Origin: a virus
Taxonomy: Duplodnaviria; Heunggongvirae; Uroviricota; Caudoviricetes
DNA length: 64,000 bases
IMG/VR virus record: IMGVR_UViG_3300043399_001190
Reading direction: 5' to 3' (one strand)
The position numbers and the translations under genes were made by a program. Of the stretch, positions 1-64,000 are shown piece by piece. Position 1 is the stretch's first letter. Every line of letters starts with the position of its first letter. The notes under the pieces are model-generated. The model did not search any database. It saw only the letters and a list, made by a program, of their open reading frames with translations, and was not told the DNA's origin.

Positions 1-1
1 T

Positions 2-2773
2 ATTTTATATTCTTCTAGTAATTCATATTTGGCTTCATTGAATTCAAATAATCACATTACTACAACACAATCATATGCATCAGGTTCTTCTTTTGCTGGC
101 TCTTTAAATTCAAACAGTCATATTACTACAACACAGGCTTATGCATCAGGTGTTTCATATGCCGGTTCATTGAACTCAAATAGTCATATCACCGCAACTC
201 AGGTATATGCATCAGGTTCAATCAATGTTGCTTCAGTTTCGGCAAATGCGTTCGTTAATACAGCCGTTCTTTATACTACAAGTAATTCTTATGTAGCATC
301 ACTGAACTCAAATAGTCATATCACCACAACTCAGGCTTATGCATCAGGTGTTTCTTATGCGGGATCATTGAATTCTAATAGCCACATTACTACAACACAA
401 GCTTACGCATCAGGTGTTTCTTATGCGGGATCATTGAATTCTAATAGCCACATTACTACAACACAAGCTTATGCATCAGGTGTTTCTTATGTAGGCTCAT
501 TGAACTCCAATACTCATGTTACCGCAACTCAGGTGTATGCCTCCGGTATCGTCAATGCACAAGCATTATTTTCCAACACAACAATAGGATCTTTGGGTTC
601 ATTGAATGTTGCTGGCGTAGGTGTTATTGCTGGTGCGTTAAATACCAGATCCATATCGGCAAACAGCTTTGTCAATACATTTGTTCTCTATGCCACAAGT
701 AATTCCTTTGTAGCATCTTTAAATTCGAATAGCCATATTACCGCAACTCAGGTGTATGCTTCTGGTATCGTTAATGCACAATCAATTTTTGCAAATTCTT
801 CTATAGAAACACACGATGCTTCCGTTAATAGAAACTTAACTGTAAAAGGCAATTTTATTATTGAAGGTACAACCATTTATGATTCGGATGTACTGAATCT
901 AAAAGGTGCCTCACCAATCACAGGTACTTCTGTTGCATCATTTGGTGTAAATAGACAAGCTGGTTTACCAGCATTCACACCAAACGCACAAATTCGTTTC
1001 GATAATGCAGATCGTTTGTGGAAAATTCGTGACATAGCAAATAATAGCACAACGGCAGCACCAAATACATATTATGAAATTGTTACCACCAAATTTACAG
1101 GTAATACCACACATTCTGGTTTGGTACAATTAGATAATACTTCAGGTTCCACGGATACTAGCAAAGCAGCAACAGCGGCCGCAGTTACATCAGCAAATAC
1201 CTCATTAAAAGCTTATGTTGACGGCAATAAAGTATCTTCTGTTTCAAGTGCATGTACAGGTAATATTGTTATCGCTGGAACATCTACAGCACCAACTGTT
1301 GATTTGGCGACAGGTATTATTACACCAAATTCCGCAGGTTCAAGCACAGTAATTCCCGTTATTACTTGGGATTCATCTGGTCGTTTAAGAACAGTAACAA
1401 CAGCAAACATACCTTCAGTTTACGGTCCCACCGGCCCAACTGGCTCAACTGGACCAACAGGTTCAACTGGTCCGACAGGCTCAACTGGACCAACGGGTCT
1501 TGGTTATGCGGGATTAACCAGTTCCAGTTCAGTCGCAATTGGAACTGGATCAAAATCTTTCACAACCAATTTGGATGCAGCAGCAACAGCATTTGCGGTT
1601 GGGCAACGTGTGAGAGTTGTTTCTTCCGCCACGCCGGCCAATTATATGGAAGGCACCATTACTTCGTTTAGTAGCACAACGTTGACAGTTAATGTCGATG
1701 TTATTGGTGGTAGCGGAACAATAGCATCGTGGAATATCGTTGCAGCCGGTTTAAAAGGTGTAGACGGTACCAATGGTACCAACGGTACCAATGGTACCAA
1801 CGGTACTGATGGTGCAACAGGTCCAACTGGTTCTACTGGACCAACTGGTTCTACTGGACCAACTGGTTCTACTGGACCAACTGGTTCTACTGGACCAACT
1901 GGTTCTACTGGACCAACTGGTTCTACTGGACCAACTGGTTCTACTGGACCAACTGGTTTTGGTTATTCAGGACTAACAAGTTCCACAGATCCAAACACTT
2001 TAACTCCTGGTTTTTTAACTTGGACAACAAATTTAACAAATACACAAACAGCATTCACTGTAGGACAAAGAATAAGAGTTGCTGCGACTGCTTATCCTAA
2101 TGATTTGTGGTATGAAGGTATAATAACTTCGTTCAGTGGAAACAGTTTGCAAATGACGAATAATTTGTCATTTTCTAGTGGACCATTACCACCAATAACC
2201 AGCTGGTCCTTCGTTTCAGCAGGAGCCAGAGGTTCAACAGGACCAACAGGACCAACAGGTTCAACCGGACCAACTGGCCCAACAACACCTGGACCAACTG
2301 GCCCAACAGGTTCAACCGGTTCCACCGGACCAACAGGTTCAACTGGACCAACTGGACCCACAGGACCAAATTATTCAACAACAGCTAATGTGCAATTAGG
2401 TTATCTTGGTATTGGTGTAGCAAATCCAGGTACAACATTAGGAACAATAGTCGCATCAAATGATATTACATCATGGTATTCTTCAGACAAAAATCTAAAA
2501 GAAAATATTGAAACAATTTCAAATGCATTAGATATTGTTAATTCAATTTCAGGTGTACGTTTTGACTGGAATGAAATTGCTAAAGAAATGTATCCAGAAA
2601 GAACGGAAAGAGATATTGGTGTTATAGCACAAGAAGTTGAAAACATTCTTCCTGAGATTGTGACAACACGTGACAACGGATACAAAGCTGTCAAATATGA
2701 AAAAATTGTTCCTGTTTTAATTCAAGCAATTAAAGAACTTAAAGCTGAGATTGACGAATTGAAGAAGAAATAA
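2..2773 (+). CDS. Long tail fibre protein, 5'-truncated by the window edge; 22-aa repeats, collagen-like GPT/GST repeats, C-terminal intramolecular chaperone (peptidase S74-like)
   Basis: Frame is open from nt 2. It has [22 protein letters not shown] repeats, G-X-Y triplets and a C-terminal SDKNLKENI...[11 protein letters not shown]...L..EIDELK chaperone signature. Confidence 0.85.
361..492 (+). repeat. 66-bp (22-aa) tandem coding repeat
   Basis: The unit gggatcattgaattctaatagccac... starts at 361 and recurs at 427; diverged copies lie at about 29-230 and 295-360. Confidence 0.85.
1820..1957 (+). repeat. 18-bp tandem repeat encoding GPTGST collagen units
   Basis: The unit ggaccaactggttctact repeats about 7 times. 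Confidence 0.9.
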
Positions 2774-2797
2774 ATACCATATAAAATAGGATAAAAA

Positions 2798-3163
2798 ATG
2801 CCAGCAGGATATTCCGAACTATTCATGGAGCAAGGTGCTGATTTCAATGCATCGATTACACTGGATGATGTTGGTGGAGTAGCTTTCAATCTAACCACTT
2901 ATACAGCATCTTCACAGATGCGTAAATCATATTTTTCTTCAAACGCGGCCGCTACATTTGTAGTAAGTACAGGAAATGATCCAACTCTAGGTGTCGTAAC
3001 TCTGTCATTGAGCGCGGCAAATACTGCAAATATTGCATATGGTAGATATGTTTATGATGTATACTTGACTGGAAACACTATAGGTAATACCAGCAGAGTA
3101 CGTGTACTTGAAGGTATTATTAATGTTTCACCACAAGTAACCAAATTACCAGGAATGATGTAA
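2798..3163 (+). CDS. Small virion structural protein (BppU-N/Ig-like, EQGADF motif)
   Basis: SD ggat(a); EQGADF...GRYVYDV...RVLEG.I.VSP.VT pattern typical of T4-like phage structural clusters. Confidence 0.6.
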   Translation: MPAGYSELFMEQGADFNASITLDDVGGVAFNLTTYTASSQMRKSYFSSNAAATFVVSTGNDPTLGVVTLSLSAANTANIAYGRYVYDVYLTGNTIGNTSRVRVLEGIINVSPQVTKLPGMM

Positions 3164-3387
3164 TGTCTCAAACTATAAATACCGTAAGAGTTAGAGTTGA
3201 CAGTGGAGCTACATCAAGAGTTCAATCGATACAATACTTACCAAATATGATAAGTTTTGATATCAAAGATGCAGCCGATCTTCAAATATCAAATAATTTA
3301 ACGGGTCGTGGCGTAATAACTTATAACGAAACAACACAAGAATTTGTGGTGCAAGATGTGCCACGACTAGACGGAGGCACATACTAA
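3163..3387 (+). CDS. Hypothetical virion-associated protein
   Basis: Coupled by TAATG overlap; ends in LDGGTY like the LDGGTF end of the next gene. Confidence 0.55.
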   Translation: MSQTINTVRVRVDSGATSRVQSIQYLPNMISFDIKDAADLQISNNLTGRGVITYNETTQEFVVQDVPRLDGGTY

Positions 3388-3388
3388 A

Positions 3389-5122
3389 ATGGCTGGAGCA
3401 ACAAACACAATCATTCAAATTTTACGCTCTGATGTAACAGCGTATCCGACAACATTAAATCCTGGTGAACAAGCTTATTCGTATGTTTCAGGAAAATTAT
3501 TCATAGGTAATACTGATACATCCGTAATCACAATTGGTGGTGAATATTATGCCAATTTGGTTGATGGTGCAACAAGTTCAAATAGTTCAAATACCTTAGT
3601 TCGTCGTGATAATTCAGGAAACGTTGCATTTAATATGGCAACCGTTTTACTTGATGCATCAAATTCCACAGATGTTGTTAACAAAAGCTATCTAGACAAT
3701 AGAATTAATGCGCTGTCATCGAACACCATTTTCTCTGGTGTATTAGGTCAAGACGGTTATTCAAATGTTCATGTAAGTAGTACAGACAATGGTGGTTCAG
3801 TCATACTTGTTGCAAATAATGCAACTGTTGCAACCATAACAAAAACCACAACTTCTTTTGTACAAGATGTTACCGTTTCTGGAAACTTGACGGTCAAAGG
3901 CGCAACATCATATACAAACGTCGAAACGTTACTTGTAGATAACAATGAAATCGTAATGAATGCTAATGCAAGTGGAACACCACTTATTAATGCATACATT
4001 ACTGTCAATCGTGGTGCTGCGGACAATGCAGCAATTATTTGGAACGAAGCAACAGACCAATGGCAGATCGATAATGCTGATGGTTCAATTTATGATATCG
4101 TTGATACCGGTGGTGGTCAATCGATTGGTGGAACAACAACACTAAATGCTGCTTCTGTAACAAACAATTTACATGTTGGTGTTTTAGAAGTTTCTGGGCA
4201 TTCGAATGTTGCATCACTGACTGCTAACGGAACAATTATTGCGGATCAAGTTATTGTTGCCGCAAACGTTCAGCTTGCTAACGTAGCGAATGTTGCAAAC
4301 TTTGTTTCGGTAACACATATAAATTATCCAGCATCATATAAACATAAAGTTTTAATGGGTGATGGTGTTTCAGGAAACAATGAAGTACAAGCAAACAACT
4401 TATTCACCTTCGATGCTGCTAACACCACAGTAGAGGTTGGTTATTCTTCATATACACCATTACCTAATACAATGTATCAGGGTACTGGTTCAAGTTATAA
4501 GTACATACAAAGTAACTTACAGAACTTGAATAACGAAGGTTCTTCCGATTATGTTGCAACAGCAGATAATGGTTCAGACACAACAGGATATGTTGATGTT
4601 GGTATCGCTGGAGGCAATTATACATACGACACATTACATCACCCTAATGACGGTTTCATTCAAGTTGTAGGTTCAACTGGAATTGGAAGAGGTAACGTTT
4701 GGATTGGAACGGGTGCAGAGACAACAACATCACCTAATGTTGGTGACATTTATTTCCACATCGGTAATTTCGAAGCTGCTAATATTGTTGGTTTCATTAC
4801 AAGAGAAAATAATACACAAACTGGTGTTCCAACCTGGGCTATTGGTAAAACAAGTTCCGCAAATTCATCCTATACTTTAGATGTTGCTGGTTCTGCAAAC
4901 GTAGCTTCACTTTACATCAATAATACGAAAGTTCTTGATGAATCTTTTGGTCTACCTGTACCTTTTGGTGGAACAGGTCTAACTTCCGTGACAGCAAATT
5001 CTGTACTCTATGGTAATGGTAGTGGCGCGCTTGGTGTTACAAATGCTCCTACTGCTGGTCAAGTTCTACAATATAGAACAGATGGTGTTAAATTTGGTGG
5101 GCTTGATGGAGGCACATTCTAA
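3389..5122 (+). CDS. Tail fibre/structural protein with Mtd-N/hyaluronidase-like N-terminus
   Basis: IQILRS...P..L.PGE.AYS...GKLFIG N-terminus; beta-rich Asn/Thr/Gly body. Confidence 0.65.
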   Translation: MAGATNTIIQILRSDVTAYPTTLNPGEQAYSYVSGKLFIGNTDTSVITIGGEYYANLVDGATSSNSSNTLVRRDNSGNVAFNMATVLLDASNSTDVVNKSYLDNRINALSSNTIFSGVLGQDGYSNVHVSSTDNGGSVILVANNATVATITKTTTSFVQDVTVSGNLTVKGATSYTNVETLLVDNNEIVMNANASGTPLINAYITVNRGAADNAAIIWNEATDQWQIDNADGSIYDIVDTGGGQSIGGTTTLNAASVTNNLHVGVLEVSGHSNVASLTANGTIIADQVIVAANVQLANVANVANFVSVTHINYPASYKHKVLMGDGVSGNNEVQANNLFTFDAANTTVEVGYSSYTPLPNTMYQGTGSSYKYIQSNLQNLNNEGSSDYVATADNGSDTTGYVDVGIAGGNYTYDTLHHPNDGFIQVVGSTGIGRGNVWIGTGAETTTSPNVGDIYFHIGNFEAANIVGFITRENNTQTGVPTWAIGKTSSANSSYTLDVAGSANVASLYINNTKVLDESFGLPVPFGGTGLTSVTANSVLYGNGSGALGVTNAPTAGQVLQYRTDGVKFGGLDGGTF

Positions 5123-5155
5123 ATAAATTAGAACAATCAATGATGGAGTTTTATT

Positions 5156-5677
5156 ATGAATCAAGAAAAATTTGTTAATGCATACGTAGAATTATTGAAC
5201 AAAACACTAACTGAAGCACTACAGAAAAATATAGTGCTTCAGGTGCAAAAGAAATTAGTTGAAGAAGATTTGTCAACACTGGAGCAAACGAATTCAAAAT
5301 TGCAAGATGATGCAAAATCTTTATTGTTACAAAAACAAAATGAAATTGATTCTCTGAAATCTCAACTAAATGATACGAGAAAACAATCTGCTGTTGCAAC
5401 AAATGAAAGAGAAGAATTAAAAAAGAGTATTCAACATGTTGACACTTTTAAAAATGAATTGTTGAAGGCAAGAAAAGAGATTGAAGATTTGTTGACGAAA
5501 TTGAATAACAAAGATGAAGAAGTGAATAATATAAGACAACTGTTGATTAAAAAAGAAAAAGAAATTTATGATTTGAAAAATCCTGATGCAAAGAAAACCG
5601 TCACAGGTAAAAAGAAAACTTCATCATTAGAAACTATTGCAAAAATAGAAACAATTAAGGACGCCGGTAGCTTCTAA
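5156..5677 (+). CDS. Coiled-coil hypothetical protein
   Basis: SD ggag; heptad-rich E/K/L/Q composition. Confidence 0.65.
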   Translation: MNQEKFVNAYVELLNKTLTEALQKNIVLQVQKKLVEEDLSTLEQTNSKLQDDAKSLLLQKQNEIDSLKSQLNDTRKQSAVATNEREELKKSIQHVDTFKNELLKARKEIEDLLTKLNNKDEEVNNIRQLLIKKEKEIYDLKNPDAKKTVTGKKKTSSLETIAKIETIKDAGSF

Positions 5678-6885
5678 TGTCAGACAATACAGTAATTCAG
5701 TTAAAAAAATCAGGCGATACTGGTAACACACCAACATCCGCCAACTTAGCATACGGTGAACTTGCTCTCAATTACGCCGATGGTAAACTGTTTTATAAAA
5801 ATGATTTAGATCAAATCAAATCAATATATTTACCAAATCTGTATGAAACGGTAAATGTAAATGGAACACTTTTAGTTCCAACAACTGCAACAGAAATATT
5901 AACCTATAAGCCAGATAATTATATAACTATCACTGGTGTATCTGGTAATGATACAATTATTATTGGTGAGACTATTTCTCCAATCGCTCTGTATGCAAAT
6001 GCAATGGCGATTGCTTCATATGCACATGCAAATTCGGGCTATGATAAAGCAAATGCTGCAAATATTCTTGCTCAAGCTGCATTCAATGATTCAAATACCA
6101 GATTAAGTGCTTCTGGTGGTACAGTTTCTGGTAGTTTAACGGTTACTGGCAACCTTACGGTACAAGGTACTTTAACCTCAGTCAACACCCAAGTTCTTTC
6201 TGTTACTGATTCATTAATTGAACTAGCAAATAATAATACTTCCGACACTCTCGATATCGGTTTTTATGGAAATTATTCCAACGGCACATCAAATCTCTAT
6301 ACTGGTTTAGTTAGAAGTGATGTGGATAAAATTTATTATTTGTTTGATACACTAACAGAAGCACCATCAAACACAAGTATAAATTTTTCTAATGCAAAGA
6401 CAGCAACATTAAATGCAAATGTTGTTTCGAATTCTGTTGTCATTGCTGGTGTTAACGTATTAGATTTTGCAAACTCATCTTTCAATTTAGCCAATACTTC
6501 CATACAGAATACTGGTGGAACAATTAATGGTAATTTAACCGTTAATGGATTATTGGCATTATCTGATGCACAGTATTATTCAAACACAGTTACGGTTACA
6601 ACAGACACACAAGAGGTGGTCGATTCATTTTCATTATCAAATTGGAGAACCGCAAAATATACAGTTCAAATATCAGAAACATCCACAAACTATCATTCAA
6701 CCGACATATTGTTAATACATGATGGTTCTGTCGTTCATAAAGTTGAATATGCGGTTGTAACGACAACTGGAGAACTTGGAGCATTTGATGCTGATATAAA
6801 TACCGGATCAGTTCGTTTATTATTTACTGCGGCAAACGCAACAAACAAAACATTGAAAATTGTTAGAACTCTAATAGAAACATAA
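5677..6885 (+). CDS. Tail fibre/structural protein with Mtd-N-like N-terminus
   Basis: IQLKKSG..GNTP....L..GELALNYADGKLFYK motif. Confidence 0.65.
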   Translation: MSDNTVIQLKKSGDTGNTPTSANLAYGELALNYADGKLFYKNDLDQIKSIYLPNLYETVNVNGTLLVPTTATEILTYKPDNYITITGVSGNDTIIIGETISPIALYANAMAIASYAHANSGYDKANAANILAQAAFNDSNTRLSASGGTVSGSLTVTGNLTVQGTLTSVNTQVLSVTDSLIELANNNTSDTLDIGFYGNYSNGTSNLYTGLVRSDVDKIYYLFDTLTEAPSNTSINFSNAKTATLNANVVSNSVVIAGVNVLDFANSSFNLANTSIQNTGGTINGNLTVNGLLALSDAQYYSNTVTVTTDTQEVVDSFSLSNWRTAKYTVQISETSTNYHSTDILLIHDGSVVHKVEYAVVTTTGELGAFDADINTGSVRLLFTAANATNKTLKIVRTLIET

Positions 6886-6923
6886 TAAAAATATAGTCCA
6901 TTTAGTGGATAGTAGGGAAACTA

Positions 6924-8762
6924 ATGGCGACAGCAAATAACTTTGTAGTCAAAAACGGATTGACGGTTGGTAACACTGCTGTCATTACTTCTTCAGGTCA
7001 ATGGATAGGTGATCCAACAGGATTATATGGTCCAACAGGACCAACCGGACCAACAGGCTTTACTGGAGCAACAGGACCCACAGGTTCAACAGGTTCTACT
7101 GGTCCAACCGGTAACACAGGTCCAACTGGACCACAAGGCGTATCAGGACCAACTGGTCCAACAGGCCCTTCAGGCGTTGCAGGCGTAGATGGTCCAACTG
7201 GACCAACAGGTTCTACCGGACCTACAGGACCAAGCGGTGTACAAGGTGTATCTGGACCCACAGGTCCTTCAGGTGTCGCAGGTGTAGATGGAGCTACAGG
7301 TCCCACTGGTCCAACAGGTCCTTCAGGTGTCGCAGGTGTAGATGGAGCTACAGGTCCCACTGGTCCAACAGGTCCTTCAGGCGTTGCGGGTGTAGATGGT
7401 CCTACTGGACCAACAGGTTCCACTGGACCAACAGGTCCTTCAGGTATTCCAGGTATAGACGGTCCAACTGGACCAACAGGTGCTTCAGGTATAGATGGTC
7501 CTACTGGTCCAACAGGACCAACAGGACCCTCTGGTGCAATTGGCTCCACTGGACCTACTGGTCCAACCGGACCTTCAGGTGTCGCAGGTATTGCAGGTGT
7601 AGATGGACCCACCGGTCCTACTGGACCAACAGGACCCTCTGGTGTAAATGGTGAAATTGGACCCACTGGTCCAACAGGTCCTTCAGGTGTTGCAGGTGTA
7701 GACGGTCCAACTGGACCTACCGGACCAACAGGACCTTCAGGCGTAACCGGTTCTATTGGTCCAACCGGACCAACAGGTGCATCAGGTATAGATGGTACTA
7801 TTGGTCCAACGGGTCCAACAGGACCAACTGGTCCTTCAGGTGCAGCTTCCACAGTTTCTGGTCCAACCGGACCAACTGGACCAACAGGTCCTTCAGGTTT
7901 AATTGGTACTACTGGTCCAACAGGACCAACTGGTCCTTCAGGTGCAGCATCGACAGTTTCCGGTCCAACGGGTCCAACAGGACCAACTGGTCCTTCAGGT
8001 GCAGATTCAACAGTTTCTGGACCAACGGGACCAACTGGACCAACAGGTGCTCCGTCAACAGTTTCTGGACCAACGGGTCCAACGGGTCCTTCTGGAACCG
8101 CATCGACAGTTTCCGGACCAACAGGTCCAACAGGACCAACTGGTCCTTCAGGTGCAGATTCCACAGTTTCTGGTCCAACCGGACCAACTGGACCAACAGG
8201 TCCAACAGGTGCTCCGTCAACAGTTTCTGGACCAACGGGTCCAACAGGACCAACAGGTTCCGCTTCAACAGTTTCTGGACCAACGGGACCAACTGGTCCA
8301 ACAGGACCTTCAGGCTTAACAGGACCAACCGGACCAACTGGCCCAACAGGAACAATTACCGTTGATAAATTCTCGGGTAATGGAACAACAAACACATTTG
8401 CACTTTCTGTAACACCTTTAAATAAAGACTACACAATAATAAACATTGATGGTGTTATACAGTTAAAAAATGCCTATTCTCTCAGTGAAAGTACAATTAC
8501 TCTAACTGAGAATGCTCCCGCAAATTCAAATGTGGAAATTATGACTTTCCAAATGGGTGGCGGAGGAAGTGGTGGAGGTGGAGGTGGTGGAACGGCCAAT
8601 ATATCAATATTGGACGAAGGTATTGTATTAACTAATACAGTAACAAGTATTAATTTTGTTGGTAACGGAGTTACTGGTAATGTTACAGGTAATGCAGTTA
8701 CAGTGACTATTGCAACAAATTCTCAAGATATCTTAAGTCCATTTTTATTCATGGGCGCATAA
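6924..8762 (+). CDS. Collagen triple-helix repeat fibre protein
   Basis: About 440 aa of largely continuous G-X-Y repeats (GPT, GPS). Confidence 0.9.
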
Positions 8763-8771
8763 GGAAATAAT

Positions 8772-9101
8772 ATGGCAATAATTTATAAAGTTTTAGGACA
8801 AAGTAATCCAGCAGCAAATACGAATGCGGATTTATATACTGTCCCTTCTGCCACTTCCGCAGTATGTAGTACATTAGTTGTTTGCAATCAATCTTCAACC
8901 GCCGCAAGCTTTAGTATAGCAGTCAGACCCTCAGGTGCTGCAATATCAAATACACATTATTTGGCATTTAATTCAAATTTAAATTCTAATGATAGTGTGA
9001 CATTAACAATTGGTATGACACTTGCTGCAACAGACGTTGTAACGGTGCGAGCAAGCACAACCTCAGTTAGTTTTAATTTATTTGGATCTGAAATAGTATG
9101 A
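8772..9101 (+). CDS. Small beta-rich virion protein
   Basis: SD aagga; MA..YKVLGQS.P.A......YTVP type ORF common in aquatic phage tail modules. Confidence 0.6.
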   Translation: MAIIYKVLGQSNPAANTNADLYTVPSATSAVCSTLVVCNQSSTAASFSIAVRPSGAAISNTHYLAFNSNLNSNDSVTLTIGMTLAATDVVTVRASTTSVSFNLFGSEIV

Positions 9102-12100
9102 GTATAACATCGATTGTTAATAACAATATTGGTGATTCAAGTTTTGTCAATGCACAGAAACCAACACCACCCACAATAACAAATTATTCTGTTGACGGAA
9201 TAGATGATACTGCTTTATTACTTGAAGGTGGTCAAACAGTATTAATAAATGGAACAGGATTTCAAAGAGGTGCTACCGTTACTTTGGGTGGTGTCGCCAT
9301 AGGAGTGGTGACTTGGATTAATTCCAATCAATTAAGTTTTACCAGTACAGCTAGAACCGCTGGAACTTATACATTGTTTGTAATAAATGCGGATGGAGGT
9401 ACTGCAATTTATTTACCTGGCATAATATACAGTAGTAATCCAAATTGGGTAACTAATGCTGGAAGTTTAGGTAGTTACTATGAAACTAAAACAATTTCTA
9501 ACACCATAATTGCAACTGATGATATTGGATCAAATATTTCTTATTCATTATCTTCAGGTAGTTTACCTGATGGAGCAACCTTATATGCTAACGGTGTGAT
9601 TTCAGGTACAGCACCAGTTGATAATGGAAGCACAACATATACTTTTACTATTGAAGCCACCGATGGTAATTTACAAAGTAGCACCAGATCATTTAGTTTA
9701 ACTATTAACACAGATGTGGTTACTTGGGTAAATCCATCAAATGAAGCAACATTAGTAATAGATGGATTACCTTATAATACAACACTGAATGCAACTAGCG
9801 CAGCAGGTTATAATATTGGAAGCTATATTGCAAATACTTTGCCATCAGGACTTACTTTGACTAATAATATTATTTCAGGAACACCAACTGAGTCTGGCAT
9901 TATTACGACATTACTAACAGCAACATCCGCAAATACAAATCGTAGTGCTAATAACATAATAACATGGATTGTAACTATTAATGATCCATATTGGGAATAT
10001 GTAAACACTTTATTGAGCGCCAATAATAATACTTTACCTTTCACGCATGATGCTAGTACAAATAAATTTAATACTACAGTGTCTGGCGATCTTAAACCAA
10101 ACAACTATGGACCGTATACTCTTGGTTATTACAGCAATTATTTTGACGGCACTGGAGATTTTTTAACTGTTCCTTCAAATGCCGCATTAAATATTACATC
10201 TGGTAGTACAGATTCTTTTAGTTGTGAATTGTGGGTATATTTTACTACTGTTGGAGCAAATAGATCGATTGTTGACAATGGTGGTCTTAGTGGAACCTCA
10301 TTCTCAAACTGGGCAATATATTTAAATGCTTCAAGTCAAATAACAATCACATGGGGTATTTCTGGTTCACCTGGAACTTCTGCTATTGGTACTCTTACAT
10401 CATCTACTGTACCAGTAGCGGGGTTATGGTATCACATTGCATTAGTAAAAACAAATGCAGATTGGTCATTATTTATTAATGGAACAAGAACAAACACAGT
10501 CAATGGATTTAATACGGCTGACAAAACCAATTCTACTGCACTTTATATTGGTAATGGAATTATTGGAGCAGGTTTTGCTGGTTATATTAGTAATTTACGA
10601 ATTTACAAAGGTGCCACTGGGTCTGCTCCTTATTCCGCCACATCAACTAAAATTACAGTACCTACTAATCCACTGACTGCTATCACAAATACCAGTTTAC
10701 TGACTTGCCAAGGCAATAGACTTATTGACAACTCAACAAATAACTTTACAATCAATCGTAACGGTGATACTACAGTAAGTTCATTCGATCCATTCGCACC
10801 TAACAGTAGTTACGCAACTTATGGTAGTGCATACTTCGATGGTGTAGGTGATTATCTAACTACACCCAGCAATTCGGCTTTCAATTTTTCCGGTAATTTT
10901 ACTGTTGAGGCATGGATATATCCCACTACTTTATCCTTAGCAAAACAAATTATTACTACTAGAGCCTCTAGCTCCACTTCAAATACTACTGCTTGGGCTT
11001 TAGGTTTAAACAATAGCGCATTAACATGGTATACTAATGCATACAATGTTAGTGGAGGTACAGTAATTTTAAATTCATGGAATCATGTAGCTGCTGTTAG
11101 ATCCGGTTCTACACTTACTTTATACCTAAACGGAAATAGCATAGGCACAGCTACATCAAACAATAACTTTACAGATCAACAATTGTCAATTGGTGCATGT
11201 ATCGATGGAACTGAACCTTATATTGGTTACATGTCAGATGTGCGTGTTATAAAAGACACAGCAGTTTACACTACAAATTTCACACCACCCACAAGTCCAC
11301 TCACTGCCATTGCAAATACAAGTTTACTAACGCTGCAAACCAACCAACCAATGAATAACAATGTGTTCATTGACAACAGTAGCATTAATAATTTCATAAC
11401 AAGAAATGGTAATACTACGCAGGGAACTTTTAGTCCATACGGTGAAAGCTGGAGCAATTATTTTGATGGAACTGGCGACTTTCTTACAGTTACAAATAAC
11501 ACAGCATTAAATTTGAGTTCCGGCAACTTTACGATTGAATGTTGGTTCTACACTACAGCATCAGGAGTTCAACAAACAATTATACAAAAAGATGGCATAA
11601 GTGGAACAAGGCAAAATCAATATGCATTTTATATACTCAATACTAATCAAATTCAGTTTACAGTAAGTCCAGCTTCTGGAGCATCCGGAAATCAAAACTT
11701 TATATATTCTACCGCAATAAATGTAAATACTTGGTATCATTTAGCAGCAGTTAGAAATGGAAACAACATAACGGTATTTTTAAATGGTCAAATTGTCGTA
11801 GGTCCAACTGCGTTGACAGTAACTATGGGTAACAATACAGGTGATTTGACTATTGGAGTCACACCTACATCGGCAAATACTTTTTATGGATATATTTCCA
11901 ATGTTCGGATAGTCAAGGGCACAGCAGTTTACACTAACGCATTCACACCGAGCACAACTCCATTGCAACCTATTGCAAATACAGTTTTATTGACCTGTCA
12001 AAGCTCAAGAATAGTTGATAATTCTTTTAATAATTTTACTGTTACTCGTAGTGGAGATGTTAGTGTTCAAAAATATAGTCCATATGCAGGAACAACTTTA

Positions 12101-13963
12101 CCCGCACCCTCTTATAGTAATTATTTTTCTAGTGCAACAAACGATTATTTGAACGTTGGCGGAGTGCCTATACCCGCTACTGGACCATTTACTTTAGAGT
12201 TTTGGATATTTTATCCAACCGCACCGTCAGAAAATAAGTGGATCTATAATCAAAGAAACTCCAATGATGCAAACAGATTCGGCATTGTATTAAAGCCAAC
12301 TATGCAAATTGCAGTTTCACATGCTGCATCTTCACCTACAGAGCCAGTAGTAACTAGCGCAATGGCTACAAATGTATGGAATCATTTTGCATTAACTAGA
12401 GATGCGTCGAATAATTTACGAGCGTTCCTCAACGGAAACTTAGAAGCAACATATGCTAATTTTGGCTCAGTGGCTCAAATCAATGCGGTAATTGGTAGAA
12501 TTGCCGAATCTAGTTTATATTATATAACTGGATATTTAAGTAATCTTAGAGTAGTTAATGGAACTGCTTTATATACATCAAGTTTTACACCGTCAACAAC
12601 ACCATTAACAGCAGTATCGGGCACTAGTTTATTAATTTTCAACTCGGCAACCATAACTGATAATTCATCAAACAACTTTACCATTACTGTTAACGGAGCT
12701 ATCAGACCAACCACATTTAACCCATTCACAATCACATATTCAACTGGACAATCTTATACACGAGAGCTGTACGGTGGTAGTACGTATTTTGATGGAACGG
12801 GAGATTACTTAACTACTCCTACCACCGGTACGTCACCGTTTGCATATAATACATTTTTTGGTACCGGAAAAACATTTACAGTTGAGGCTTGGTTATATCA
12901 AAATTCATTTGTAACCGCCGCCTCATATTTTAATATTGTTTTAGGAGACGGGCAAGCCTCAGGAGCGGCTATGTATTGGAACTGCGGAACTGATAATAGT
13001 AATAAACCTGAAATTTCATGGTATGATGGTGCAAGTAAATCAGCGACAGCATCTAACGCACTGCCGATAAATCAATGGAATCATGTTGCTTGGGTAGTTA
13101 ATGCTGGAGTTATTAAAATTTACGTTAATGGAATATCACAAACATTAACAGGTACAACAACATTAACTAATGCTACTGGCTCCGACACGATACTCATAGG
13201 AGTAGACAGAGCAAACTATTATACTGGATACATTTCTAGTTTACGTGTAATTAAAGGGCAAGCATTATATACTTCTAATTTTGTGCCACCATCAGCGCCT
13301 CTAACAGAAGTTCAAAACTCTATACTACTAGTGCCTGGAACGGCCGCAGCTATTGTCGATGCTTCAATGATTAACAACTTTGAAACAGCGAATGGTGCCA
13401 GTATTAATACATCGGTAACTAAATATGGAAACTCTAGTATGTATTTTGATGGCACCGGTGATTGGTTAACAACTCGTTATAATCCAAGTCAACAACCAGG
13501 TTCTGGCAATTTAACGTGGGAAATGTGGATTAACACAACAAATTCAACGCAATATGCAACATTGTACAGTCGTACACCAGCCTCATTTGCATCAGGTATG
13601 TGGTCACTAATGATGAATCATGCATCTAGCACTGCTGGAGATGTTGCTTTATATGTTGCGGATTATAGTGTCGGTACACCTTTATTGTTGACAACAGGAG
13701 CAAATGTTCGTGATGGAAATTGGCATCATATAGCCGTTGTTAGAAACGGAAGTTCATGGGTATTATATATAAATGGAACATCCAGGGCGACGGGTACTTG
13801 GAGTGGAACAATTGCAAACTATAACTCTGGACCTTATATCGGCGCAGACCAATTTTATACTAGAGCATATACAGGTTATATAAGTGATTTACGTATAACA
13901 AATGGTATAGCGCGCTATACTTCCAACTTTACAGCACCATTGTCTACATTTATAAAGTATTGA
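9098..13963 (+). CDS. Large adhesin: IPT/TIG and Ig-like domains plus multiple LamG/concanavalin-A-like lectin repeats
   Basis: Repeated YFDGTGD(F/Y)LT, FT.E.W.Y, W.H.A.VR, GYISNLR units. Confidence 0.85.
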   Translation: MSITSIVNNNIGDSSFVNAQKPTPPTITNYSVDGIDDTALLLEGGQTVLINGTGFQRGATVTLGGVAIGVVTWINSNQLSFTSTARTAGTYTLFVINADGGTAIYLPGIIYSSNPNWVTNAGSLGSYYETKTISNTIIATDDIGSNISYSLSSGSLPDGATLYANGVISGTAPVDNGSTTYTFTIEATDGNLQSSTRSFSLTINTDVVTWVNPSNEATLVIDGLPYNTTLNATSAAGYNIGSYIANTLPSGLTLTNNIISGTPTESGIITTLLTATSANTNRSANNIITWIVTINDPYWEYVNTLLSANNNTLPFTHDASTNKFNTTVSGDLKPNNYGPYTLGYYSNYFDGTGDFLTVPSNAALNITSGSTDSFSCELWVYFTTVGANRSIVDNGGLSGTSFSNWAIYLNASSQITITWGISGSPGTSAIGTLTSSTVPVAGLWYHIALVKTNADWSLFINGTRTNTVNGFNTADKTNSTALYIGNGIIGAGFAGYISNLRIYKGATGSAPYSATSTKITVPTNPLTAITNTSLLTCQGNRLIDNSTNNFTINRNGDTTVSSFDPFAPNSSYATYGSAYFDGVGDYLTTPSNSAFNFSGNFTVEAWIYPTTLSLAKQIITTRASSSTSNTTAWALGLNNSALTWYTNAYNVSGGTVILNSWNHVAAVRSGSTLTLYLNGNSIGTATSNNNFTDQQLSIGACIDGTEPYIGYMSDVRVIKDTAVYTTNFTPPTSPLTAIANTSLLTLQTNQPMNNNVFIDNSSINNFITRNGNTTQGTFSPYGESWSNYFDGTGDFLTVTNNTALNLSSGNFTIECWFYTTASGVQQTIIQKDGISGTRQNQYAFYILNTNQIQFTVSPASGASGNQNFIYSTAINVNTWYHLAAVRNGNNITVFLNGQIVVGPTALTVTMGNNTGDLTIGVTPTSANTFYGYISNVRIVKGTAVYTNAFTPSTTPLQPIANTVLLTCQSSRIVDNSFNNFTVTRSGDVSVQKYSPYAGTTLPAPSYSNYFSSATNDYLNVGGVPIPATGPFTLEFWIFYPTAPSENKWIYNQRNSNDANRFGIVLKPTMQIAVSHAASSPTEPVVTSAMATNVWNHFALTRDASNNLRAFLNGNLEATYANFGSVAQINAVIGRIAESSLYYITGYLSNLRVVNGTALYTSSFTPSTTPLTAVSGTSLLIFNSATITDNSSNNFTITVNGAIRPTTFNPFTITYSTGQSYTRELYGGSTYFDGTGDYLTTPTTGTSPFAYNTFFGTGKTFTVEAWLYQNSFVTAASYFNIVLGDGQASGAAMYWNCGTDNSNKPEISWYDGASKSATASNALPINQWNHVAWVVNAGVIKIYVNGISQTLTGTTTLTNATGSDTILIGVDRANYYTGYISSLRVIKGQALYTSNFVPPSAPLTEVQNSILLVPGTAAAIVDASMINNFETANGASINTSVTKYGNSSMYFDGTGDWLTTRYNPSQQPGSGNLTWEMWINTTNSTQYATLYSRTPASFASGMWSLMMNHASSTAGDVALYVADYSVGTPLLLTTGANVRDGNWHHIAVVRNGSSWVLYINGTSRATGTWSGTIANYNSGPYIGADQFYTRAYTGYISDLRITNGIARYTSNFTAPLSTFIKY

Positions 13964-13988
13964 GAATAATAAAAAAGTATAAAGAACC

Positions 13989-16900
13989 ATGCCATTAACA
14001 AAAATAAAATCATTCGGTTTAGATTCCACTCAAGATTTTTCTGTAAATAGTCTCACAGCGAATACTGTAATCATTGGTGGGTCAACCGTAACTCCTTCTC
14101 CTTTCAGTGTTTGCAATACAACCAACATTGTAAGTTGTATAGGTGGTAACGGAGGTAGCGGCACAAACAACTTTTTTGCTGGTCAATGTGCAGGTATATG
14201 CAACATATCAGGTGGTAATAACAACAACTTCTTAGGTCAATGTGCCGGAAATAGAAATACAACCGGCAAAAATAATAATTTCTTGGGTTCTTCTGCTGGT
14301 CGTCTTAATACTAGTGGCAGCTACAATAATTTCTTCGGGCAAAATTCAGGTTGTTCAAATACTACCGGTCTTTATAACAACTTTTTTGGACAATCTGCCG
14401 GGCTTTCTAACACAACAGGTTCAGACAATAATTTCTTTGGTAGTTACGCTGGTCGAAACATCACCACCGGTGGATATAACAATTTTTTAGGTCGAGCTGC
14501 GGGCCGTTGCAACACCATTGGCAATTACAACAACTTTTTCGGCAAATATGCCGGTCGAAACGGCACTTATTCTTCACACAACAACTTCTTTGGTCGTTGT
14601 GCGGGATTAAGAAACACAGGATGTTATAATAACTTCTTTGGTAATTGTGCCGGCTCATGTAACACAACAGGTTCAGACAATAATTTCTTTGGTAATTACT
14701 CGGGAAAATATAATAATACAGGATCCCAAAATATCTTTATGGGACGTTTTGGTGGCTACTCTAATACAACTGGCTCCAATAATATCTTCTTTGGTTGTAG
14801 ATCAGGTATCAACAATACCACAGGAAACAATAATTTATTTGCCGGTGAATGTGCAGGACACTATAATACAACCGGCAGTAATAATATATTCTTCGGTTGC
14901 AACGCTGGTTGCGCAGTAACGACAGGAACGAATAACTTAATTATTGGTCCTTTCATAGGCACTTCCGGTTTACAGAACATGATACACCTACGTGCCGGTA
15001 ACAACTGTTTACAAATATGTGGCACTGGATGTTTAACAGTCAATGGTGTTGCCGTTGGTGGGGGCAGTGCATTCAATGTGTGTGGAACCAGAAATATCGT
15101 AAGCTGTATCAGTGGAACTGGTGGAAGCGGCAGTGATAATTTCTTTGTTGGTCGTTGTTCAGGTAAATACAATACAACCGGCGGCGGAAATAACTTTATA
15201 GGTAGATATAGTGGTAATAGTAATGGTACAGGATGCAACAACAACTTTTTAGGTACCAATGCAGGCTTCAATAATTCAACTGGTTGCTATAATAACTTCT
15301 TTGGTCTTAATGCGGGATTCTGCAACACTACAGGTTTTTCCAACAATTTCTTCGGCTGCCTTGCTGGTCGTAATAACACGACAGGCTGCCGTAACAACTT
15401 TTTTGGTGCTAATGCCGGATATAACAATTCAACTGGTTGTTACAATAACTTCTTTGGTTATAATGTGGGGTGCAGCAATACAACTGGAATTTGTAACACC
15501 TTTATTGGCGCACTTACAGGTAGTTATAACACAACAGGTAGTTTCAATGTTTTCATAGGACCCTCGGCCGGTTATTATAATGTCAGTGGTGTTAGCAACG
15601 TATTTATAGGTAGAAATACTGGTTGTAAGAACACATCAGGCAATTATAATGTATTTTTAGGTATGAGTGCAGGACGATGCAATACCACAGGCAGTAATAA
15701 TACTTTTATTGGAAATAATACAGGTCTTAATAACACCACCGGCTGTAGTAATGTATTCATAGGAGAGGCTGCTGGAAGATGTAATGTTTGCGGGTTCGAT
15801 AATGTTTTCATTGGTAAGTATGCTGGTTGGAAATCTACAGGTGGTTATAATAATAATTTTATTGGAGAACGTGCTGGCTATAATGCAGGTAGTTATGCTG
15901 CTGACAATAACTTCTTTGGAAAATTCACTGGATATTATATCACCAATGGATGGGGTAACAACGCGTTTGGACCAGAATCCGCTTATAATATCACCACAGG
16001 TGAATTAAATAATTTTATGGGGTGGTTGTCGGGAACCAGTACAACAACAGGAACTAACAACAACTTCTTCGGTCATTTGGCTGGAGGAAGCAATACAACC
16101 GGTTCACATAATATCGCCTTTGGTAAATATGCAGGACGATGCAATACTACAGGCAGTAATAATACTTTTATTGGACAAAATGCTGGTTCCTCGGTAACAA
16201 CAGGAACAAATAACCTTATTATAGGGTCATATTCTGGTACAGCCGGTTTACAGAACATGATACACCTACGTGCTGGCACCAACTGCCTACAAGTATGTGG
16301 TGCCGGATGTTTAACTGTTAATGGTGTTGCCGTTGGTGGTGGAGCAAGTGTATTTAATATAAGCGGAACTAGAATTTATAGTTGTATTAGTAATGGTGGT
16401 GGTTACGATAGTGACACTTTTATTGCAGGTTATTGCGCTGGATCCAATTCTTCTTTTGGTACTTACAATACTTTCATTGGTAGGTATGCAGGAGCAAGTA
16501 TGTATTTGGGTGCCGGCAATAATTTTTTGGGGCAAAATGCTGGTCGATGCAATACTGATGGTTGTCACAACAACTTTTTTGGAACAAGTGCAGGTTGTTG
16601 CAACACAACCGGTACCTGGAATAACTTTTTTGGCCTTACTGCGGGACGAGGTAATACAACCGGGAATAACAATAACTTCTTTGGTCAAGGCGCAGGTTCT
16701 CGCAATACAACAGGCAGTAATAACATTTTTATGGGACTGTGTAGTGGCTTCTGTAGCACAACCGGCGGTTATAATGTATTTTTAGGTTCGAATACAGGTT
16801 TCCTCAACACCACAGGCGCTCATAATGTCTTCATTGGTTGTACTGCTGGCCGTAGTAATACCACTGGCAATAACAACTTCTTTGCAGGTCAAGGTGCTGG

Positions 16901-17687
16901 CTTTTCAAACACCACAGGCGCTCATAATGTCTTCATTGGTTGCGGTGCCGGTAATTCCAACGTCAGCGGCATTTCAAACATAATGATTGGCCGAGGTGCT
17001 GGTCTCAATAATGTTAGTGGTAATAACAATATTTTTATCGGCTGTAATACAGGTCTACCCAACAGCACGGGGTTTAGCAACATATTCTTTGGACCTAATT
17101 CTGGTCGTTACAACACCACTGGCAATAACAACTTCTTTGCGGCAGAACGTGCTGGTTATTGTAATACAACCGGCAGTTTTAACTTATTCCTGGGTTCCTG
17201 TGCTGGTTGTTGCAATACCACTGGAGTTAACAATTTATTCTTTGGTTGTGTGTCAGGTGTAGGTACGACTGGATTGGCTAATATTACCACAGAATCCAAT
17301 CGAATCATCATGGGAAATAGTGCTCATACATGCGCTCAAATACAAATAGGTTGGACTACAGTTTCCGACTGCCGCGATAAATGTATCTATGGACCAGTAC
17401 GATTGGGTCGTGGATTCTTACAAGGTCTTGAACCAATTGAATATTCATTCAAAAATAGAATCACTGGCTGCATTACCGATCCGGAAGGTAAACGCAGATA
17501 CGGATTTTCAGCGCAAAATGTTTTGGCCGCCGAAGGTGAAAAACCGGTCATTGTATCAGCAGATGATCCAGAAAAATTACAATTAACTAGCGACTATTTA
17601 ATACCAGTTCTTGTTAATGCTATTAATGAACTATCAACCGAAGTTGATATCTTAAAGGTTAAAGTTGGCGCACTTGAAGCTAGGTGA
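13989..17687 (+). CDS. Cys-rich repeat fibre (autotransporter-adhesin-like NNFFG repeats) with C-terminal S74-like chaperone
   Basis: 14-aa N-T-T-G-x-x-N-x-F-x-G repeats; C-terminal SD.RDK...YGFSAQ.V...LVNAI.EL..E motif. Confidence 0.85.
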   Translation: MPLTKIKSFGLDSTQDFSVNSLTANTVIIGGSTVTPSPFSVCNTTNIVSCIGGNGGSGTNNFFAGQCAGICNISGGNNNNFLGQCAGNRNTTGKNNNFLGSSAGRLNTSGSYNNFFGQNSGCSNTTGLYNNFFGQSAGLSNTTGSDNNFFGSYAGRNITTGGYNNFLGRAAGRCNTIGNYNNFFGKYAGRNGTYSSHNNFFGRCAGLRNTGCYNNFFGNCAGSCNTTGSDNNFFGNYSGKYNNTGSQNIFMGRFGGYSNTTGSNNIFFGCRSGINNTTGNNNLFAGECAGHYNTTGSNNIFFGCNAGCAVTTGTNNLIIGPFIGTSGLQNMIHLRAGNNCLQICGTGCLTVNGVAVGGGSAFNVCGTRNIVSCISGTGGSGSDNFFVGRCSGKYNTTGGGNNFIGRYSGNSNGTGCNNNFLGTNAGFNNSTGCYNNFFGLNAGFCNTTGFSNNFFGCLAGRNNTTGCRNNFFGANAGYNNSTGCYNNFFGYNVGCSNTTGICNTFIGALTGSYNTTGSFNVFIGPSAGYYNVSGVSNVFIGRNTGCKNTSGNYNVFLGMSAGRCNTTGSNNTFIGNNTGLNNTTGCSNVFIGEAAGRCNVCGFDNVFIGKYAGWKSTGGYNNNFIGERAGYNAGSYAADNNFFGKFTGYYITNGWGNNAFGPESAYNITTGELNNFMGWLSGTSTTTGTNNNFFGHLAGGSNTTGSHNIAFGKYAGRCNTTGSNNTFIGQNAGSSVTTGTNNLIIGSYSGTAGLQNMIHLRAGTNCLQVCGAGCLTVNGVAVGGGASVFNISGTRIYSCISNGGGYDSDTFIAGYCAGSNSSFGTYNTFIGRYAGASMYLGAGNNFLGQNAGRCNTDGCHNNFFGTSAGCCNTTGTWNNFFGLTAGRGNTTGNNNNFFGQGAGSRNTTGSNNIFMGLCSGFCSTTGGYNVFLGSNTGFLNTTGAHNVFIGCTAGRSNTTGNNNFFAGQGAGFSNTTGAHNVFIGCGAGNSNVSGISNIMIGRGAGLNNVSGNNNIFIGCNTGLPNSTGFSNIFFGPNSGRYNTTGNNNFFAAERAGYCNTTGSFNLFLGSCAGCCNTTGVNNLFFGCVSGVGTTGLANITTESNRIIMGNSAHTCAQIQIGWTTVSDCRDKCIYGPVRLGRGFLQGLEPIEYSFKNRITGCITDPEGKRRYGFSAQNVLAAEGEKPVIVSADDPEKLQLTSDYLIPVLVNAINELSTEVDILKVKVGALEAR

Positions 17688-17702
17688 ATAAAATAAGTGT
17701 GA

Positions 17703-17742
17703 AATAGGTGTTGATATATACTATCAACACCTATTATTTTTT
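17703..17742 (+). terminator. Intrinsic terminator-like hairpin between the fibre genes and the glycosylation cluster
   Basis: AATAGGTGTTGATA-TATAC-TATCAACACCTATT (14-bp perfect stem) followed by ATTTTTT. Confidence 0.7.
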
Positions 17743-17751
17743 GAGGTTATT

Positions 17752-18393
17752 ATGAAAAAAATATTGATTGCTACACCATGTCTAGACCAAAAGGTTGATG
17801 CGTATTTCGTACACAGTCTTTGTGAATCTATCAAGTTAGGGTTAAAACACAATCTAGATATTCGTTGCATCTTTCTTGCAAACGAAAGCATTTTACCTAT
17901 GGCAAGAAACGAACTTTTTGCTTTAGCGTATAATGAAAATTATGATACTATGGTTTTCATCGATGATGATGAATATTGGGATGAAAAAGCATTGATAGAA
18001 ATTATCGAATCCAGTAAAGATGTAATTACTTTACCTGTCGTAAATAAAGGCGATAAGCAAATCACATTTAATGTTTGGTTAAATAATGATGCTGAAAAAG
18101 ATAAAGACGGTTATATCAAAATAAAAAAATGTGGTACAGGATTCCTTAAACTTTCCAGAAAAGTCATAGAAGACTTGTGGGAATCAAACACCGAATTATT
18201 TTTCAGAAACAGAAAAATTAAAAATATATGTGAATATACTTATGAAAATGGTAATTTTATAGGTGAAGACATAACTTTATCAAATAAAATAAATGAATTG
18301 GGTTATGATATTTGGTTAAATCCCAAACATACCGTGTCGCACATAGGAAATAAAATGTACAAAGGTGATTTTGCCAAACAAAAAAATTTATGA
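17752..18393 (+). CDS. GT-A fold glycosyltransferase-like protein
   Basis: ILIATP, ARN, FIDDD (DxD), GTGF, GED...HIG motifs. Confidence 0.75.
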   Translation: MKKILIATPCLDQKVDAYFVHSLCESIKLGLKHNLDIRCIFLANESILPMARNELFALAYNENYDTMVFIDDDEYWDEKALIEIIESSKDVITLPVVNKGDKQITFNVWLNNDAEKDKDGYIKIKKCGTGFLKLSRKVIEDLWESNTELFFRNRKIKNICEYTYENGNFIGEDITLSNKINELGYDIWLNPKHTVSHIGNKMYKGDFAKQKNL

Positions 18394-19670
18394 TCGACGT
18401 TATTATTCCCACAATGTGGATGTCAAAAAATTTTGACGAAGCTTTATCTGTCTACGTAAAAAACAAAAATATTAAAAATGTAATTATCATAGACAACAAT
18501 AAATTTAAAAGACCAAAATACGATATTTTTAAAAATGATAAGATAATCTTAATATCTTATGGTCGAAATATTTACGTTAACCCGGCATGGAATGAAGGAG
18601 TTAACAGAGCAACATCGGAAATAGTTGCTATCATCAACGATGATATTATTGTAGACAATGATGTTTTTAATATGGTATTAAAATTTGGTTTAAAACAGGG
18701 TGATTTGATTGGCGTCAATCTCAGAGGTTATCAAGATAATTATAAAATAGATGATTACATTGAAACTAAAGAAGAAATTGTAAAAATAAATTATAACAAC
18801 AATTATCCTATAGGTGGTCAAGCTTGGGCTTTCGGAATTTGTATGTTCATGCTTAAAAAATCGTACATACAAATACCTTCACTTTATCAAATTTGGTATG
18901 GTGATGACTATTTGACTCAAAGAGCAAAAAATGTATATGCAATAAACTCAAATAAAATCAAAGGAAATATTTCGGAGACACTAAAAAAATTCAATAATCC
19001 AGATAGTGATATATCTAAAAGAATTGAATTAGATTCAAAAAATTTATTAAAGTTTAATCATTTCAAAAATTCAAGTAATTGGGATATTCCCAGAAATATG
19101 ATTAATTTATATGCTAAACAAAGACTGGAAATGAAAAAAGATATTTTTGAAATAGAATATGAAAAAGCCAAAAAAATACCAAGTGACATTAACCAAAATG
19201 TTAATATATTGTATGAATTAGCCAATCAATGTGAAACGGTTGTGGAGATGGGCGTAAGAACCGGTGTCAGTACAAGAGCATTCTTAAATACAAATGTACA
19301 ACTAATTTCTTTTGATTTACAATTAGATCCTCAAGTTAATAAATTATTTGAGTTAGCAAAAAATAATGGCAAAAATGTTCAATACATTATTGATGATGTA
19401 TTAAAAATCGAAATAGAAGAAACCGATTTACTCTTTATAGATACTTTACACACATATGAACAACTTAAAAAAGAATTGAAGCTTCATGGAAATAAAGCAA
19501 AAAAATATATTGCTTTCCATGATACACACACTTTCGGTTTAATTGGTGAAGACGGTAGCAAAAACGGGCTTTTAAATGCCGTAATTGATTTTATGATTGA
19601 AAATCCACATTGGAAATTTAAAATCCACAAAACAAACAACAACGGATTGACTGTTTTGGAGAGAAAATAA
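18390..19670 (+). CDS. Glycosyltransferase family 2 fused to a class I SAM methyltransferase (Methyltransf_24-like)
   Basis: N-terminal IDVIIPT...IIIDN...VNPAWN...NDD; C-terminal VVEMGVRTGVST...LLFIDTLHTYEQ...FHDT. Confidence 0.8.
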   Translation: MIDVIIPTMWMSKNFDEALSVYVKNKNIKNVIIIDNNKFKRPKYDIFKNDKIILISYGRNIYVNPAWNEGVNRATSEIVAIINDDIIVDNDVFNMVLKFGLKQGDLIGVNLRGYQDNYKIDDYIETKEEIVKINYNNNYPIGGQAWAFGICMFMLKKSYIQIPSLYQIWYGDDYLTQRAKNVYAINSNKIKGNISETLKKFNNPDSDISKRIELDSKNLLKFNHFKNSSNWDIPRNMINLYAKQRLEMKKDIFEIEYEKAKKIPSDINQNVNILYELANQCETVVEMGVRTGVSTRAFLNTNVQLISFDLQLDPQVNKLFELAKNNGKNVQYIIDDVLKIEIEETDLLFIDTLHTYEQLKKELKLHGNKAKKYIAFHDTHTFGLIGEDGSKNGLLNAVIDFMIENPHWKFKIHKTNNNGLTVLERK

Positions 19671-19704
19671 ATACTATAAAATGAATTATAAAATGGAGCA
19701 ATAA

Positions 19705-20604
19705 ATGAAGTATAGCATTTTTCACCTACAAGGTGGCATTGGTAAACATGTTGCAGCTACCGCGATTGCAAGAGTTATCAAAAATAATCATCCAGACCGA
19801 AAACTCATAGTAGTATGTGCATATACCGACATTTTCAACAATCTCGATTTTGTTGATAGGGTTTACCAATTAGGTAATACTTCCTACTTTTACCAAAATT
19901 ACATTCAAGATAAAGATTCTATCATCTTTCATCATGAGCCATATTATACGACCGACCACATACACAAAAAATTACCTTTAATACAAAATTGGTGTAAAAT
20001 GTATGGGCTTGAATATAATGGTGAACAACCGATAGTAAAATATAATAAATTACAATTCGACCTTTCGAAAAAATTTTGGGTCAAAGGCAGCAAACCAATT
20101 ATGGTTTTGCATACAAATGGTGGTGTAATGTCCACAGATGCTAAGCCATACGCTTGGACTAGAGATATGCCAGAATCCGTAGCACAAGCATTAGTGGAAC
20201 ACTATAAAAAAGACTATACAATTTACCAAATAACAAAGTTGAATTCTCCAAAATTGAAAGGAGCAAATCATATTTTTGCTACGCCACAACAGTCACTCAC
20301 AATAATGGAGCTATTCAGTGTTTTGTTACACAGTAACAAAAGAATTTTAATAGATTCGTGTTTACAACATGCAGCAGCAGCACTGAAAAAACCATCTACT
20401 GTACTTTGGAACGGAACAAGCCCAAAAGTTTTCGGTTATGATTTACATCAAAACATAACAACAAAAATTCCATATAATTTTAAATTACCCGGAAGTTATC
20501 TTTTTGATTTTGATTTCAATGGTAATGAAATCGAATATCCATTCACAGAAGATCAAGAGCTTTTTAACGTTGATGAAATTATTAAATCTGTTGATGCACA
20601 ATAA
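19705..20604 (+). CDS. GT-B glycosyltransferase (GT9/heptosyltransferase-like)
   Basis: GGIGK.V..T, IDS.LQHAAAAL.KP..VLW motifs. Confidence 0.7.
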   Translation: MKYSIFHLQGGIGKHVAATAIARVIKNNHPDRKLIVVCAYTDIFNNLDFVDRVYQLGNTSYFYQNYIQDKDSIIFHHEPYYTTDHIHKKLPLIQNWCKMYGLEYNGEQPIVKYNKLQFDLSKKFWVKGSKPIMVLHTNGGVMSTDAKPYAWTRDMPESVAQALVEHYKKDYTIYQITKLNSPKLKGANHIFATPQQSLTIMELFSVLLHSNKRILIDSCLQHAAAALKKPSTVLWNGTSPKVFGYDLHQNITTKIPYNFKLPGSYLFDFDFNGNEIEYPFTEDQELFNVDEIIKSVDAQ

Positions 20605-20613
20605 GGAATTACT

Positions 20614-21543
20614 ATGAAGAAAAAATATTATTTTATGGCTGGTTTACCAAGAAGCGGAAGCACCATGCTATCAGCAATCTTAAACCAAAATCCCAAATTT
20701 TATTGTGGTCCGAGTTCACCAGTTGTACCAACAATGCTTGCACTGGAAAATTCATTATCTAATGATGAACTTTTTCTAGCATATCCGAAATATGATTTTG
20801 GTAAAAATTTGATTTCTTCTGTGTTGGATCATTATTATTCTGACATAGAAAAACCTATAATTATCGAAAAAAATAGAAGCTGGATAAATCGAGTAAATTA
20901 TATACAAGGTTATTTCGACATACAAACTCCTAAAATTTTATATCCGGTAAGAGATGTGTCAGAAATATTAGCTTCATTTATTTCTATGATAAAGAGAAAT
21001 CCAACCATCGTAAACAATCGGTTGAATTTCATAGATCAAACACTCGTTCAGCAAGGTATGCCAATAACAGATGAAAATCGTTGCAGACTAATTGCAGGAC
21101 CAGGTATTTTGGGTCAATCGTTCGATGGCCTTAAGAAAGCTTTATCTGAAGGATATCGTGCAAATATTCACTTCATAGAATACAAAGATTTGGTAAACAA
21201 CCCAAGAGAAACAATGAAAAAAGTTTATGAATTTTTGGGTGAACCAATGTATAACCACGATTATAAAAATTTGAAAAATGTTCACCAGGAAGATGATGCA
21301 AACATTTACGGATTTACAGATATGCATGAAGTGAGACCGGAAGTGAAATCAACTTCACTTCCTCCAGAGGATGTTTTACCAAAAATTGTTTTGGATTCCG
21401 TTTCTGGGGCAGAATTTTGGAGAGAAATCGATGATGTACCCCTAAATGAAGAAACAATAAATAATAAAACAGAAATCAATAAACAAACTTTCTTTGGAGA
21501 AATCGTTGAAGACGAACAATCCTCAGATTCTAGGTTTATTTAA
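20614..21543 (+). CDS. Sulfotransferase family protein
   Basis: PAPS-binding loop GLPRSGSTML, EKNR.W, VRD..E..AS, YKDLV.NP. Confidence 0.85.
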   Translation: MKKKYYFMAGLPRSGSTMLSAILNQNPKFYCGPSSPVVPTMLALENSLSNDELFLAYPKYDFGKNLISSVLDHYYSDIEKPIIIEKNRSWINRVNYIQGYFDIQTPKILYPVRDVSEILASFISMIKRNPTIVNNRLNFIDQTLVQQGMPITDENRCRLIAGPGILGQSFDGLKKALSEGYRANIHFIEYKDLVNNPRETMKKVYEFLGEPMYNHDYKNLKNVHQEDDANIYGFTDMHEVRPEVKSTSLPPEDVLPKIVLDSVSGAEFWREIDDVPLNEETINNKTEINKQTFFGEIVEDEQSSDSRFI

Positions 21544-21561
21544 GTTTTAAAGGAGTAGAAA

Positions 21562-21849
21562 ATGTCAGAAGAAAATCGTACCTTAGAACAGATACAAAGA
21601 TATATTCAGGTTGCAAGAGATAGTGTCTGGGTTGTCGAAGACTCAATTCAAAGAATAACAAATGGAGAAACACCATCAAATACTTTAAAAGGTAATATAG
21701 AAAGAAATGTTTCACATTTAAAATTGGTTATATCAGCACAAGATGTTATAGATTCTGGTGAAAACATCAGTGATCTTGTTGCAGCAATTGCTGCGGGTGA
21801 AGCTAAACTTGCCGAAAATATTTGGCCAACAGAAACAACTACAGAGTGA
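21562..21849 (+). CDS. Hypothetical protein
   Basis: SD aaggag; intact ORF. Confidence 0.6.
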   Translation: MSEENRTLEQIQRYIQVARDSVWVVEDSIQRITNGETPSNTLKGNIERNVSHLKLVISAQDVIDSGENISDLVAAIAAGEAKLAENIWPTETTTE

Positions 21850-21860
21850 GGCGAAAGAAA

Positions 21861-22034
21861 ATGGAATTAATTTTGAAACTTAATGTAAATCAGGTGAATG
21901 CACTTATTTCGGCTATAGGTGAAATGCCCATTAAATCTGGTTTTGGCCCATTGGTTGATGTTATCGTACAACAAGTCACACCACAGCTTCCACAACAAGA
22001 AGAGCAACAAGAAGAACAAACCGAACAACAATAA
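21861..22034 (+). CDS. Small hypothetical protein
   Basis: ATG at 21861 after gagg; L.LN..QVN.L...L.EMP type small phage protein. Confidence 0.5.
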   Translation: MELILKLNVNQVNALISAIGEMPIKSGFGPLVDVIVQQVTPQLPQQEEQQEEQTEQQ

Positions 22035-22051
22035 ATTGAATTGAGTTTGTT

Positions 22052-22813
22052 ATGGAAAAAATTGTTTTGTTTACTGGAGGTTTCGATCCAGTACATAGTG
22101 GTCACATTTCTTGCATACAAGAAGCGAGAAAAATTGGAAGAGTTGTTATAGGATTAAATTCCGACGAATGGCTTACCCGTAAAAAAGGTAAGCCATTTTT
22201 ATCTTTCTACGAACGGAAATTAATTTTAGATCAATTCAAAGATGTTTTGTGTGTATTAGATTTTGATGACAGTGACAATACTGCATCGGATGCGATACGA
22301 AAAACAAAAGAAATGTTTCCAAATAATGAAATCGTTTTCGTGAATGGTGGTGATAGAACAAAAAATAATATTCCAGAACTGGAAAAATACCAAAATGATA
22401 ATAAGGTATCTTTTTTGTTCGGAATAGGTGGAGAAAATAAACAAAATAGTTCAAGTCTTATATTGTCAGATTGGAAGTCACCCACAGAAAAACGTGTTTG
22501 GGGTGACTCTATGACATATTATGATACGAAACAAACAAAAGTCAAAAGATTGGTTTTGGAACCAGGTAAATCTATATCAATGCAATACCATTTAAACAGA
22601 AATGAATTTTGGTTTATAGAATCTGGATCAGGAACAATTTATACTTACGACAAAGAAAAAATCATTAACTTAAAAAACATATATAAACATGAGATGCACC
22701 ATGTCAGAGTTGGTGAGTGGCATAAAATAGAAGCCAGTTCGGAAGAAAAATTGTGCATCGTTGAAATCCAATATGGTATTAACTGTGATGAAGGAGATAT
22801 AATAAGATTATGA
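22052..22813 (+). CDS. Cytidylyltransferase (HxGH) fused to a mannose-6-phosphate-isomerase-type cupin
   Basis: GGFDPVHSGH, NGGDR; C-terminal RVWG, S.QYH..R.E.W, EIQYG. Confidence 0.85.
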   Translation: MEKIVLFTGGFDPVHSGHISCIQEARKIGRVVIGLNSDEWLTRKKGKPFLSFYERKLILDQFKDVLCVLDFDDSDNTASDAIRKTKEMFPNNEIVFVNGGDRTKNNIPELEKYQNDNKVSFLFGIGGENKQNSSSLILSDWKSPTEKRVWGDSMTYYDTKQTKVKRLVLEPGKSISMQYHLNRNEFWFIESGSGTIYTYDKEKIINLKNIYKHEMHHVRVGEWHKIEASSEEKLCIVEIQYGINCDEGDIIRL

Positions 22814-23667
22814 AAAAAATATTAATTATGGGATTACCCGGCGCAGGCAAAACATATTTTGCAAATAGACTAAAAGAATATTTGGAAACAAACGGTGATC
22901 TATTAAAGATTAATCCGGATAAATTATTGAATTATGAGGGCATACCCGGACCTGAAACTATGAGAGTTCATGTTGATTGGTTCAATGCCGATGAAGTTCG
23001 TAAACGGTTCAATGACTGGGATTTTAGCCGTGAAGGTCGTATACGCCAAAGTTTGAGAATGTTCGAATTTGCCGCAAAATGCACCGGTGAATTTGCTATC
23101 TGTGATTTCGTTGCACCATTGCCTGAAATGAGGCATAATTTCAAAGCCGATTGGACCATCTGGATGGACACAATCGATTCTGGTCGTTATGAAGATACCA
23201 ACAAAGCTTTTGTTCCTCCAGATGTTTATGACTTCAGAATCACTGAACAGAATGCTGAGAAATGGGCAGAATTTGTGGGAAACCACATACTGGAAAATCG
23301 CCGTAGACCAAGATTTGATTGGAAAAAAGAAACCGTTCAGATGCTAGGAAGATGGCAGCCATGGCACGCGGGTCACCGAGCACTATTCGATAGAGCAATT
23401 GCTAAAACGGGTCAAGTAGTAATACAAATACGCGATTGCCAAGGTTGGCAAGGTTCAAATCCTTTTGCTATTGAGCAGGTAAAGAACTACATCCGTAGAG
23501 ATTTGGATCCACTGTATCAGGGTCAATACGAAATTCAAGTTGTACCAAACATCGTCAACATCACATATGGTAGAGATGTTGGATACAAAATAGAACAAGA
23601 AGTATTTGATGATGAAACGCATTCTATTTCTGCAACTAAAATTCGTAAAGAAATGGGTCTAAAATGA
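22810..23667 (+). CDS. Adenylylsulfate-kinase-like P-loop domain fused to an HxGH nucleotidyltransferase
   Basis: GLPGAGKT, ADEVR...DWDFS.EGR; C-terminal GRWQPWHAGH...ISATKIR. Confidence 0.8.
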   Translation: MKKILIMGLPGAGKTYFANRLKEYLETNGDLLKINPDKLLNYEGIPGPETMRVHVDWFNADEVRKRFNDWDFSREGRIRQSLRMFEFAAKCTGEFAICDFVAPLPEMRHNFKADWTIWMDTIDSGRYEDTNKAFVPPDVYDFRITEQNAEKWAEFVGNHILENRRRPRFDWKKETVQMLGRWQPWHAGHRALFDRAIAKTGQVVIQIRDCQGWQGSNPFAIEQVKNYIRRDLDPLYQGQYEIQVVPNIVNITYGRDVGYKIEQEVFDDETHSISATKIRKEMGLK

Positions 23668-23879
23668 AAAATCGTTACCACATTCGGTATAATACAAAAC
23701 ACGGTGACACCGAACTGTATTGGAGAGTATTTGAAAATGGTAAAGAAGTACTCGTTAGAAACTTGAACATAAAAGTTCCTGTTTTTGACGAGGTTACCAT
23801 TGAACATGGTGTAGAAAAAAGAAATATTTGTTGTATGGGGACAATGAAAATCGTAAATAATACAGCAGTTATAGAATAA
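23664..23879 (+). CDS. Hypothetical protein
   Basis: ATGA overlap with the upstream gene. Confidence 0.55.
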   Translation: MKNRYHIRYNTKHGDTELYWRVFENGKEVLVRNLNIKVPVFDEVTIEHGVEKRNICCMGTMKIVNNTAVIE

Positions 23880-23898
23880 TTTTATTAATTTACAACGG

Positions 23899-23906
23899 CA
23901 TAAATA
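23899..23906 (+). promoter_or_regulatory. T4-type late promoter variant (CATAAATA)
   Basis: TAAATA core just upstream of gp13. Confidence 0.55.
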
Positions 23907-23934
23907 GACCAGACAACTCTTTTTCAAGAAAAAT

Positions 23935-24711
23935 ATGCCATCCGTAACAAATAGACAAACTTTTAAAGAATATTGCCTACGTAGGCTAGGTTTTCCGACA
24001 ATAGAAATTAACGTCGATGATGACCAAGTTGAAGATAGGATCGATGATGCCTTGCAGTACTGGCAAGACTACCATTTCGATGCTCTTCAAAAGCTATATT
24101 ATATTAAAAGATTGGATGCAACAGATATACAAAACAAATATATTAATCTGGACCCATCCGTAACGGTGGATTCACAGAATAACCACGTAAATATCATAGG
24201 TGTAACTCGCATTTTTCCAATCTCCGACAGCATAAATCAAGCAAATATGTTTGATTTGAGATATCAATTGAGATTGAACGAACTCTACGATTTTACTTCC
24301 GCATCGTATATCAATTACACATTAACAATGCAGCATCTGCGCTCATTGGAGATAATGTTTACAGGTGAAGTACCGATTCGTTTCCAAAGACACATGCACA
24401 AATTGTTTTGTGATTGGGGTTGGGGCAGTTCGGTGCAAGCTGGTACCGTTGTCATTGCAGAATGTTATGCAATAATTAATCCTTCTGATTACATTTCTGT
24501 ATGGAATGACCGTTGGCTCAAAGAATATGCCACTGCACTTATTAAAAGAACATGGGGCAATAACCTTAAAAAGTTTGCCGGTGTTCAATTGCCAGGCGGA
24601 GTTACATTAAATGGTGACAAAATCTACGAAGAAGCTGTTGAAGAAATCAAAGCACTAGAAGACGAAATGTCATCTAACTATGAATTGCCAGTCGAGTGGT
24701 ACATGAATTGA
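23935..24711 (+). CDS. gp13: Neck/head-tail adaptor protein
   Basis: LRRLG.P.IEINV.DDQ..D.ID.A, WLK.YA.AL.K..WG.NL.K, LPGGVTLNG. Confidence 0.92.
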   Translation: MPSVTNRQTFKEYCLRRLGFPTIEINVDDDQVEDRIDDALQYWQDYHFDALQKLYYIKRLDATDIQNKYINLDPSVTVDSQNNHVNIIGVTRIFPISDSINQANMFDLRYQLRLNELYDFTSASYINYTLTMQHLRSLEIMFTGEVPIRFQRHMHKLFCDWGWGSSVQAGTVVIAECYAIINPSDYISVWNDRWLKEYATALIKRTWGNNLKKFAGVQLPGGVTLNGDKIYEEAVEEIKALEDEMSSNYELPVEWYMN

Positions 24712-24729
24712 TGGCCAAAGGAGATTAAA

Positions 24730-25602
24730 GTGGCCACAAACCTTTATTTCAATAATTATCAAAACACACCAGAACAGAGACTGATCGAAGATTTGATGAT
24801 CGAAACGATCAAAATTAATGGTGTCGATTGCTATTATATACCAAATATCAATGAAGAAAAAAGGGATTTACTTTACGGAGAAGATCCACTAAAGAAATTT
24901 ACTGGTGCATATCCCGTCGAAATGTATGTCGTGAATGTTGATGGTTATGAAGGTGAAAGAGAATTCTTCTCAAAGTTTGGTTTAGAGATACGAAACAATA
25001 TGTCCGTTTTAGTATCAAAACGTTCGTTCGCAAGATGGGTACCACAAACATATGTAAGACCAAGAGAAGGTGATTTGATATACGTTCCGTTTCTATCTCA
25101 AAAAGGTGAGATGTATGAAATTCGTTATGTGAATTATTCGGAAGCTTTTTATGTTTTAGGTAATAAATATCCTTTCTTCTACAAACTTGAGCTTGAGAAG
25201 TTCAAATACTCACAAGAAACTATCGATGTTGGTATTCCAGATATTGATGATCTTGTTTCGGATGAAGCTTATCAAATTGAATTGAATGTTAACACAAGCA
25301 CAGGTAATGGCAATTTTATTAAAGGTGAATCTGTACACAACACATCAAACACAGTTTATGGTACAGTTACATCATGGAATAAACCAACAGGTATACTCAA
25401 AGTTACCGATATATACGGAACTTTTGCAAATAACATGTTACTGAGAGGTAACACAAGCAATGCTTCCTATACAACCTCAGCTTCACCTGACGAATTAAAA
25501 GACAATCTTGCAAGAGAAGAGTACGATAATAAGATTATTCAGACTGAGGCAAATACAATCATCGACTTTTCGGAATCAAATCCTTTTGGTAACATCACAT
25601 GA
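24730..25602 (+). CDS. gp14: Neck/head closure protein
   Basis: E.I...G.D.YY.P, SKFG.E, P.EGDLIY.P; synteny. Confidence 0.9.
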   Translation: MATNLYFNNYQNTPEQRLIEDLMIETIKINGVDCYYIPNINEEKRDLLYGEDPLKKFTGAYPVEMYVVNVDGYEGEREFFSKFGLEIRNNMSVLVSKRSFARWVPQTYVRPREGDLIYVPFLSQKGEMYEIRYVNYSEAFYVLGNKYPFFYKLELEKFKYSQETIDVGIPDIDDLVSDEAYQIELNVNTSTGNGNFIKGESVHNTSNTVYGTVTSWNKPTGILKVTDIYGTFANNMLLRGNTSNASYTTSASPDELKDNLAREEYDNKIIQTEANTIIDFSESNPFGNIT

Positions 25603-26600
25603 CAATAGGCTATTCATACCACAGAATTATACGAAAGATGGTTGTTGCTTTTGGCAACCTCTTCAATGAAATTAAACTGGCTCGCTACGACACAAATGGT
25701 AAAGAACTAGAATCTTTTCTGGTTCCGATTGTTTATGGTGGAAAAGAAAAATATGTTTCTAGACTTGAAGGTGATCCAAACTTAGACAAAAAGGTACAAG
25801 TCAGTTTGCCAATCATGTCGTTTGAATTGGTTAACATGAATTATGATTCTGCTAGAAAATTAAACACGAATTTTAAAAATACTGTAGCATCAGGTACAAC
25901 CGCGTTGGCAGTATATAATCCAGTACCTTTCGATTTCGAATTTCAACTTTTTGTATATGTGAGAAATATTGAAGACGGTGCACAAATTGTTGAAAAAATA
26001 TTACCGTTTTTTACACCAGATTACACAGTGTCGGTAAATTTAATACCTGAAATGAATGTGGTAAAACAATTACCCATTTTACTGAAAGACATATCACAAG
26101 ACATAGATTATGAAGGTGAATATGATAGTAAAGTTCGTACCGTTATTTGGACTTTAAATTTTACGATTAAAGGTTATTTGTACGGTCAAGTTTCTCAACC
26201 AAAAATTATTCGAAACTCTATCACAAATATCATTGATGATAATTCATTAAGTGGTTCACCAGTGACAACCTTAATGAACAGTGGTGGAACTGGAAATTAT
26301 AAAGTTGGTGAAAAAATATATCAAGGGTATTCATATGATATGGCTACTGCTACTGGAACAGTTTATAGCTGGAATTCCGGTAGTAATACTTTAGTTTTTA
26401 CTGACTCAACCGGACACTTTGTTTCGAATACAAGTGTAATAGGTTTAGATTCAAATGCAACTTGGGTTGCAAATACATTTTCAATTTCAAATTATCCGAC
26501 TGTTAGAGTTGATGTTAAACCAAATCCACTTAATGTTGTATTACCAAATAATTATACATATACAGTAACAGTTGAAGAAGCACCAAACATAACAAATTAA
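25599..26600 (+). CDS. gp15: Tail sheath stabiliser/terminator
   Basis: IRK.V.AFG.LFN, LP.MSFE, YNPVP, QI.E.ILP.F.P. Confidence 0.9.
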   Translation: MTIGYSYHRIIRKMVVAFGNLFNEIKLARYDTNGKELESFLVPIVYGGKEKYVSRLEGDPNLDKKVQVSLPIMSFELVNMNYDSARKLNTNFKNTVASGTTALAVYNPVPFDFEFQLFVYVRNIEDGAQIVEKILPFFTPDYTVSVNLIPEMNVVKQLPILLKDISQDIDYEGEYDSKVRTVIWTLNFTIKGYLYGQVSQPKIIRNSITNIIDDNSLSGSPVTTLMNSGGTGNYKVGEKIYQGYSYDMATATGTVYSWNSGSNTLVFTDSTGHFVSNTSVIGLDSNATWVANTFSISNYPTVRVDVKPNPLNVVLPNNYTYTVTVEEAPNITN

Positions 26601-26601
26601 C

Positions 26602-27033
26602 ATGTCAAAATTTGAAAAAAGTATGGAACAAATATTTGATGTGGTACCATCCACAAACAATAAACCACCCGTGCCTGTAGTTGCACCAAAAGAAAAAACT
26701 GATAGTTTGGATTTGGACCTAGAAGAAGACTACAAGGAAGCCAGGGATACCTTAAAAGAATTGGTCACAAAAGGCAATCATGCAATTGACCATCTATTGG
26801 CAATAGCTTCAGACACCGAACACCCAAGAGCTTTTGAAGTTGTGGCTACATTGATAAAAAATACCGCAGAAGCAAACGAAAAACTTTTAAATATGCAAAA
26901 ACAAATGCGCGATATGAAAGGTTTGACGAAGAAAGATTCTAGCGGTGTGAATGTGGATAAAGCAATCTTTGTTGGTTCTACTTCAGAACTTAACAAATTA
27001 TTGAAAGCAAAAAACAATAGTGACAACGAATAA
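26602..27033 (+). CDS. gp16: Terminase small subunit
   Basis: DY..AR..L, HPRA.EV...L.K, FVGST.EL. Confidence 0.92.
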   Translation: MSKFEKSMEQIFDVVPSTNNKPPVPVVAPKEKTDSLDLDLEEDYKEARDTLKELVTKGNHAIDHLLAIASDTEHPRAFEVVATLIKNTAEANEKLLNMQKQMRDMKGLTKKDSSGVNVDKAIFVGSTSELNKLLKAKNNSDNE

Positions 27034-28687
27034 AGATTCGTATAGAGATAATCCACTCCTAAAACGTTCAGGAGTTGAACATGCTTATACACAGGAGCAG
27101 ATAGAGGAATACATTAAGTGTTCAAAAGATCCTGTATATTTTGCTGCAAATTATATTAAAATCGTTAACGTTGATAAAGGTTTGATGCCTTTTGAAATGT
27201 GGGATTTTCAGAAAGACATGATTCGTCTTTTTCATGAAAATCGTTTTTGTATAACAAAGTGCCCTCGCCAGGTTGGTAAGACAACAACTTCTGTGGCATA
27301 TTTACTTTGGCTAACTTTATTTTCCGATTCACAAAATATTGCAGTTCTAGCCAACAAAGGTTCTTTGGCTAGAGATATTCTGGCAAAGTATCAACTAGCA
27401 TATGAAAACTTACCTATGTGGTTGCAACAAGGTGTTGTGACATGGAACAAAGGTAACGTTGAATTGGAAAATGGTTCAAAAATAATTGCAGCTTCCACAT
27501 CCAGTTCTGCTGTTCGTGGTGGAGCTTTCAACGTAGTTTTCTTGGATGAATTTGCGTTCGTTCCAGCCAATATTGCTAACGAATTCTTTAATTCGGTTTA
27601 TCCGGTTATCTCGTCTGGTAAAACAACCAAGATTATTATTGTTTCTACACCAAACGGCATGAATCTATTCTATAAATTGTGGATGGATGCAATTGGTAAA
27701 AAGAATGGTTACAAACCTTTCCAGATTCACTGGTCAATGGTACCAGGAAGAGATGAAAAGTGGAGAGAAGAAACAATCAAGAATACTTCCGAAGAACAAT
27801 TCAGACAAGAGTTTGAATGTGAATTTTTGGGTTCTACAAATACACTCATTTCTGGTTCAAAACTTGCACAAATGGTGTACAACGATCCAATTGTCAAACA
27901 TGAATTGTTGCACATTTATGAAGCACCAATCAAAGGTGATGAAGATGAAGGAACTCACGAACACATATATGCTATTTGTGTAGATCCTTCAGAAGGTAGA
28001 AATATGGACGACTCGGCGTTTTCCGTTTTCGATGTATCATCAGTACCATACAAACAAGTTGCAAAATATAATAGCTCTTCAATTTCACCAGTATTGTTTC
28101 CAACGGTAATCTGCAATACGGCAAAACTATACAATAATGCATATGTTTTAGTTGAAATCAATAACACTCCTCAAATCGCAGACACGTTGCACCAGGATTT
28201 AGAATATGAAAACGTGGTTAAGATTGAGACTGGAAATAAAAAAGCACAAGCCATGGGTACAGGTTTTGGTCGTGGTATTCAGCTTGGGCTTAAAATGTCA
28301 CCACAAGTTAAAAGAATTGGTTGTTCCAACTTAAAAACTCTGATTGAAAATGACAAACTAATCATCAATGACTTTGACACCATTTCTCAACTAACGACTT
28401 TCGTTTCATCACTGAACTCGTTTAAAGCGGAAGAAGGTGCTACGGACGATTTGGTTATGACCTTAGTTATGTTTGCATGGATGACGACACAACAATACTT
28501 CAAAGAAATAGTGAACCACGATTTGCGTAAACAAATGCAGTTGGAAATGATGAACCAGTCGGATGAAGATGCTCCTTCTTTCGGTTTATATGATGATGGT
28601 ACTCAAGGAAATTATGTCGTAGAAGGTGGTGACGTTTGGTTGACAAGAGAAGATGACGATTTTCGTTCACCACTATACATTAACTGA
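27020..28687 (+). CDS. gp17: Terminase large subunit
   Basis: PRQVGKTT Walker A, FLDEFAF Walker B, STPNG, DD.VM nuclease motif. Confidence 0.97.
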   Translation: MTTNKDSYRDNPLLKRSGVEHAYTQEQIEEYIKCSKDPVYFAANYIKIVNVDKGLMPFEMWDFQKDMIRLFHENRFCITKCPRQVGKTTTSVAYLLWLTLFSDSQNIAVLANKGSLARDILAKYQLAYENLPMWLQQGVVTWNKGNVELENGSKIIAASTSSSAVRGGAFNVVFLDEFAFVPANIANEFFNSVYPVISSGKTTKIIIVSTPNGMNLFYKLWMDAIGKKNGYKPFQIHWSMVPGRDEKWREETIKNTSEEQFRQEFECEFLGSTNTLISGSKLAQMVYNDPIVKHELLHIYEAPIKGDEDEGTHEHIYAICVDPSEGRNMDDSAFSVFDVSSVPYKQVAKYNSSSISPVLFPTVICNTAKLYNNAYVLVEINNTPQIADTLHQDLEYENVVKIETGNKKAQAMGTGFGRGIQLGLKMSPQVKRIGCSNLKTLIENDKLIINDFDTISQLTTFVSSLNSFKAEEGATDDLVMTLVMFAWMTTQQYFKEIVNHDLRKQMQLEMMNQSDEDAPSFGLYDDGTQGNYVVEGGDVWLTREDDDFRSPLYIN

Positions 28688-28704
28688 CTCAAAAAATCAC
28701 GTTT

Positions 28705-28712
28705 GATAAATA
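28705..28712 (+). promoter_or_regulatory. Late promoter variant (GATAAATA)
   Basis: TAAATA core upstream of gp18. Confidence 0.5.
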
Positions 28713-28764
28713 TACTATAGGTTATTACTGCCAAAAAATAACATCATAAAACAAGGAGAATAAA

Positions 28765-30459
28765 ATGGCGTTTCAATTATCTCCAGGCGTAAATTTCACA
28801 GAAATAGACTTAACGACTGTCGTTCCTGCGATTTCTACTACAGCCGGTGCATTTGCTGGACCATTCCAATGGGGTCCAGTGGATCAAAGAACTCTCGTTA
28901 CGAACGAAGTGGATTTGGTCAACAAATTTGGAAAACCTGATACAAACACTGCTGTATCATTTTTTTCAGCAGCAAACTTTTTAGCATACGGAAACAATCT
29001 TCAAGTTGTTCGTGCTGCAAACTCATCAAGCTACAATGCTTCTGCAAATACTGTTACCCCTATTCAAATCAAAAACGAAAATGTATATGATACATCATAC
29101 ATTGCCGATTCGAATAGCATTTCTTTTGTTTCTCGTTATCCAGGTGAACTAGGAAACTCATTGAAAGTTTCAGTATGTGCAGCAGGTGCAAGTGGTAGTA
29201 ATTTCTCTTCTTGGGAATATAAAGGTTCATTTGCCTCAGCTCCTAATACTTCTACGTATGCAGCTACTGCTGGTGGTGCTTATGACCAACTCCACATAGC
29301 TGTTATCGATGAAGACGGATTATTCAGCAACGGTGCAAAAAATACTGTTCTGGAAGTATTTCCTTTCCTATCAAAAGCATCTGACGGAATTGGTGATGAT
29401 GGTACTGCAACATATTACAGAACTGTTATCAGAAACCAGTCGAAATATGTCTATGCGTTAGGTCCAGTTGACTATGCAAATACGAGCGCAACTTGGGGTC
29501 AAACAGCGAACGGAAGAACGTTTGCTGGTCTCAGCAACACAGTGTCAATTTCAATGGCTGGTGGCGCAACAGCAGCCACAACGAATGCTGATTTAACAAG
29601 AGCTTATGATAATTTTGCCGATAAAGATGTTATCGATATTTCATTAGTTGTGACCGGTGATGCTGGTGTTACTTTACAACAATATGTTATTGACAATATT
29701 GTTACATCACGTAAAGATTGCGTTGCATTCATTTCTCCTCCACAGGCTGGAATTGTTGGCGGTGCAACACCAAGCACATCAGTTACTTCATGGGTCACAA
29801 CTCTTTCCAGAGCAACATCTTATGCCGTAGCAGATTCTGGTTGGAAATACCAATTCGACAAATACAATAATGTATATCGTTGGGTTCCATTGAACGGTGA
29901 CATTGCTGGTCTATGTGTTCGCACAGACCAAACAAATGATCCATGGTTCTCTCCAGCAGGTGTAAATCGCGGCGCAATCAAGAATGTTGTCAAACTAGCA
30001 TGGAATCCAACACAAACTGAAAGAGATGCAATCTATTCAATTGGTGTAAATCCTGTGGTTAGTATGCCAGGTCAAGGAACCATGCTATATGGTGACAAGA
30101 CTTTTGTAACACAGCCTTCTGCTTTCGATAGAATCAATGTTCGCCGTCTGTTCATTGTTCTGGAAAAAGCCATCGTGAGCGCATCGAAATATTCATTGTT
30201 TGAACTGAATGATGAATTTACACGCGCACAATTTGTTGCACTTGTTGAGCCATTCTTACGTGACGTAAAAGGCCGTCGTGGTATTTACGACTATAGAGTT
30301 GTTTGCGATACAACAAATAACACTCCACAGGTAATTGACACGAATAGATTCGTTGGTGATATTTACATCAAACCAGCACGTTCGATCAACTACATTCAGT
30401 TGAACTTTGTTGCAGTCAGAACTGGTGTAAACTTCAACGAAATCGTTGGTGCGGTGTAA
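28765..30459 (+). CDS. gp18: Tail sheath protein
   Basis: LSPGV...EIDLT, F.WGP, PWFSPAG..RG, RINVRRLF. Confidence 0.97.
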   Translation: MAFQLSPGVNFTEIDLTTVVPAISTTAGAFAGPFQWGPVDQRTLVTNEVDLVNKFGKPDTNTAVSFFSAANFLAYGNNLQVVRAANSSSYNASANTVTPIQIKNENVYDTSYIADSNSISFVSRYPGELGNSLKVSVCAAGASGSNFSSWEYKGSFASAPNTSTYAATAGGAYDQLHIAVIDEDGLFSNGAKNTVLEVFPFLSKASDGIGDDGTATYYRTVIRNQSKYVYALGPVDYANTSATWGQTANGRTFAGLSNTVSISMAGGATAATTNADLTRAYDNFADKDVIDISLVVTGDAGVTLQQYVIDNIVTSRKDCVAFISPPQAGIVGGATPSTSVTSWVTTLSRATSYAVADSGWKYQFDKYNNVYRWVPLNGDIAGLCVRTDQTNDPWFSPAGVNRGAIKNVVKLAWNPTQTERDAIYSIGVNPVVSMPGQGTMLYGDKTFVTQPSAFDRINVRRLFIVLEKAIVSASKYSLFELNDEFTRAQFVALVEPFLRDVKGRRGIYDYRVVCDTTNNTPQVIDTNRFVGDIYIKPARSINYIQLNFVAVRTGVNFNEIVGAV

Positions 30460-30485
30460 TAAATATTTAAAACAGGAGAAAAAAG

Positions 30486-31028
30486 ATGGCTTTTAATGTA
30501 ACAGAATTTAGAGCAAATCTCATAGGAGATGGTGCCCGTCCAAATCTGTTCCAGGTCACTATGAATTTTCCTACATTTTCAACAGAATCTGTAGGATCTT
30601 CTCAAGCACTAACATTCTTGTGTAAGGCTGCACAGTTACCAGGTTCAACAATTGGAACAGTACCATTATTTTATTTCGGTCGTGAACTGAAATTTGCCGG
30701 AAATAGAAATTTTGCTGACTGGACTATTACCATTATCAACGACGAGAACTTCAAAGTTCGTAAAGCTTTTGAATCTTGGATGAATGGTATTAATTCACAT
30801 GCTACTAACTTGAGAAATGGTGCTTCATTGACACCAACAGGTTATTCAGCCGATGCAAAAGTTGAGCAATATGATAAAGCCGGAAACATCATCAAATCTT
30901 ATAAGTTTGTTGGTGCTTTCCCCGTTGATCTTTCACCAATTGATTTGGACTGGGGTGCTAACGATTCTATCGAAGAATTTACGACAACTCTGGCATATCA
31001 GTGGTGGGAATCTGATACAACATCTTAA
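30486..31028 (+). CDS. gp19: Tail tube protein
   Basis: GARPNLF.V, CKA..LPG, GR..K.AG.R.F..W..T..ND. Confidence 0.95.
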   Translation: MAFNVTEFRANLIGDGARPNLFQVTMNFPTFSTESVGSSQALTFLCKAAQLPGSTIGTVPLFYFGRELKFAGNRNFADWTITIINDENFKVRKAFESWMNGINSHATNLRNGASLTPTGYSADAKVEQYDKAGNIIKSYKFVGAFPVDLSPIDLDWGANDSIEEFTTTLAYQWWESDTTS

Positions 31029-31030
31029 TT

Positions 31031-31053
31031 AAAGGGGATATAATCCCCTTTTT
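31031..31053 (+). terminator. Terminator after gp19
   Basis: AAAGGGGA-TATAA-TCCCCTTT followed by TT. Confidence 0.65.
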
Positions 31054-31084
31054 ATGATTTTTTTGAAATGGAAATAAAAAACAT

Positions 31085-32782
31085 ATGGCGCTAAATTTAT
31101 TCGGCTTCCAAATATCAAGGCAAAAAACTGACTTAGAGCAGCAAAGTGCCAAGACCTTCGCACCACCTTCCAATGAAGATGGTGCTTTAACCGTTTCTGC
31201 TGCGGCTTATTATGGAACATATGTTGATTTAGATGGTACAGCAAAAAATGAAGTAGAACTCATTTCTCGCTATCGTGAAATGTCAATGCAGCCAGAAATA
31301 GAGTCTGCTATCGATGATATCGTAAATGAGGCTATCGTACAGACTGACACCGGCGAATCGTTACGAATCATCATGGATGATTTGAAACAACCGGAAAAAA
31401 TTAAAAAAGCAATACAAGAAGAGTTTGATACCGTTTTACGTTTGCTGAATTACCAAAACATGGGAACTGATATATTCAGACGTTTCTATGTTGATGGTCG
31501 TTTATTTTACCATATTATTATCGACGATAAAAATCCAGCTTCAGGTATTAAAGCACTTAGATATATTGATCCTAGAAAAATTCGCAAGATACGCGAAATT
31601 AAAAAAGAAAAAGATCAAAATTCTGCAACAGATGTTGTCACTACAGTAAATGAATATTACATTTACAATGACAAAGTTGTTTCTGGAACTTCTTCAAGTT
31701 ATGGTCCAGTTGGTGTACGTATTGCAAAAGATGCGATCATCAACGTTAATTCTGGATTAATGGACTCTCGTCGTGCTGCTGTTTTAAGTTATCTACACAA
31801 GGCAATTAAACCTCTCAATCAATTACGTATGATTGAAGATGCCACAGTTATTTACAGAATTTCAAGAGCACCAGAACGTAGAATATTCTATATTGATGTT
31901 GGTAATTTACCTAAGCTAAAAGCAGAACAATATCTCCGTGATATTATGGTCAAGTATAAAAACAAACTTGTCTATGATGCACAAACAGGAGAAGTTCGTG
32001 ATGATAGAAAATTCCTTTCGATGATGGAAGATTTCTGGTTACCACGTAGAGAAGGTGGTAAAGGTACAGAAATTACCACATTACCTGGTGGGCAAAATCT
32101 CGGTGAATTAGAAGACGTAAAGTATTTTGAAAAGAAACTTTACAAAGCTCTAAATGTTCCAATCTCCCGTCTAGATCCAAATCAAACAGGTTTCTCTCTT
32201 GGTAGAGTAGGTGAAATTACTAGAGATGAGGTTAAGTTTTCTAAATTCGTTGATCGTCAAAGACAAAAATTTTCGGAAATTTTTGACCAAGCTTTGCGTG
32301 TACAGTGTGTACTAAAAGGTATCTGTACAGCAGAAGAATTCGATGAATTCAAAGAAAACATTTATTATGACTTCATGAAAGACAACAATTTTGCCGAACT
32401 GAAAGAGGCAGAATTGGTACGTGAGCGTCTATCATTGTTAGGTTCAGTAGATCCATATGTTGGTCGTTATTATTCAATGCGTTGGATCCAGAAAAATGTT
32501 CTTCGTCTTTCGGACGATGACATTAAAGAAATGGATAAACAAATTGAACAGGAAAGAAAACAAGGTAAGATTATGGATCCGCAACAAATTGCGGCTCAAG
32601 GTCAAGCCGAGTTGGCAGCAGATACCGCAGGTGCAGCAACAGATAATGCGCCTACGACAACACCAGTTTCTACTGTTTCACCAGAGTCTGGTGACGTTGC
32701 AGACAACCAACCAGTTAAGGGCGACCTCAGCTTGAAGGAAGACTATTCACCTGCAATGCGTATGATTAAACGTGTGTTATAA
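31085..32782 (+). CDS. gp20: Portal protein
   Basis: YRISRAPERRIFYIDVGNLP, EDFWLPRREGGKGTEI.TLPGGQNLG. Confidence 0.98.
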   Translation: MALNLFGFQISRQKTDLEQQSAKTFAPPSNEDGALTVSAAAYYGTYVDLDGTAKNEVELISRYREMSMQPEIESAIDDIVNEAIVQTDTGESLRIIMDDLKQPEKIKKAIQEEFDTVLRLLNYQNMGTDIFRRFYVDGRLFYHIIIDDKNPASGIKALRYIDPRKIRKIREIKKEKDQNSATDVVTTVNEYYIYNDKVVSGTSSSYGPVGVRIAKDAIINVNSGLMDSRRAAVLSYLHKAIKPLNQLRMIEDATVIYRISRAPERRIFYIDVGNLPKLKAEQYLRDIMVKYKNKLVYDAQTGEVRDDRKFLSMMEDFWLPRREGGKGTEITTLPGGQNLGELEDVKYFEKKLYKALNVPISRLDPNQTGFSLGRVGEITRDEVKFSKFVDRQRQKFSEIFDQALRVQCVLKGICTAEEFDEFKENIYYDFMKDNNFAELKEAELVRERLSLLGSVDPYVGRYYSMRWIQKNVLRLSDDDIKEMDKQIEQERKQGKIMDPQQIAAQGQAELAADTAGAATDNAPTTTPVSTVSPESGDVADNQPVKGDLSLKEDYSPAMRMIKRVL

Positions 32783-32785
32783 ATA
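32778..32785 (+). promoter_or_regulatory. T4 late promoter TATAAATA
   Basis: Exact consensus. Confidence 0.7.
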
Positions 32786-32808
32786 TTTTATGTTATTTGG
32801 AGACCATA

Positions 32809-32994
32809 ATGGAAAATGAAAATATTAAAGCGGTAGTAGATCATGCATTTAATGATAATGCCGTAGAAATGCGTGATGCATTATACAATGCAATTAATGA
32901 TAAAGTTTTTGCGGCTATCGAAGCTAGAAAACAGGAAGTTGCAAGAAATTTAATTAATTCCTACGAAGAAGAACAAACAGAAACCGAAGAATGA
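32809..32994 (+). CDS. gp67: Prohead core protein
   Basis: Small acidic ORF directly after the portal; ATG at 32809 with SD ggag. Confidence 0.65.
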   Translation: MENENIKAVVDHAFNDNAVEMRDALYNAINDKVFAAIEARKQEVARNLINSYEEEQTETEE

Positions 32995-33704
32995 AAAGTC
33001 TAAAAGATTTTCTCCAGAAGGAACATATCAAAGAAGACGGATCACCAGATACAAATGGTGACGGCATCTTATCTCCTATGGAGTTGTATAATCATTTAGA
33101 CATACAAAAAAGAGGTTTTGTTGATTTGGGTGATTATGCCGCGCACGTAATGTTTCATGCACATCATCCAGAATATTTGGCAGATGTTGCCGAAAAATTT
33201 AATGATGTGCAAAGAAGACATGCAGCAGGTGAAAATGTTTGTCCAGATGATGCTTTGATGCAGAGATTCAAAAATAAAGGAACATTGGTTGCAACGGATC
33301 AACCAATGATGGAAGGCAAAACATCACAAACAAAAGAATTGGATCCTCCAGCAGTTTTGATTATGCGTAGAAAATCCGTTAGACAATTTCCAAATGGTCA
33401 AAGGGTTGCTCTTTATTATGTGGATAAAATCAATAAGTATGTAACTGTACCGTATGAAGACATGCAGTGGTCTTCTACAGAAGAAGAAACGGTATTTGAT
33501 AAATTAAAATTATCAATCAATGAAAATAAAAAAATTGTTGTTGAACACCTTGACGGTTCAACTTCAGAAGTAACACCACAAATAGCCACAAAAATGATGG
33601 ATCTTTATAAAAAAATTAATGAGGCTAATAAAGCAAAAATGAAAGATATGCTTGAAGCCAGTGCAAAACATTTTCAAGCTATATCTAAGTTTTCTAAGGA
33701 ATAA
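32991..33704 (+). CDS. Head-cluster protein with EF-hand-like segment
   Basis: Loop DTNGDGILSPME, plus a degenerate second loop DIQKRGFVDLGD. Confidence 0.6.
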   Translation: MKSLKDFLQKEHIKEDGSPDTNGDGILSPMELYNHLDIQKRGFVDLGDYAAHVMFHAHHPEYLADVAEKFNDVQRRHAAGENVCPDDALMQRFKNKGTLVATDQPMMEGKTSQTKELDPPAVLIMRRKSVRQFPNGQRVALYYVDKINKYVTVPYEDMQWSSTEEETVFDKLKLSINENKKIVVEHLDGSTSEVTPQIATKMMDLYKKINEANKAKMKDMLEASAKHFQAISKFSKE

Positions 33705-33706
33705 AA

Positions 33707-34249
33707 ATGGCAAACGTTTATTCATATCAAGTTCTTAAAGACGACACACAACATGCGGTTATCAAATTAACCGGAACTTTTGATGGTTCGGAACAAGAAG
33801 ATAATGTGCATCGTATTCAAGCAAACACATTGTACGGAGCGTTGGACGCAAATAATGTTCCTTTACGCACAGCTTTAAGTGTTAGTAACACTGCTTTACC
33901 GTATTATGGTTTGACAGTTAACCGACTGTGGTATGATACTGACACATCTTCAGGATCAGTTGAACTATATTGGGCAAATACTGCAAGTTCTACCGCAGAA
34001 GATGGTGTACCACTGTTTTTCATGCAAGGTAATGGTGAATTTGATGGTAATGGAAATTGGAATACAGTACAAAATCCTACAGTTACGGCAAACAATAATG
34101 GTGATATTGCAATTCATACCCGTGGTCAAGTTGCCAATGCTTCATATACAATCATTATTGAACTTCGCAAAGACAATAGATATTATCAGCGTGGTCAATT
34201 CAATGATCCTGCGGCATTTAACTTCCCACCTTACGGTCTAACACCATAA
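33707..34249 (+). CDS. Hypothetical virion protein
   Basis: SD aagga; located in the head cluster. Confidence 0.6.
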   Translation: MANVYSYQVLKDDTQHAVIKLTGTFDGSEQEDNVHRIQANTLYGALDANNVPLRTALSVSNTALPYYGLTVNRLWYDTDTSSGSVELYWANTASSTAEDGVPLFFMQGNGEFDGNGNWNTVQNPTVTANNNGDIAIHTRGQVANASYTIIIELRKDNRYYQRGQFNDPAAFNFPPYGLTP

Positions 34250-34665
34250 TGAGATTAGTTGATTGCATACTCTCTGGTAATTTGGAGGGAGCAAAGGAAT
34301 TAATTGAAAATAGATTGGAAGAAATTGCCAATCAAAAACTTGATGAGTTGAAAAAAGAAATAGCTAAAGAAGAATATGAAAACATGGGCATTGAGCTTGA
34401 TGAGGCTAATGTTCAAAAAATGGGAAGAACAAAACTCATACGAATTCGTGTAAGAAAAGGTAAAGTACAAAGAAGAACCAAATTATCAGCAGTACCTGGC
34501 TACACGATTCGTGGAGGTAGACTCGTTAGAATGTCTACACAAGAAAGAAGAAAAAGAAAACTTGGTGCAAGAAAAGCAAAAATAAAGAGAAGAGGTAAGT
34601 TATCTCAAATTCTCAGAAAACGTAGAATGTCACTGAGAAAAAGAAAGGCAATGGGGCTAAAATGA
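34249..34665 (+). CDS. gp68: Prohead core protein (basic C-terminus)
   Basis: Acidic N-terminus, very Arg/Lys-rich C-terminus, directly upstream of gp21. Confidence 0.7.
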   Translation: MRLVDCILSGNLEGAKELIENRLEEIANQKLDELKKEIAKEEYENMGIELDEANVQKMGRTKLIRIRVRKGKVQRRTKLSAVPGYTIRGGRLVRMSTQERRKRKLGARKAKIKRRGKLSQILRKRRMSLRKRKAMGLK

Positions 34666-35306
34666 AACTAATCAAAGAAATAACAGAAAGTGTTAGTTAC
34701 TTAACCGAAGATGCAGACGGTAAAAAAGTTCTTCATATTGAAGGACCTTTCCTTGTTGCCGAAAGAAAAAATAAAAACGGTCGTATCTACGAATACAATA
34801 CACTCAGAAAAGAGGTTCATAGATATACCGAAGATTATATCAATAAGAATCGAGCTTTTGGAGAATTAGGTCATCCAGATTCACCAACGATTAATCTTGA
34901 TCGTGTATCACACATGATTACAGGTTTACGTGAAGATGGTAACCAGTGGATTGGTAAAGCAAAGATTCTTGATACACCAATGGGTAACATTGCAAGAAAC
35001 CTTATCGAAGGTGGAGCACAATTAGGTGTCTCTTCTAGAGGTATGGGCTCACTTAAAATGGTCAACGGCGTCAACGTTGTTCAACCCGATTTTTATCTTG
35101 CCACAGCGGCAGATATTGTGGCCGATCCTTCAGCACCTGGAGCTTTTGTTCAAGGTATTATGGAAGGCAAAGAATGGATGTTAGTAGACGGTAAGTGGAC
35201 CGAAGTTCATCTTGAAGAAGCAGTACAACAAGTTCGTAAAGCTTCGAAAAAAGAAATAGAACAAGTAAGTTTACAAATTTTCGAAAACTTCCTTAAAAAA
35301 TTATAA
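34662..35306 (+). CDS. gp21: Prohead protease
   Basis: N.N.R.Y, GELGHP, DRVSH.I, GVSSRG.GS, D.V.DPSAP.A. Confidence 0.97.
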   Translation: MKLIKEITESVSYLTEDADGKKVLHIEGPFLVAERKNKNGRIYEYNTLRKEVHRYTEDYINKNRAFGELGHPDSPTINLDRVSHMITGLREDGNQWIGKAKILDTPMGNIARNLIEGGAQLGVSSRGMGSLKMVNGVNVVQPDFYLATAADIVADPSAPGAFVQGIMEGKEWMLVDGKWTEVHLEEAVQQVRKASKKEIEQVSLQIFENFLKKL

Positions 35307-35309
35307 TAT

Positions 35310-35317
35310 TATAAATA
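35310..35317 (+). promoter_or_regulatory. T4 late promoter TATAAATA
   Basis: Exact consensus upstream of gp22/gp23. Confidence 0.75.
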
Positions 35318-35346
35318 TCCACATACGAAAACTAGGAGAGTTTTAA

Positions 35347-36546
35347 ATGGTTAAAAAATTTAATTTATCTGAAGCTGCCGCTGAAATTTTAAATGCAAGT
35401 GTAGCTTCCGCAAAATCGAAACAAGATAAGCCTGCCAAATTAGCTGGCAATGTTGCTTATGGAACAAAAGAAGTTGGTGATATTGGTACTGAAGTTACCA
35501 AAACAACCGACGGTGGTCCTGACGCAACAAAAGGTGTACCAACAGCAACTGCTCCTGGTGCAACACCTCCAGTTGGTTCAGAGCCAATGAAGAAACTGAA
35601 AGGTCAGCCAGCAGAATCTGGTTCTGCTGAACAGCCAGAAGGTAAACCAGGTCGTCAAATGATGCAAAAGAATCCTGGCGCTACATTCCAGCAATACGAA
35701 GAAGAAGATCGTACAGACGAAGAATTGGTTGCTGAAGCTGAAGAAAAAGAAGACGAAGGTCACGAAGACGAAGCTGAAGACAAGAAAATGATTAAGAAAA
35801 TGGTCAAGAAAGATTCTCTGAAAGAAGATATTGATGCCATGTTGCAAGGCGAAAACCTTTCGGAAGAATTCGTTAAGAAAGCTACCACAATTTTCGAAGC
35901 GGCAGTAATGTCTCGCGTTGAACAAATTGCCGAAGAAGTTGAACAACAACTACAAGAACAATTCGAATTGGCTGTAGAAGAGTTGAAAGAAGACTTCGCC
36001 ACAAAGATTGATGACTACCTGAATTACATGGTAGAAGAGTGGATGAAAGAAAACGAATTGGCTATCGAATCAGGTCTTCGTGCAGAAATCGTTGAAGACT
36101 TCATTGGTGGTCTACGTAACTTGTTCGCAGAACACTACATCGACATTCCAGAAGAGAAGGTTGACGTTGTTCAAGAAATGGCAGAAAAAGTTGAAGAACT
36201 TGAAGCCAAGCTAAACGAAGAAATTCAAAAGAGCGTTGATTATCGCAAAGAAATCAATGAGCACAAAAAAATTCAGGCCATACAAGCAGTTTGTGAAGGC
36301 CTAACGCAGACTCAGGTAGAAAAACTTAAGTCACTCGCAGAGGGTGTAGAGTTTACTTCTGAGGAAGAATTCGCTGAAAAACTTTCCACACTAAAAGAAG
36401 CATATGCTCCTGTGTCGGTTAAGGTTGGCGAAAAATCTGCCCTAGAAGAAGGCGTTGAAGTACCGGAAGATAAAGCAGAAAAGGTTTCTGTTGATCCTCT
36501 GATTAACGCTGTTGTTAATACAATTTCAAAATCTGTGCAAAAATAA
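35347..36546 (+). CDS. gp22: Prohead scaffold protein
   Basis: F..KA.TIFEAAV, YLNY.V.EW..EN..A, F..L..LF.EHYI. Confidence 0.93.
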   Translation: MVKKFNLSEAAAEILNASVASAKSKQDKPAKLAGNVAYGTKEVGDIGTEVTKTTDGGPDATKGVPTATAPGATPPVGSEPMKKLKGQPAESGSAEQPEGKPGRQMMQKNPGATFQQYEEEDRTDEELVAEAEEKEDEGHEDEAEDKKMIKKMVKKDSLKEDIDAMLQGENLSEEFVKKATTIFEAAVMSRVEQIAEEVEQQLQEQFELAVEELKEDFATKIDDYLNYMVEEWMKENELAIESGLRAEIVEDFIGGLRNLFAEHYIDIPEEKVDVVQEMAEKVEELEAKLNEEIQKSVDYRKEINEHKKIQAIQAVCEGLTQTQVEKLKSLAEGVEFTSEEEFAEKLSTLKEAYAPVSVKVGEKSALEEGVEVPEDKAEKVSVDPLINAVVNTISKSVQK

Positions 36547-36577
36547 GCACATAATTTAAAACATAGGAGTTACTTAA

Positions 36578-37927
36578 ATGTTTTTATCTGAAGAACTACA
36601 AGCAAAATGGAAACCAGTTCTGGAACATCCTGAACTAGAAGCAATTAAAGATCCATATAAGAAAGCTGTTACAGCTATGGTTCTTGAGAACCAATCTCAA
36701 GCAATGGCATCTGACCGCGCTCAAATGGGTATGTTGAATGAGACCACTTCTGTTGGTCCATCTAACGTTACCGGTGGCGTTCAGAACTTCGATCCAATCT
36801 TAATCAGCTTGGTTCGCCGTGCATTGCCTAACCTGATCGCTTATGACGTTGCTGGCGTTCAGCCAATGACAGGTCCTACAGGTCTTATTTTCGCTATGCG
36901 CGCAAAATATGGTCAAGATCAGTTGGCTAGCGGTAGAGAAGCTTTCTACAACGAAGCTAACACCCAGTTCTCTGGTATTGGTTCTGACACCAACCGTTTC
37001 GGTTTCGCTAACAACACCACTGGTGACACAATCACCAACCCAGTTGGCAATGGTTTCACTTCTGCTAACACATTCACAACCGGTATCGGCATGCCAACAG
37101 GTACTGCTGAATTCTTGGGTTCTGAAGCAAATACACAATTCGGTCAAATGGCATTCAGCATTGAGAAGGTTACTGTTACCGCTCAAAGCCGTGCATTGAA
37201 AGCTGAATACTCACTAGAACTTGCACAAGACTTGAAAGCAATCCATGGTCTTGATGCTGAAACAGAATTGTCTAACATTCTGTCTACTGAGATTCTTGCT
37301 GAAATCAACCGTGAAGTTATCCGTACAATCTACACTGTTGCTAAGAACGGTGCTCAGTATGGTACAACAACTCCAGGTACATTCGACCTAGACACCGACT
37401 CTAACGGTCGTTGGTCTGTTGAGCGTTTCAAAGGTCTGATTTTCCAAATCGAACGCGATGCTAACGTTATTGCTAAAGAAACCCGTCGTGGTAAAGGTAA
37501 CGTTCTGATCGTTTCTTCAGACGTTGCTTCTGCTCTAGCTATGGCTGGCGTTCTGCAATATACTCCTGCTCTGTCTGCTGACCTACAAGTCGATGACACT
37601 GGTAACACCTTTGCAGGTCTGTTGCATGGTCGTATCAAGGTTTACATCGATCCTTACTTCGGTGGCTACACTTCTAACCAAGAATTGGTAACAATCGGTT
37701 ACAAGGGTTCTTCACCATACGATGCAGGTCTGTTCTACTGCCCATACGTTCCTCTACAAATGGTTCGTGCAGTTGACCAGTACACCTTCCAACCAAAGAT
37801 TGGCTTCAAGACTCGTTACGGCATGGTTGCAAACCCATTTGCTGGCGGTCAGAACGTTGATCTGGGTCAGTTGTACTCTAAGCGCAACACCTACTATCGT
37901 ATCTTCCGCGTTGCAAACCTAATGTAA
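36578..37927 (+). CDS. gp23: Major capsid protein
   Basis: LVRRA.PNLIAYD..GVQPM.GPTG, SR.LKA.YS.ELAQDL.A.HGLDA, FQPKIGFKTRYG. Confidence 0.99.
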   Translation: MFLSEELQAKWKPVLEHPELEAIKDPYKKAVTAMVLENQSQAMASDRAQMGMLNETTSVGPSNVTGGVQNFDPILISLVRRALPNLIAYDVAGVQPMTGPTGLIFAMRAKYGQDQLASGREAFYNEANTQFSGIGSDTNRFGFANNTTGDTITNPVGNGFTSANTFTTGIGMPTGTAEFLGSEANTQFGQMAFSIEKVTVTAQSRALKAEYSLELAQDLKAIHGLDAETELSNILSTEILAEINREVIRTIYTVAKNGAQYGTTTPGTFDLDTDSNGRWSVERFKGLIFQIERDANVIAKETRRGKGNVLIVSSDVASALAMAGVLQYTPALSADLQVDDTGNTFAGLLHGRIKVYIDPYFGGYTSNQELVTIGYKGSSPYDAGLFYCPYVPLQMVRAVDQYTFQPKIGFKTRYGMVANPFAGGQNVDLGQLYSKRNTYYRIFRVANLM

Positions 37928-37970
37928 TGCGAATTACGAAATAAAACCACCGTTAAGAGTGGTCTTTGAA

Positions 37971-37997
37971 GAGGAGCAGAAATGCTCCTCTTTTTTT
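37971..37997 (+). terminator. Intrinsic terminator after gp23
   Basis: GAGGAGCA-GAAA-TGCTCCTC followed by T7. Confidence 0.9.
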
Positions 37998-38027
37998 ATT
38001 CCTAAATAATAAAATAAGGAGATACAT

Positions 38028-38519
38028 ATGTCAGGCGGCGCATCAAATAAACCAGAGAATACCAATTTATTACAGCCAACCAAATTTCTGATGACTTTTC
38101 CAGAAATTACGGACACAACTTACTTTTGTCAAAAAGTAAATATTCCTGGTGTTGAATTGGATTCACCCATACATGTGACACCAAATCTAGACCTTTATGT
38201 TTCTGGTACAAAAATTACCTACAACACTTTTGATATGGATTTTATGGTAAATGAAGACATTTCTTCTTGGTTGGTACTCTATAAGTGGATGGTAGATTTA
38301 TCGTCTGTTGAAAACTCATACAACATGAGAAAAAATAAACAGAGTACATTGACCATTATGTCTAACCTAAACAATCCAAAATTGCGTGTCAATTTCATCA
38401 ACATTTTTCCGGTAAGTATCAGTGGTATTAATTTTGATACCACATTATCCGCTGAAGATCATATTATAGGTACCGCATCTTTCCGCTACGATTACTTTAC
38501 AATTGAAAAGATTTCGTGA
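38028..38519 (+). CDS. gp3: Tail completion/tube terminator protein
   Basis: N.LQPT.F...F..., FCQ.VNIPG, F.V.ED...W, F.Y..F; T4-like synteny. Confidence 0.8.
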   Translation: MSGGASNKPENTNLLQPTKFLMTFPEITDTTYFCQKVNIPGVELDSPIHVTPNLDLYVSGTKITYNTFDMDFMVNEDISSWLVLYKWMVDLSSVENSYNMRKNKQSTLTIMSNLNNPKLRVNFINIFPVSISGINFDTTLSAEDHIIGTASFRYDYFTIEKIS

Positions 38520-38547
38520 TATAATATAGTTTTGTAATGGAGTTGTT

Positions 38548-38988
38548 ATGGAAAGTCTTGAAGATATTATTAAAAATTGGGACGTAGATAGCGTTATAGA
38601 TTCTACTGAACCAGGTAAAGAATTGTTAAAAATACCCACACTACATAATAAGTATTTAAAATTTCTTGTTAAGCACAAGCTTGCTGTAAAAAGAATAAAC
38701 TTCGACTATGCAAAAATGCGTAGAGTAAAAGAAGAATATTATAACGGTTCGCTATCTCAGGAAGAACTTGAAGAATACGGCTGGGAACCATTTTTGCTGA
38801 GCATTAAAACAAAAATGGGTGTCGAAAAATACCTAGAGTCGGATAAAGATTTGGTTAAAATTTTGGAAAAAAAGATTCACCATGACGAAGCAATTGCTGT
38901 GTGTGAATCGATTCTACAAGAATTAAAAAGTAGAACGTTCCAACTCAGAGACTATATTTATTGGGAACGATTCATAGGTGGAAACTAA
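38548..38988 (+). CDS. uvsY: Recombination mediator
   Basis: IP.LH.KYL, K..YY.G, Y...D.D, R.FQ. Confidence 0.9.
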   Translation: MESLEDIIKNWDVDSVIDSTEPGKELLKIPTLHNKYLKFLVKHKLAVKRINFDYAKMRRVKEEYYNGSLSQEELEEYGWEPFLLSIKTKMGVEKYLESDKDLVKILEKKIHHDEAIAVCESILQELKSRTFQLRDYIYWERFIGGN

Positions 38989-39000
38989 TTATGTCCACAA

Positions 39001-40512
39001 ATGAGCGACTTTCTTATTACGAAAAAAAATGATGTTTATGTTAAAATAAAATGTGAACGAGGCTTAGCTCAAGAGCTTTCCGAATACTTCACATTTTTTG
39101 TACCTGGATTTCAATTCACACCAGCGTATCGTAATAAAATCTGGGATGGCCGTATTAGATTGTATGATTTGCGTAGTAATCTTATATACCATGGACTTTT
39201 ACCTTACATTGAAGTCTTCTGTAAAGAACGCGACTACAGTTTTGAATATGGTGATCCAAGACCAGATTTAACCGACGATTACTCTGAATATCATGCCGAC
39301 AAGTTCATCGGTGAACTAAATTTGCAGTCTAGAGGAGACGCAATAGAAGTTCGTGATTATCAAAAAAATGCGTTTGTAACAGGAATCAGAAACAGGCGAG
39401 GTTTGTTTTTGTCACCAACTGCATCAGGTAAATCTTTAATCATTTATTTGTTTGTACGTCAAATGTTGATGTATAAAAATTGCAAAAAAGGATTAATTAT
39501 AGTACCTACAACTTCTTTGGTTGAACAATTATACAACGACTTCAAAGATTATTCAAGTGCTAATGGTTTCGAAGTTTCAGAAAACGTACATAGAATTTAT
39601 CAAGGAAAAGATAAAGTTTCTGAAAGTCCAGTAATTATTTCAACTTGGCAATCAATCTACAACTTACCTAAGGAATACTTTGAACAATTTGATTTTGTGA
39701 TAGGAGATGAAGCACACTTATTCAAGGCTCAATCTCTTACCAAAATTTTAACTCAATGTGTCAACACAAAGTATCGTTTCGGTTTAACTGGTACACTTGA
39801 TGGTACGAAAACACACAAGCTTGTTTTAGAAGGTCTTTTTGGTTCGGTAACAAAAGTGACCACAACCAAAGAATTGATGGACAATAAACAAGTGGCAGAT
39901 TTCACAATCAAATGTTTGATTCTTAAACATGATGAAGAAATCTGTAAATTGATGAAGTCCAAAACCTATCAGGAAGAAATAGAATATTTAATACTAAATG
40001 AATCAAGGAATAAATTCATTAAAAATCTTGCGGTATCTTTGAAAGGAAATACATTAATATTGTATCAGTATGTTGACAAACATGGCAAGATCCTGTATGA
40101 TATTATTTCCAATACCAAGAATATTGGTGAAAGGAAAGTCTTCTTTGTATACGGCAATACAGATGCTGAAACAAGAGAAGATGTGAGAAGAATTACCGAA
40201 AAAGAAAATGATGCAATCATTGTAGCAAGTTACGGAACATTCTCAACAGGAATTAACATAAGAAACTTACACAATGTAATATTTGCTTCACCTACAAAAT
40301 CTAAGATTCGTAATCTTCAATCTATTGGGCGTGGTTTAAGGCTTGGTGACAACAAAACAAAAGCAGTATTGTACGATATAGCCGATGATTTGAGATGCGG
40401 CAAGCACATGAACTTCACATTGAAACATTTCGTGGAGAGAACAAAGATATATAATGAAGAGAAGTTCTCTTACAAACTCTACAAGATAGGATTAAAAAAT
40501 GCAAATGGTTAA
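39001..40512 (+). CDS. uvsW: SF2 DNA helicase
   Basis: SPTASGKS, DEAH, GLTGT, GTFSTGINI, QSIGRGLR. Confidence 0.97.
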   Translation: MSDFLITKKNDVYVKIKCERGLAQELSEYFTFFVPGFQFTPAYRNKIWDGRIRLYDLRSNLIYHGLLPYIEVFCKERDYSFEYGDPRPDLTDDYSEYHADKFIGELNLQSRGDAIEVRDYQKNAFVTGIRNRRGLFLSPTASGKSLIIYLFVRQMLMYKNCKKGLIIVPTTSLVEQLYNDFKDYSSANGFEVSENVHRIYQGKDKVSESPVIISTWQSIYNLPKEYFEQFDFVIGDEAHLFKAQSLTKILTQCVNTKYRFGLTGTLDGTKTHKLVLEGLFGSVTKVTTTKELMDNKQVADFTIKCLILKHDEEICKLMKSKTYQEEIEYLILNESRNKFIKNLAVSLKGNTLILYQYVDKHGKILYDIISNTKNIGERKVFFVYGNTDAETREDVRRITEKENDAIIVASYGTFSTGINIRNLHNVIFASPTKSKIRNLQSIGRGLRLGDNKTKAVLYDIADDLRCGKHMNFTLKHFVERTKIYNEEKFSYKLYKIGLKNANG

Positions 40513-40885
40513 AATTCTTAGATTGGTAACAGGAGAAGATATCATTTGTCATATGGAACAGTTGCGTGATGAAATCATCGTCAAAGCTCCAATGGAAATT
40601 TTCTTGAAAATTGATCCTAGAACAGGAAATGAAATTTTAAATTTGAATGATTGGCTTCCTCAGTCTATTTTAGCTAAAAATGAAACTGTTCTCTTTGAGA
40701 AGGATATACTTTGTGTTATGGAACCTAGTGATGGTGTGATCGAATACTTCACTAATTCAATCCTTAAAAAGGACAATCATTTGGTAAATTCAGAAACTGA
40801 AGTAAATCAGGAAGAATTGAAAGCTGAATTAATGAAGAGATTTCTTCAAGGTATGGATGTTAAGGAATTTGGTTCCATCCAATAA
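40499..40885 (+). CDS. Conserved T4-like hypothetical protein (Sm-like)
   Basis: K...L.TGEDII...W.P pattern; usual position between uvsW and gp55. Confidence 0.65.
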   Translation: MQMVKILRLVTGEDIICHMEQLRDEIIVKAPMEIFLKIDPRTGNEILNLNDWLPQSILAKNETVLFEKDILCVMEPSDGVIEYFTNSILKKDNHLVNSETEVNQEELKAELMKRFLQGMDVKEFGSIQ

Positions 40886-40970
40886 TTAATATCTAATGGA
40901 TAACTTAATTAACTTGCAGAGGCTACATACTGGACTATACAGACTTGTCAAGTGAAAATCAATACATAGA

Positions 40971-41516
40971 ATGGTAAATATGACAACAAACACCAAAAAA
41001 CACTACATTAACAATGCCGATTTTTGCAAAGCACTCATTGAGTACAAAGAATCGGTAGAAAAAGCGAAATTGGAACACACAGAAAAACCGAGAATTCCAA
41101 ACTACATCGGTGAATGTTTCCTCAAAATTGCAGAAGGGCTATCTCATAAACCAAACTTCATTAACTATACATATCGGGATGAAATGATTGCCGATGGTGT
41201 GGAAAATTGTTTGATGTACTTTGAGAATTTTGATCCAACGAAATCAAACAATGCTTTTGCGTATTTTACACAAATCATTTACTATGCTTTTCTACGGAGA
41301 ATTCAAAAAGAAAAGAAACAAATGTACGTAAAATATAAATCCACAGAACAATTTGGTATTTTAGATGAGGGTGATCTTATGGGATTTGATGATGTGGCAA
41401 TCAAACCGTTCGAACTGTATGATAACATTTCGGAATTCATTGAAACTTTTGAGGAAAACAAAAAGAAAAAGAAAGCGGCTAAGAAGTCCAAAGGACTTGA
41501 AAACTTTTTGGAGTGA
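40971..41516 (+). CDS. gp55: Late-transcription sigma factor
   Basis: HYINN..F, IG.C...IA..LS..PNF..Y.Y..EMI.D..E.C, NAFAYFTQI. Confidence 0.96.
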   Translation: MVNMTTNTKKHYINNADFCKALIEYKESVEKAKLEHTEKPRIPNYIGECFLKIAEGLSHKPNFINYTYRDEMIADGVENCLMYFENFDPTKSNNAFAYFTQIIYYAFLRRIQKEKKQMYVKYKSTEQFGILDEGDLMGFDDVAIKPFELYDNISEFIETFEENKKKKKAAKKSKGLENFLE

Positions 41517-41518
41517 TT

Positions 41519-41962
41519 ATGAAATTCATTAAGACCGGATTTACTTGTTCATGTTTTGACTTATTTCATGCTGGGCATGTAATGATGTTGAAAGAGGCAA
41601 AACAACAATGTGATTATTTAATCGTTGGATTACAAACTGATCCCACAATAGATAGAGTGTGGAAAAATAAACCCGTACAAACGGTATTTGAACGTTTCAT
41701 TCAGCTTCAAGCTTGTAAATATGTGGACGAAATTGTGCCGTATGCAACGGAAAAAGAGTTGTTGGATATCTTGACTTCTTATCCTATTGATGTTAGAATC
41801 ATAGGAGAAGAATATCGTGATAAACAATTTACTGGTTCCAATTTAAATATGGAAATTTATTTCAATAGCAGACAACATAGCTTTTCTACTACCGAATTAA
41901 GAAAGCGTGTTCTCGATGCACAAAACAAATCGGTAAATAATATTGGCGATCTGAAAGAATAA
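41519..41962 (+). CDS. Glycerol-3-phosphate-cytidylyltransferase-like protein
   Basis: FDLFHAGH, VGL.TD, ER...L....YVDE, R.H.FSTT. Confidence 0.85.
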   Translation: MKFIKTGFTCSCFDLFHAGHVMMLKEAKQQCDYLIVGLQTDPTIDRVWKNKPVQTVFERFIQLQACKYVDEIVPYATEKELLDILTSYPIDVRIIGEEYRDKQFTGSNLNMEIYFNSRQHSFSTTELRKRVLDAQNKSVNNIGDLKE

Positions 41963-41992
41963 TATTAACACTTTTGAAAAGGAAGTGACTGA

Positions 41993-43054
41993 ATGAAGGT
42001 TGCTATCATTACGGACCAACATTTTGGTGCGAGAAATGATTCATTGCATTTTATGGATTTTTATGAAAAATTTTACAATGAAACATTTTTTCCCAAAATT
42101 TTAGAAGAGAAAATTGAAACGGTATTAATACTCGGTGATACTTTTGACCGAAGAAAATACGTGAACTTCTATTCATTGCAACGTGCAAAGAAGATGTTTT
42201 TTGATCCATTGGCTCAAAACAACATCAAAGTACACATGCTTGTTGGTAATCATGACACATATTATAAAAATACCAATGAAGTGAATTCACCCGAGTTACT
42301 TCTGGAAGATTATAAAAACATCAATGTAATTTCGGAAGCAAGTGAATTGTTGATTGGTGGTAAATATAAAATTGCCATGATGCCTTGGATTTGTGCTGAG
42401 AATTATGAACACTCAATGCAATTGTTGAATGAAACTACATCACCAGTATGTATGGGTCACTTTGAGATTGAGGGCTTCCAGATGTACCGTGGTGCTCCCT
42501 CACATGAAGGTTTGAAAGCATCATTGTTTGATAAATTTCATATGGTGTTTTCTGGTCATTATCATCACAAGTCAAGCAAAGGTTCTATTCACTATCTTGG
42601 TAATCCATATGAATTGACTTGGCAGGATCATGATGATCCTCGAGGTTTTCATTTGTTTGATTTGGAAAGCCATGAGTTAACCTTTGTACGTAATCCAAAT
42701 ACCATCTTCAAGAAGTTTATCTACGACGACAAACAAGCTTCAATAAAAGACTACACGGATATGGATTTGTCACAGTATAAAAATTCATATGTCAAAGTGG
42801 TTGTGGTGAACAAAACTAATCCATATTTGTTTGATATGGTAATCAACAATCTATACCAAATTAATCCAATTGATATTTCTGTTGCTGAAGATTTGGTTGA
42901 ACTTGAAGATGTGGAAGATGTGGATCAGACCGAAGATACCACAACTATTTTGAACAAATATGTGGACAACTTGACAACTGATTTAAATAAAGATAAACTA
43001 AAGACTTTGCTTAGAGAATTGTATGTTGATGCATTGAATGGAGAAAATGAATGA
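41993..43054 (+). CDS. gp47: Recombination endonuclease subunit (Mre11/SbcD-like)
   Basis: TDQHFG, LGD.FD.R, GNHD, GHFE, SGHYH. Confidence 0.96.
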   Translation: MKVAIITDQHFGARNDSLHFMDFYEKFYNETFFPKILEEKIETVLILGDTFDRRKYVNFYSLQRAKKMFFDPLAQNNIKVHMLVGNHDTYYKNTNEVNSPELLLEDYKNINVISEASELLIGGKYKIAMMPWICAENYEHSMQLLNETTSPVCMGHFEIEGFQMYRGAPSHEGLKASLFDKFHMVFSGHYHHKSSKGSIHYLGNPYELTWQDHDDPRGFHLFDLESHELTFVRNPNTIFKKFIYDDKQASIKDYTDMDLSQYKNSYVKVVVVNKTNPYLFDMVINNLYQINPIDISVAEDLVELEDVEDVDQTEDTTTILNKYVDNLTTDLNKDKLKTLLRELYVDALNGENE

Positions 43055-44766
43055 TATTATTCACCAAAATAAGGTGGAAAAACTTCTTAAGTACCGGTAA
43101 CGCATTCACTGAAATTGATTTAACCCGTTCAACCAATACACTTATTATCGGGCAGAATGGTGCTGGCAAATCAACAATTTTGGATGCATTGACATTTGGT
43201 CTTTTCGGTAAACCTTTCCGTAAAATTAATAAGCCGCAACTTTTGAACTCAATCAATAATGCCAATGCGGTAGTTGAGATTGAGTTTACTATTGGTAAAA
43301 AGAAATACAAAGTTGTTCGTGGTATGAAACCAAACATCTTTGAAATTTATTGTGATAATGTTTTGGTAAATCAAGATGCCAAGGCTAAAGACTATCAAGA
43401 ACATCTTGAGAAGTTTATCATCAAACTGAACTATAAATCTTTTACACAAGTTGTGGTGCTTGGTTCTGCTTCTTTTGTACCTTTCATGCAATTGTCTGCG
43501 GCTGACCGTAGAACGATCATCGAAGAACTTCTGGACATTGGCATCTTCTCGTCAATGAATGTGCTACTTAAAAACAAGCTTTCATCTTTGAAAGACCAAC
43601 AACGAGATAATGATTACAACCAGAAACTGATTATCGAAAAGATCAATCTACAGAAACAGAATATCGAAGAAAATAAAAAGAACCATCTTGTTGAGATTGA
43701 CAAAAAGTTGAAAGAAGTGGCAGACAATGATGCATACGTAAACAAAGTTACCAAAGATATTAAACTGATTCAAAAACATATCGAACAATTAACAAATAAA
43801 ATTGTTGATGAATCTTCGGTGAAAAATAAAAATACCAAGATTTTAACACTACAGTCCAAGTTTGGTGATAGTGTTAGAAAACTTGATAAAGAAATTTCAT
43901 TCTATGAAATGAATGATAATTGCCCAACTTGCCATCAAAACATTACGACAGAAACCAAAGAGAAGAATATCAGCGAGAAGAAATCCAAAATTTCTGAAAT
44001 AAAGGACGCAAAACAAAAATTGGAAATTGAATTGTCCAATGTCGAAACAAGGTTGAATGAAATTGTTAACATACAAAAACACATTTCCGACCACAATTCG
44101 GAAATCGTAAAACTGAATACTCAAGTAACTAGCATCAATAAGTACAATGCAAAAGTTTTGAAGGAGATTGAAGAACTTAAAAATCGTTCAACTTCAGATG
44201 ATGTTGATAACGAAAAACTTGTAGCACTGAATGCTGAATACGGTAGTACCAAATACCTTGCGGAACAATTATCAATTGATAAACAGTATTATGAGTTTGC
44301 TTCTACGTTACTCAAAGATACTGGTATTAAAACAAAGATCATCAAACAATATTTGCCTGTCATGAATAAGTTAATCAACAAATATCTGACAGCGATGGAC
44401 TTTTTTGTAAATTTTAATTTGAATGAAAATTTCGAAGAAACAATTAAGTCTAGGCATCGTGATGAGTTTAGTTATGCTTCTTTTTCTGAGGGTGAAAAAA
44501 TGCGAATTGATTTGGCACTATTGTTTACATGGCGTCAAGTTGCTAAGATGAAGAATTCGGTGAATACCAATTTGCTGATTCTCGATGAGGTTTTTGATTC
44601 TTCTTTGGATGGTGTTGGCACTGAAGAGTTCTTGAAATTGTTGAATAGTTTGGATACAAAAACAAATGTGTTTGTTATTTCACACAAAGGCGATCAGCTA
44701 TTTGATAAATTCAGAACTATCATCAGGTTTACTAAAAAAAATAATTTTAGCCAAATTGAAAAATAA
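43051..44766 (+). CDS. gp46: Recombination ATPase subunit (Rad50/SbcC-like)
   Basis: GQNGAGKS, CPTC zinc hook, SEGEK.RIDLA, LDEVFD, ISH. Confidence 0.97.
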   Translation: MILFTKIRWKNFLSTGNAFTEIDLTRSTNTLIIGQNGAGKSTILDALTFGLFGKPFRKINKPQLLNSINNANAVVEIEFTIGKKKYKVVRGMKPNIFEIYCDNVLVNQDAKAKDYQEHLEKFIIKLNYKSFTQVVVLGSASFVPFMQLSAADRRTIIEELLDIGIFSSMNVLLKNKLSSLKDQQRDNDYNQKLIIEKINLQKQNIEENKKNHLVEIDKKLKEVADNDAYVNKVTKDIKLIQKHIEQLTNKIVDESSVKNKNTKILTLQSKFGDSVRKLDKEISFYEMNDNCPTCHQNITTETKEKNISEKKSKISEIKDAKQKLEIELSNVETRLNEIVNIQKHISDHNSEIVKLNTQVTSINKYNAKVLKEIEELKNRSTSDDVDNEKLVALNAEYGSTKYLAEQLSIDKQYYEFASTLLKDTGIKTKIIKQYLPVMNKLINKYLTAMDFFVNFNLNENFEETIKSRHRDEFSYASFSEGEKMRIDLALLFTWRQVAKMKNSVNTNLLILDEVFDSSLDGVGTEEFLKLLNSLDTKTNVFVISHKGDQLFDKFRTIIRFTKKNNFSQIEK

Positions 44767-44784
44767 GTTGTAATTTGTTATTTT

Positions 44785-44792
44785 TATAAATA
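44785..44792 (+). promoter_or_regulatory. T4 late promoter TATAAATA
   Basis: Exact consensus upstream of the endonuclease ORF. Confidence 0.65.
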
Positions 44793-44815
44793 CTAAAAAC
44801 AACTTAAGGAATAAT

Positions 44816-45283
44816 ATGGCAAGAAAAAGAAAATATTCAGATTTACCCGAAAGGTCTGATCCTAATTACATGAAAATGTATGCAGAAAAAAATAAAGAAA
44901 TATTGTGTGAACGTGGTAAACTATACAGAAAAGAACGACTAAAAAATAATCCAGATCATTATAAAGAACAATATAATAAGTATATTGAGACACATAAAAA
45001 ATATCGAAAAGAAAATAAAGAAATTTTAGCAGAAAATCAATGGAAATCTCGCGGTATAGTTAATATGACTTATGTGTTATTTCTTGAAGAATTGAAAAAA
45101 CAAAATGGTAAATGTAAAATATGTGATAAAACCATGAATAGTCCCCAAGTAGACCATGACCATAATACTGGCAAATATCGTGGTTTATTGTGTGTACCTT
45201 GCAACAACGGTTTAGGTGTTTTCGAAAAGAAAAAATACCTATTTGAAAAATATTTAAATGAGAGTGTAACGAATGACAGATAA
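44816..45283 (+). CDS. Endonuclease-VII-family HNH endonuclease, probably free-standing homing type
   Basis: Q.G.C.IC...VDHDH.TG..RGLLC..CN.GLG motif. Confidence 0.85.
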   Translation: MARKRKYSDLPERSDPNYMKMYAEKNKEILCERGKLYRKERLKNNPDHYKEQYNKYIETHKKYRKENKEILAENQWKSRGIVNMTYVLFLEELKKQNGKCKICDKTMNSPQVDHDHNTGKYRGLLCVPCNNGLGVFEKKKYLFEKYLNESVTNDR

Positions 45284-45905
45284 TGATATTATTAAAATTG
45301 ATACAAATCCATATAAAGATGAACCTTTAAAGATTGTAGTTGAAACTTTTGCTTTGGTACCGGAAACACATCCTGCATTGAAGAAAGTTTTACCAATTTT
45401 CGACTTTACAAATCCTCCAGTTGATCCAAATAAATTTGCCAGTTCTTTGGTTGAAACATGCAAAAAATATAATGGATTAGGATTATCCGCCAATCAATGT
45501 GGTTATGAACATCGGGTATTTGTTATGGGTTCAGGCGAAAACTTCGTTGCTTTTTTTAATCCTGAAATTATTTGGAAATCTGAAGAAACAATTAAAATGG
45601 AAGAAGGATGCCTTTCTTTTATGGATTTGTTTATCAGCATTGATCGACCAATCAGTATCAAGGTAAAATACCAAGATTTTACTGGAGAGACAAAAGAAGC
45701 CATGTTTGCCGGATTAACTGCTCGTTGTTTTCAACATGAGCTTGACCACATGAATGGTTTAGTGTATACTCATCTTGCAAAGCCGCTGGCATTACAAATG
45801 GCAACTAAGAAACGCAAAAAGTTGTCAAATAAACGTCAGAAACTGAAAAAACAACTTGTGAATAAAGCGAAACATGTCTCAAAACAATTGGCCGGAATAC
45901 GTTAA
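45273..45905 (+). CDS. def: Peptide deformylase
   Basis: GLGLSANQ, EGCLS, HELDH motifs. Confidence 0.96.
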   Translation: MTDNDIIKIDTNPYKDEPLKIVVETFALVPETHPALKKVLPIFDFTNPPVDPNKFASSLVETCKKYNGLGLSANQCGYEHRVFVMGSGENFVAFFNPEIIWKSEETIKMEEGCLSFMDLFISIDRPISIKVKYQDFTGETKEAMFAGLTARCFQHELDHMNGLVYTHLAKPLALQMATKKRKKLSNKRQKLKKQLVNKAKHVSKQLAGIR

Positions 45906-47196
45906 TAAACACTGGAATAAATGGAGAGAAGAGAATCCTCCAGTAAAAACCATTGATGAAACTGAACTCAAGAAAACTCTCACTGAAGATTTGACATATG
46001 CATCTCAAATGGATGTAAAAGAATATACACTTTACCAAAAATGGTGTGAGATTCAGGAAAAATATCCAACAAAAGAAGATGGGTTTTTTGGTGGAAAAAT
46101 TCTTGAAAATTCCGAACAAGAACTGTTAATTAATAATGTTAAATCAAATATCTGGATACCAGAAACACCAGATGACTTTAACAATTTACAACCAACTATG
46201 ATTTTTACTGATGATTCATCGGAAATTGAACGTGTGTTGATTGATGGTTCCACAACTAAAGAAAAAACTAAACGCTCGGATTTGCCTGAAAAGTGGAATA
46301 CTATTCGCACCTTTATTTCCACGATGAAAAATAATTCTAACATTGGTCGCAATTTGAATTTTATTGTTGCTGATAAAATTACTGGCAAATATCTTGGTGT
46401 CATTTGTATTTCTTCAGATTTTCTAGACCTAACACCTCGGGATAAGGTAATTGGTTGGGAACGCGAGAAAAAAACGCAAGGTGGTATGATTAATCACACC
46501 GCTATTGGCTCTTCGATTGTGCCTCTACAACCACTTGGTTACAATTACATGGGCGGTAAATTGCTTGCTTTGTTTTGTTTGTCTGACACTGTTCAAAAAT
46601 TATGGAAGGAAAAATATGGAGACACTCTTGTCGGCGTTACTACCACTTCTCTATATGGTAACACTAAGTCCGGTGGTTTATCACAGTATGATGGTTTGGA
46701 ATACTGGAACAAAATGGGCTTTTCTAGTGGATCTGTTGCGTTTGAGCCGAGAAAATCTACGTTAAATATGATCTGGACCTGGCTCAAAGAAAATCATCCA
46801 GAAAAATACTTTGAATGGTGGGAAGCCAAAAAAGAAAACGGGTTACCCTTTAAACGCGACCATAAAAATCGTTCATTGCACTTTGCATATCCAAAGTTGG
46901 GTATTCCTAAAAATCTGACACGCACGGAACATCAACGAGGAATCTACTTTTCTCCATTGTATAATAACACATATGAATTCCTACGTGGAGAAATTACAGA
47001 TACTGATTTAATTAAATCGTTTGATACCAGTGAAGAAGCTCTTTCGAATATCTGGAAAACTAAGTATGCAAAAGGTAGAATTCGTCAACTTCAGAAAAAG
47101 AACAATGTTTCCTATGAAACACTTTTCTACGATGATCTTATCTACCTTTCTTGGGAAGAAACCAAAAAGAAATACCTAACACAGGTAGGACGGTAA
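45874..47196 (+). CDS. DUF4338/DruA-like protein
   Basis: IGR.L.F.V, GGKLLA, Y...L..V.TTSLYG, SQY, G.S.G pattern. Confidence 0.65.
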   Translation: MSQNNWPEYVNKHWNKWREENPPVKTIDETELKKTLTEDLTYASQMDVKEYTLYQKWCEIQEKYPTKEDGFFGGKILENSEQELLINNVKSNIWIPETPDDFNNLQPTMIFTDDSSEIERVLIDGSTTKEKTKRSDLPEKWNTIRTFISTMKNNSNIGRNLNFIVADKITGKYLGVICISSDFLDLTPRDKVIGWEREKKTQGGMINHTAIGSSIVPLQPLGYNYMGGKLLALFCLSDTVQKLWKEKYGDTLVGVTTTSLYGNTKSGGLSQYDGLEYWNKMGFSSGSVAFEPRKSTLNMIWTWLKENHPEKYFEWWEAKKENGLPFKRDHKNRSLHFAYPKLGIPKNLTRTEHQRGIYFSPLYNNTYEFLRGEITDTDLIKSFDTSEEALSNIWKTKYAKGRIRQLQKKNNVSYETLFYDDLIYLSWEETKKKYLTQVGR

Positions 47197-47221
47197 ACTT
47201 GCAAGTTTACCAAAAAATGTG

Positions 47222-47250
47222 TTGACAAATACACTACATAAGTGTAGAAT
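47222..47250 (+). promoter_or_regulatory. sigma70-type promoter with upstream 18-bp palindrome
   Basis: TTGACA-17-TAGAAT; GTAAACTTGCAAGTTTAC at 47193-47210. Confidence 0.8.
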
Positions 47251-47303
47251 TGAAAAATCGCAAAACGCGATGTGTTTTTTAACTTTATTATTAGGAGTTT
47301 ATT

Positions 47304-47576
47304 ATGAAGAAAGTTTCCGCCAAACAACGTATGCTTAACGCTTTGACCAAATCTGTTGGTTACAACACCTTTAGTGTTGCTCAAGCACGTAGCCGTTTTG
47401 GTATCACGAATGTTGCAGCACGTATTGCTGAACTTCGCCAAGAAGGATATGCAATTTACACCAACTTGAAGACTCGCGGTGACGGTAGCAAAGTTGCTGT
47501 TTATCGCCTTGGCACTCCTTCGAAATCTTTCAAAGCACAATGCCGTTCTAACGGTGTTCGCCCACAAACCGTTTAA
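47304..47576 (+). CDS. Winged-helix DNA-binding protein
   Basis: Basic protein; A..RFGI.N..ARI.ELR..G..I...Y.L pattern; has its own promoter and terminator. Confidence 0.65.
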   Translation: MKKVSAKQRMLNALTKSVGYNTFSVAQARSRFGITNVAARIAELRQEGYAIYTNLKTRGDGSKVAVYRLGTPSKSFKAQCRSNGVRPQTV

Positions 47577-47589
47577 TTGTGGCATGAAT

Positions 47590-47628
47590 AAGGAGAGAGC
47601 CATTCTTTAATGGCCTCTCCTTTTTTTT
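47590..47628 (+). terminator. Intrinsic terminator
   Basis: AGGAGAG(A)GCCATT-CTTT-AATGGCCTCTCCT followed by a T-tract. Confidence 0.85.
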
Positions 47629-47643
47629 ATTTTTGGAGTACAA

Positions 47644-48462
47644 ATGGAAATTCAAATTAAAGTAGACGAATTAAAAAAGAAAAGTCTTTTTGTTGCAACA
47701 CCTATGTACGGTGGAATGAATCATGGATTGTACATGAAGGCTTGTCTTGATCTACAAGGCCTCTGTATTCAATATGGTGTCAATGTTAAATTTTCATTTT
47801 TGTTCAATGAATCTTTGATAACCCGCGCTAGGAATTATTTGGTTGATGAATTCTTGCACCGTTCTGATGCAACACACATGCTTTTCATCGATTCGGATAT
47901 CAATTTTAATCCTCAAGATGTTATCGCAATGTTAGCTTTGGATAAAGATGTAATTGGTGGTCCATACCCTAAAAAATCCATCAAATGGAAAAATGTTAAA
48001 AAAGCCGCATTGATGCATCCAGATATTGAACCCCATCTACTAGAGAAAGTTACAGGTGATTATGTGTTCAATCCTGTTAAAGGAACAGCACAATTTTCGG
48101 TGTCTGAACCTCTAGAAGTTATGGAAATCGGAACAGGTTTCATGATGATTAAACGTGAAGTCTTTCCTAAGATGGAAGAAGCTTATCCACAGCTTCGCTA
48201 TCGTCCAGATCATGTTGGTCAGGCTCATTTTGACGGTTCTCGTTATATTCATGCCTTCTTTGATACTATTATCGACACGAAAGAATCTGCAACAGGTGGT
48301 GGTTCTGATCGATACTTGAGCGAAGATTATATGTTTTGTCAATTGTGGCGTAAACAAGGTGGACAAATTTGGTTGTGCCCTTGGATGCGTACACAGCACA
48401 TCGGAACTTATCATTTCCAAGGCGACATGCCTGCTGTAGCAAATTACGTTGGAGAAATGTAA
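47644..48462 (+). CDS. GT-A fold glycosyltransferase-like protein (paralogue of 17752)
   Basis: VATP, NESLITRARN, FIDSD, GTGFM, LSEDY.FC, HIG. Confidence 0.7.
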   Translation: MEIQIKVDELKKKSLFVATPMYGGMNHGLYMKACLDLQGLCIQYGVNVKFSFLFNESLITRARNYLVDEFLHRSDATHMLFIDSDINFNPQDVIAMLALDKDVIGGPYPKKSIKWKNVKKAALMHPDIEPHLLEKVTGDYVFNPVKGTAQFSVSEPLEVMEIGTGFMMIKREVFPKMEEAYPQLRYRPDHVGQAHFDGSRYIHAFFDTIIDTKESATGGGSDRYLSEDYMFCQLWRKQGGQIWLCPWMRTQHIGTYHFQGDMPAVANYVGEM

Positions 48463-49124
48463 TGATCGTTGGTTTACTTGGATTTATTGGTTCAGGTAAA
48501 GGTACCGCAGGTGATATTCTTAAAGATATGGGTTTTACCCCTATCAGCTTTGCGAAAGGCGTTAAAGATATCACCGCAGAAATGTTCGGCTGGCCTCGTC
48601 ATTTGCTTGAAGGTGATACACAACATTCAAGAGAATGGAGAGAAAAGCCGGACAATTTTTGGTCTTATGAATTCGGTAAAGAGTTTACTCCACGTTTAGC
48701 ATTGCAATTGATGGGCACAGAAGTTGGTCGTGGAATTTTTCATGAAGACTTCTGGGTAATCAAGATGAAAAATTATATTGACAATGCACCAGAACAAAAT
48801 TATGTTATCACGGATGTTAGATTTAGAAATGAAATTGATTTCATCAATCGTCATGGTGGCACACTAATTGAAATACGTAGAGGTATTACACCACATTGGT
48901 ATGATATTGCAGCGAAAGCGAACCGAGGAGACTATAAAGCCGAATCTTTCATGAAAGATTCCGTTAACGTACACGAATCCGAATGGAGATGGGTCGGCGC
49001 GGATATTGACCACACCATAGACAATGATGGAAGTCTGGAAGAATTGAAAAATAAAATCACAAATTGCTTGAAACTTTCTTTTGGAGATGATACAATTCGT
49101 GAATCTATTGAAGGAGTATTGTAA
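48462..49124 (+). CDS. gp1: dNMP kinase
   Basis: TAATG-coupled start; GFIGSGKGT, PR..LQ..GTE..R, ITDVRF.NE, H.SE. Confidence 0.92.
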   Translation: MIVGLLGFIGSGKGTAGDILKDMGFTPISFAKGVKDITAEMFGWPRHLLEGDTQHSREWREKPDNFWSYEFGKEFTPRLALQLMGTEVGRGIFHEDFWVIKMKNYIDNAPEQNYVITDVRFRNEIDFINRHGGTLIEIRRGITPHWYDIAAKANRGDYKAESFMKDSVNVHESEWRWVGADIDHTIDNDGSLEELKNKITNCLKLSFGDDTIRESIEGVL

Positions 49125-49801
49125 TGAAACTATCTAGCGACACAATCAACATTTTGAAAAACTTTTCTGTTATCAATGAAGGCATCTACATCAAAAAAGG
49201 TTCTGTAATTGAAACGATTTCTAAACAGAAAAATATTCTCGCCCGAGCAGAATTGTCTGATACATTTGAAGATGAGTTTGGGATCTATGATATCAATAAC
49301 TTTTTGGGTGTTGTAACTTTTAACGGAGAACCCAATCTAGAGTTCGAAGATAAAGATATCATCATTAAAGGTTTTTCTGGTAAGAGCAAAACTCAATACC
49401 GCAAAACACCAAAAAATATGATTATCGTTCCACCCGATAAAAAGATCAACATGGAAAATGCTGAAATTCATTTCAACTTGACAGCGGAAGAAATCAAGTG
49501 GTTTACTCGTTGTGCTAGTACATTGAGTTCGCCAAATATTGCTTTCAAGTCTGATGGTGAAACAATTGAAGTCAGAAGCTATGACACCAAAAATGATGGT
49601 GCAAATATCAATTCTACTGAAATTGAAAGCAAAGGTAATGGCAAAAAATACAACATGATTTTCTCAACTGAGAATATCAAATTGATCGAAGGGTCTTATG
49701 ACGTTACCATTTCTTCTAAAGGTATCAGTCATTTCAAGAACACTTCTTTGCCGATTGAATATTGGATTATGTCTGAAACTGGATCAAAATACGAAGGTTA
49801 A
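49124..49801 (+). CDS. gp45: Sliding clamp
   Basis: MKLS..T..ILKNFS.IN, F..EFGIYD...FL, Y.V.IS. Confidence 0.93.
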   Translation: MKLSSDTINILKNFSVINEGIYIKKGSVIETISKQKNILARAELSDTFEDEFGIYDINNFLGVVTFNGEPNLEFEDKDIIIKGFSGKSKTQYRKTPKNMIIVPPDKKINMENAEIHFNLTAEEIKWFTRCASTLSSPNIAFKSDGETIEVRSYDTKNDGANINSTEIESKGNGKKYNMIFSTENIKLIEGSYDVTISSKGISHFKNTSLPIEYWIMSETGSKYEG

Positions 49802-49802
49802 T

Positions 49803-50078
49803 ATGACAACAGTAACTACACTTTATGGTACTTTTACCGAAGAAGATTTGAAGTCTATCAAAGATTCTTTGAATGAAATCTCTAATGAATTGACAATTAT
49901 TGAATCTCATAAACAGGCCATCAAAGACATTAAAGATGCCATGTTTGATGCACATAAAATTCCCAAAAAAGTTTTGAATAGGATGGTAAAAACACACTAT
50001 AAACAATCCTTTCAACAGGAAATTGCTGAAGATAATGAGTTCGAAGCATTGTATGTCGGACTAACTGAAACAAAATGA
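49803..50078 (+). CDS. T4 DsbA-like dsDNA-binding protein
   Basis: IKDI........I..K..NR.....YK.....E..E..E...LY resembles the T4 DsbA pattern. Confidence 0.6.
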   Translation: MTTVTTLYGTFTEEDLKSIKDSLNEISNELTIIESHKQAIKDIKDAMFDAHKIPKKVLNRMVKTHYKQSFQQEIAEDNEFEALYVGLTETK

Positions 50079-50413
50079 GCGATAAGTTACGTAGAAATTT
50101 TGTAAAAGGCCTGGGTTTATCAGGCCTTTTTTTGGCTGGCGTTGCGGGTTACAAAGAAGTTAAGGAACGTATTGTTTATAAACAAGACGAACTTCCAACA
50201 GAAGAATTGGAAAAACAGCTTGAAGGTAAACCTGTCTTACAGTTGCAAGCCACATACGGAACACCTAAACCTCGAAACCCCAATTCACTTTATTTTATTG
50301 GATTTGGAGAAGAATATGTTGAAGGAACAAGAAAAGATGTGAAAGTGAACATTGTACCTGGACCTGATGGTAAACTTTACGTCAAAGAGAATGACAAATG
50401 GCGTAAAATCTGA
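50075..50413 (+). CDS. Hypothetical protein with twin-arginine-like N-terminal signal
   Basis: LRRNFVK followed by hydrophobic GLGLSGLFLAGVAG. Confidence 0.6.
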   Translation: MSDKLRRNFVKGLGLSGLFLAGVAGYKEVKERIVYKQDELPTEELEKQLEGKPVLQLQATYGTPKPRNPNSLYFIGFGEEYVEGTRKDVKVNIVPGPDGKLYVKENDKWRKI

Positions 50414-50445
50414 TATACTTGTGTTTTATATTATGGAGAAATTGA

Positions 50446-51396
50446 ATGGACTTGGATCACCTTCTTTGGGTCGAAAAATATCGCCCGCACACTATTGAAG
50501 ATTGTATTCTTCCCGACACCCTTAAAACTACATTTCAGGAATATGTTAACAGAAAAGAAATCCCAAATTTGCTTCTTGTTGGATCCGCAGGCGTTGGAAA
50601 AACAACAATTGCAAAAGCACTCTGCGAAGAAGTCGGCTGCGACTACATCGTTATCAACGGATCGGACGAAGGCCGCCTTATTGAGACCTTCCGAGTCAAA
50701 ATCAAAAATTATGCATCGTCAATGAGTCTTTCTGGTGGCCGAAAGGTCATCATTATTGATGAGGCAGATTATACGAATGCTGAGTCTGTTCAGCCAGCTT
50801 TGCGTAATTTCATGGAAGAATTTTCGATCAATTGTTCGTTTATTCTGACCTGCAATTACAAAAATAAGATTATTGCTCCTCTACATTCTCGTTGTTCCGT
50901 TGTTGAATTTAAAATTCAGAATGGCCAAAAGGCTAAAATGGCCACACAATTCTTCAAACGTGTGGAATGGATTCTTTCTCAGGAAAAAATTTCATATGAA
51001 AAAGAAGTCGTAGCCGCAGTTATCACGAAACATTTTCCTGATAACCGAAGAATTCTGAATGAGTTGCAACGTTATGCTTCGAATGATGCACGTACCATTG
51101 ACAAAGGTATTTTGGCTTCTGTTACGGATGTCAATATCAATAATCTTGTTAAATTCATTTCTGAAAAAGATTTTCAAGGTGCAAGAAAGTGGGTAACTAA
51201 TAATGTGCATAGTGATGCACAATCAATTATTCGTTCCATTTATGATGGTCTGTATGATTTCCTAAAGCCTGATAGTATCCCGCAGGCTGTACTGATTCTA
51301 TCAAAATATCAATATCAATCGGCTTTTGTTGCAGATCAAGAAATTAATTTGATGGCTTGTGTCACTGAATTTATGATTGAATGTGAGTTCAAATAA
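50446..51396 (+). CDS. gp44: Clamp loader large subunit
   Basis: WVEKYRP, GSAGVGKTT, IIDEAD, SRC. Confidence 0.97.
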   Translation: MDLDHLLWVEKYRPHTIEDCILPDTLKTTFQEYVNRKEIPNLLLVGSAGVGKTTIAKALCEEVGCDYIVINGSDEGRLIETFRVKIKNYASSMSLSGGRKVIIIDEADYTNAESVQPALRNFMEEFSINCSFILTCNYKNKIIAPLHSRCSVVEFKIQNGQKAKMATQFFKRVEWILSQEKISYEKEVVAAVITKHFPDNRRILNELQRYASNDARTIDKGILASVTDVNINNLVKFISEKDFQGARKWVTNNVHSDAQSIIRSIYDGLYDFLKPDSIPQAVLILSKYQYQSAFVADQEINLMACVTEFMIECEFK

Positions 51397-51998
51397 TGAA
51401 AAGTTTTGAATTGATGAATTTAAATTGGGTGACATTCGAAGAAGTTCTTAATTACACTAAGAACATAACAACAATGGTGTATTCATTTGCATGGTGTGAT
51501 AGTAAACCAAATAACACAACATGGCCTTTCATGTTAAAGGAAACTTTCTACATTGGAATGTCTGGAGGTTTAAATTCTGATTTTACTGGAGATAAAAAGA
51601 ATCCTAAAAAAAGTAAAGTTAGATACACAACCGCACCACATCAGAGAATGAAAACACACAGTAGAATGTTTAAGAATCCATATTCAAATTTTGGTTCTGA
51701 AAAAAGGAAATATGAGATTTATCACGAATGTTTTGATGTATTCTCAACTTATGGTAAAATACTATGTGTTGCGCTTTTGACACCGAAAGACCATGTAAAA
51801 AATAACGTCAAAAGAAACGTGATTTCGATGATAGAATCTGAACAGATTTATGAATATTCTAACCTATTTAATGACCCACCCTTGTTGAATTTAGCAGAAT
51901 CTGACAATGTTAGTGATTTGTTGAAAATTGAAAACTCACATTCACAGCAAGCGATTCGTAAAATTAAAGAACAAGATTTAACAAGATTCATGTCTTAA
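51396..51998 (+). CDS. Inserted ORF, possible GIY-YIG-like endonuclease
   Basis: VYSF...FYIGMS...QRMKTH arrangement; splits the gp44-gp62 pair. Confidence 0.45.
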   Translation: MKSFELMNLNWVTFEEVLNYTKNITTMVYSFAWCDSKPNNTTWPFMLKETFYIGMSGGLNSDFTGDKKNPKKSKVRYTTAPHQRMKTHSRMFKNPYSNFGSEKRKYEIYHECFDVFSTYGKILCVALLTPKDHVKNNVKRNVISMIESEQIYEYSNLFNDPPLLNLAESDNVSDLLKIENSHSQQAIRKIKEQDLTRFMS

Positions 51999-51999
51999 A

Positions 52000-52380
52000 A
52001 TGGCTGACCTATTTAAAGAAATTATTCCAAGCATCTTACAAACCAAAAAAGATGTGCTGGACAATGAAAAGGATTATAAACCATATCTGGTAAATCGTTC
52101 ACTGTCATATCATATTGATTGCATTTTATATGCAAATCAAATGAACATGAATCACCATATTGATGAAAAACTACAATACCAGTTTTTTCTAAATACTATA
52201 CGGCCGATGAAACGGAAATTCCAACCGTGGCAGAAAGCATCGGTTTCAAAGGATATCGACTGCGTAAAAGAATATTTTGGTTATTCGAATGATGTTGCCA
52301 AAGAAGCTTTGCGATTGTTGACGGTTGAACAAATCACTTTGATAAAAGAACAATTAGAAAAAGGTGGAGTGAAAAAATAA
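52000..52380 (+). CDS. gp62: Clamp loader small subunit
   Basis: Y.P...NR.LS...D, AN.MN, ..VKEY.GYS...A. Confidence 0.93.
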   Translation: MADLFKEIIPSILQTKKDVLDNEKDYKPYLVNRSLSYHIDCILYANQMNMNHHIDEKLQYQFFLNTIRPMKRKFQPWQKASVSKDIDCVKEYFGYSNDVAKEALRLLTVEQITLIKEQLEKGGVKK

Positions 52381-52787
52381 TGGTAAAAATAGAAGATATG
52401 GTGGAAGTGACTTTAGAGGAAAAAGACGACTTTTTAAAAGTTCGTGAAACTTTAACTCGTATTGGTGTCGCTTCAAAAAAAGAAAAAATACTTTACCAAT
52501 CTTGTCATATTCTTCACAAGCAAGGTAAATATTATATTGTACATTTTAAAGAATTATTTTCTTTGGACGGTAAACCTACCGACATTACTGAAAATGATAT
52601 CGCTCGGAGAAATACTGTAGCAAACTTACTATCTGATTGGGAATTAATTAAGATTGTAAATCCAACAAAAACGGAAGATCCTATTGTTTCTTTATCACAA
52701 GTGAAGATTATATCCCACAAAGAGAAAAACGAGTGGCAATTAATACCGAAATATAATATCGGAAAAAAACCACAGACGAATAAATAA
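52380..52787 (+). CDS. regA: Translational repressor RegA
   Basis: DDFLKVRETLTRIG, LYQSCHILHK.G.Y.IVHFKE...LDG. Confidence 0.97.
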   Translation: MVKIEDMVEVTLEEKDDFLKVRETLTRIGVASKKEKILYQSCHILHKQGKYYIVHFKELFSLDGKPTDITENDIARRNTVANLLSDWELIKIVNPTKTEDPIVSLSQVKIISHKEKNEWQLIPKYNIGKKPQTNK

Positions 52788-52874
52788 TTATATCCCTCGG
52801 GATGGGAACAAGGAGAAGGCAACCTTGTAAAAAACCTTCACCGCTTATGCCTTTTGGGTAAGCACTATTATTAA

Positions 52875-52890
52875 CTCGCTTTTTAAGGAG
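52875..52890 (+). promoter_or_regulatory. ROSE-like RNA thermometer hairpin over the hsp20 SD
   Basis: CUCGCUU-UUU-AAGGAG pairs with a bulged G, matching the U(U/C)GCU:AGGA ROSE signature. Confidence 0.6.
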
Positions 52891-52896
52891 AAAAAA

Positions 52897-53343
52897 ATGA
52901 ACTATGGTAGATCGCTACTTCCTGCAACTGTTGGTTTCGACCGCCTTCTTTCCACAATGGAAGAATTTGACCGTATGTTAGACGGTAACAAGGTCCCAAC
53001 ATATCCACCTTACAACATTATCAAAGAAGGTGATAACAATTACACCATTGAGATTGCCATTTCTGGCTTCAAAAATGATGAAATTGAAATTACCACGGAA
53101 GGTAACAAGTTGTATGTCAACGGTGCAATTAAGCTTGCACAAACCGAAGGTCGTGAATACCTACACAAAGGTATTGGAACAAGAAACTTCACACACAAAT
53201 ACACCGTGGCTGATACGGTCGTTGTGAAGGGTGCCGATATTGTTGATGGTCTTCTAGTTATTCAATTGGAAAATATGATTCCTGAGGAGAAAAAACCTAG
53301 GAAAATTGAGATTGGCAAAAAAACAACAGAGCTATTGACATGA
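52897..53343 (+). CDS. Small heat shock protein Hsp20 (IbpA-like)
   Basis: YPPYNI, IE.A..GF, YLHKGI..R.F, GLL.I.L...IPEEKKPR.I. Confidence 0.95.
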   Translation: MNYGRSLLPATVGFDRLLSTMEEFDRMLDGNKVPTYPPYNIIKEGDNNYTIEIAISGFKNDEIEITTEGNKLYVNGAIKLAQTEGREYLHKGIGTRNFTHKYTVADTVVVKGADIVDGLLVIQLENMIPEEKKPRKIEIGKKTTELLT

Positions 53344-53363
53344 TGTAAAAAAACATGTAGAAT
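53335..53363 (+). promoter_or_regulatory. sigma70-type promoter
   Basis: TTGACA-17-TAGAAT. Confidence 0.75.
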
Positions 53364-53388
53364 TCAGCCATGTAGCTTGGATTCTATC

Positions 53389-53517
53389 ATGGAAATTTAT
53401 CTGTCATCTCTAAGTCTTTTTGCAATGGGCACTTTTATCGGTGCCCTTTTTGGTCGGTTAATTACCTTTGGTGTCCTTGCGGTTTCCTTAATTTGTATGT
53501 TGGTGATAAAATCATGA
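53389..53517 (+). CDS. 42-aa hydrophobic membrane peptide (not in the ORF track)
   Basis: MEIYLSSLSLFAMGTFIGALFGRLITFGVLAVSLICMLVIKS; ATGA overlap with the next gene. Confidence 0.5.
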   Translation: MEIYLSSLSLFAMGTFIGALFGRLITFGVLAVSLICMLVIKS

Positions 53518-53711
53518 AAACGAAAGAACATAAACCCGTAAAAATGCGTAATAAAATTTCTCTACAAGAAGTCTATTACACTTATACGCATTGGCCTGTT
53601 CGTGAAATTGATGGTGTCTCATTTTTACCTGTGGTAAAAGAGTTGCCAACAAATCAAAAAACGCCTACAATACATTATATTCGGAAAGATTCTCTGGAGA
53701 AAGTTTTATGA
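53514..53711 (+). CDS. Hypothetical protein
   Basis: ATGA-coupled at both ends. Confidence 0.6.
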   Translation: MKTKEHKPVKMRNKISLQEVYYTYTHWPVREIDGVSFLPVVKELPTNQKTPTIHYIRKDSLEKVL

Positions 53712-54631
53712 AAATTGCAGTTTGCTCGGATGTTCATCTTGAATTTGGACCTATTAGCCTCGAAAACACCGAGAATGCTGATGTTCTTATCTTGTCCGGC
53801 GACATTTGTGTTGCAAGCGGACTAAAGGAGCGTGACACTTATAATGTCATGGGTGAAAATGATAAATCCAATCAATTTCATACGTTCTTTCAAGAATGCA
53901 GTTCTAGATTCCCTGCCGTCATTTACATCGCCGGGAATCATGAACATTATCATGGTGATTATGCTAAGTCTATTGGAATTATCCGTGATCGTCTTGGTTA
54001 TCTGGTTAATGTCCATGTTCTAGATAAAGAATCCGTTATTCTGAATGGTCATCTATTCATTGGTGGTACTCTTTGGACTGATATGAATAAAGAAGATCCT
54101 GTAACCCTGAATCGCATCAAAGATTACATGAATGACTATCGAATCATTGAAAATAGTAATGAACAGGTAAGTTTTAAAGTTTATAAAGAAAAACTAAAAC
54201 CGGTTGGCATGACTGATGAAGAGTGGTTGGCGCAGCCTTATGATAGCCGAGTTGTTATGAAATTTGAAACTCGTCCGGCAAAATTTTCTCCGGAAGAATC
54301 CATAAAAGATCATAAGGCTATGTTGGAATATATTAAGAACACAATTGATCTTAATCCGAATGTGCCTGTGGTTGTTGTCGGTCATCATTCACCGTCAAAG
54401 TTGTCCGTGAAACCGCGTTACAAAGGTGATGTGGTTGTGAATGGTGCATATAGCTCGGACTTGTCTGAGTTTATTTTGGATCATCCACAAATTAAATTGT
54501 GGACACATGGACATACACATGATGTATTCGATTATATGATTGGTACAACTCGTATCGTTTGTAATCCTCGTGGTTATATCGGTTATGAAGATCGTGCGGA
54601 AGATTTTAATTTAAAATTTTTGGAGATTTGA
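53708..54631 (+). CDS. Calcineurin-like metallophosphoesterase
   Basis: SDVHLE, SGDI, GNHE, GHH.P, HGHTH, NPRGY. Confidence 0.92.
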   Translation: MKIAVCSDVHLEFGPISLENTENADVLILSGDICVASGLKERDTYNVMGENDKSNQFHTFFQECSSRFPAVIYIAGNHEHYHGDYAKSIGIIRDRLGYLVNVHVLDKESVILNGHLFIGGTLWTDMNKEDPVTLNRIKDYMNDYRIIENSNEQVSFKVYKEKLKPVGMTDEEWLAQPYDSRVVMKFETRPAKFSPEESIKDHKAMLEYIKNTIDLNPNVPVVVVGHHSPSKLSVKPRYKGDVVVNGAYSSDLSEFILDHPQIKLWTHGHTHDVFDYMIGTTRIVCNPRGYIGYEDRAEDFNLKFLEI

Positions 54632-54633
54632 TT

Positions 54634-54915
54634 ATGCCTTTGTTTGAGATTGACGTTTTGGTTCCTTTCCGCAACAAGTATATTATTGAAGCTGATACAC
54701 TGGAACATGCATATGATGAATTGGTTATGACTGAGCATAGTCGTGAATTTGATGAAGTTTCACAAAAGTTTTTGGGTGAACAAATCATTGAAGGTAGGGA
54801 AATTAAACGTGAGGATGTTCCGGTTTTAATTAACCGTCTTAAAAATATTAAAGAAGAATTATGTTGTCACTGGATGGAAGATAAACTAATCCATAAGGTG
54901 AATTACGATAAATAA
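54634..54915 (+). CDS. Hypothetical protein
   Basis: SD ggag 8 nt before the ATG. Confidence 0.55.
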   Translation: MPLFEIDVLVPFRNKYIIEADTLEHAYDELVMTEHSREFDEVSQKFLGEQIIEGREIKREDVPVLINRLKNIKEELCCHWMEDKLIHKVNYDK

Positions 54916-54920
54916 AATAT

Positions 54921-54996
54921 TCCGGCGTTCGTATAATGGATAATACAAGGGTCTTCTAAGCCTTGAATATGGGTTCGATTCCTGTACGCCGGACCA
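54921..54996 (+). tRNA. tRNA-Arg(TCT)
   Basis: Cloverleaf; loop CTTCTAA; encoded CCA. Confidence 0.92.
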
Positions 54997-55017
54997 AATT
55001 ATAACAAAAGGAAATAT

Positions 55018-55467
55018 ATGTCTGTAACATTAAAAAATCTTGAGAGTGCATTGGCTGGTGAATCTATGGCACATATCAAGTATCGTTATTTTGCTAAAAT
55101 TGCCAGAGAAGAAGGATTCGAAGAAGTTGCAAAACACTTTGAACATACTGCTGACCAAGAAATTAAACATGCTTGGGGTCACCTTGAGCTTTTGATTGGT
55201 AAACCTTCAACTAAAGAATGCCTTGAGAAAGCTATTGCAGGTGAAACTTATGAATATACAGAAATGTATCCTCAGTTTCTTTCAGCCGCCGTGACTGAAG
55301 GTAATCATAATGCAGCACAGATTGCAAAAGAGCAAATTCAGGAAAGCGAAGAACATGCTCTACAATTTATGGAAGTATTGAAACTGGCTGAAAAACGTTT
55401 TGCAGCACTTCAAAAAGTTGAGCAACGTCACGCAGAAGCATATAAAAAAGTATTGGAGAATCTATAA
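55018..55467 (+). CDS. Rubrerythrin (ferritin-like diiron)
   Basis: NL..A.AGES.A...Y..FA..A..EG, E..HA, GE.YE...MYP, E..H. Confidence 0.93.
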   Translation: MSVTLKNLESALAGESMAHIKYRYFAKIAREEGFEEVAKHFEHTADQEIKHAWGHLELLIGKPSTKECLEKAIAGETYEYTEMYPQFLSAAVTEGNHNAAQIAKEQIQESEEHALQFMEVLKLAEKRFAALQKVEQRHAEAYKKVLENL

Positions 55468-55598
55468 TGTCTGAAAAAGTTTACGTTTGTGTTGTTTGTG
55501 GTCATACACTATCCGAGGCTGATTGGTTAAGCTTACCAGACTCTGCAAATTGTCCGGAGTGTGGTGTTTCTAAAAACGACTACGTTTTGATGGAATGA
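55467..55598 (+). CDS. Rubredoxin, 43 aa (not in the ORF track)
   Basis: MSEKVYVCVVCGHTLSEADWLSLPDSANCPECGVSKNDYVLME: CxxCG...W..LP...CPxCG; coupled to both neighbours. Confidence 0.9.
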   Translation: MSEKVYVCVVCGHTLSEADWLSLPDSANCPECGVSKNDYVLME

Positions 55599-56113
55599 AA
55601 CAAAAGTTCATTGATGCATATATGAAAACGGCCGAGATATTCGCAGGACTATCTTCGGCTCGTAGGCTTCATGTTGGTGCGATTATCGTAAAAGATGACC
55701 GCATCATTTCTATTGGTTACAATGGAATGCCTTCTGGTTGGGATAACAATTGTGAAGATAAAGAATACATGAGTGATAATGCCGGCGCCTGGCTGTCACC
55801 TGAAGAAATTGAAGAACGTTGGCCATATAGTGAACAACAGTTACCAAAAACCGAAAATCTTCCATGGCGCCGTTACAAACTAACAACCAAACCAGAGGTG
55901 CTTCATGCTGAAACGAACGCAATCAGTAAACTCGCTAGAAGTAATGAAGCTGGCGATAATTCTACTATGTTTTGCACTCATGCTCCATGTCTTAATTGTG
56001 CAAAGCTAATTTATCAGTCTGGTATCAATTCTGTTTATTATCGTAATAGCTATCGAAGTGAAGATGGCATACAATTTTTGGAAAAAGCAGGTGTGACGGT
56101 AAAGAAGATTTAA
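55595..56113 (+). CDS. dCMP deaminase
   Basis: GYNGMP.G, HAETNAI, PCLNC. Confidence 0.93.
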   Translation: MKQKFIDAYMKTAEIFAGLSSARRLHVGAIIVKDDRIISIGYNGMPSGWDNNCEDKEYMSDNAGAWLSPEEIEERWPYSEQQLPKTENLPWRRYKLTTKPEVLHAETNAISKLARSNEAGDNSTMFCTHAPCLNCAKLIYQSGINSVYYRNSYRSEDGIQFLEKAGVTVKKI

Positions 56114-56177
56114 TTTCATAAGGTGAAACACCACGGAGTCTAAATACAGTATAATAGGTGATTAACTGGAGACTCGT

Positions 56178-56684
56178 ATGAAATTGAGAATAGTTAATTG
56201 TCCTGATAAAGATTTCAAACCCTTCGTCGAGAGGGCTGTTCATTTTTACGGACAAAGCCTGATGAGTAAACGCCTGCTCGACAATATAAACCTCAAGGTC
56301 AAATTCAATCCAAAATTGAATGTTTGTGGCTTTGCTTCCGTTGAAGATTATAACAACTCCGGAAAACCAAGAGAATTTTTAATTGAGATTCATTCTTGGA
56401 TTGGTGCAAAAGAAATTTTCAAAACACTTGCACATGAAATGGTGCATGTCAAACAGTTTGCATATATGGAGACCAACGATTCTTTGACACGTTGGAAAGG
56501 TGCTGTGGTAGATCCTGACAACTTGGATTACTACAAACACCCTTGGGAAATTGAAGCGTATGGAATGGACACCGGTCTGTTTACAAACTTTGCCATAAAA
56601 GAAAAGCTGTGGGAAATTTTTGAAGGCATTCAAGATCCAACAACACCAATAGAAAAGAAAAAATTGGGTTGGAAACAAAAATAA
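56178..56684 (+). CDS. Putative zinc metallopeptidase (HExxH)
   Basis: LAHEMVH..Q...PWEIEAY. Confidence 0.7.
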   Translation: MKLRIVNCPDKDFKPFVERAVHFYGQSLMSKRLLDNINLKVKFNPKLNVCGFASVEDYNNSGKPREFLIEIHSWIGAKEIFKTLAHEMVHVKQFAYMETNDSLTRWKGAVVDPDNLDYYKHPWEIEAYGMDTGLFTNFAIKEKLWEIFEGIQDPTTPIEKKKLGWKQK

Positions 56685-56706
56685 TTTTAAAAATTTGAAA
56701 AACCAC

Positions 56707-56735
56707 TTGACAAGTTGCCTATATACTGTTAGAAT
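56707..56735 (+). promoter_or_regulatory. sigma70-type promoter driving the leader peptide
   Basis: TTGACA-17-TAGAAT. Confidence 0.8.
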
Positions 56736-56758
56736 TTAATTTTTATTGGAGAAATTCT

Positions 56759-56866
56759 TTGTTACTCATATCGAAACCCGTTCTGTTAACATGCGAGTAT
56801 CGCACACCATTTATTGGTAGCGATAATCAGTCATGGGCGAACGGAAAAGGGGTATGTGGAACCTAA
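56759..56866 (+). CDS. 35-aa leader peptide of a candidate attenuator
   Basis: SD GGAGA, TTG start; MLLISKPVLLTCEYRTPFIGSDNQSWANGKGVCGT; its 3' end forms the antiterminator strand. Confidence 0.6.
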   Translation: MLLISKPVLLTCEYRTPFIGSDNQSWANGKGVCGT

Positions 56867-56897
56867 GAACATCTAAAAAGTAAATCAAAAGTTTCAC

Positions 56898-56929
56898 AAA
56901 CCCCAGACCTAAAAAATCTGGGGTTTTTT
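56898..56929 (+). terminator. Attenuator-type intrinsic terminator
   Basis: AAACCCCAGA-9nt-TCTGGGGTTT followed by TTT; 5' arm shared with the antiterminator helix. Confidence 0.85.
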
Positions 56930-56952
56930 GTTGTAATCTTACAACAGATGTG

Positions 56953-56980
56953 TTGACAAAACAGAAAAATCTGATACAAT
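56953..56980 (+). promoter_or_regulatory. sigma70 promoter of tRNA block 1
   Basis: TTGACA-16-TACAAT with an extended TG. Confidence 0.75.
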
Positions 56981-56990
56981 ACACATCTTC

Positions 56991-57038
56991 GCTTGAGAAA
57001 TCAGGCACAGTTCTTTAAAAAGTTAAGTGTAATTTGAT
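56991..57038 (+). promoter_or_regulatory. boxB-like GAAA hairpin plus boxA-like element, copy 1
   Basis: GCTTGA-GAAA-TCAGGC then GTTCTTTAAAAA; a 29-bp repeat is shared with 57956-57984. Confidence 0.6.
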
Positions 57039-57111
57039 CCCGGATGGTGTAGTGGCAGCACAGGAGACTTTGACTCTCTTAGTATAAGTTCGATTCTTAT
57101 TCCGGGTGCCA
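57038..57111 (+). tRNA. tRNA-Gln(TTG)
   Basis: Cloverleaf; loop CTTTGAC; CCA. Confidence 0.92.
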
Positions 57112-57300
57112 TAAGTATAACAATTGAGTGTAGATGTTGAGAAAGCAAGAGCCTCGAAATTCTTGTGAGTTGGGACTAATTATCCTAGTAGCAAACAAGT
57201 AACAACTATCACTACGTACCTCTAACCCTGCCGGCTTTATATCAAGGGTAAAATGCTGTCGAATGAGGGAGGCGACAGACTTAGTTGTTATTCTTATGGC
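57108..57300 (+). ncRNA. Structured RNA candidate closed by a 22-bp helix that starts at the tRNA-Gln CCA
   Basis: 57108-57129 pairs with 57279-57300 (one mismatch); internal hairpins CTGTCG/CGACAG and ACCCT/AGGGT. Confidence 0.55.
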
Positions 57301-57305
57301 TTATT

Positions 57306-57395
57306 GGAAGCGTGGCAGAGTCCGGTTTATTGCAACAGTCTTGAAAACTGTCGGCTCGAAAGGGTCCGTGAGTTCGAATCTCACCGCTTCCACCA
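57306..57395 (+). tRNA. tRNA-Ser(TGA)
   Basis: Long variable arm; loop CTTGAAA; CCA. Confidence 0.93.
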
Positions 57396-57400
57396 AACAC

Positions 57401-57492
57401 GGTGAAGTGCCCGAGAGGCCTAAGGGAGCGGTTTGCTAAACCGTCGATTCATGAAAATGGGTCCGTGGGTTCGAATCCCACCTTCACCACCA
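57401..57492 (+). tRNA. tRNA-Ser(GCT)
   Basis: Long variable arm; loop TTGCTAA; CCA. Confidence 0.93.
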
Positions 57493-57513
57493 ATTGTAAA
57501 TGAAAGGTAATAA

Positions 57514-57696
57514 ATGAAAACGAACAGTTCTTTCAAAATGTCTAAATCGACAAAACGTTTGCTTGCAATGCTTCCTTATGCAGATCAAGAACAACGTATT
57601 GCATTTAAACATGCTATGATTGGTGCACAACATTCTCCAAATGTTGCACCGAAAACAAGCAAAGATAAAATGCTAAAAGAAACAGAAGCAGATTAA
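57514..57696 (+). CDS. Small basic hypothetical protein
   Basis: SD gaaaggt; lies within the tRNA array. Confidence 0.55.
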   Translation: MKTNSSFKMSKSTKRLLAMLPYADQEQRIAFKHAMIGAQHSPNVAPKTSKDKMLKETEAD

Positions 57697-57698
57697 AA

Positions 57699-57788
57699 CC
57701 CGCCGTAGCTCAGGGAGAGCAGGGGGTCTTATAAACCCTTAATCTAGATAAGGTCCAGGATGTGGTTCGACTCCACACGGCGGGACCA
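57699..57788 (+). tRNA. tRNA-Ile(TAT) with atypical ~21-nt extra arm
   Basis: Acceptor CCCGCCG/CGGCGGG; loop CTTATAA; T-arm; CCA. Confidence 0.75.
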
Positions 57789-57794
57789 AATAAT

Positions 57795-57872
57795 GTGGGT
57801 GTGGCGGAGTGGTCCAACGCAACTGTCTGCAAAACAGTAAAATCGTCAGTTCAAATCTGACCACCCACTCCA
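57795..57872 (+). tRNA. tRNA-Cys(GCA)
   Basis: Loop CTGCAAA; U73; CCA. Confidence 0.92.
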
Positions 57873-57898
57873 AATGTTGTTTTTCTACAACACACTGG

Positions 57899-57926
57899 TT
57901 GACAAAAAAGCCAGTTCATGTAGAAT
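57899..57926 (+). promoter_or_regulatory. sigma70 promoter of tRNA block 2
   Basis: TTGACA-16-TAGAAT. Confidence 0.75.
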
Positions 57927-57936
57927 ACGTTTCATC

Positions 57937-57984
57937 GATTGAGAAATCAATCATTGTTCTTTAAAAAGTTAAGTGTAATTTGAT
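57937..57984 (+). promoter_or_regulatory. boxB-like GAAA hairpin plus boxA-like element, copy 2
   Basis: GATTGA-GAAA-TCAATC then TGTTCTTTAAAAA. Confidence 0.6.
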
Positions 57985-58060
57985 GCACCTATCGTCTAAC
58001 GGTTAGGACGCTGCCCTTTCAAGGCGGAAACGAGGAGTTCGATTCTCCCTAGGTGTGCCA
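57985..58060 (+). tRNA. tRNA-Glu(TTC)
   Basis: Loop CTTTCAA; CCA. Confidence 0.92.
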
Positions 58061-58184
58061 TTTCTTTTGTTGATTGTAAGCCACGGCAGAAACGTTCAAT
58101 GCTGAGTAACTATGTACATAATTGCGGTAATTCTAGACAAACCCGCATGAGCATAGCAAATAGTGCAGTCAACAAAACAAATGG
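58058..58184 (+). ncRNA. Structured RNA candidate closed by a 21-bp helix that starts at the tRNA-Glu CCA
   Basis: 58058-58078 pairs with 58164-58184 (one C-C mismatch); inner stems CTATG/CATAG and TGCGG/CCGCA. Confidence 0.55.
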
Positions 58185-58197
58185 TAAAAAATCAAAT

Positions 58198-58272
58198 GCG
58201 GGTGTAACTCAGAGGCAGAGTAACTGGCTTTTAACCAGTAAGTCGAGATTTCGAAATTCTCCACCCGTACCA
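58198..58272 (+). tRNA. tRNA-Lys(TTT)
   Basis: Loop CTTTTAA; CCA. Confidence 0.9.
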
Positions 58273-58278
58273 AATTTT

Positions 58279-58371
58279 GGAGGTCTTGATGCTATGGCGT
58301 GTGCATCCCCGGACTGTAAATCCGGTCCCTCGTGGTAAACAATCTTGGTTCGACTCCAAGGACCTCCACCA
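58279..58371 (+). tRNA. tRNA-Tyr(GTA)
   Basis: Loop CTGTAAA; long variable region; CCA. Confidence 0.88.
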
Positions 58372-58381
58372 CAAATACTAA

Positions 58382-58612
58382 GACAACACTTAGTAAGATG
58401 AGTAGATGAAAACCGACCCAGGGTGAGATCCTGGGCTTCAGCGGCGGGACTCTGATCCAAGACCTGACGAACGATAAGCAAAGTCGGTCCAGTAGGGGTA
58501 AGAAAAGTGTTGTCAGCGGAAAAAGCTGCCGAAGGACAGAAGTTACAAACATACACATTTGATATCTATAGAATCGAGTGGCAATTTGTTTCTAACGCCG
58601 TGTATTCCTTCA
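58382..58612 (+). ncRNA. Structured non-coding segment (about 230 nt)
   Basis: GACAACACTT/AAGTGTTGTC, CCCAGG/CCTGGG, ACCGAC/GTCGGT and GAAGGA/TCCTTC helices. Confidence 0.45.
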
Positions 58613-58620
58613 AGAATTTT

Positions 58621-58695
58621 GGTCTCAAAGTGTTCATGGACGCACATCAGCCTGTCACGCTGAAAGAAGGGGATCGTTACCCCTTGGGACCGCCA
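58621..58695 (+). tRNA. tRNA-Asp(GTC), atypical T-loop ATCGTTA
   Basis: Loop CTGTCAC; G73; CCA. Confidence 0.87.
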
Positions 58696-58702
58696 AGTTT
58701 AT

Positions 58703-58777
58703 TCCGGTGTAGCACAGAGGTAGTGCAGGTGACTGTTAATCACTTGGTCGTTGGTTCGATCCCAGCCACCGGAGCCA
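58703..58777 (+). tRNA. tRNA-Asn(GTT)
   Basis: Loop CTGTTAA; CCA. Confidence 0.92.
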
Positions 58778-58782
58778 CTTTT

Positions 58783-58837
58783 AGAATGCGTTCAGCAATT
58801 AAAAACTTTACTTGGAATAAAGCAAAAAAGCATTCTG
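58783..58837 (+). ncRNA. Family A RNA, copy 1 (displays a Pro UGG anticodon stem-loop)
   Basis: AGAATGC/GCATTCT stem, GTTCAGCAA, CTTTA-CTTGGAA-TAAAG. Confidence 0.65.
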
Positions 58838-58846
58838 TTTTATAAT

Positions 58847-58924
58847 GCCCCGGTGACGGAATTAGGTATACGTGTTGGTCTTAGAAACCAAATTTTAGGA
58901 GTTCGAGTCTCCTCTGGGGCACCA
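58847..58924 (+). tRNA. tRNA-Leu(TAG), short variable loop
   Basis: Loop CTTAGAA; CCA. Confidence 0.88.
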
Positions 58925-58925
58925 C

Positions 58926-58954
58926 TTGACTCGCTTTGATTGATGGCGTATAAT
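58926..58954 (+). promoter_or_regulatory. sigma70 promoter inside the tRNA array
   Basis: TTGACT-17-TATAAT. Confidence 0.7.
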
Positions 58955-58967
58955 AAGATAAATAATC

Positions 58968-59074
58968 AATCATTTTTATGAAGCACATTGTTAGTTAAAG
59001 GGGTTGGCGTCCTGAAGCAGAAGCGGCCAGCAGCCAATTGGGTTGATCTTCTGTCAGTGTGTTTCATAAAGATT
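58968..59074 (+). ncRNA. Family B long-stem RNA, copy 1
   Basis: TTTATGAAGCACATTG pairs with CAGTGTGTTTCATAAA. Confidence 0.5.
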
Positions 59075-59149
59075 GGGGGATTAGTGCTAATGGGAACACA
59101 CTTGTTTTGCAAGCAAGAATTAGGAGTTCGATTCTCCTATCCTCCACCA
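59075..59149 (+). tRNA. tRNA-Ala(TGC)
   Basis: Loop TTTGCAA; G3:U70 identity pair; CCA. Confidence 0.92.
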
Positions 59150-59159
59150 AAAGATTTTT

Positions 59160-59235
59160 GCCCCTGAAGCATTGCTGGCGATGCAACTGATTTGTAACCA
59201 GAAGATAGGCGGTTCGATTCCGTCCGGGGGCACCA
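59160..59235 (+). tRNA. tRNA-Thr(TGT)
   Basis: Loop TTTGTAA; weak anticodon stem; CCA. Confidence 0.85.
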
Positions 59236-59243
59236 AGTTTTAT

Positions 59244-59308
59244 GCGGTCGTTTTAAACAACAATAGGGTCCACCTGTTGTCTACGTGGGAATCGTAGTGA
59301 CCGCTCCA
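59244..59308 (+). ncRNA. D-armless tRNA-like RNA ending in CCA
   Basis: GCGGTCG/TGACCGC acceptor followed by T-CCA; ACAACA/TGTTGT arm; CTACG-TGGGAAT-CGTAG arm. Confidence 0.55.
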
Positions 59309-59315
59309 GTTTTAT

Positions 59316-59392
<77 letters not shown>

Positions 59393-59400
59393 GTTTTTAT

Positions 59401-59476
59401 TGCGGCGTAGGGAAATGGTATCCCACTGGCCTCATAAGCCAGAGGTAGTTGGTTCGATTCCAACCGTTCGCAACCA
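59401..59476 (+). tRNA. tRNA(CAT), Met or Ile2
   Basis: Loop CTCATAA; bulged acceptor stem; CCA. Confidence 0.8.
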
Positions 59477-59480
59477 ATAA

Positions 59481-59555
59481 GGTTGTATGACGTAGACGGA
59501 TGCGTACCGCCCTCATAAGGCTAGGAGGTTGGATCGTTACCAACTACAACCACCA
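59481..59555 (+). tRNA. tRNA(CAT), Met or Ile2; atypical T-loop ATCGTTA
   Basis: Loop CTCATAA; imperfect anticodon stem; CCA. Confidence 0.75.
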
Positions 59556-59561
59556 AAATAT

Positions 59562-59638
59562 CCGTCCTTAGCTCAATGGATCAGAGCATTTGGCTACGAA
59601 CCAAAAGGTTGGGGATTCGAATTCCTCAGGGCGGTCCA
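59562..59638 (+). tRNA. tRNA-Arg(ACG)
   Basis: Loop CTACGAA; CCA. Confidence 0.92.
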
Positions 59639-59643
59639 TATAT

Positions 59644-59717
59644 ACCCGGTTAGCTCAAAAGTAGAGCATACGACTGATAATCGTAAGACAGAGGAGCGTT
59701 ACCTCTACTGGGTACCA
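59644..59717 (+). tRNA. tRNA-Ile(GAT), atypical T-loop AGCGTTA
   Basis: Loop CTGATAA; CCA. Confidence 0.87.
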
Positions 59718-59722
59718 ATTTT

Positions 59723-59815
59723 AGAATCGTTTCAGCAAACCAATACTTGTCTTTGGATGACAATTTGCCTTCTAAGCAAACTAAGTAGGTTCGATTCCTA
59801 TAGTAAGCGATTCTG
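59723..59815 (+). ncRNA. Family A RNA, copy 2 (two anticodon stem-loops plus a T-arm)
   Basis: AGAATCG/CGATTCT; TTTCAGCAA; TTGTC-TTTGGAT-GACAA; TTTGC-CTTCTAA-GCAAA; GTAGG-TTCGATT-CCTAT. Confidence 0.68.
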
Positions 59816-59824
59816 TTGTACGTT

Positions 59825-59900
59825 ATCTCGGTAGCTCAACTGGCAGAGCAGCGGTCTCCAAAACCGAAGGTTGAGGGTTCGATTCCTTCCCGGGGTGCCA
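59825..59900 (+). tRNA. tRNA-Trp(CCA)
   Basis: Loop CTCCAAA; CCA. Confidence 0.9.
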
Positions 59901-59922
59901 ATTTTTTAAAAGGAGAAATAAC

Positions 59923-60129
59923 ATGAGTGATGGAGGAAAAGGTTCAAAGCCACGCCCATTCAGTGTTTCGAATGAAGAATATGCAAAACGTTGGGATGCT
60001 ATTTTCGGAAAAGATTTAGAAAAGGATCTTCGTGAAAAAGCATTGCAACAAATGGTCGATGAGAATCAGAGGCTAGGGCTTTATGATGATCTAGACCAAC
60101 AACTGAAGAGTAGTGGTAACTATAAATAA
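59923..60129 (+). CDS. Small hypothetical protein
   Basis: SD aaggag; GGKGS.PRP......Y...WD.IF motif typical of phage tRNA regions. Confidence 0.7.
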   Translation: MSDGGKGSKPRPFSVSNEEYAKRWDAIFGKDLEKDLREKALQQMVDENQRLGLYDDLDQQLKSSGNYK

Positions 60130-60145
60130 CAGAAAGTGAGTTAAT

Positions 60146-60616
60146 ATGTTCAACAAAAAAATTAACTTGGAAGAAGTTAAAGCCTATGTAGAAAGTTGCG
60201 GTCCAGAAACCAAAATTTATCTGGGCTGCGATTCAGAAAAAGTTAAAGTGAACGGCGTATGGTATGCTGACTATATCATTGCTATTGTTGTTCATATTGA
60301 CGGTAAGCATGGTTGTAAAATTTTTGGTGAAATTCAGCGTGAGCGAGATTTCGACCAACAGAAAAATAAACCTCGGATGCGGTTAATGACCGAGGTTTAT
60401 AAAGTTGCTGAAATGTATGTTGCACTTGCTGCAACTATACCGAACGATATTGAAGTACATCTTGACATTAACCCAGATATGATGCATAATTCAAGTATCG
60501 TTGTGAATGAAGCAATCGGTTATATCAAAGGTATGTGCAATGTTGTACCAATGGTAAAACCAAAAGCTTTTGCAGCCTCTTATGCGGCTGATAGATTGAA
60601 AAGTCTTGCAGCTTAA
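60146..60616 (+). CDS. RNase H-like YkuK (DUF458) family protein
   Basis: IYLGCDS, V.H..G..G, RL..E, EVHLDIN, KP.A.AAS..AD. Confidence 0.8.
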   Translation: MFNKKINLEEVKAYVESCGPETKIYLGCDSEKVKVNGVWYADYIIAIVVHIDGKHGCKIFGEIQRERDFDQQKNKPRMRLMTEVYKVAEMYVALAATIPNDIEVHLDINPDMMHNSSIVVNEAIGYIKGMCNVVPMVKPKAFAASYAADRLKSLAA

Positions 60617-60625
60617 ACAGACCCC

Positions 60626-60826
60626 GGTTTACACTTTTACGTTATATAAAGTGGGTTATTGCTAAACCATACTGGCACGGTGAGACTATTCATAACCGCA
60701 AGTCCGGCGATATCGGAGCCTTGAGATACATAGTCGGGTAGAAGTGTAACTAACCTATACGTAAATAACAACGGACAGGGTAAAGACTCCTGATTGGGGC
60801 GAAAATGGGAACGTGGCCAATCACTT
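60626..60826 (+). ncRNA. Structured non-coding segment (about 200 nt)
   Basis: TTACACTTTTAC/GTAGAAGTGTAA 12-bp helix and several GC-rich hairpins; no ORF in the track. Confidence 0.45.
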
Positions 60827-60827
60827 T

Positions 60828-60900
60828 GCGGGTATTCTCCTGGGAGAGGACTTAGCCTTCCAAGCTAAAGAAGCCGGTTCGAATCCGACTACCCGCTCCA
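60828..60900 (+). tRNA. tRNA-Gly(TCC)
   Basis: Loop CTTCCAA; U73; CCA. Confidence 0.9.
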
Positions 60901-60993
60901 TATAAAAACACATTACACGCCATGTAACTAGCGGTGGTAGCCTAGTGAAGGGTGCTTCTCCTACCGAGAAGTTTATAGTGTGTTTCTATATGG
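60898..60993 (+). ncRNA. Family B long-stem RNA, copy 2 (possible kissing loops)
   Basis: 18-bp helix starting at the Gly CCA; inner hairpins ACTAG/CTAGT and CTTCTC/GAGAAG with complementary loops GGTAG and CTACC. Confidence 0.55.
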
Positions 60994-60999
60994 TTTAAT

Positions 61000-61073
61000 G
61001 CGGGTATGATGTAAAGGTAGCCTGTGACCTTGCCAAGGTTAGTGTGAGAGTTCGATTCTCTCTACCCGCTCCA
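61000..61073 (+). tRNA. tRNA-Gly(GCC)
   Basis: Loop TTGCCAA; CCA. Confidence 0.92.
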
Positions 61074-61081
61074 AATTTTAT

Positions 61082-61157
61082 GGAGTTATTAGTGTAGTGG
61101 TCTGCACACCATGTTGTGACCGTGGTAGTATGAGTTCAATCCTCATATAACTCCCCA
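61082..61157 (+). tRNA. tRNA-His(GTG)
   Basis: G-1:C73; loop TTGTGAC; CCA. Confidence 0.92.
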
Positions 61158-61172
61158 ACGCAGAAAGAAAAT

Positions 61173-61412
61173 ATGAAATTTGTTCCTTTGAATAACAATG
61201 TTATTGTGAAACGTAAAGATCCTATTAAAACAACGTCCTCTGGTATTGTTCTACAGACTTCTCTAGAACCTGACCGTGGCATCGTTGTTGCAACTTCCAC
61301 AAACGATGTGGAAATTGGAAATGAATTGTTACTAAATTGGAACAAAGCATATAAGATTGACAATGAACACTACAAGATTCATGTCAGTGAAATCATTGCC
61401 ATCTTCGAATAA
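61173..61412 (+). CDS. GroES-like co-chaperonin
   Basis: PL.N.V.VK......TT.SGI.L......G.VVA...I.A pattern. Confidence 0.8.
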   Translation: MKFVPLNNNVIVKRKDPIKTTSSGIVLQTSLEPDRGIVVATSTNDVEIGNELLLNWNKAYKIDNEHYKIHVSEIIAIFE

Positions 61413-61418
61413 TTTTTT

Positions 61419-61494
61419 GCCTCGTTAACTCAGCGGTATGAGTAGCTCCCTTACAAGGAGAAGGTCGGCGGTTCGATCCCGTCACGAGGTACCA
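61419..61494 (+). tRNA. tRNA-Val(TAC)
   Basis: Loop CTTACAA; CCA. Confidence 0.92.
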
Positions 61495-61498
61495 ATTT

Positions 61499-61572
61499 GC
61501 TCTCATAGGTAAATGGCATACCGCATCCTTGGTAAGGATGTATTCCAAGTTCGATTCTTGGTGGGAGCACCA
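61499..61572 (+). tRNA. tRNA-Thr(GGT)
   Basis: Loop TTGGTAA; CCA. Confidence 0.92.
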
Positions 61573-61579
61573 AATTAAT

Positions 61580-61655
61580 GCAACTCTAGCTGATGTGGTC
61601 ATAGCGGCGGTCTGAAGAACCGTTGAAAGAGGTTCGATTCCTCTGGGTTGCACCA
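61580..61655 (+). tRNA. tRNA-Phe(GAA)
   Basis: Loop CTGAAGA; CCA. Confidence 0.92.
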
Positions 61656-61661
61656 AAAAGC

Positions 61662-61689
61662 TTGACAAAAAACAGGAATACGCTATAAT
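61662..61689 (+). promoter_or_regulatory. sigma70 promoter
   Basis: TTGACA-16-TATAAT directly before tRNA-Leu(TAA). Confidence 0.8.
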
Positions 61690-61699
61690 ACATGTATTC

Positions 61700-61782
61700 G
61701 CGGCTGTGGTGGAACGGTAGACACAGGAGACTTAAAATCTCCCGCCTTGAGCGTGTGGGTTCGAATCCCACCAGCCGCACCA
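61700..61782 (+). tRNA. tRNA-Leu(TAA)
   Basis: Loop CTTAAAA; variable arm; CCA. Confidence 0.93.
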
Positions 61783-61788
61783 AATATT

Positions 61789-61865
61789 GCCCTTGTAACC
61801 CAATAGGTAGAGGTGGCAGACTCAAAATCTGTTTAGTGTCGGTTCGAATCTGACCAAGGGTACCA
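61789..61865 (+). tRNA. tRNA-Leu(CAA), short variable loop
   Basis: Loop CTCAAAA; CCA. Confidence 0.88.
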
Positions 61866-61933
61866 TTAAATTTACGCAGTAGTGGCTATGCGTGTAACAA
61901 AACGAAACCTCAGGTACATGAGAGTTGTGCCCA

Positions 61934-62023
61934 GGAAGATGCAGTAAGATGGGTCTTACGCCCGCCTGGAAAGCGGGAGGTTGGTGTTAGCTGGCCGGGG
62001 TTCGATTCCTCCTTCTTCCACCA
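61934..62023 (+). tRNA. tRNA-Ser(GGA)
   Basis: Loop CTGGAAA; long variable arm; CCA. Confidence 0.85.
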
Positions 62024-62048
62024 ATGTGATAAAAATACAACAAGATGG

Positions 62049-62077
62049 TTGACAAATTACACTTAACTTGTTAGAAT
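62049..62077 (+). promoter_or_regulatory. sigma70 promoter for family A copies 3-4 and the Ro60-like operon
   Basis: TTGACA-17-TAGAAT with an extended TG. Confidence 0.8.
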
Positions 62078-62104
62078 CTCTATATTGAGATTGAGAAAGT
62101 TTTT

Positions 62105-62267
62105 AGGCAAGGTGCAGCAATAATCCAAACATGAAACAGTTGGTGTACTATGGTAGTTGTCTGGAGTACGGAGTCTTGACCGAGTACATTGAAGGACGCT
62201 ACTGAAGTAGTCCCAGCAAGGAGAGTTTCGATTTCTCTCTGTAATCAAAAAGTAGAAAACTTGCCTG
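62105..62267 (+). ncRNA. Family A RNA, copy 3 (tRNA-like insert with T-loop hairpin)
   Basis: AGGCAAG/CTTGCCT; GTGCAGCAA; GTACT/AGTAC arm; CTAC-TGAA-GTAG; TTCGATT-loop hairpin. Confidence 0.62.
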
Positions 62268-62275
62268 TTGTTTTT

Positions 62276-62336
62276 AGGTTAGGTTCAGCAACCCAATAGC
62301 ATACAACTTGTAATTGTAAACGCAAAAACTAACCTG
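62276..62336 (+). ncRNA. Family A RNA, copy 4 (displays a Thr UGU anticodon stem-loop)
   Basis: AGGTTAG/CTAACCT; GTTCAGCAA; TACAA-CTTGTAA-TTGTA. Confidence 0.68.
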
Positions 62337-62356
62337 TTATTTGAAAGGAGAATGTT

Positions 62357-63778
62357 ATGAACACTTTTGTAGATGCAGTTATTAATCAAGAAGCCCGTAC
62401 TGCCAATGGCATGAAGGCTCGCAAATCGACCGCAAATGCGGTCGTAGACTTGTTCTACAATGCAGGTGCAAGCCGTGGTAAAAATATTGTACCAGCTTTT
62501 GCTGCTGCTATGGCTGAAAACCGTGAATTGGCTCTCCGTGTGGCTGCATGGCTTCGTGATGCACGAGGCGGTGCTGGTGAGCGTCAATTGTTTCGTGACA
62601 TTCTCCTTCATCTGGAAAAAACCGACACTGAAGCCGCTACGGCTCTGTTGGCCAAAGTTCCAGAACTTGGTCGTTGGGATGATCTTCTGGTCTTTAAAAC
62701 TAAAGATATGAAGACCGTTGCATACTCCATGTTGGGTGATGCACTGCGAGCCAAAAATGGTTTGGCTGCAAAATGGACTCCTCGCCAAGGACCTATTGCG
62801 GCAGAAATTCGTGAATTCTTCGGAATGTCACCTAAATTCTACCGTAAATCTTTGGTCGAAATGACCAAAGTGGTTGAAACACAAATGTGTGCCAAAGATT
62901 GGGACAACATTAATTTCAGTCATGTACCTTCTGTGGCAACTGCCCGTTACAAAAAGGCCTTTAACCGTAATACTCCAAAGTATGCGGAATATGTGCAAGC
63001 ACTTGTAAAAGGTGACAATCCAGAAGTGAAAGTAAACGCATCTGTGGCATATCCATATGATGTGTTGAAAGGTCGCATTAACAACTACGGTGTAAAATTT
63101 GACAAGACCGAATTGGACTTGATTCAAAAGCAATGGGAAGCCTTGCCAAACTATGTTGGTGATGCTAACATTCTACCTCTAGTTGACGTTTCTGGTTCTA
63201 TGACCTGTCCCGCAGGTAAGAACACCAAGCTATCTTGCTTGGAAGTTGCGGTGTCTCTTGGTTTGTATCTTGCAGACAAGAACAAAGGAAAATTCAAGGA
63301 TACTTTCTTGACTTTCTCTAGCAAGCCAGAACTGTTGCACCTGGTTGGCAACATTAACCAAAAGATTGACCAAATGGTTAAATCTAAATGGGAAATGGGT
63401 ACCAATCTAAATGCAGCATTCAAGAAAATTCTTGATACTGCGGTGAAAGGTAATGTGCCTCAAGAAGAAATGCCAGCAATGGTATTGATTCTGTCTGATA
63501 TGCAATTCAACGCTTGTGTTGTGCATGATGACAGTGCAATCCAAATGATTGCACGTAAGTACCAAGAAGCAGGATACAAAATGCCAAAAGTAGTATTCTG
63601 GAACTTGAATGCTGCATATGGTAACGCACCTGTGAAGTTTGACAAGTCTGGTACTGCTCTGGTTTCTGGGTTCTCTCCAGCAGTAGTGAAGCCATTGCTG
63701 AGTGGAGACCTAGATAGCTTCACACCAGAGTCCGTGATGTTGAAGACCATCATGGATGACCGTTATAAAGTGCTTTAA
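62357..63778 (+). CDS. DUF2828-type TROVE/Ro60-like protein with C-terminal vWA domain
   Basis: RD.RGG.GER, G.W.DL, AAKW.PR, HVPS.A; MIDAS DVSGSM; ILSDMQF; VFWNL; VSGFS. Confidence 0.75.
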   Translation: MNTFVDAVINQEARTANGMKARKSTANAVVDLFYNAGASRGKNIVPAFAAAMAENRELALRVAAWLRDARGGAGERQLFRDILLHLEKTDTEAATALLAKVPELGRWDDLLVFKTKDMKTVAYSMLGDALRAKNGLAAKWTPRQGPIAAEIREFFGMSPKFYRKSLVEMTKVVETQMCAKDWDNINFSHVPSVATARYKKAFNRNTPKYAEYVQALVKGDNPEVKVNASVAYPYDVLKGRINNYGVKFDKTELDLIQKQWEALPNYVGDANILPLVDVSGSMTCPAGKNTKLSCLEVAVSLGLYLADKNKGKFKDTFLTFSSKPELLHLVGNINQKIDQMVKSKWEMGTNLNAAFKKILDTAVKGNVPQEEMPAMVLILSDMQFNACVVHDDSAIQMIARKYQEAGYKMPKVVFWNLNAAYGNAPVKFDKSGTALVSGFSPAVVKPLLSGDLDSFTPESVMLKTIMDDRYKVL

Positions 63779-63800
63779 CGGTTATGGAGACTCAATGGGT

Positions 63801-63889
63801 CTCCATTTTGAAACATATGGCACGACTAGAAGTGGATCCATCGTGGCTAGGCAGCCTTACTATGCATACCGTGTGTTTCAAAATGGAGA
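63801..63889 (+). ncRNA. Family B long-stem element, copy 3, covering the SD of the next gene
   Basis: CTCCATTTTGAAACATATGG pairs with CCGTGTGTTTCAAAATGGAG. Confidence 0.55.
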
Positions 63890-63895
63890 TATAAA

Positions 63896-64000
63896 ATGAA
63901 AATTACTGAAGATCAGTTTCGATTTGAGTGGTTTTCCGGTACAGGAAAAGGTGGGCAACATCGGAACAAACATCAAAATTGTTGTCGTTGTATACATGAA
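63896..64000 (+). CDS. GGQ peptide-release-factor homologue (ArfB/PrfH-like), truncated by the window end
   Basis: MKITEDQFRFEWFSGTGKGGQHRNKHQNCCRCIHE: G.GGQ..NK motif with no class I RF N-terminal domains. Confidence 0.8.
   Translation, partial: MKITEDQFRFEWFSGTGKGGQHRNKHQNCCRCIHE

Follow-up and report, generated by a model that had tools for sequence, protein, structure and literature searches.

A candidate ribosome-mediated transcription attenuator with an amino-acid-diverse leader peptide upstream of tRNA arrays in a family of freshwater phages

Results

Organization of the leader locus

The stretch of DNA analysed here (the window) comprises 64,000 nucleotides from a virus of the Caudoviricetes, IMG/VR record IMGVR_UViG_3300043399_001190. 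It contains 27 tRNA genes between positions 54922 and 62023, all on the + strand, as predicted by ARAGORN with default settings, together with two tRNA(CAT) genes (∼59401-59555) that default ARAGORN missed and that were added from Rfam and lower-threshold ARAGORN searches. A first-pass annotation, made from the letters alone, had described a complete tRNA array, and all 20 amino acids are indeed covered once the two tRNA(CAT) genes are counted. A metallopeptidase-like gene with an HExxH motif (56178-56684; its Pfam match is sub-threshold only) precedes the segment considered here, which has the following features.

56707-56735, + strand: promoter P1 (TTGACA at 56707-56712, a 17-nt spacer that includes TG, and TAGAAT at 56730-56735)
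56748-56752, + strand: Shine-Dalgarno sequence GGAGA, 6 nt 5' of the TTG start
56759-56866, + strand: leader ORF, with a TTG start at 56759, 35 sense codons and a TAA stop
56765-56787, + strand: candidate region 1 (anti-antiterminator strand), paired with region 2 in full-length minimum-energy folds
56798-56825, + strand: hairpin H1 (UAUCGC...GCGAUA) inside the leader ORF, its base pairs kept among homologues
56849-56862, + strand: region 2, GGGGUAUGUGGAAC, the antiterminator 5' strand, within the final five codons of the ORF
56891-56904, + strand: region 3, GUUUCACAAACCCC, the antiterminator 3' strand, which shares bases with the terminator 5' arm
56898-56929, + strand: intrinsic terminator (arms 56898-56907 and 56917-56926; 10-bp stem, 9-nt loop, and a U6 run ending at 56929)
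56930-56945, + strand: hairpin GUUGU...ACAAC between the terminator and P2, with a conserved stem and variable loop and sequence
56953-56980, + strand: promoter P2, a leader-independent entry to the array, present in most homologues and lacking in nine
56991-57021, + strand: boxB-like GAAA hairpin and boxA-like GUUCUUUAAAAA, a motif kept in homologues
57038-57111, + strand: tRNA-Gln(UUG), with which the gated array begins (ARAGORN)

Transcription from P1 is predicted to start near 56742. P1, the GGAGA sequence, the TTG start, the 35-codon ORF, the pairing between its last codons and the terminator, the terminator itself and P2 all lie at the positions given in the first-pass annotation. The same annotation had cautioned that P2 might provide basal expression, which holds for the window. 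Five more strong promoters lie inside the tRNA array and, since P2 and these internal promoters would be active without the leader, a switch at this site would tune only part of the array output. In the window, the leader switch is therefore probably an addition to basal tRNA expression rather than its sole gate. Transcripts from P2 and read-through transcripts from P1 both traverse the boxB-like hairpin and the boxA-like motif.

Distribution and conservation of the element

Relatives of the upstream gene number in the hundreds in IMG/VR, and 80 such loci were taken for comparison. The leader region was matched by nhmmer in 43 of the 80, and most homologue counts given below rest on 42 distinct sequences. 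A covariance model of the 3' half of the element matched seven further loci, including L045, L054 and L064, in which the leader lies upstream of a tRNA-Gln array; divergent members matched by the model are L041, L073 and two loci with a mini-leader (L029 and L026). Matches of the model in L006, L007 and L017 proved to be ordinary terminators after the upstream gene and not leaders, and a minus-strand match in L025 (4378-4515) was treated as spurious, since it lies across the plus-strand element and the tRNA downstream. Scanning IMG/VR for the pattern of region 3 and the terminator gave 34 additional distinct members. The element is thus kept in at least 70 distinct versions, on related freshwater phage contigs. 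The only blastn match in INPHARED was to the tRNA-Gln of an Acinetobacter phage, so that no close annotated phage was found there.

The order of elements among the homologues is P1, leader ORF, terminator, small conserved hairpin, P2, boxB-like hairpin, boxA-like motif and first tRNA, with a promoter conserved at the P1 position (TTGCCA/TTGACA ... TATAAT). A tRNA array lies directly 3' of the element in all loci with enough downstream sequence, and its first gene is usually tRNA-Gln(UUG). P2 is absent in nine loci (L048, L049, L028, L080, L059, L025, L076, L067 and L024). The distance from the terminator U-run to the first tRNA is just 2-14 nt in L048, L049, L028, L080, L059, L025 and L076, while in L067 and L024 the boxA-like motif alone separates the terminator from the first tRNA. 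In these nine loci, read-through of the terminator is hence the sole visible route from upstream to the first tRNAs, which answers the caution of the first-pass annotation over P2.

Evidence that the leader ORF is translated

An ORF of 30-43 codons is present in all 42 homologues, in the same frame relative to the internal hairpin. This frame is open in 42 of 42 sequences, compared with an average of 1.8 and 3.7 stops in the other two, and it survives many insertions and deletions; the length of H1 changes only by multiples of 3. Two arrangements of the start are found. In 22 homologues the start codon lies 5-6 nt after the -10 box, such that the mRNA would be leaderless and the Shine-Dalgarno segment is absent, and the start is ATG in 22 of 22. 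The remaining homologues have an inserted purine-rich Shine-Dalgarno segment, and their starts are TTG, GTG or ATG. Leaderless initiation requires AUG, and the restriction to ATG in the leaderless versions is therefore what would be expected from translation. Close pairs differ more often at third codon positions than at the other two (100/102/158 for the three positions), and pN/pS of the leader is mostly 0.1-0.6. No Pfam match was found for three leader peptides at E values up to 0.1. The open frame, the start-codon rule and the third-position enrichment together support translation of the leader at homologous loci, as the first-pass reading would have it.

Small shares of the metatranscriptome runs were also examined. 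The only RNA-library contig over the leader is from a relative; it spans 56741-56903 and ends in the terminator 5' arm, contig ends not being transcript ends.

Mutually exclusive antiterminator and terminator helices

The final codons of the window's leader ORF (region 2) pair with region 3 at 13 of 14 positions (with one A.A mismatch and one G.U pair), and 8 of the 10 bases of the terminator 5' arm fall within region 3. The two helices are hence mutually exclusive, and both the pairing and the overlap noted in the first-pass annotation were reproduced by computation. The region 2:3 duplex has an energy of -20.9 kcal/mol (z = -4.8 versus shuffles), the terminator one of -14.3 kcal/mol, and the fold of the whole P1 transcript one of -54.8 kcal/mol (z = -4.0 versus shuffles).

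Both helices are found among the homologues. The region 2:3 duplex forms in 42 of 42, with energies of -13 to -25 kcal/mol (median -18.9), and in every homologue it takes in 7-15 nt of the terminator 5' arm. Terminator hairpins range from -12.5 to -18.0 kcal/mol with many compensatory changes in their arms; 40 of the 42 homologue extracts were long enough to contain the terminator, which has -12.5 to -17.6 kcal/mol in these, and the last two were confirmed after extension. RNAalifold on a plain MAFFT alignment recovered only the base of H1, and pair counts for the antiterminator were weak on the raw alignment. Both weaknesses arise because insertions and deletions put the helices out of register, and a covariance-model alignment was therefore built. 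On this alignment both-sided changes occur at 10 of 11 antiterminator pairs and 83% of cells are paired; none of 500 shuffles equals any of five antiterminator measures, and slid controls score much lower. Since a covariance-model alignment leans toward structure, it was used together with the duplexes computed for each sequence. Compensatory changes are illustrated by UUAUGU/ACAUAA in L030 versus UUGUGU/ACACAA in L039, and by UUUUUGAA/UUCAAAAA in L020 versus UAUGUGGAA/UUUCACAAA in the window. The antiterminator pairing and covarying helices anticipated for homologous loci are thus present.

Region 2 is so placed that a terminating ribosome would mask it, with the stop codons of the homologues found at most 10 nt 5' and at most 18 nt 3' of the end of region 2, although masking is marginal at the largest stop offsets. 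The effect of ribosome position was modelled for seven representatives by masking 28 nt around the A site and folding the nascent RNA as far as the terminator 3' arm. The antiterminator is predicted for A-site codons 1 to ∼26 or when no ribosome is present, and the terminator once a ribosome occupies one of the last ∼eight codons. The prediction is not clean where the stop lies well downstream of region 2, nor at most positions in L048; in both cases the terminator arm was still scored as paired upstream.

In 19 of 20 representatives, the minimum-energy fold of the full-length RNA contains the terminator together with a helix of regions 1 and 2 that encloses H1. The region 1:2 duplex is itself near its shuffles (median -12.3 kcal/mol, z = -1.2), with 54-76% of cells paired and limited covariation, and the outcome of a stall in the middle of the ORF, like the default state of the untranslated RNA, would depend on this weakly supported anti-antiterminator. 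H1 is highly conserved in sequence and shows double changes from G-C to A-U in eight sequences; it is possibly an RNA polymerase pause hairpin or one that synchronizes the ribosome with the polymerase. A lambda-like operator was considered for the corresponding palindrome TATCAC...GTGATA and rejected. The spacing of the arms varies from 0 to ∼20 nt with complementarity kept, as would suit a hairpin in RNA but not the binding site of a dimer.

No known RNA family accounts for the leader. A scan of 54000-64000 against Rfam at E values up to 1 returned tRNAs and chance matches, none of them over the leader, and no T-box or other cis-regulatory match was found over 56700-57040 even at this threshold.

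Amino-acid composition of the leaders

The 34 internal codons of the leader are drawn from 30 distinct ones and specify 18 amino acids, as counted in the first-pass annotation. Windows of 34 codons taken from the phage's own genes contain a mean of 21.8 distinct codons (s.d. 2.8), with 0.08% reaching 30. The probability of 30 distinct codons is 0.001 under phage codon usage and 0.04, which is marginal, under uniform draws. Codons ending in G or C are enriched in the leader, as had also been noted (GC3 of 0.41 versus 0.27 in genes).

Over all 35 codons, 19 of the 20 amino acids occur in the window leader, with only His absent, and the leader of its nearest relative (L001) has all 20. The family includes 72 unique leaders of 30-44 codons (median 35.5), 43 of which contain all 20 amino acids and 18 of which contain 19, and several complete leaders are only 31 or 32 codons long. 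Three null models were used for completeness, namely stop-free six-frame windows of the phage, uniform codons and phage codon usage. They give a probability for all 20 amino acids of 0.0005-0.0016 at 35 codons and of 0.00005-0.0005 at 31 codons. Complete leaders also make up 24 of the 34 new members from the independent pattern scan. Residue frequencies in the leaders are flat, including 3.1% Trp and 4.9% Cys, with only Ser and Thr above 6.3%.

Whether shared descent could account for this diversity is addressed by 23 subfamily representatives with a median identity of 32%. These have a mean of 19.43 distinct residues, compared with 17.82±0.22 when alignment columns are shuffled (a value as high was reached in 0 of 5,000 shuffles), and 13 of them are complete where 1.7 are expected after column shuffling. 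As column shuffles fall below the observed diversity, shared descent is no explanation, and the residues of each leader are complementary across positions. His, Val, Ala and Gly are retained although their positions differ between subfamilies. Nucleotide shuffles of the leader ORFs contain far fewer amino acids (mean z = 2.0 for the leaders). The diversity of codons is less striking than that of amino acids, with a mean z of +1.1 versus uniform draws and +2.4 versus phage usage. The high codon diversity predicted for homologous loci is thus kept, amino-acid diversity above all, and the composition of the leader appears from these comparisons to be under selection for amino-acid completeness.

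Most of the conserved leader residues sit on paired RNA, that is, on the H1 arms, the H1 lower stem and region 2. Since conserved residues and paired RNA overlap, some constraint at the peptide level is possible, and the exact peptide may itself be unimportant, as is typical of attenuator leaders. Sensing of Trp in particular, by a near-invariant UGG just 5' of region 2, was considered and rejected. L025, L024, L077 and L079 have no such UGG, and its bases belong to the H1 lower stem in most homologues, which argues against such a role.

Leader content and array content

The leaders have no tandem codon runs, and their cognate relation to the array is that the leader family contains the 20 amino acids and the array has tRNAs for all 20. 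Complete arrays accompany complete leaders across the family. The subgroup of L048 has short arrays of 10-13 tRNAs with none for Ala, and its leaders lack Ala and Gly; these leaders have 16-18 residue types and so are not complete. An exact match of amino acids between leader and array was sought in this reduced-array subgroup and is partial only. The 22-codon mini-leader of L029 (1336-1401) consists largely of codons for Leu, Asn, Thr and Pro with one for Trp, and the same design of region 2:3 and terminator is followed by tRNAs for Leu, Trp, Pro, Thr and Asn. Its relative in L026 (6811-6873) has no Trp and is followed by tRNAs for Leu, Pro and Thr, without tRNA-Trp.

Discussion

Proposed mechanism

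We consider it probable, from the comparative evidence above, that the element is a ribosome-mediated transcription attenuator through which the state of the entire aminoacyl-tRNA pool controls entry into a complete tRNA array. The first-pass annotation had arrived at an attenuator from a single sequence, and the features that this reading predicts at homologous loci, namely the pairing, a translated leader and retained codon diversity, were all found. P1 would yield a short RNA, and ribosomes would translate its 35-codon ORF before RNA polymerase has left the leader. Region 2, in the last codons, would be able to pair with region 3 and so with the 5' arm of the terminator. A ribosome that reaches the last ∼eight codons or the stop in time would cover region 2, such that the terminator forms and the RNA ends at 56929. 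A ribosome slowed or halted before this point would let regions 2 and 3 pair and block the terminator, and the polymerase would continue via P2 and boxA into tRNA-Gln and the array. With nearly each amino acid occurring once or twice in the leader, the time of transit would report on the whole aminoacyl-tRNA pool, and the output would be a tRNA set for all 20 amino acids. We infer from sequence and folding that ribosome position decides termination, and the direction of the response and its natural trigger in the same way; the trigger could be a mismatch of codons and tRNAs at an early stage of infection, a loss of host tRNAs, or defences that cleave tRNA. Amino acids encoded solely within region 2 or beyond it, which are often Gly, Val, Trp and Ala, should go unsensed, as a stall there would favour termination.

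The sensitivity of an attenuator scales with the proportion of codons in its leader that are regulatory (PMC1183508). A leader that spends just one or two codons on each amino acid is thus predicted by theory to be little sensitive to a mild shortage of any single one (PMC1183508), and such a device would be suited to the summed decoding speed of 20 species or to the severe loss of one tRNA. The latter is an input that new tRNAs could remedy. A stronger form of the proposal is that the phages possess a universal decoding sensor, with the leader selected as an amino-acid pangram (20 residues in as few as 31 codons) and the failure or slowness of any aminoacyl-tRNA switching on a complete replacement set. 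We judge the arguments for and against this stronger form to be evenly balanced.

Comparison with known systems

The leader resembles the attenuators trpL, hisL, pheL, thrL and leuL in having a short translated ORF close to the promoter and an intrinsic terminator. As in attenuators of the trpL/hisL type, the antiterminator shares one strand with the terminator and has its other strand at the 3' end of the ORF, and a hairpin within the leader could synchronize ribosome and polymerase (for the principle, see PMC1183508). It differs from that type in that these leaders have runs of regulatory codons and gate biosynthetic enzymes, whereas here one or two codons are present for nearly every amino acid and a phage-encoded element gates tRNAs. 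Furthermore, many versions of the phage leader are leaderless mRNAs, and the region 1:2 anti-antiterminator is weak.

The leaders of ilvGMEDA and ilvBN sense two or three related amino acids through repeated codons. They are like the phage element in that a single leader would sense several amino acids through a mixture of codons, but in the phage the mixture spans all 20 and is almost without repetition (ilvGMEDA and ilvBN are named as attenuated operons in PMC1183508). T-box riboswitches likewise are terminator/antiterminator switches that report on the tRNA pool and control genes for translation supply. However, a T-box binds uncharged tRNA directly, is untranslated, and has specifier and T-box motifs, none of which was detected in the phage leader, and the evidence on the phage element points to a ribosome as its reader. 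The rrn-type boxB-boxA antitermination leaders have their likeness in the boxA-like motif between the terminator and the first tRNA, which would modify both P2 and read-through transcripts, but this is a separate downstream element and leaves the ORF and the alternative helices unexplained.

Alternative explanations

An attenuator might be present and yet read whether translation is on or off, or the coupling of ribosome and polymerase (as under host shut-off or changes in ribosome availability), the set of amino acids being a side effect of RNA structure. The mapping of conserved residues to paired RNA fits this idea, with Tyr-Arg/His-Thr and Asp on the H1 arms and Gly-Phe/Val-Cys in region 2, as do the low sensitivity that single codons confer per amino acid (PMC1183508) and a codon diversity that is modestly above the uniform or nucleotide-shuffle nulls (mean z ∼1.1-1.2). 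The amino-acid content speaks against RNA structure as the cause, since nucleotide shuffles of the same ORFs are far poorer in amino acids, the column-shuffle test reveals compensation between positions, His, Val, Ala and Gly are kept though placed differently among subfamilies, and 31-codon leaders with all 20 amino acids recur. We regard this explanation as unlikely.

It is improbable, in our estimation, that the locus is a small-protein gene of the usual kind, complete with promoter and terminator, whose peptide has its own function and whose alternative helix does no more than adjust how well the terminator works or how stable the mRNA is. Such a gene would be conserved with pN/pS below 1 and recurrent motifs, as the ORF is, the terminator is strong, and P2 is able to drive the window's tRNAs independently. 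However, no Pfam match was found for three leader peptides, and between subfamilies the median peptide identity is 32% while the RNA pairings are kept by compensatory change. Protein function also does not account for selection on compositional completeness, for the invariable place of the element before tRNA arrays, or for loci in which the terminator alone stands between P1 and the first tRNA.

A non-coding regulatory RNA with an incidental ORF, either a small RNA set free at the terminator or a leader of riboswitch type with a protein or tRNA as its ligand, would suit the stable fold of the P1 transcript, the conserved sequence of H1 and the known trans action of attenuator-derived RNAs (PMC6614838), but is very improbable given that no Rfam family matches (T-box included), that the frame is open in 42 of 42 despite insertions and deletions with the other frames closed, that the ATG rule in leaderless versions argues for translation, and that substitutions are enriched at the third codon position. 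Were the terminated RNA to act in trans, this would come on top of attenuation and not in its place.

Implications for tRNA-rich phages

Attenuators are the textbook case of sensing one or a few amino acids to control their biosynthesis, and the logic of the element proposed here is in this respect known. Its target of tRNA genes, a sensor for the whole code and an apparent selection for compositional completeness would be new. A full-text literature search turned up neither attenuators ahead of phage tRNA genes nor leaders with all amino acids, and to our knowledge selection for the compositional completeness of a peptide is a constraint of no previously described kind. As the element is shorter than 250 nt and has sigma-70 consensus promoters, it is directly testable, and it is a compact natural part for reporting translation capacity.

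According to current ideas, phage tRNAs compensate for codon mismatch, for host tRNA decay or for anticodon-nuclease defences. An attenuator of the kind proposed would explain how the arrays of tRNA-rich phages are regulated. A universal sensor, if true, would place tRNA supply under feedback control and would double as a response to the loss of host tRNAs or to defences that cleave tRNA.

RNA features flanking the first tRNA gene

Three structured or motif-bearing segments lie between the terminator of the element and the second tRNA gene of the array:

56930-56945, hairpin (GUUGU...ACAAC) directly 3' of the terminator U-run and 5' of the second promoter, P2
56991-57021, hairpin with a GAAA loop followed by GUUCUUUAAAAA, downstream of P2
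57120-57200, spacer between tRNA-Gln and tRNA-Ser

The hairpin at 56930-56945 is kept in the related loci, with stems of differing sequence and loops of 6-8 nt, and could be a processing site, an element protecting the RNA 3' end or a site for a regulator. Downstream of P2, the order of the GAAA-loop hairpin and GUUCUUUAAAAA resembles the boxB-boxA antitermination leader of rrn operons. The motif occurs at the equivalent place in relatives L002-L079, where it is kept, for example, as CGCUCUUUAAAAA (L067) and UGCUCUUUGACAA (L024), two loci that lack P2 but retain the boxA-like part.

The spacer contains a long helix that begins at the CCA of tRNA-Gln. Since contigs covering this spacer were present in three metatranscriptome runs and join sequencing adapter directly at 57129 and 57141, the data suggest that the helix gives rise to an abundant, discrete small RNA.

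Genes and promoters within the array

The following features were located in or beside the tRNA array:

59401-59476, tRNA(CAT)
59481-59555, tRNA(CAT)
59744-59806, truncated tRNA-like element (Rfam, 29.1 bits)
57899, 58926, 60462, 61662 and 62049, plus strand, five additional near-consensus sigma-70 promoters within the array
60146-60616, RNase H-like protein (PF04308)
61173-61412, GroES-like ORF of 79 residues
62357-63778, DUF2828/DUF7788 protein showing weak Ro60-type vWA similarity

Both tRNA(CAT) genes are overlooked by ARAGORN at its default setting and are recovered by Rfam and by ARAGORN at a lower threshold. Because of the five internal sigma-70-like promoters, the array comprises more than one transcription unit.

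Variation of the element among relatives

Short relatives of the element, with leaders of 21-25 codons, precede small tRNA blocks in three related loci (L029, 1336-1466; L026, 6811-6940; L027, 7149-7292). The mini-leader of L029, a second cistron preceded by a small basic ORF, consists mostly of Leu, Asn, Thr, Pro and Trp codons, and exactly those tRNAs come next.

Among homologues of the element (L003, L004, L051, L043, L048 and others), the same leader ORF starts in one of two ways: leaderless versions have ATG 5-6 nt after the -10 box, and in the others a Shine-Dalgarno segment is inserted and the start codon is TTG, GTG or ATG. The element family contains a natural switch of initiation mode.
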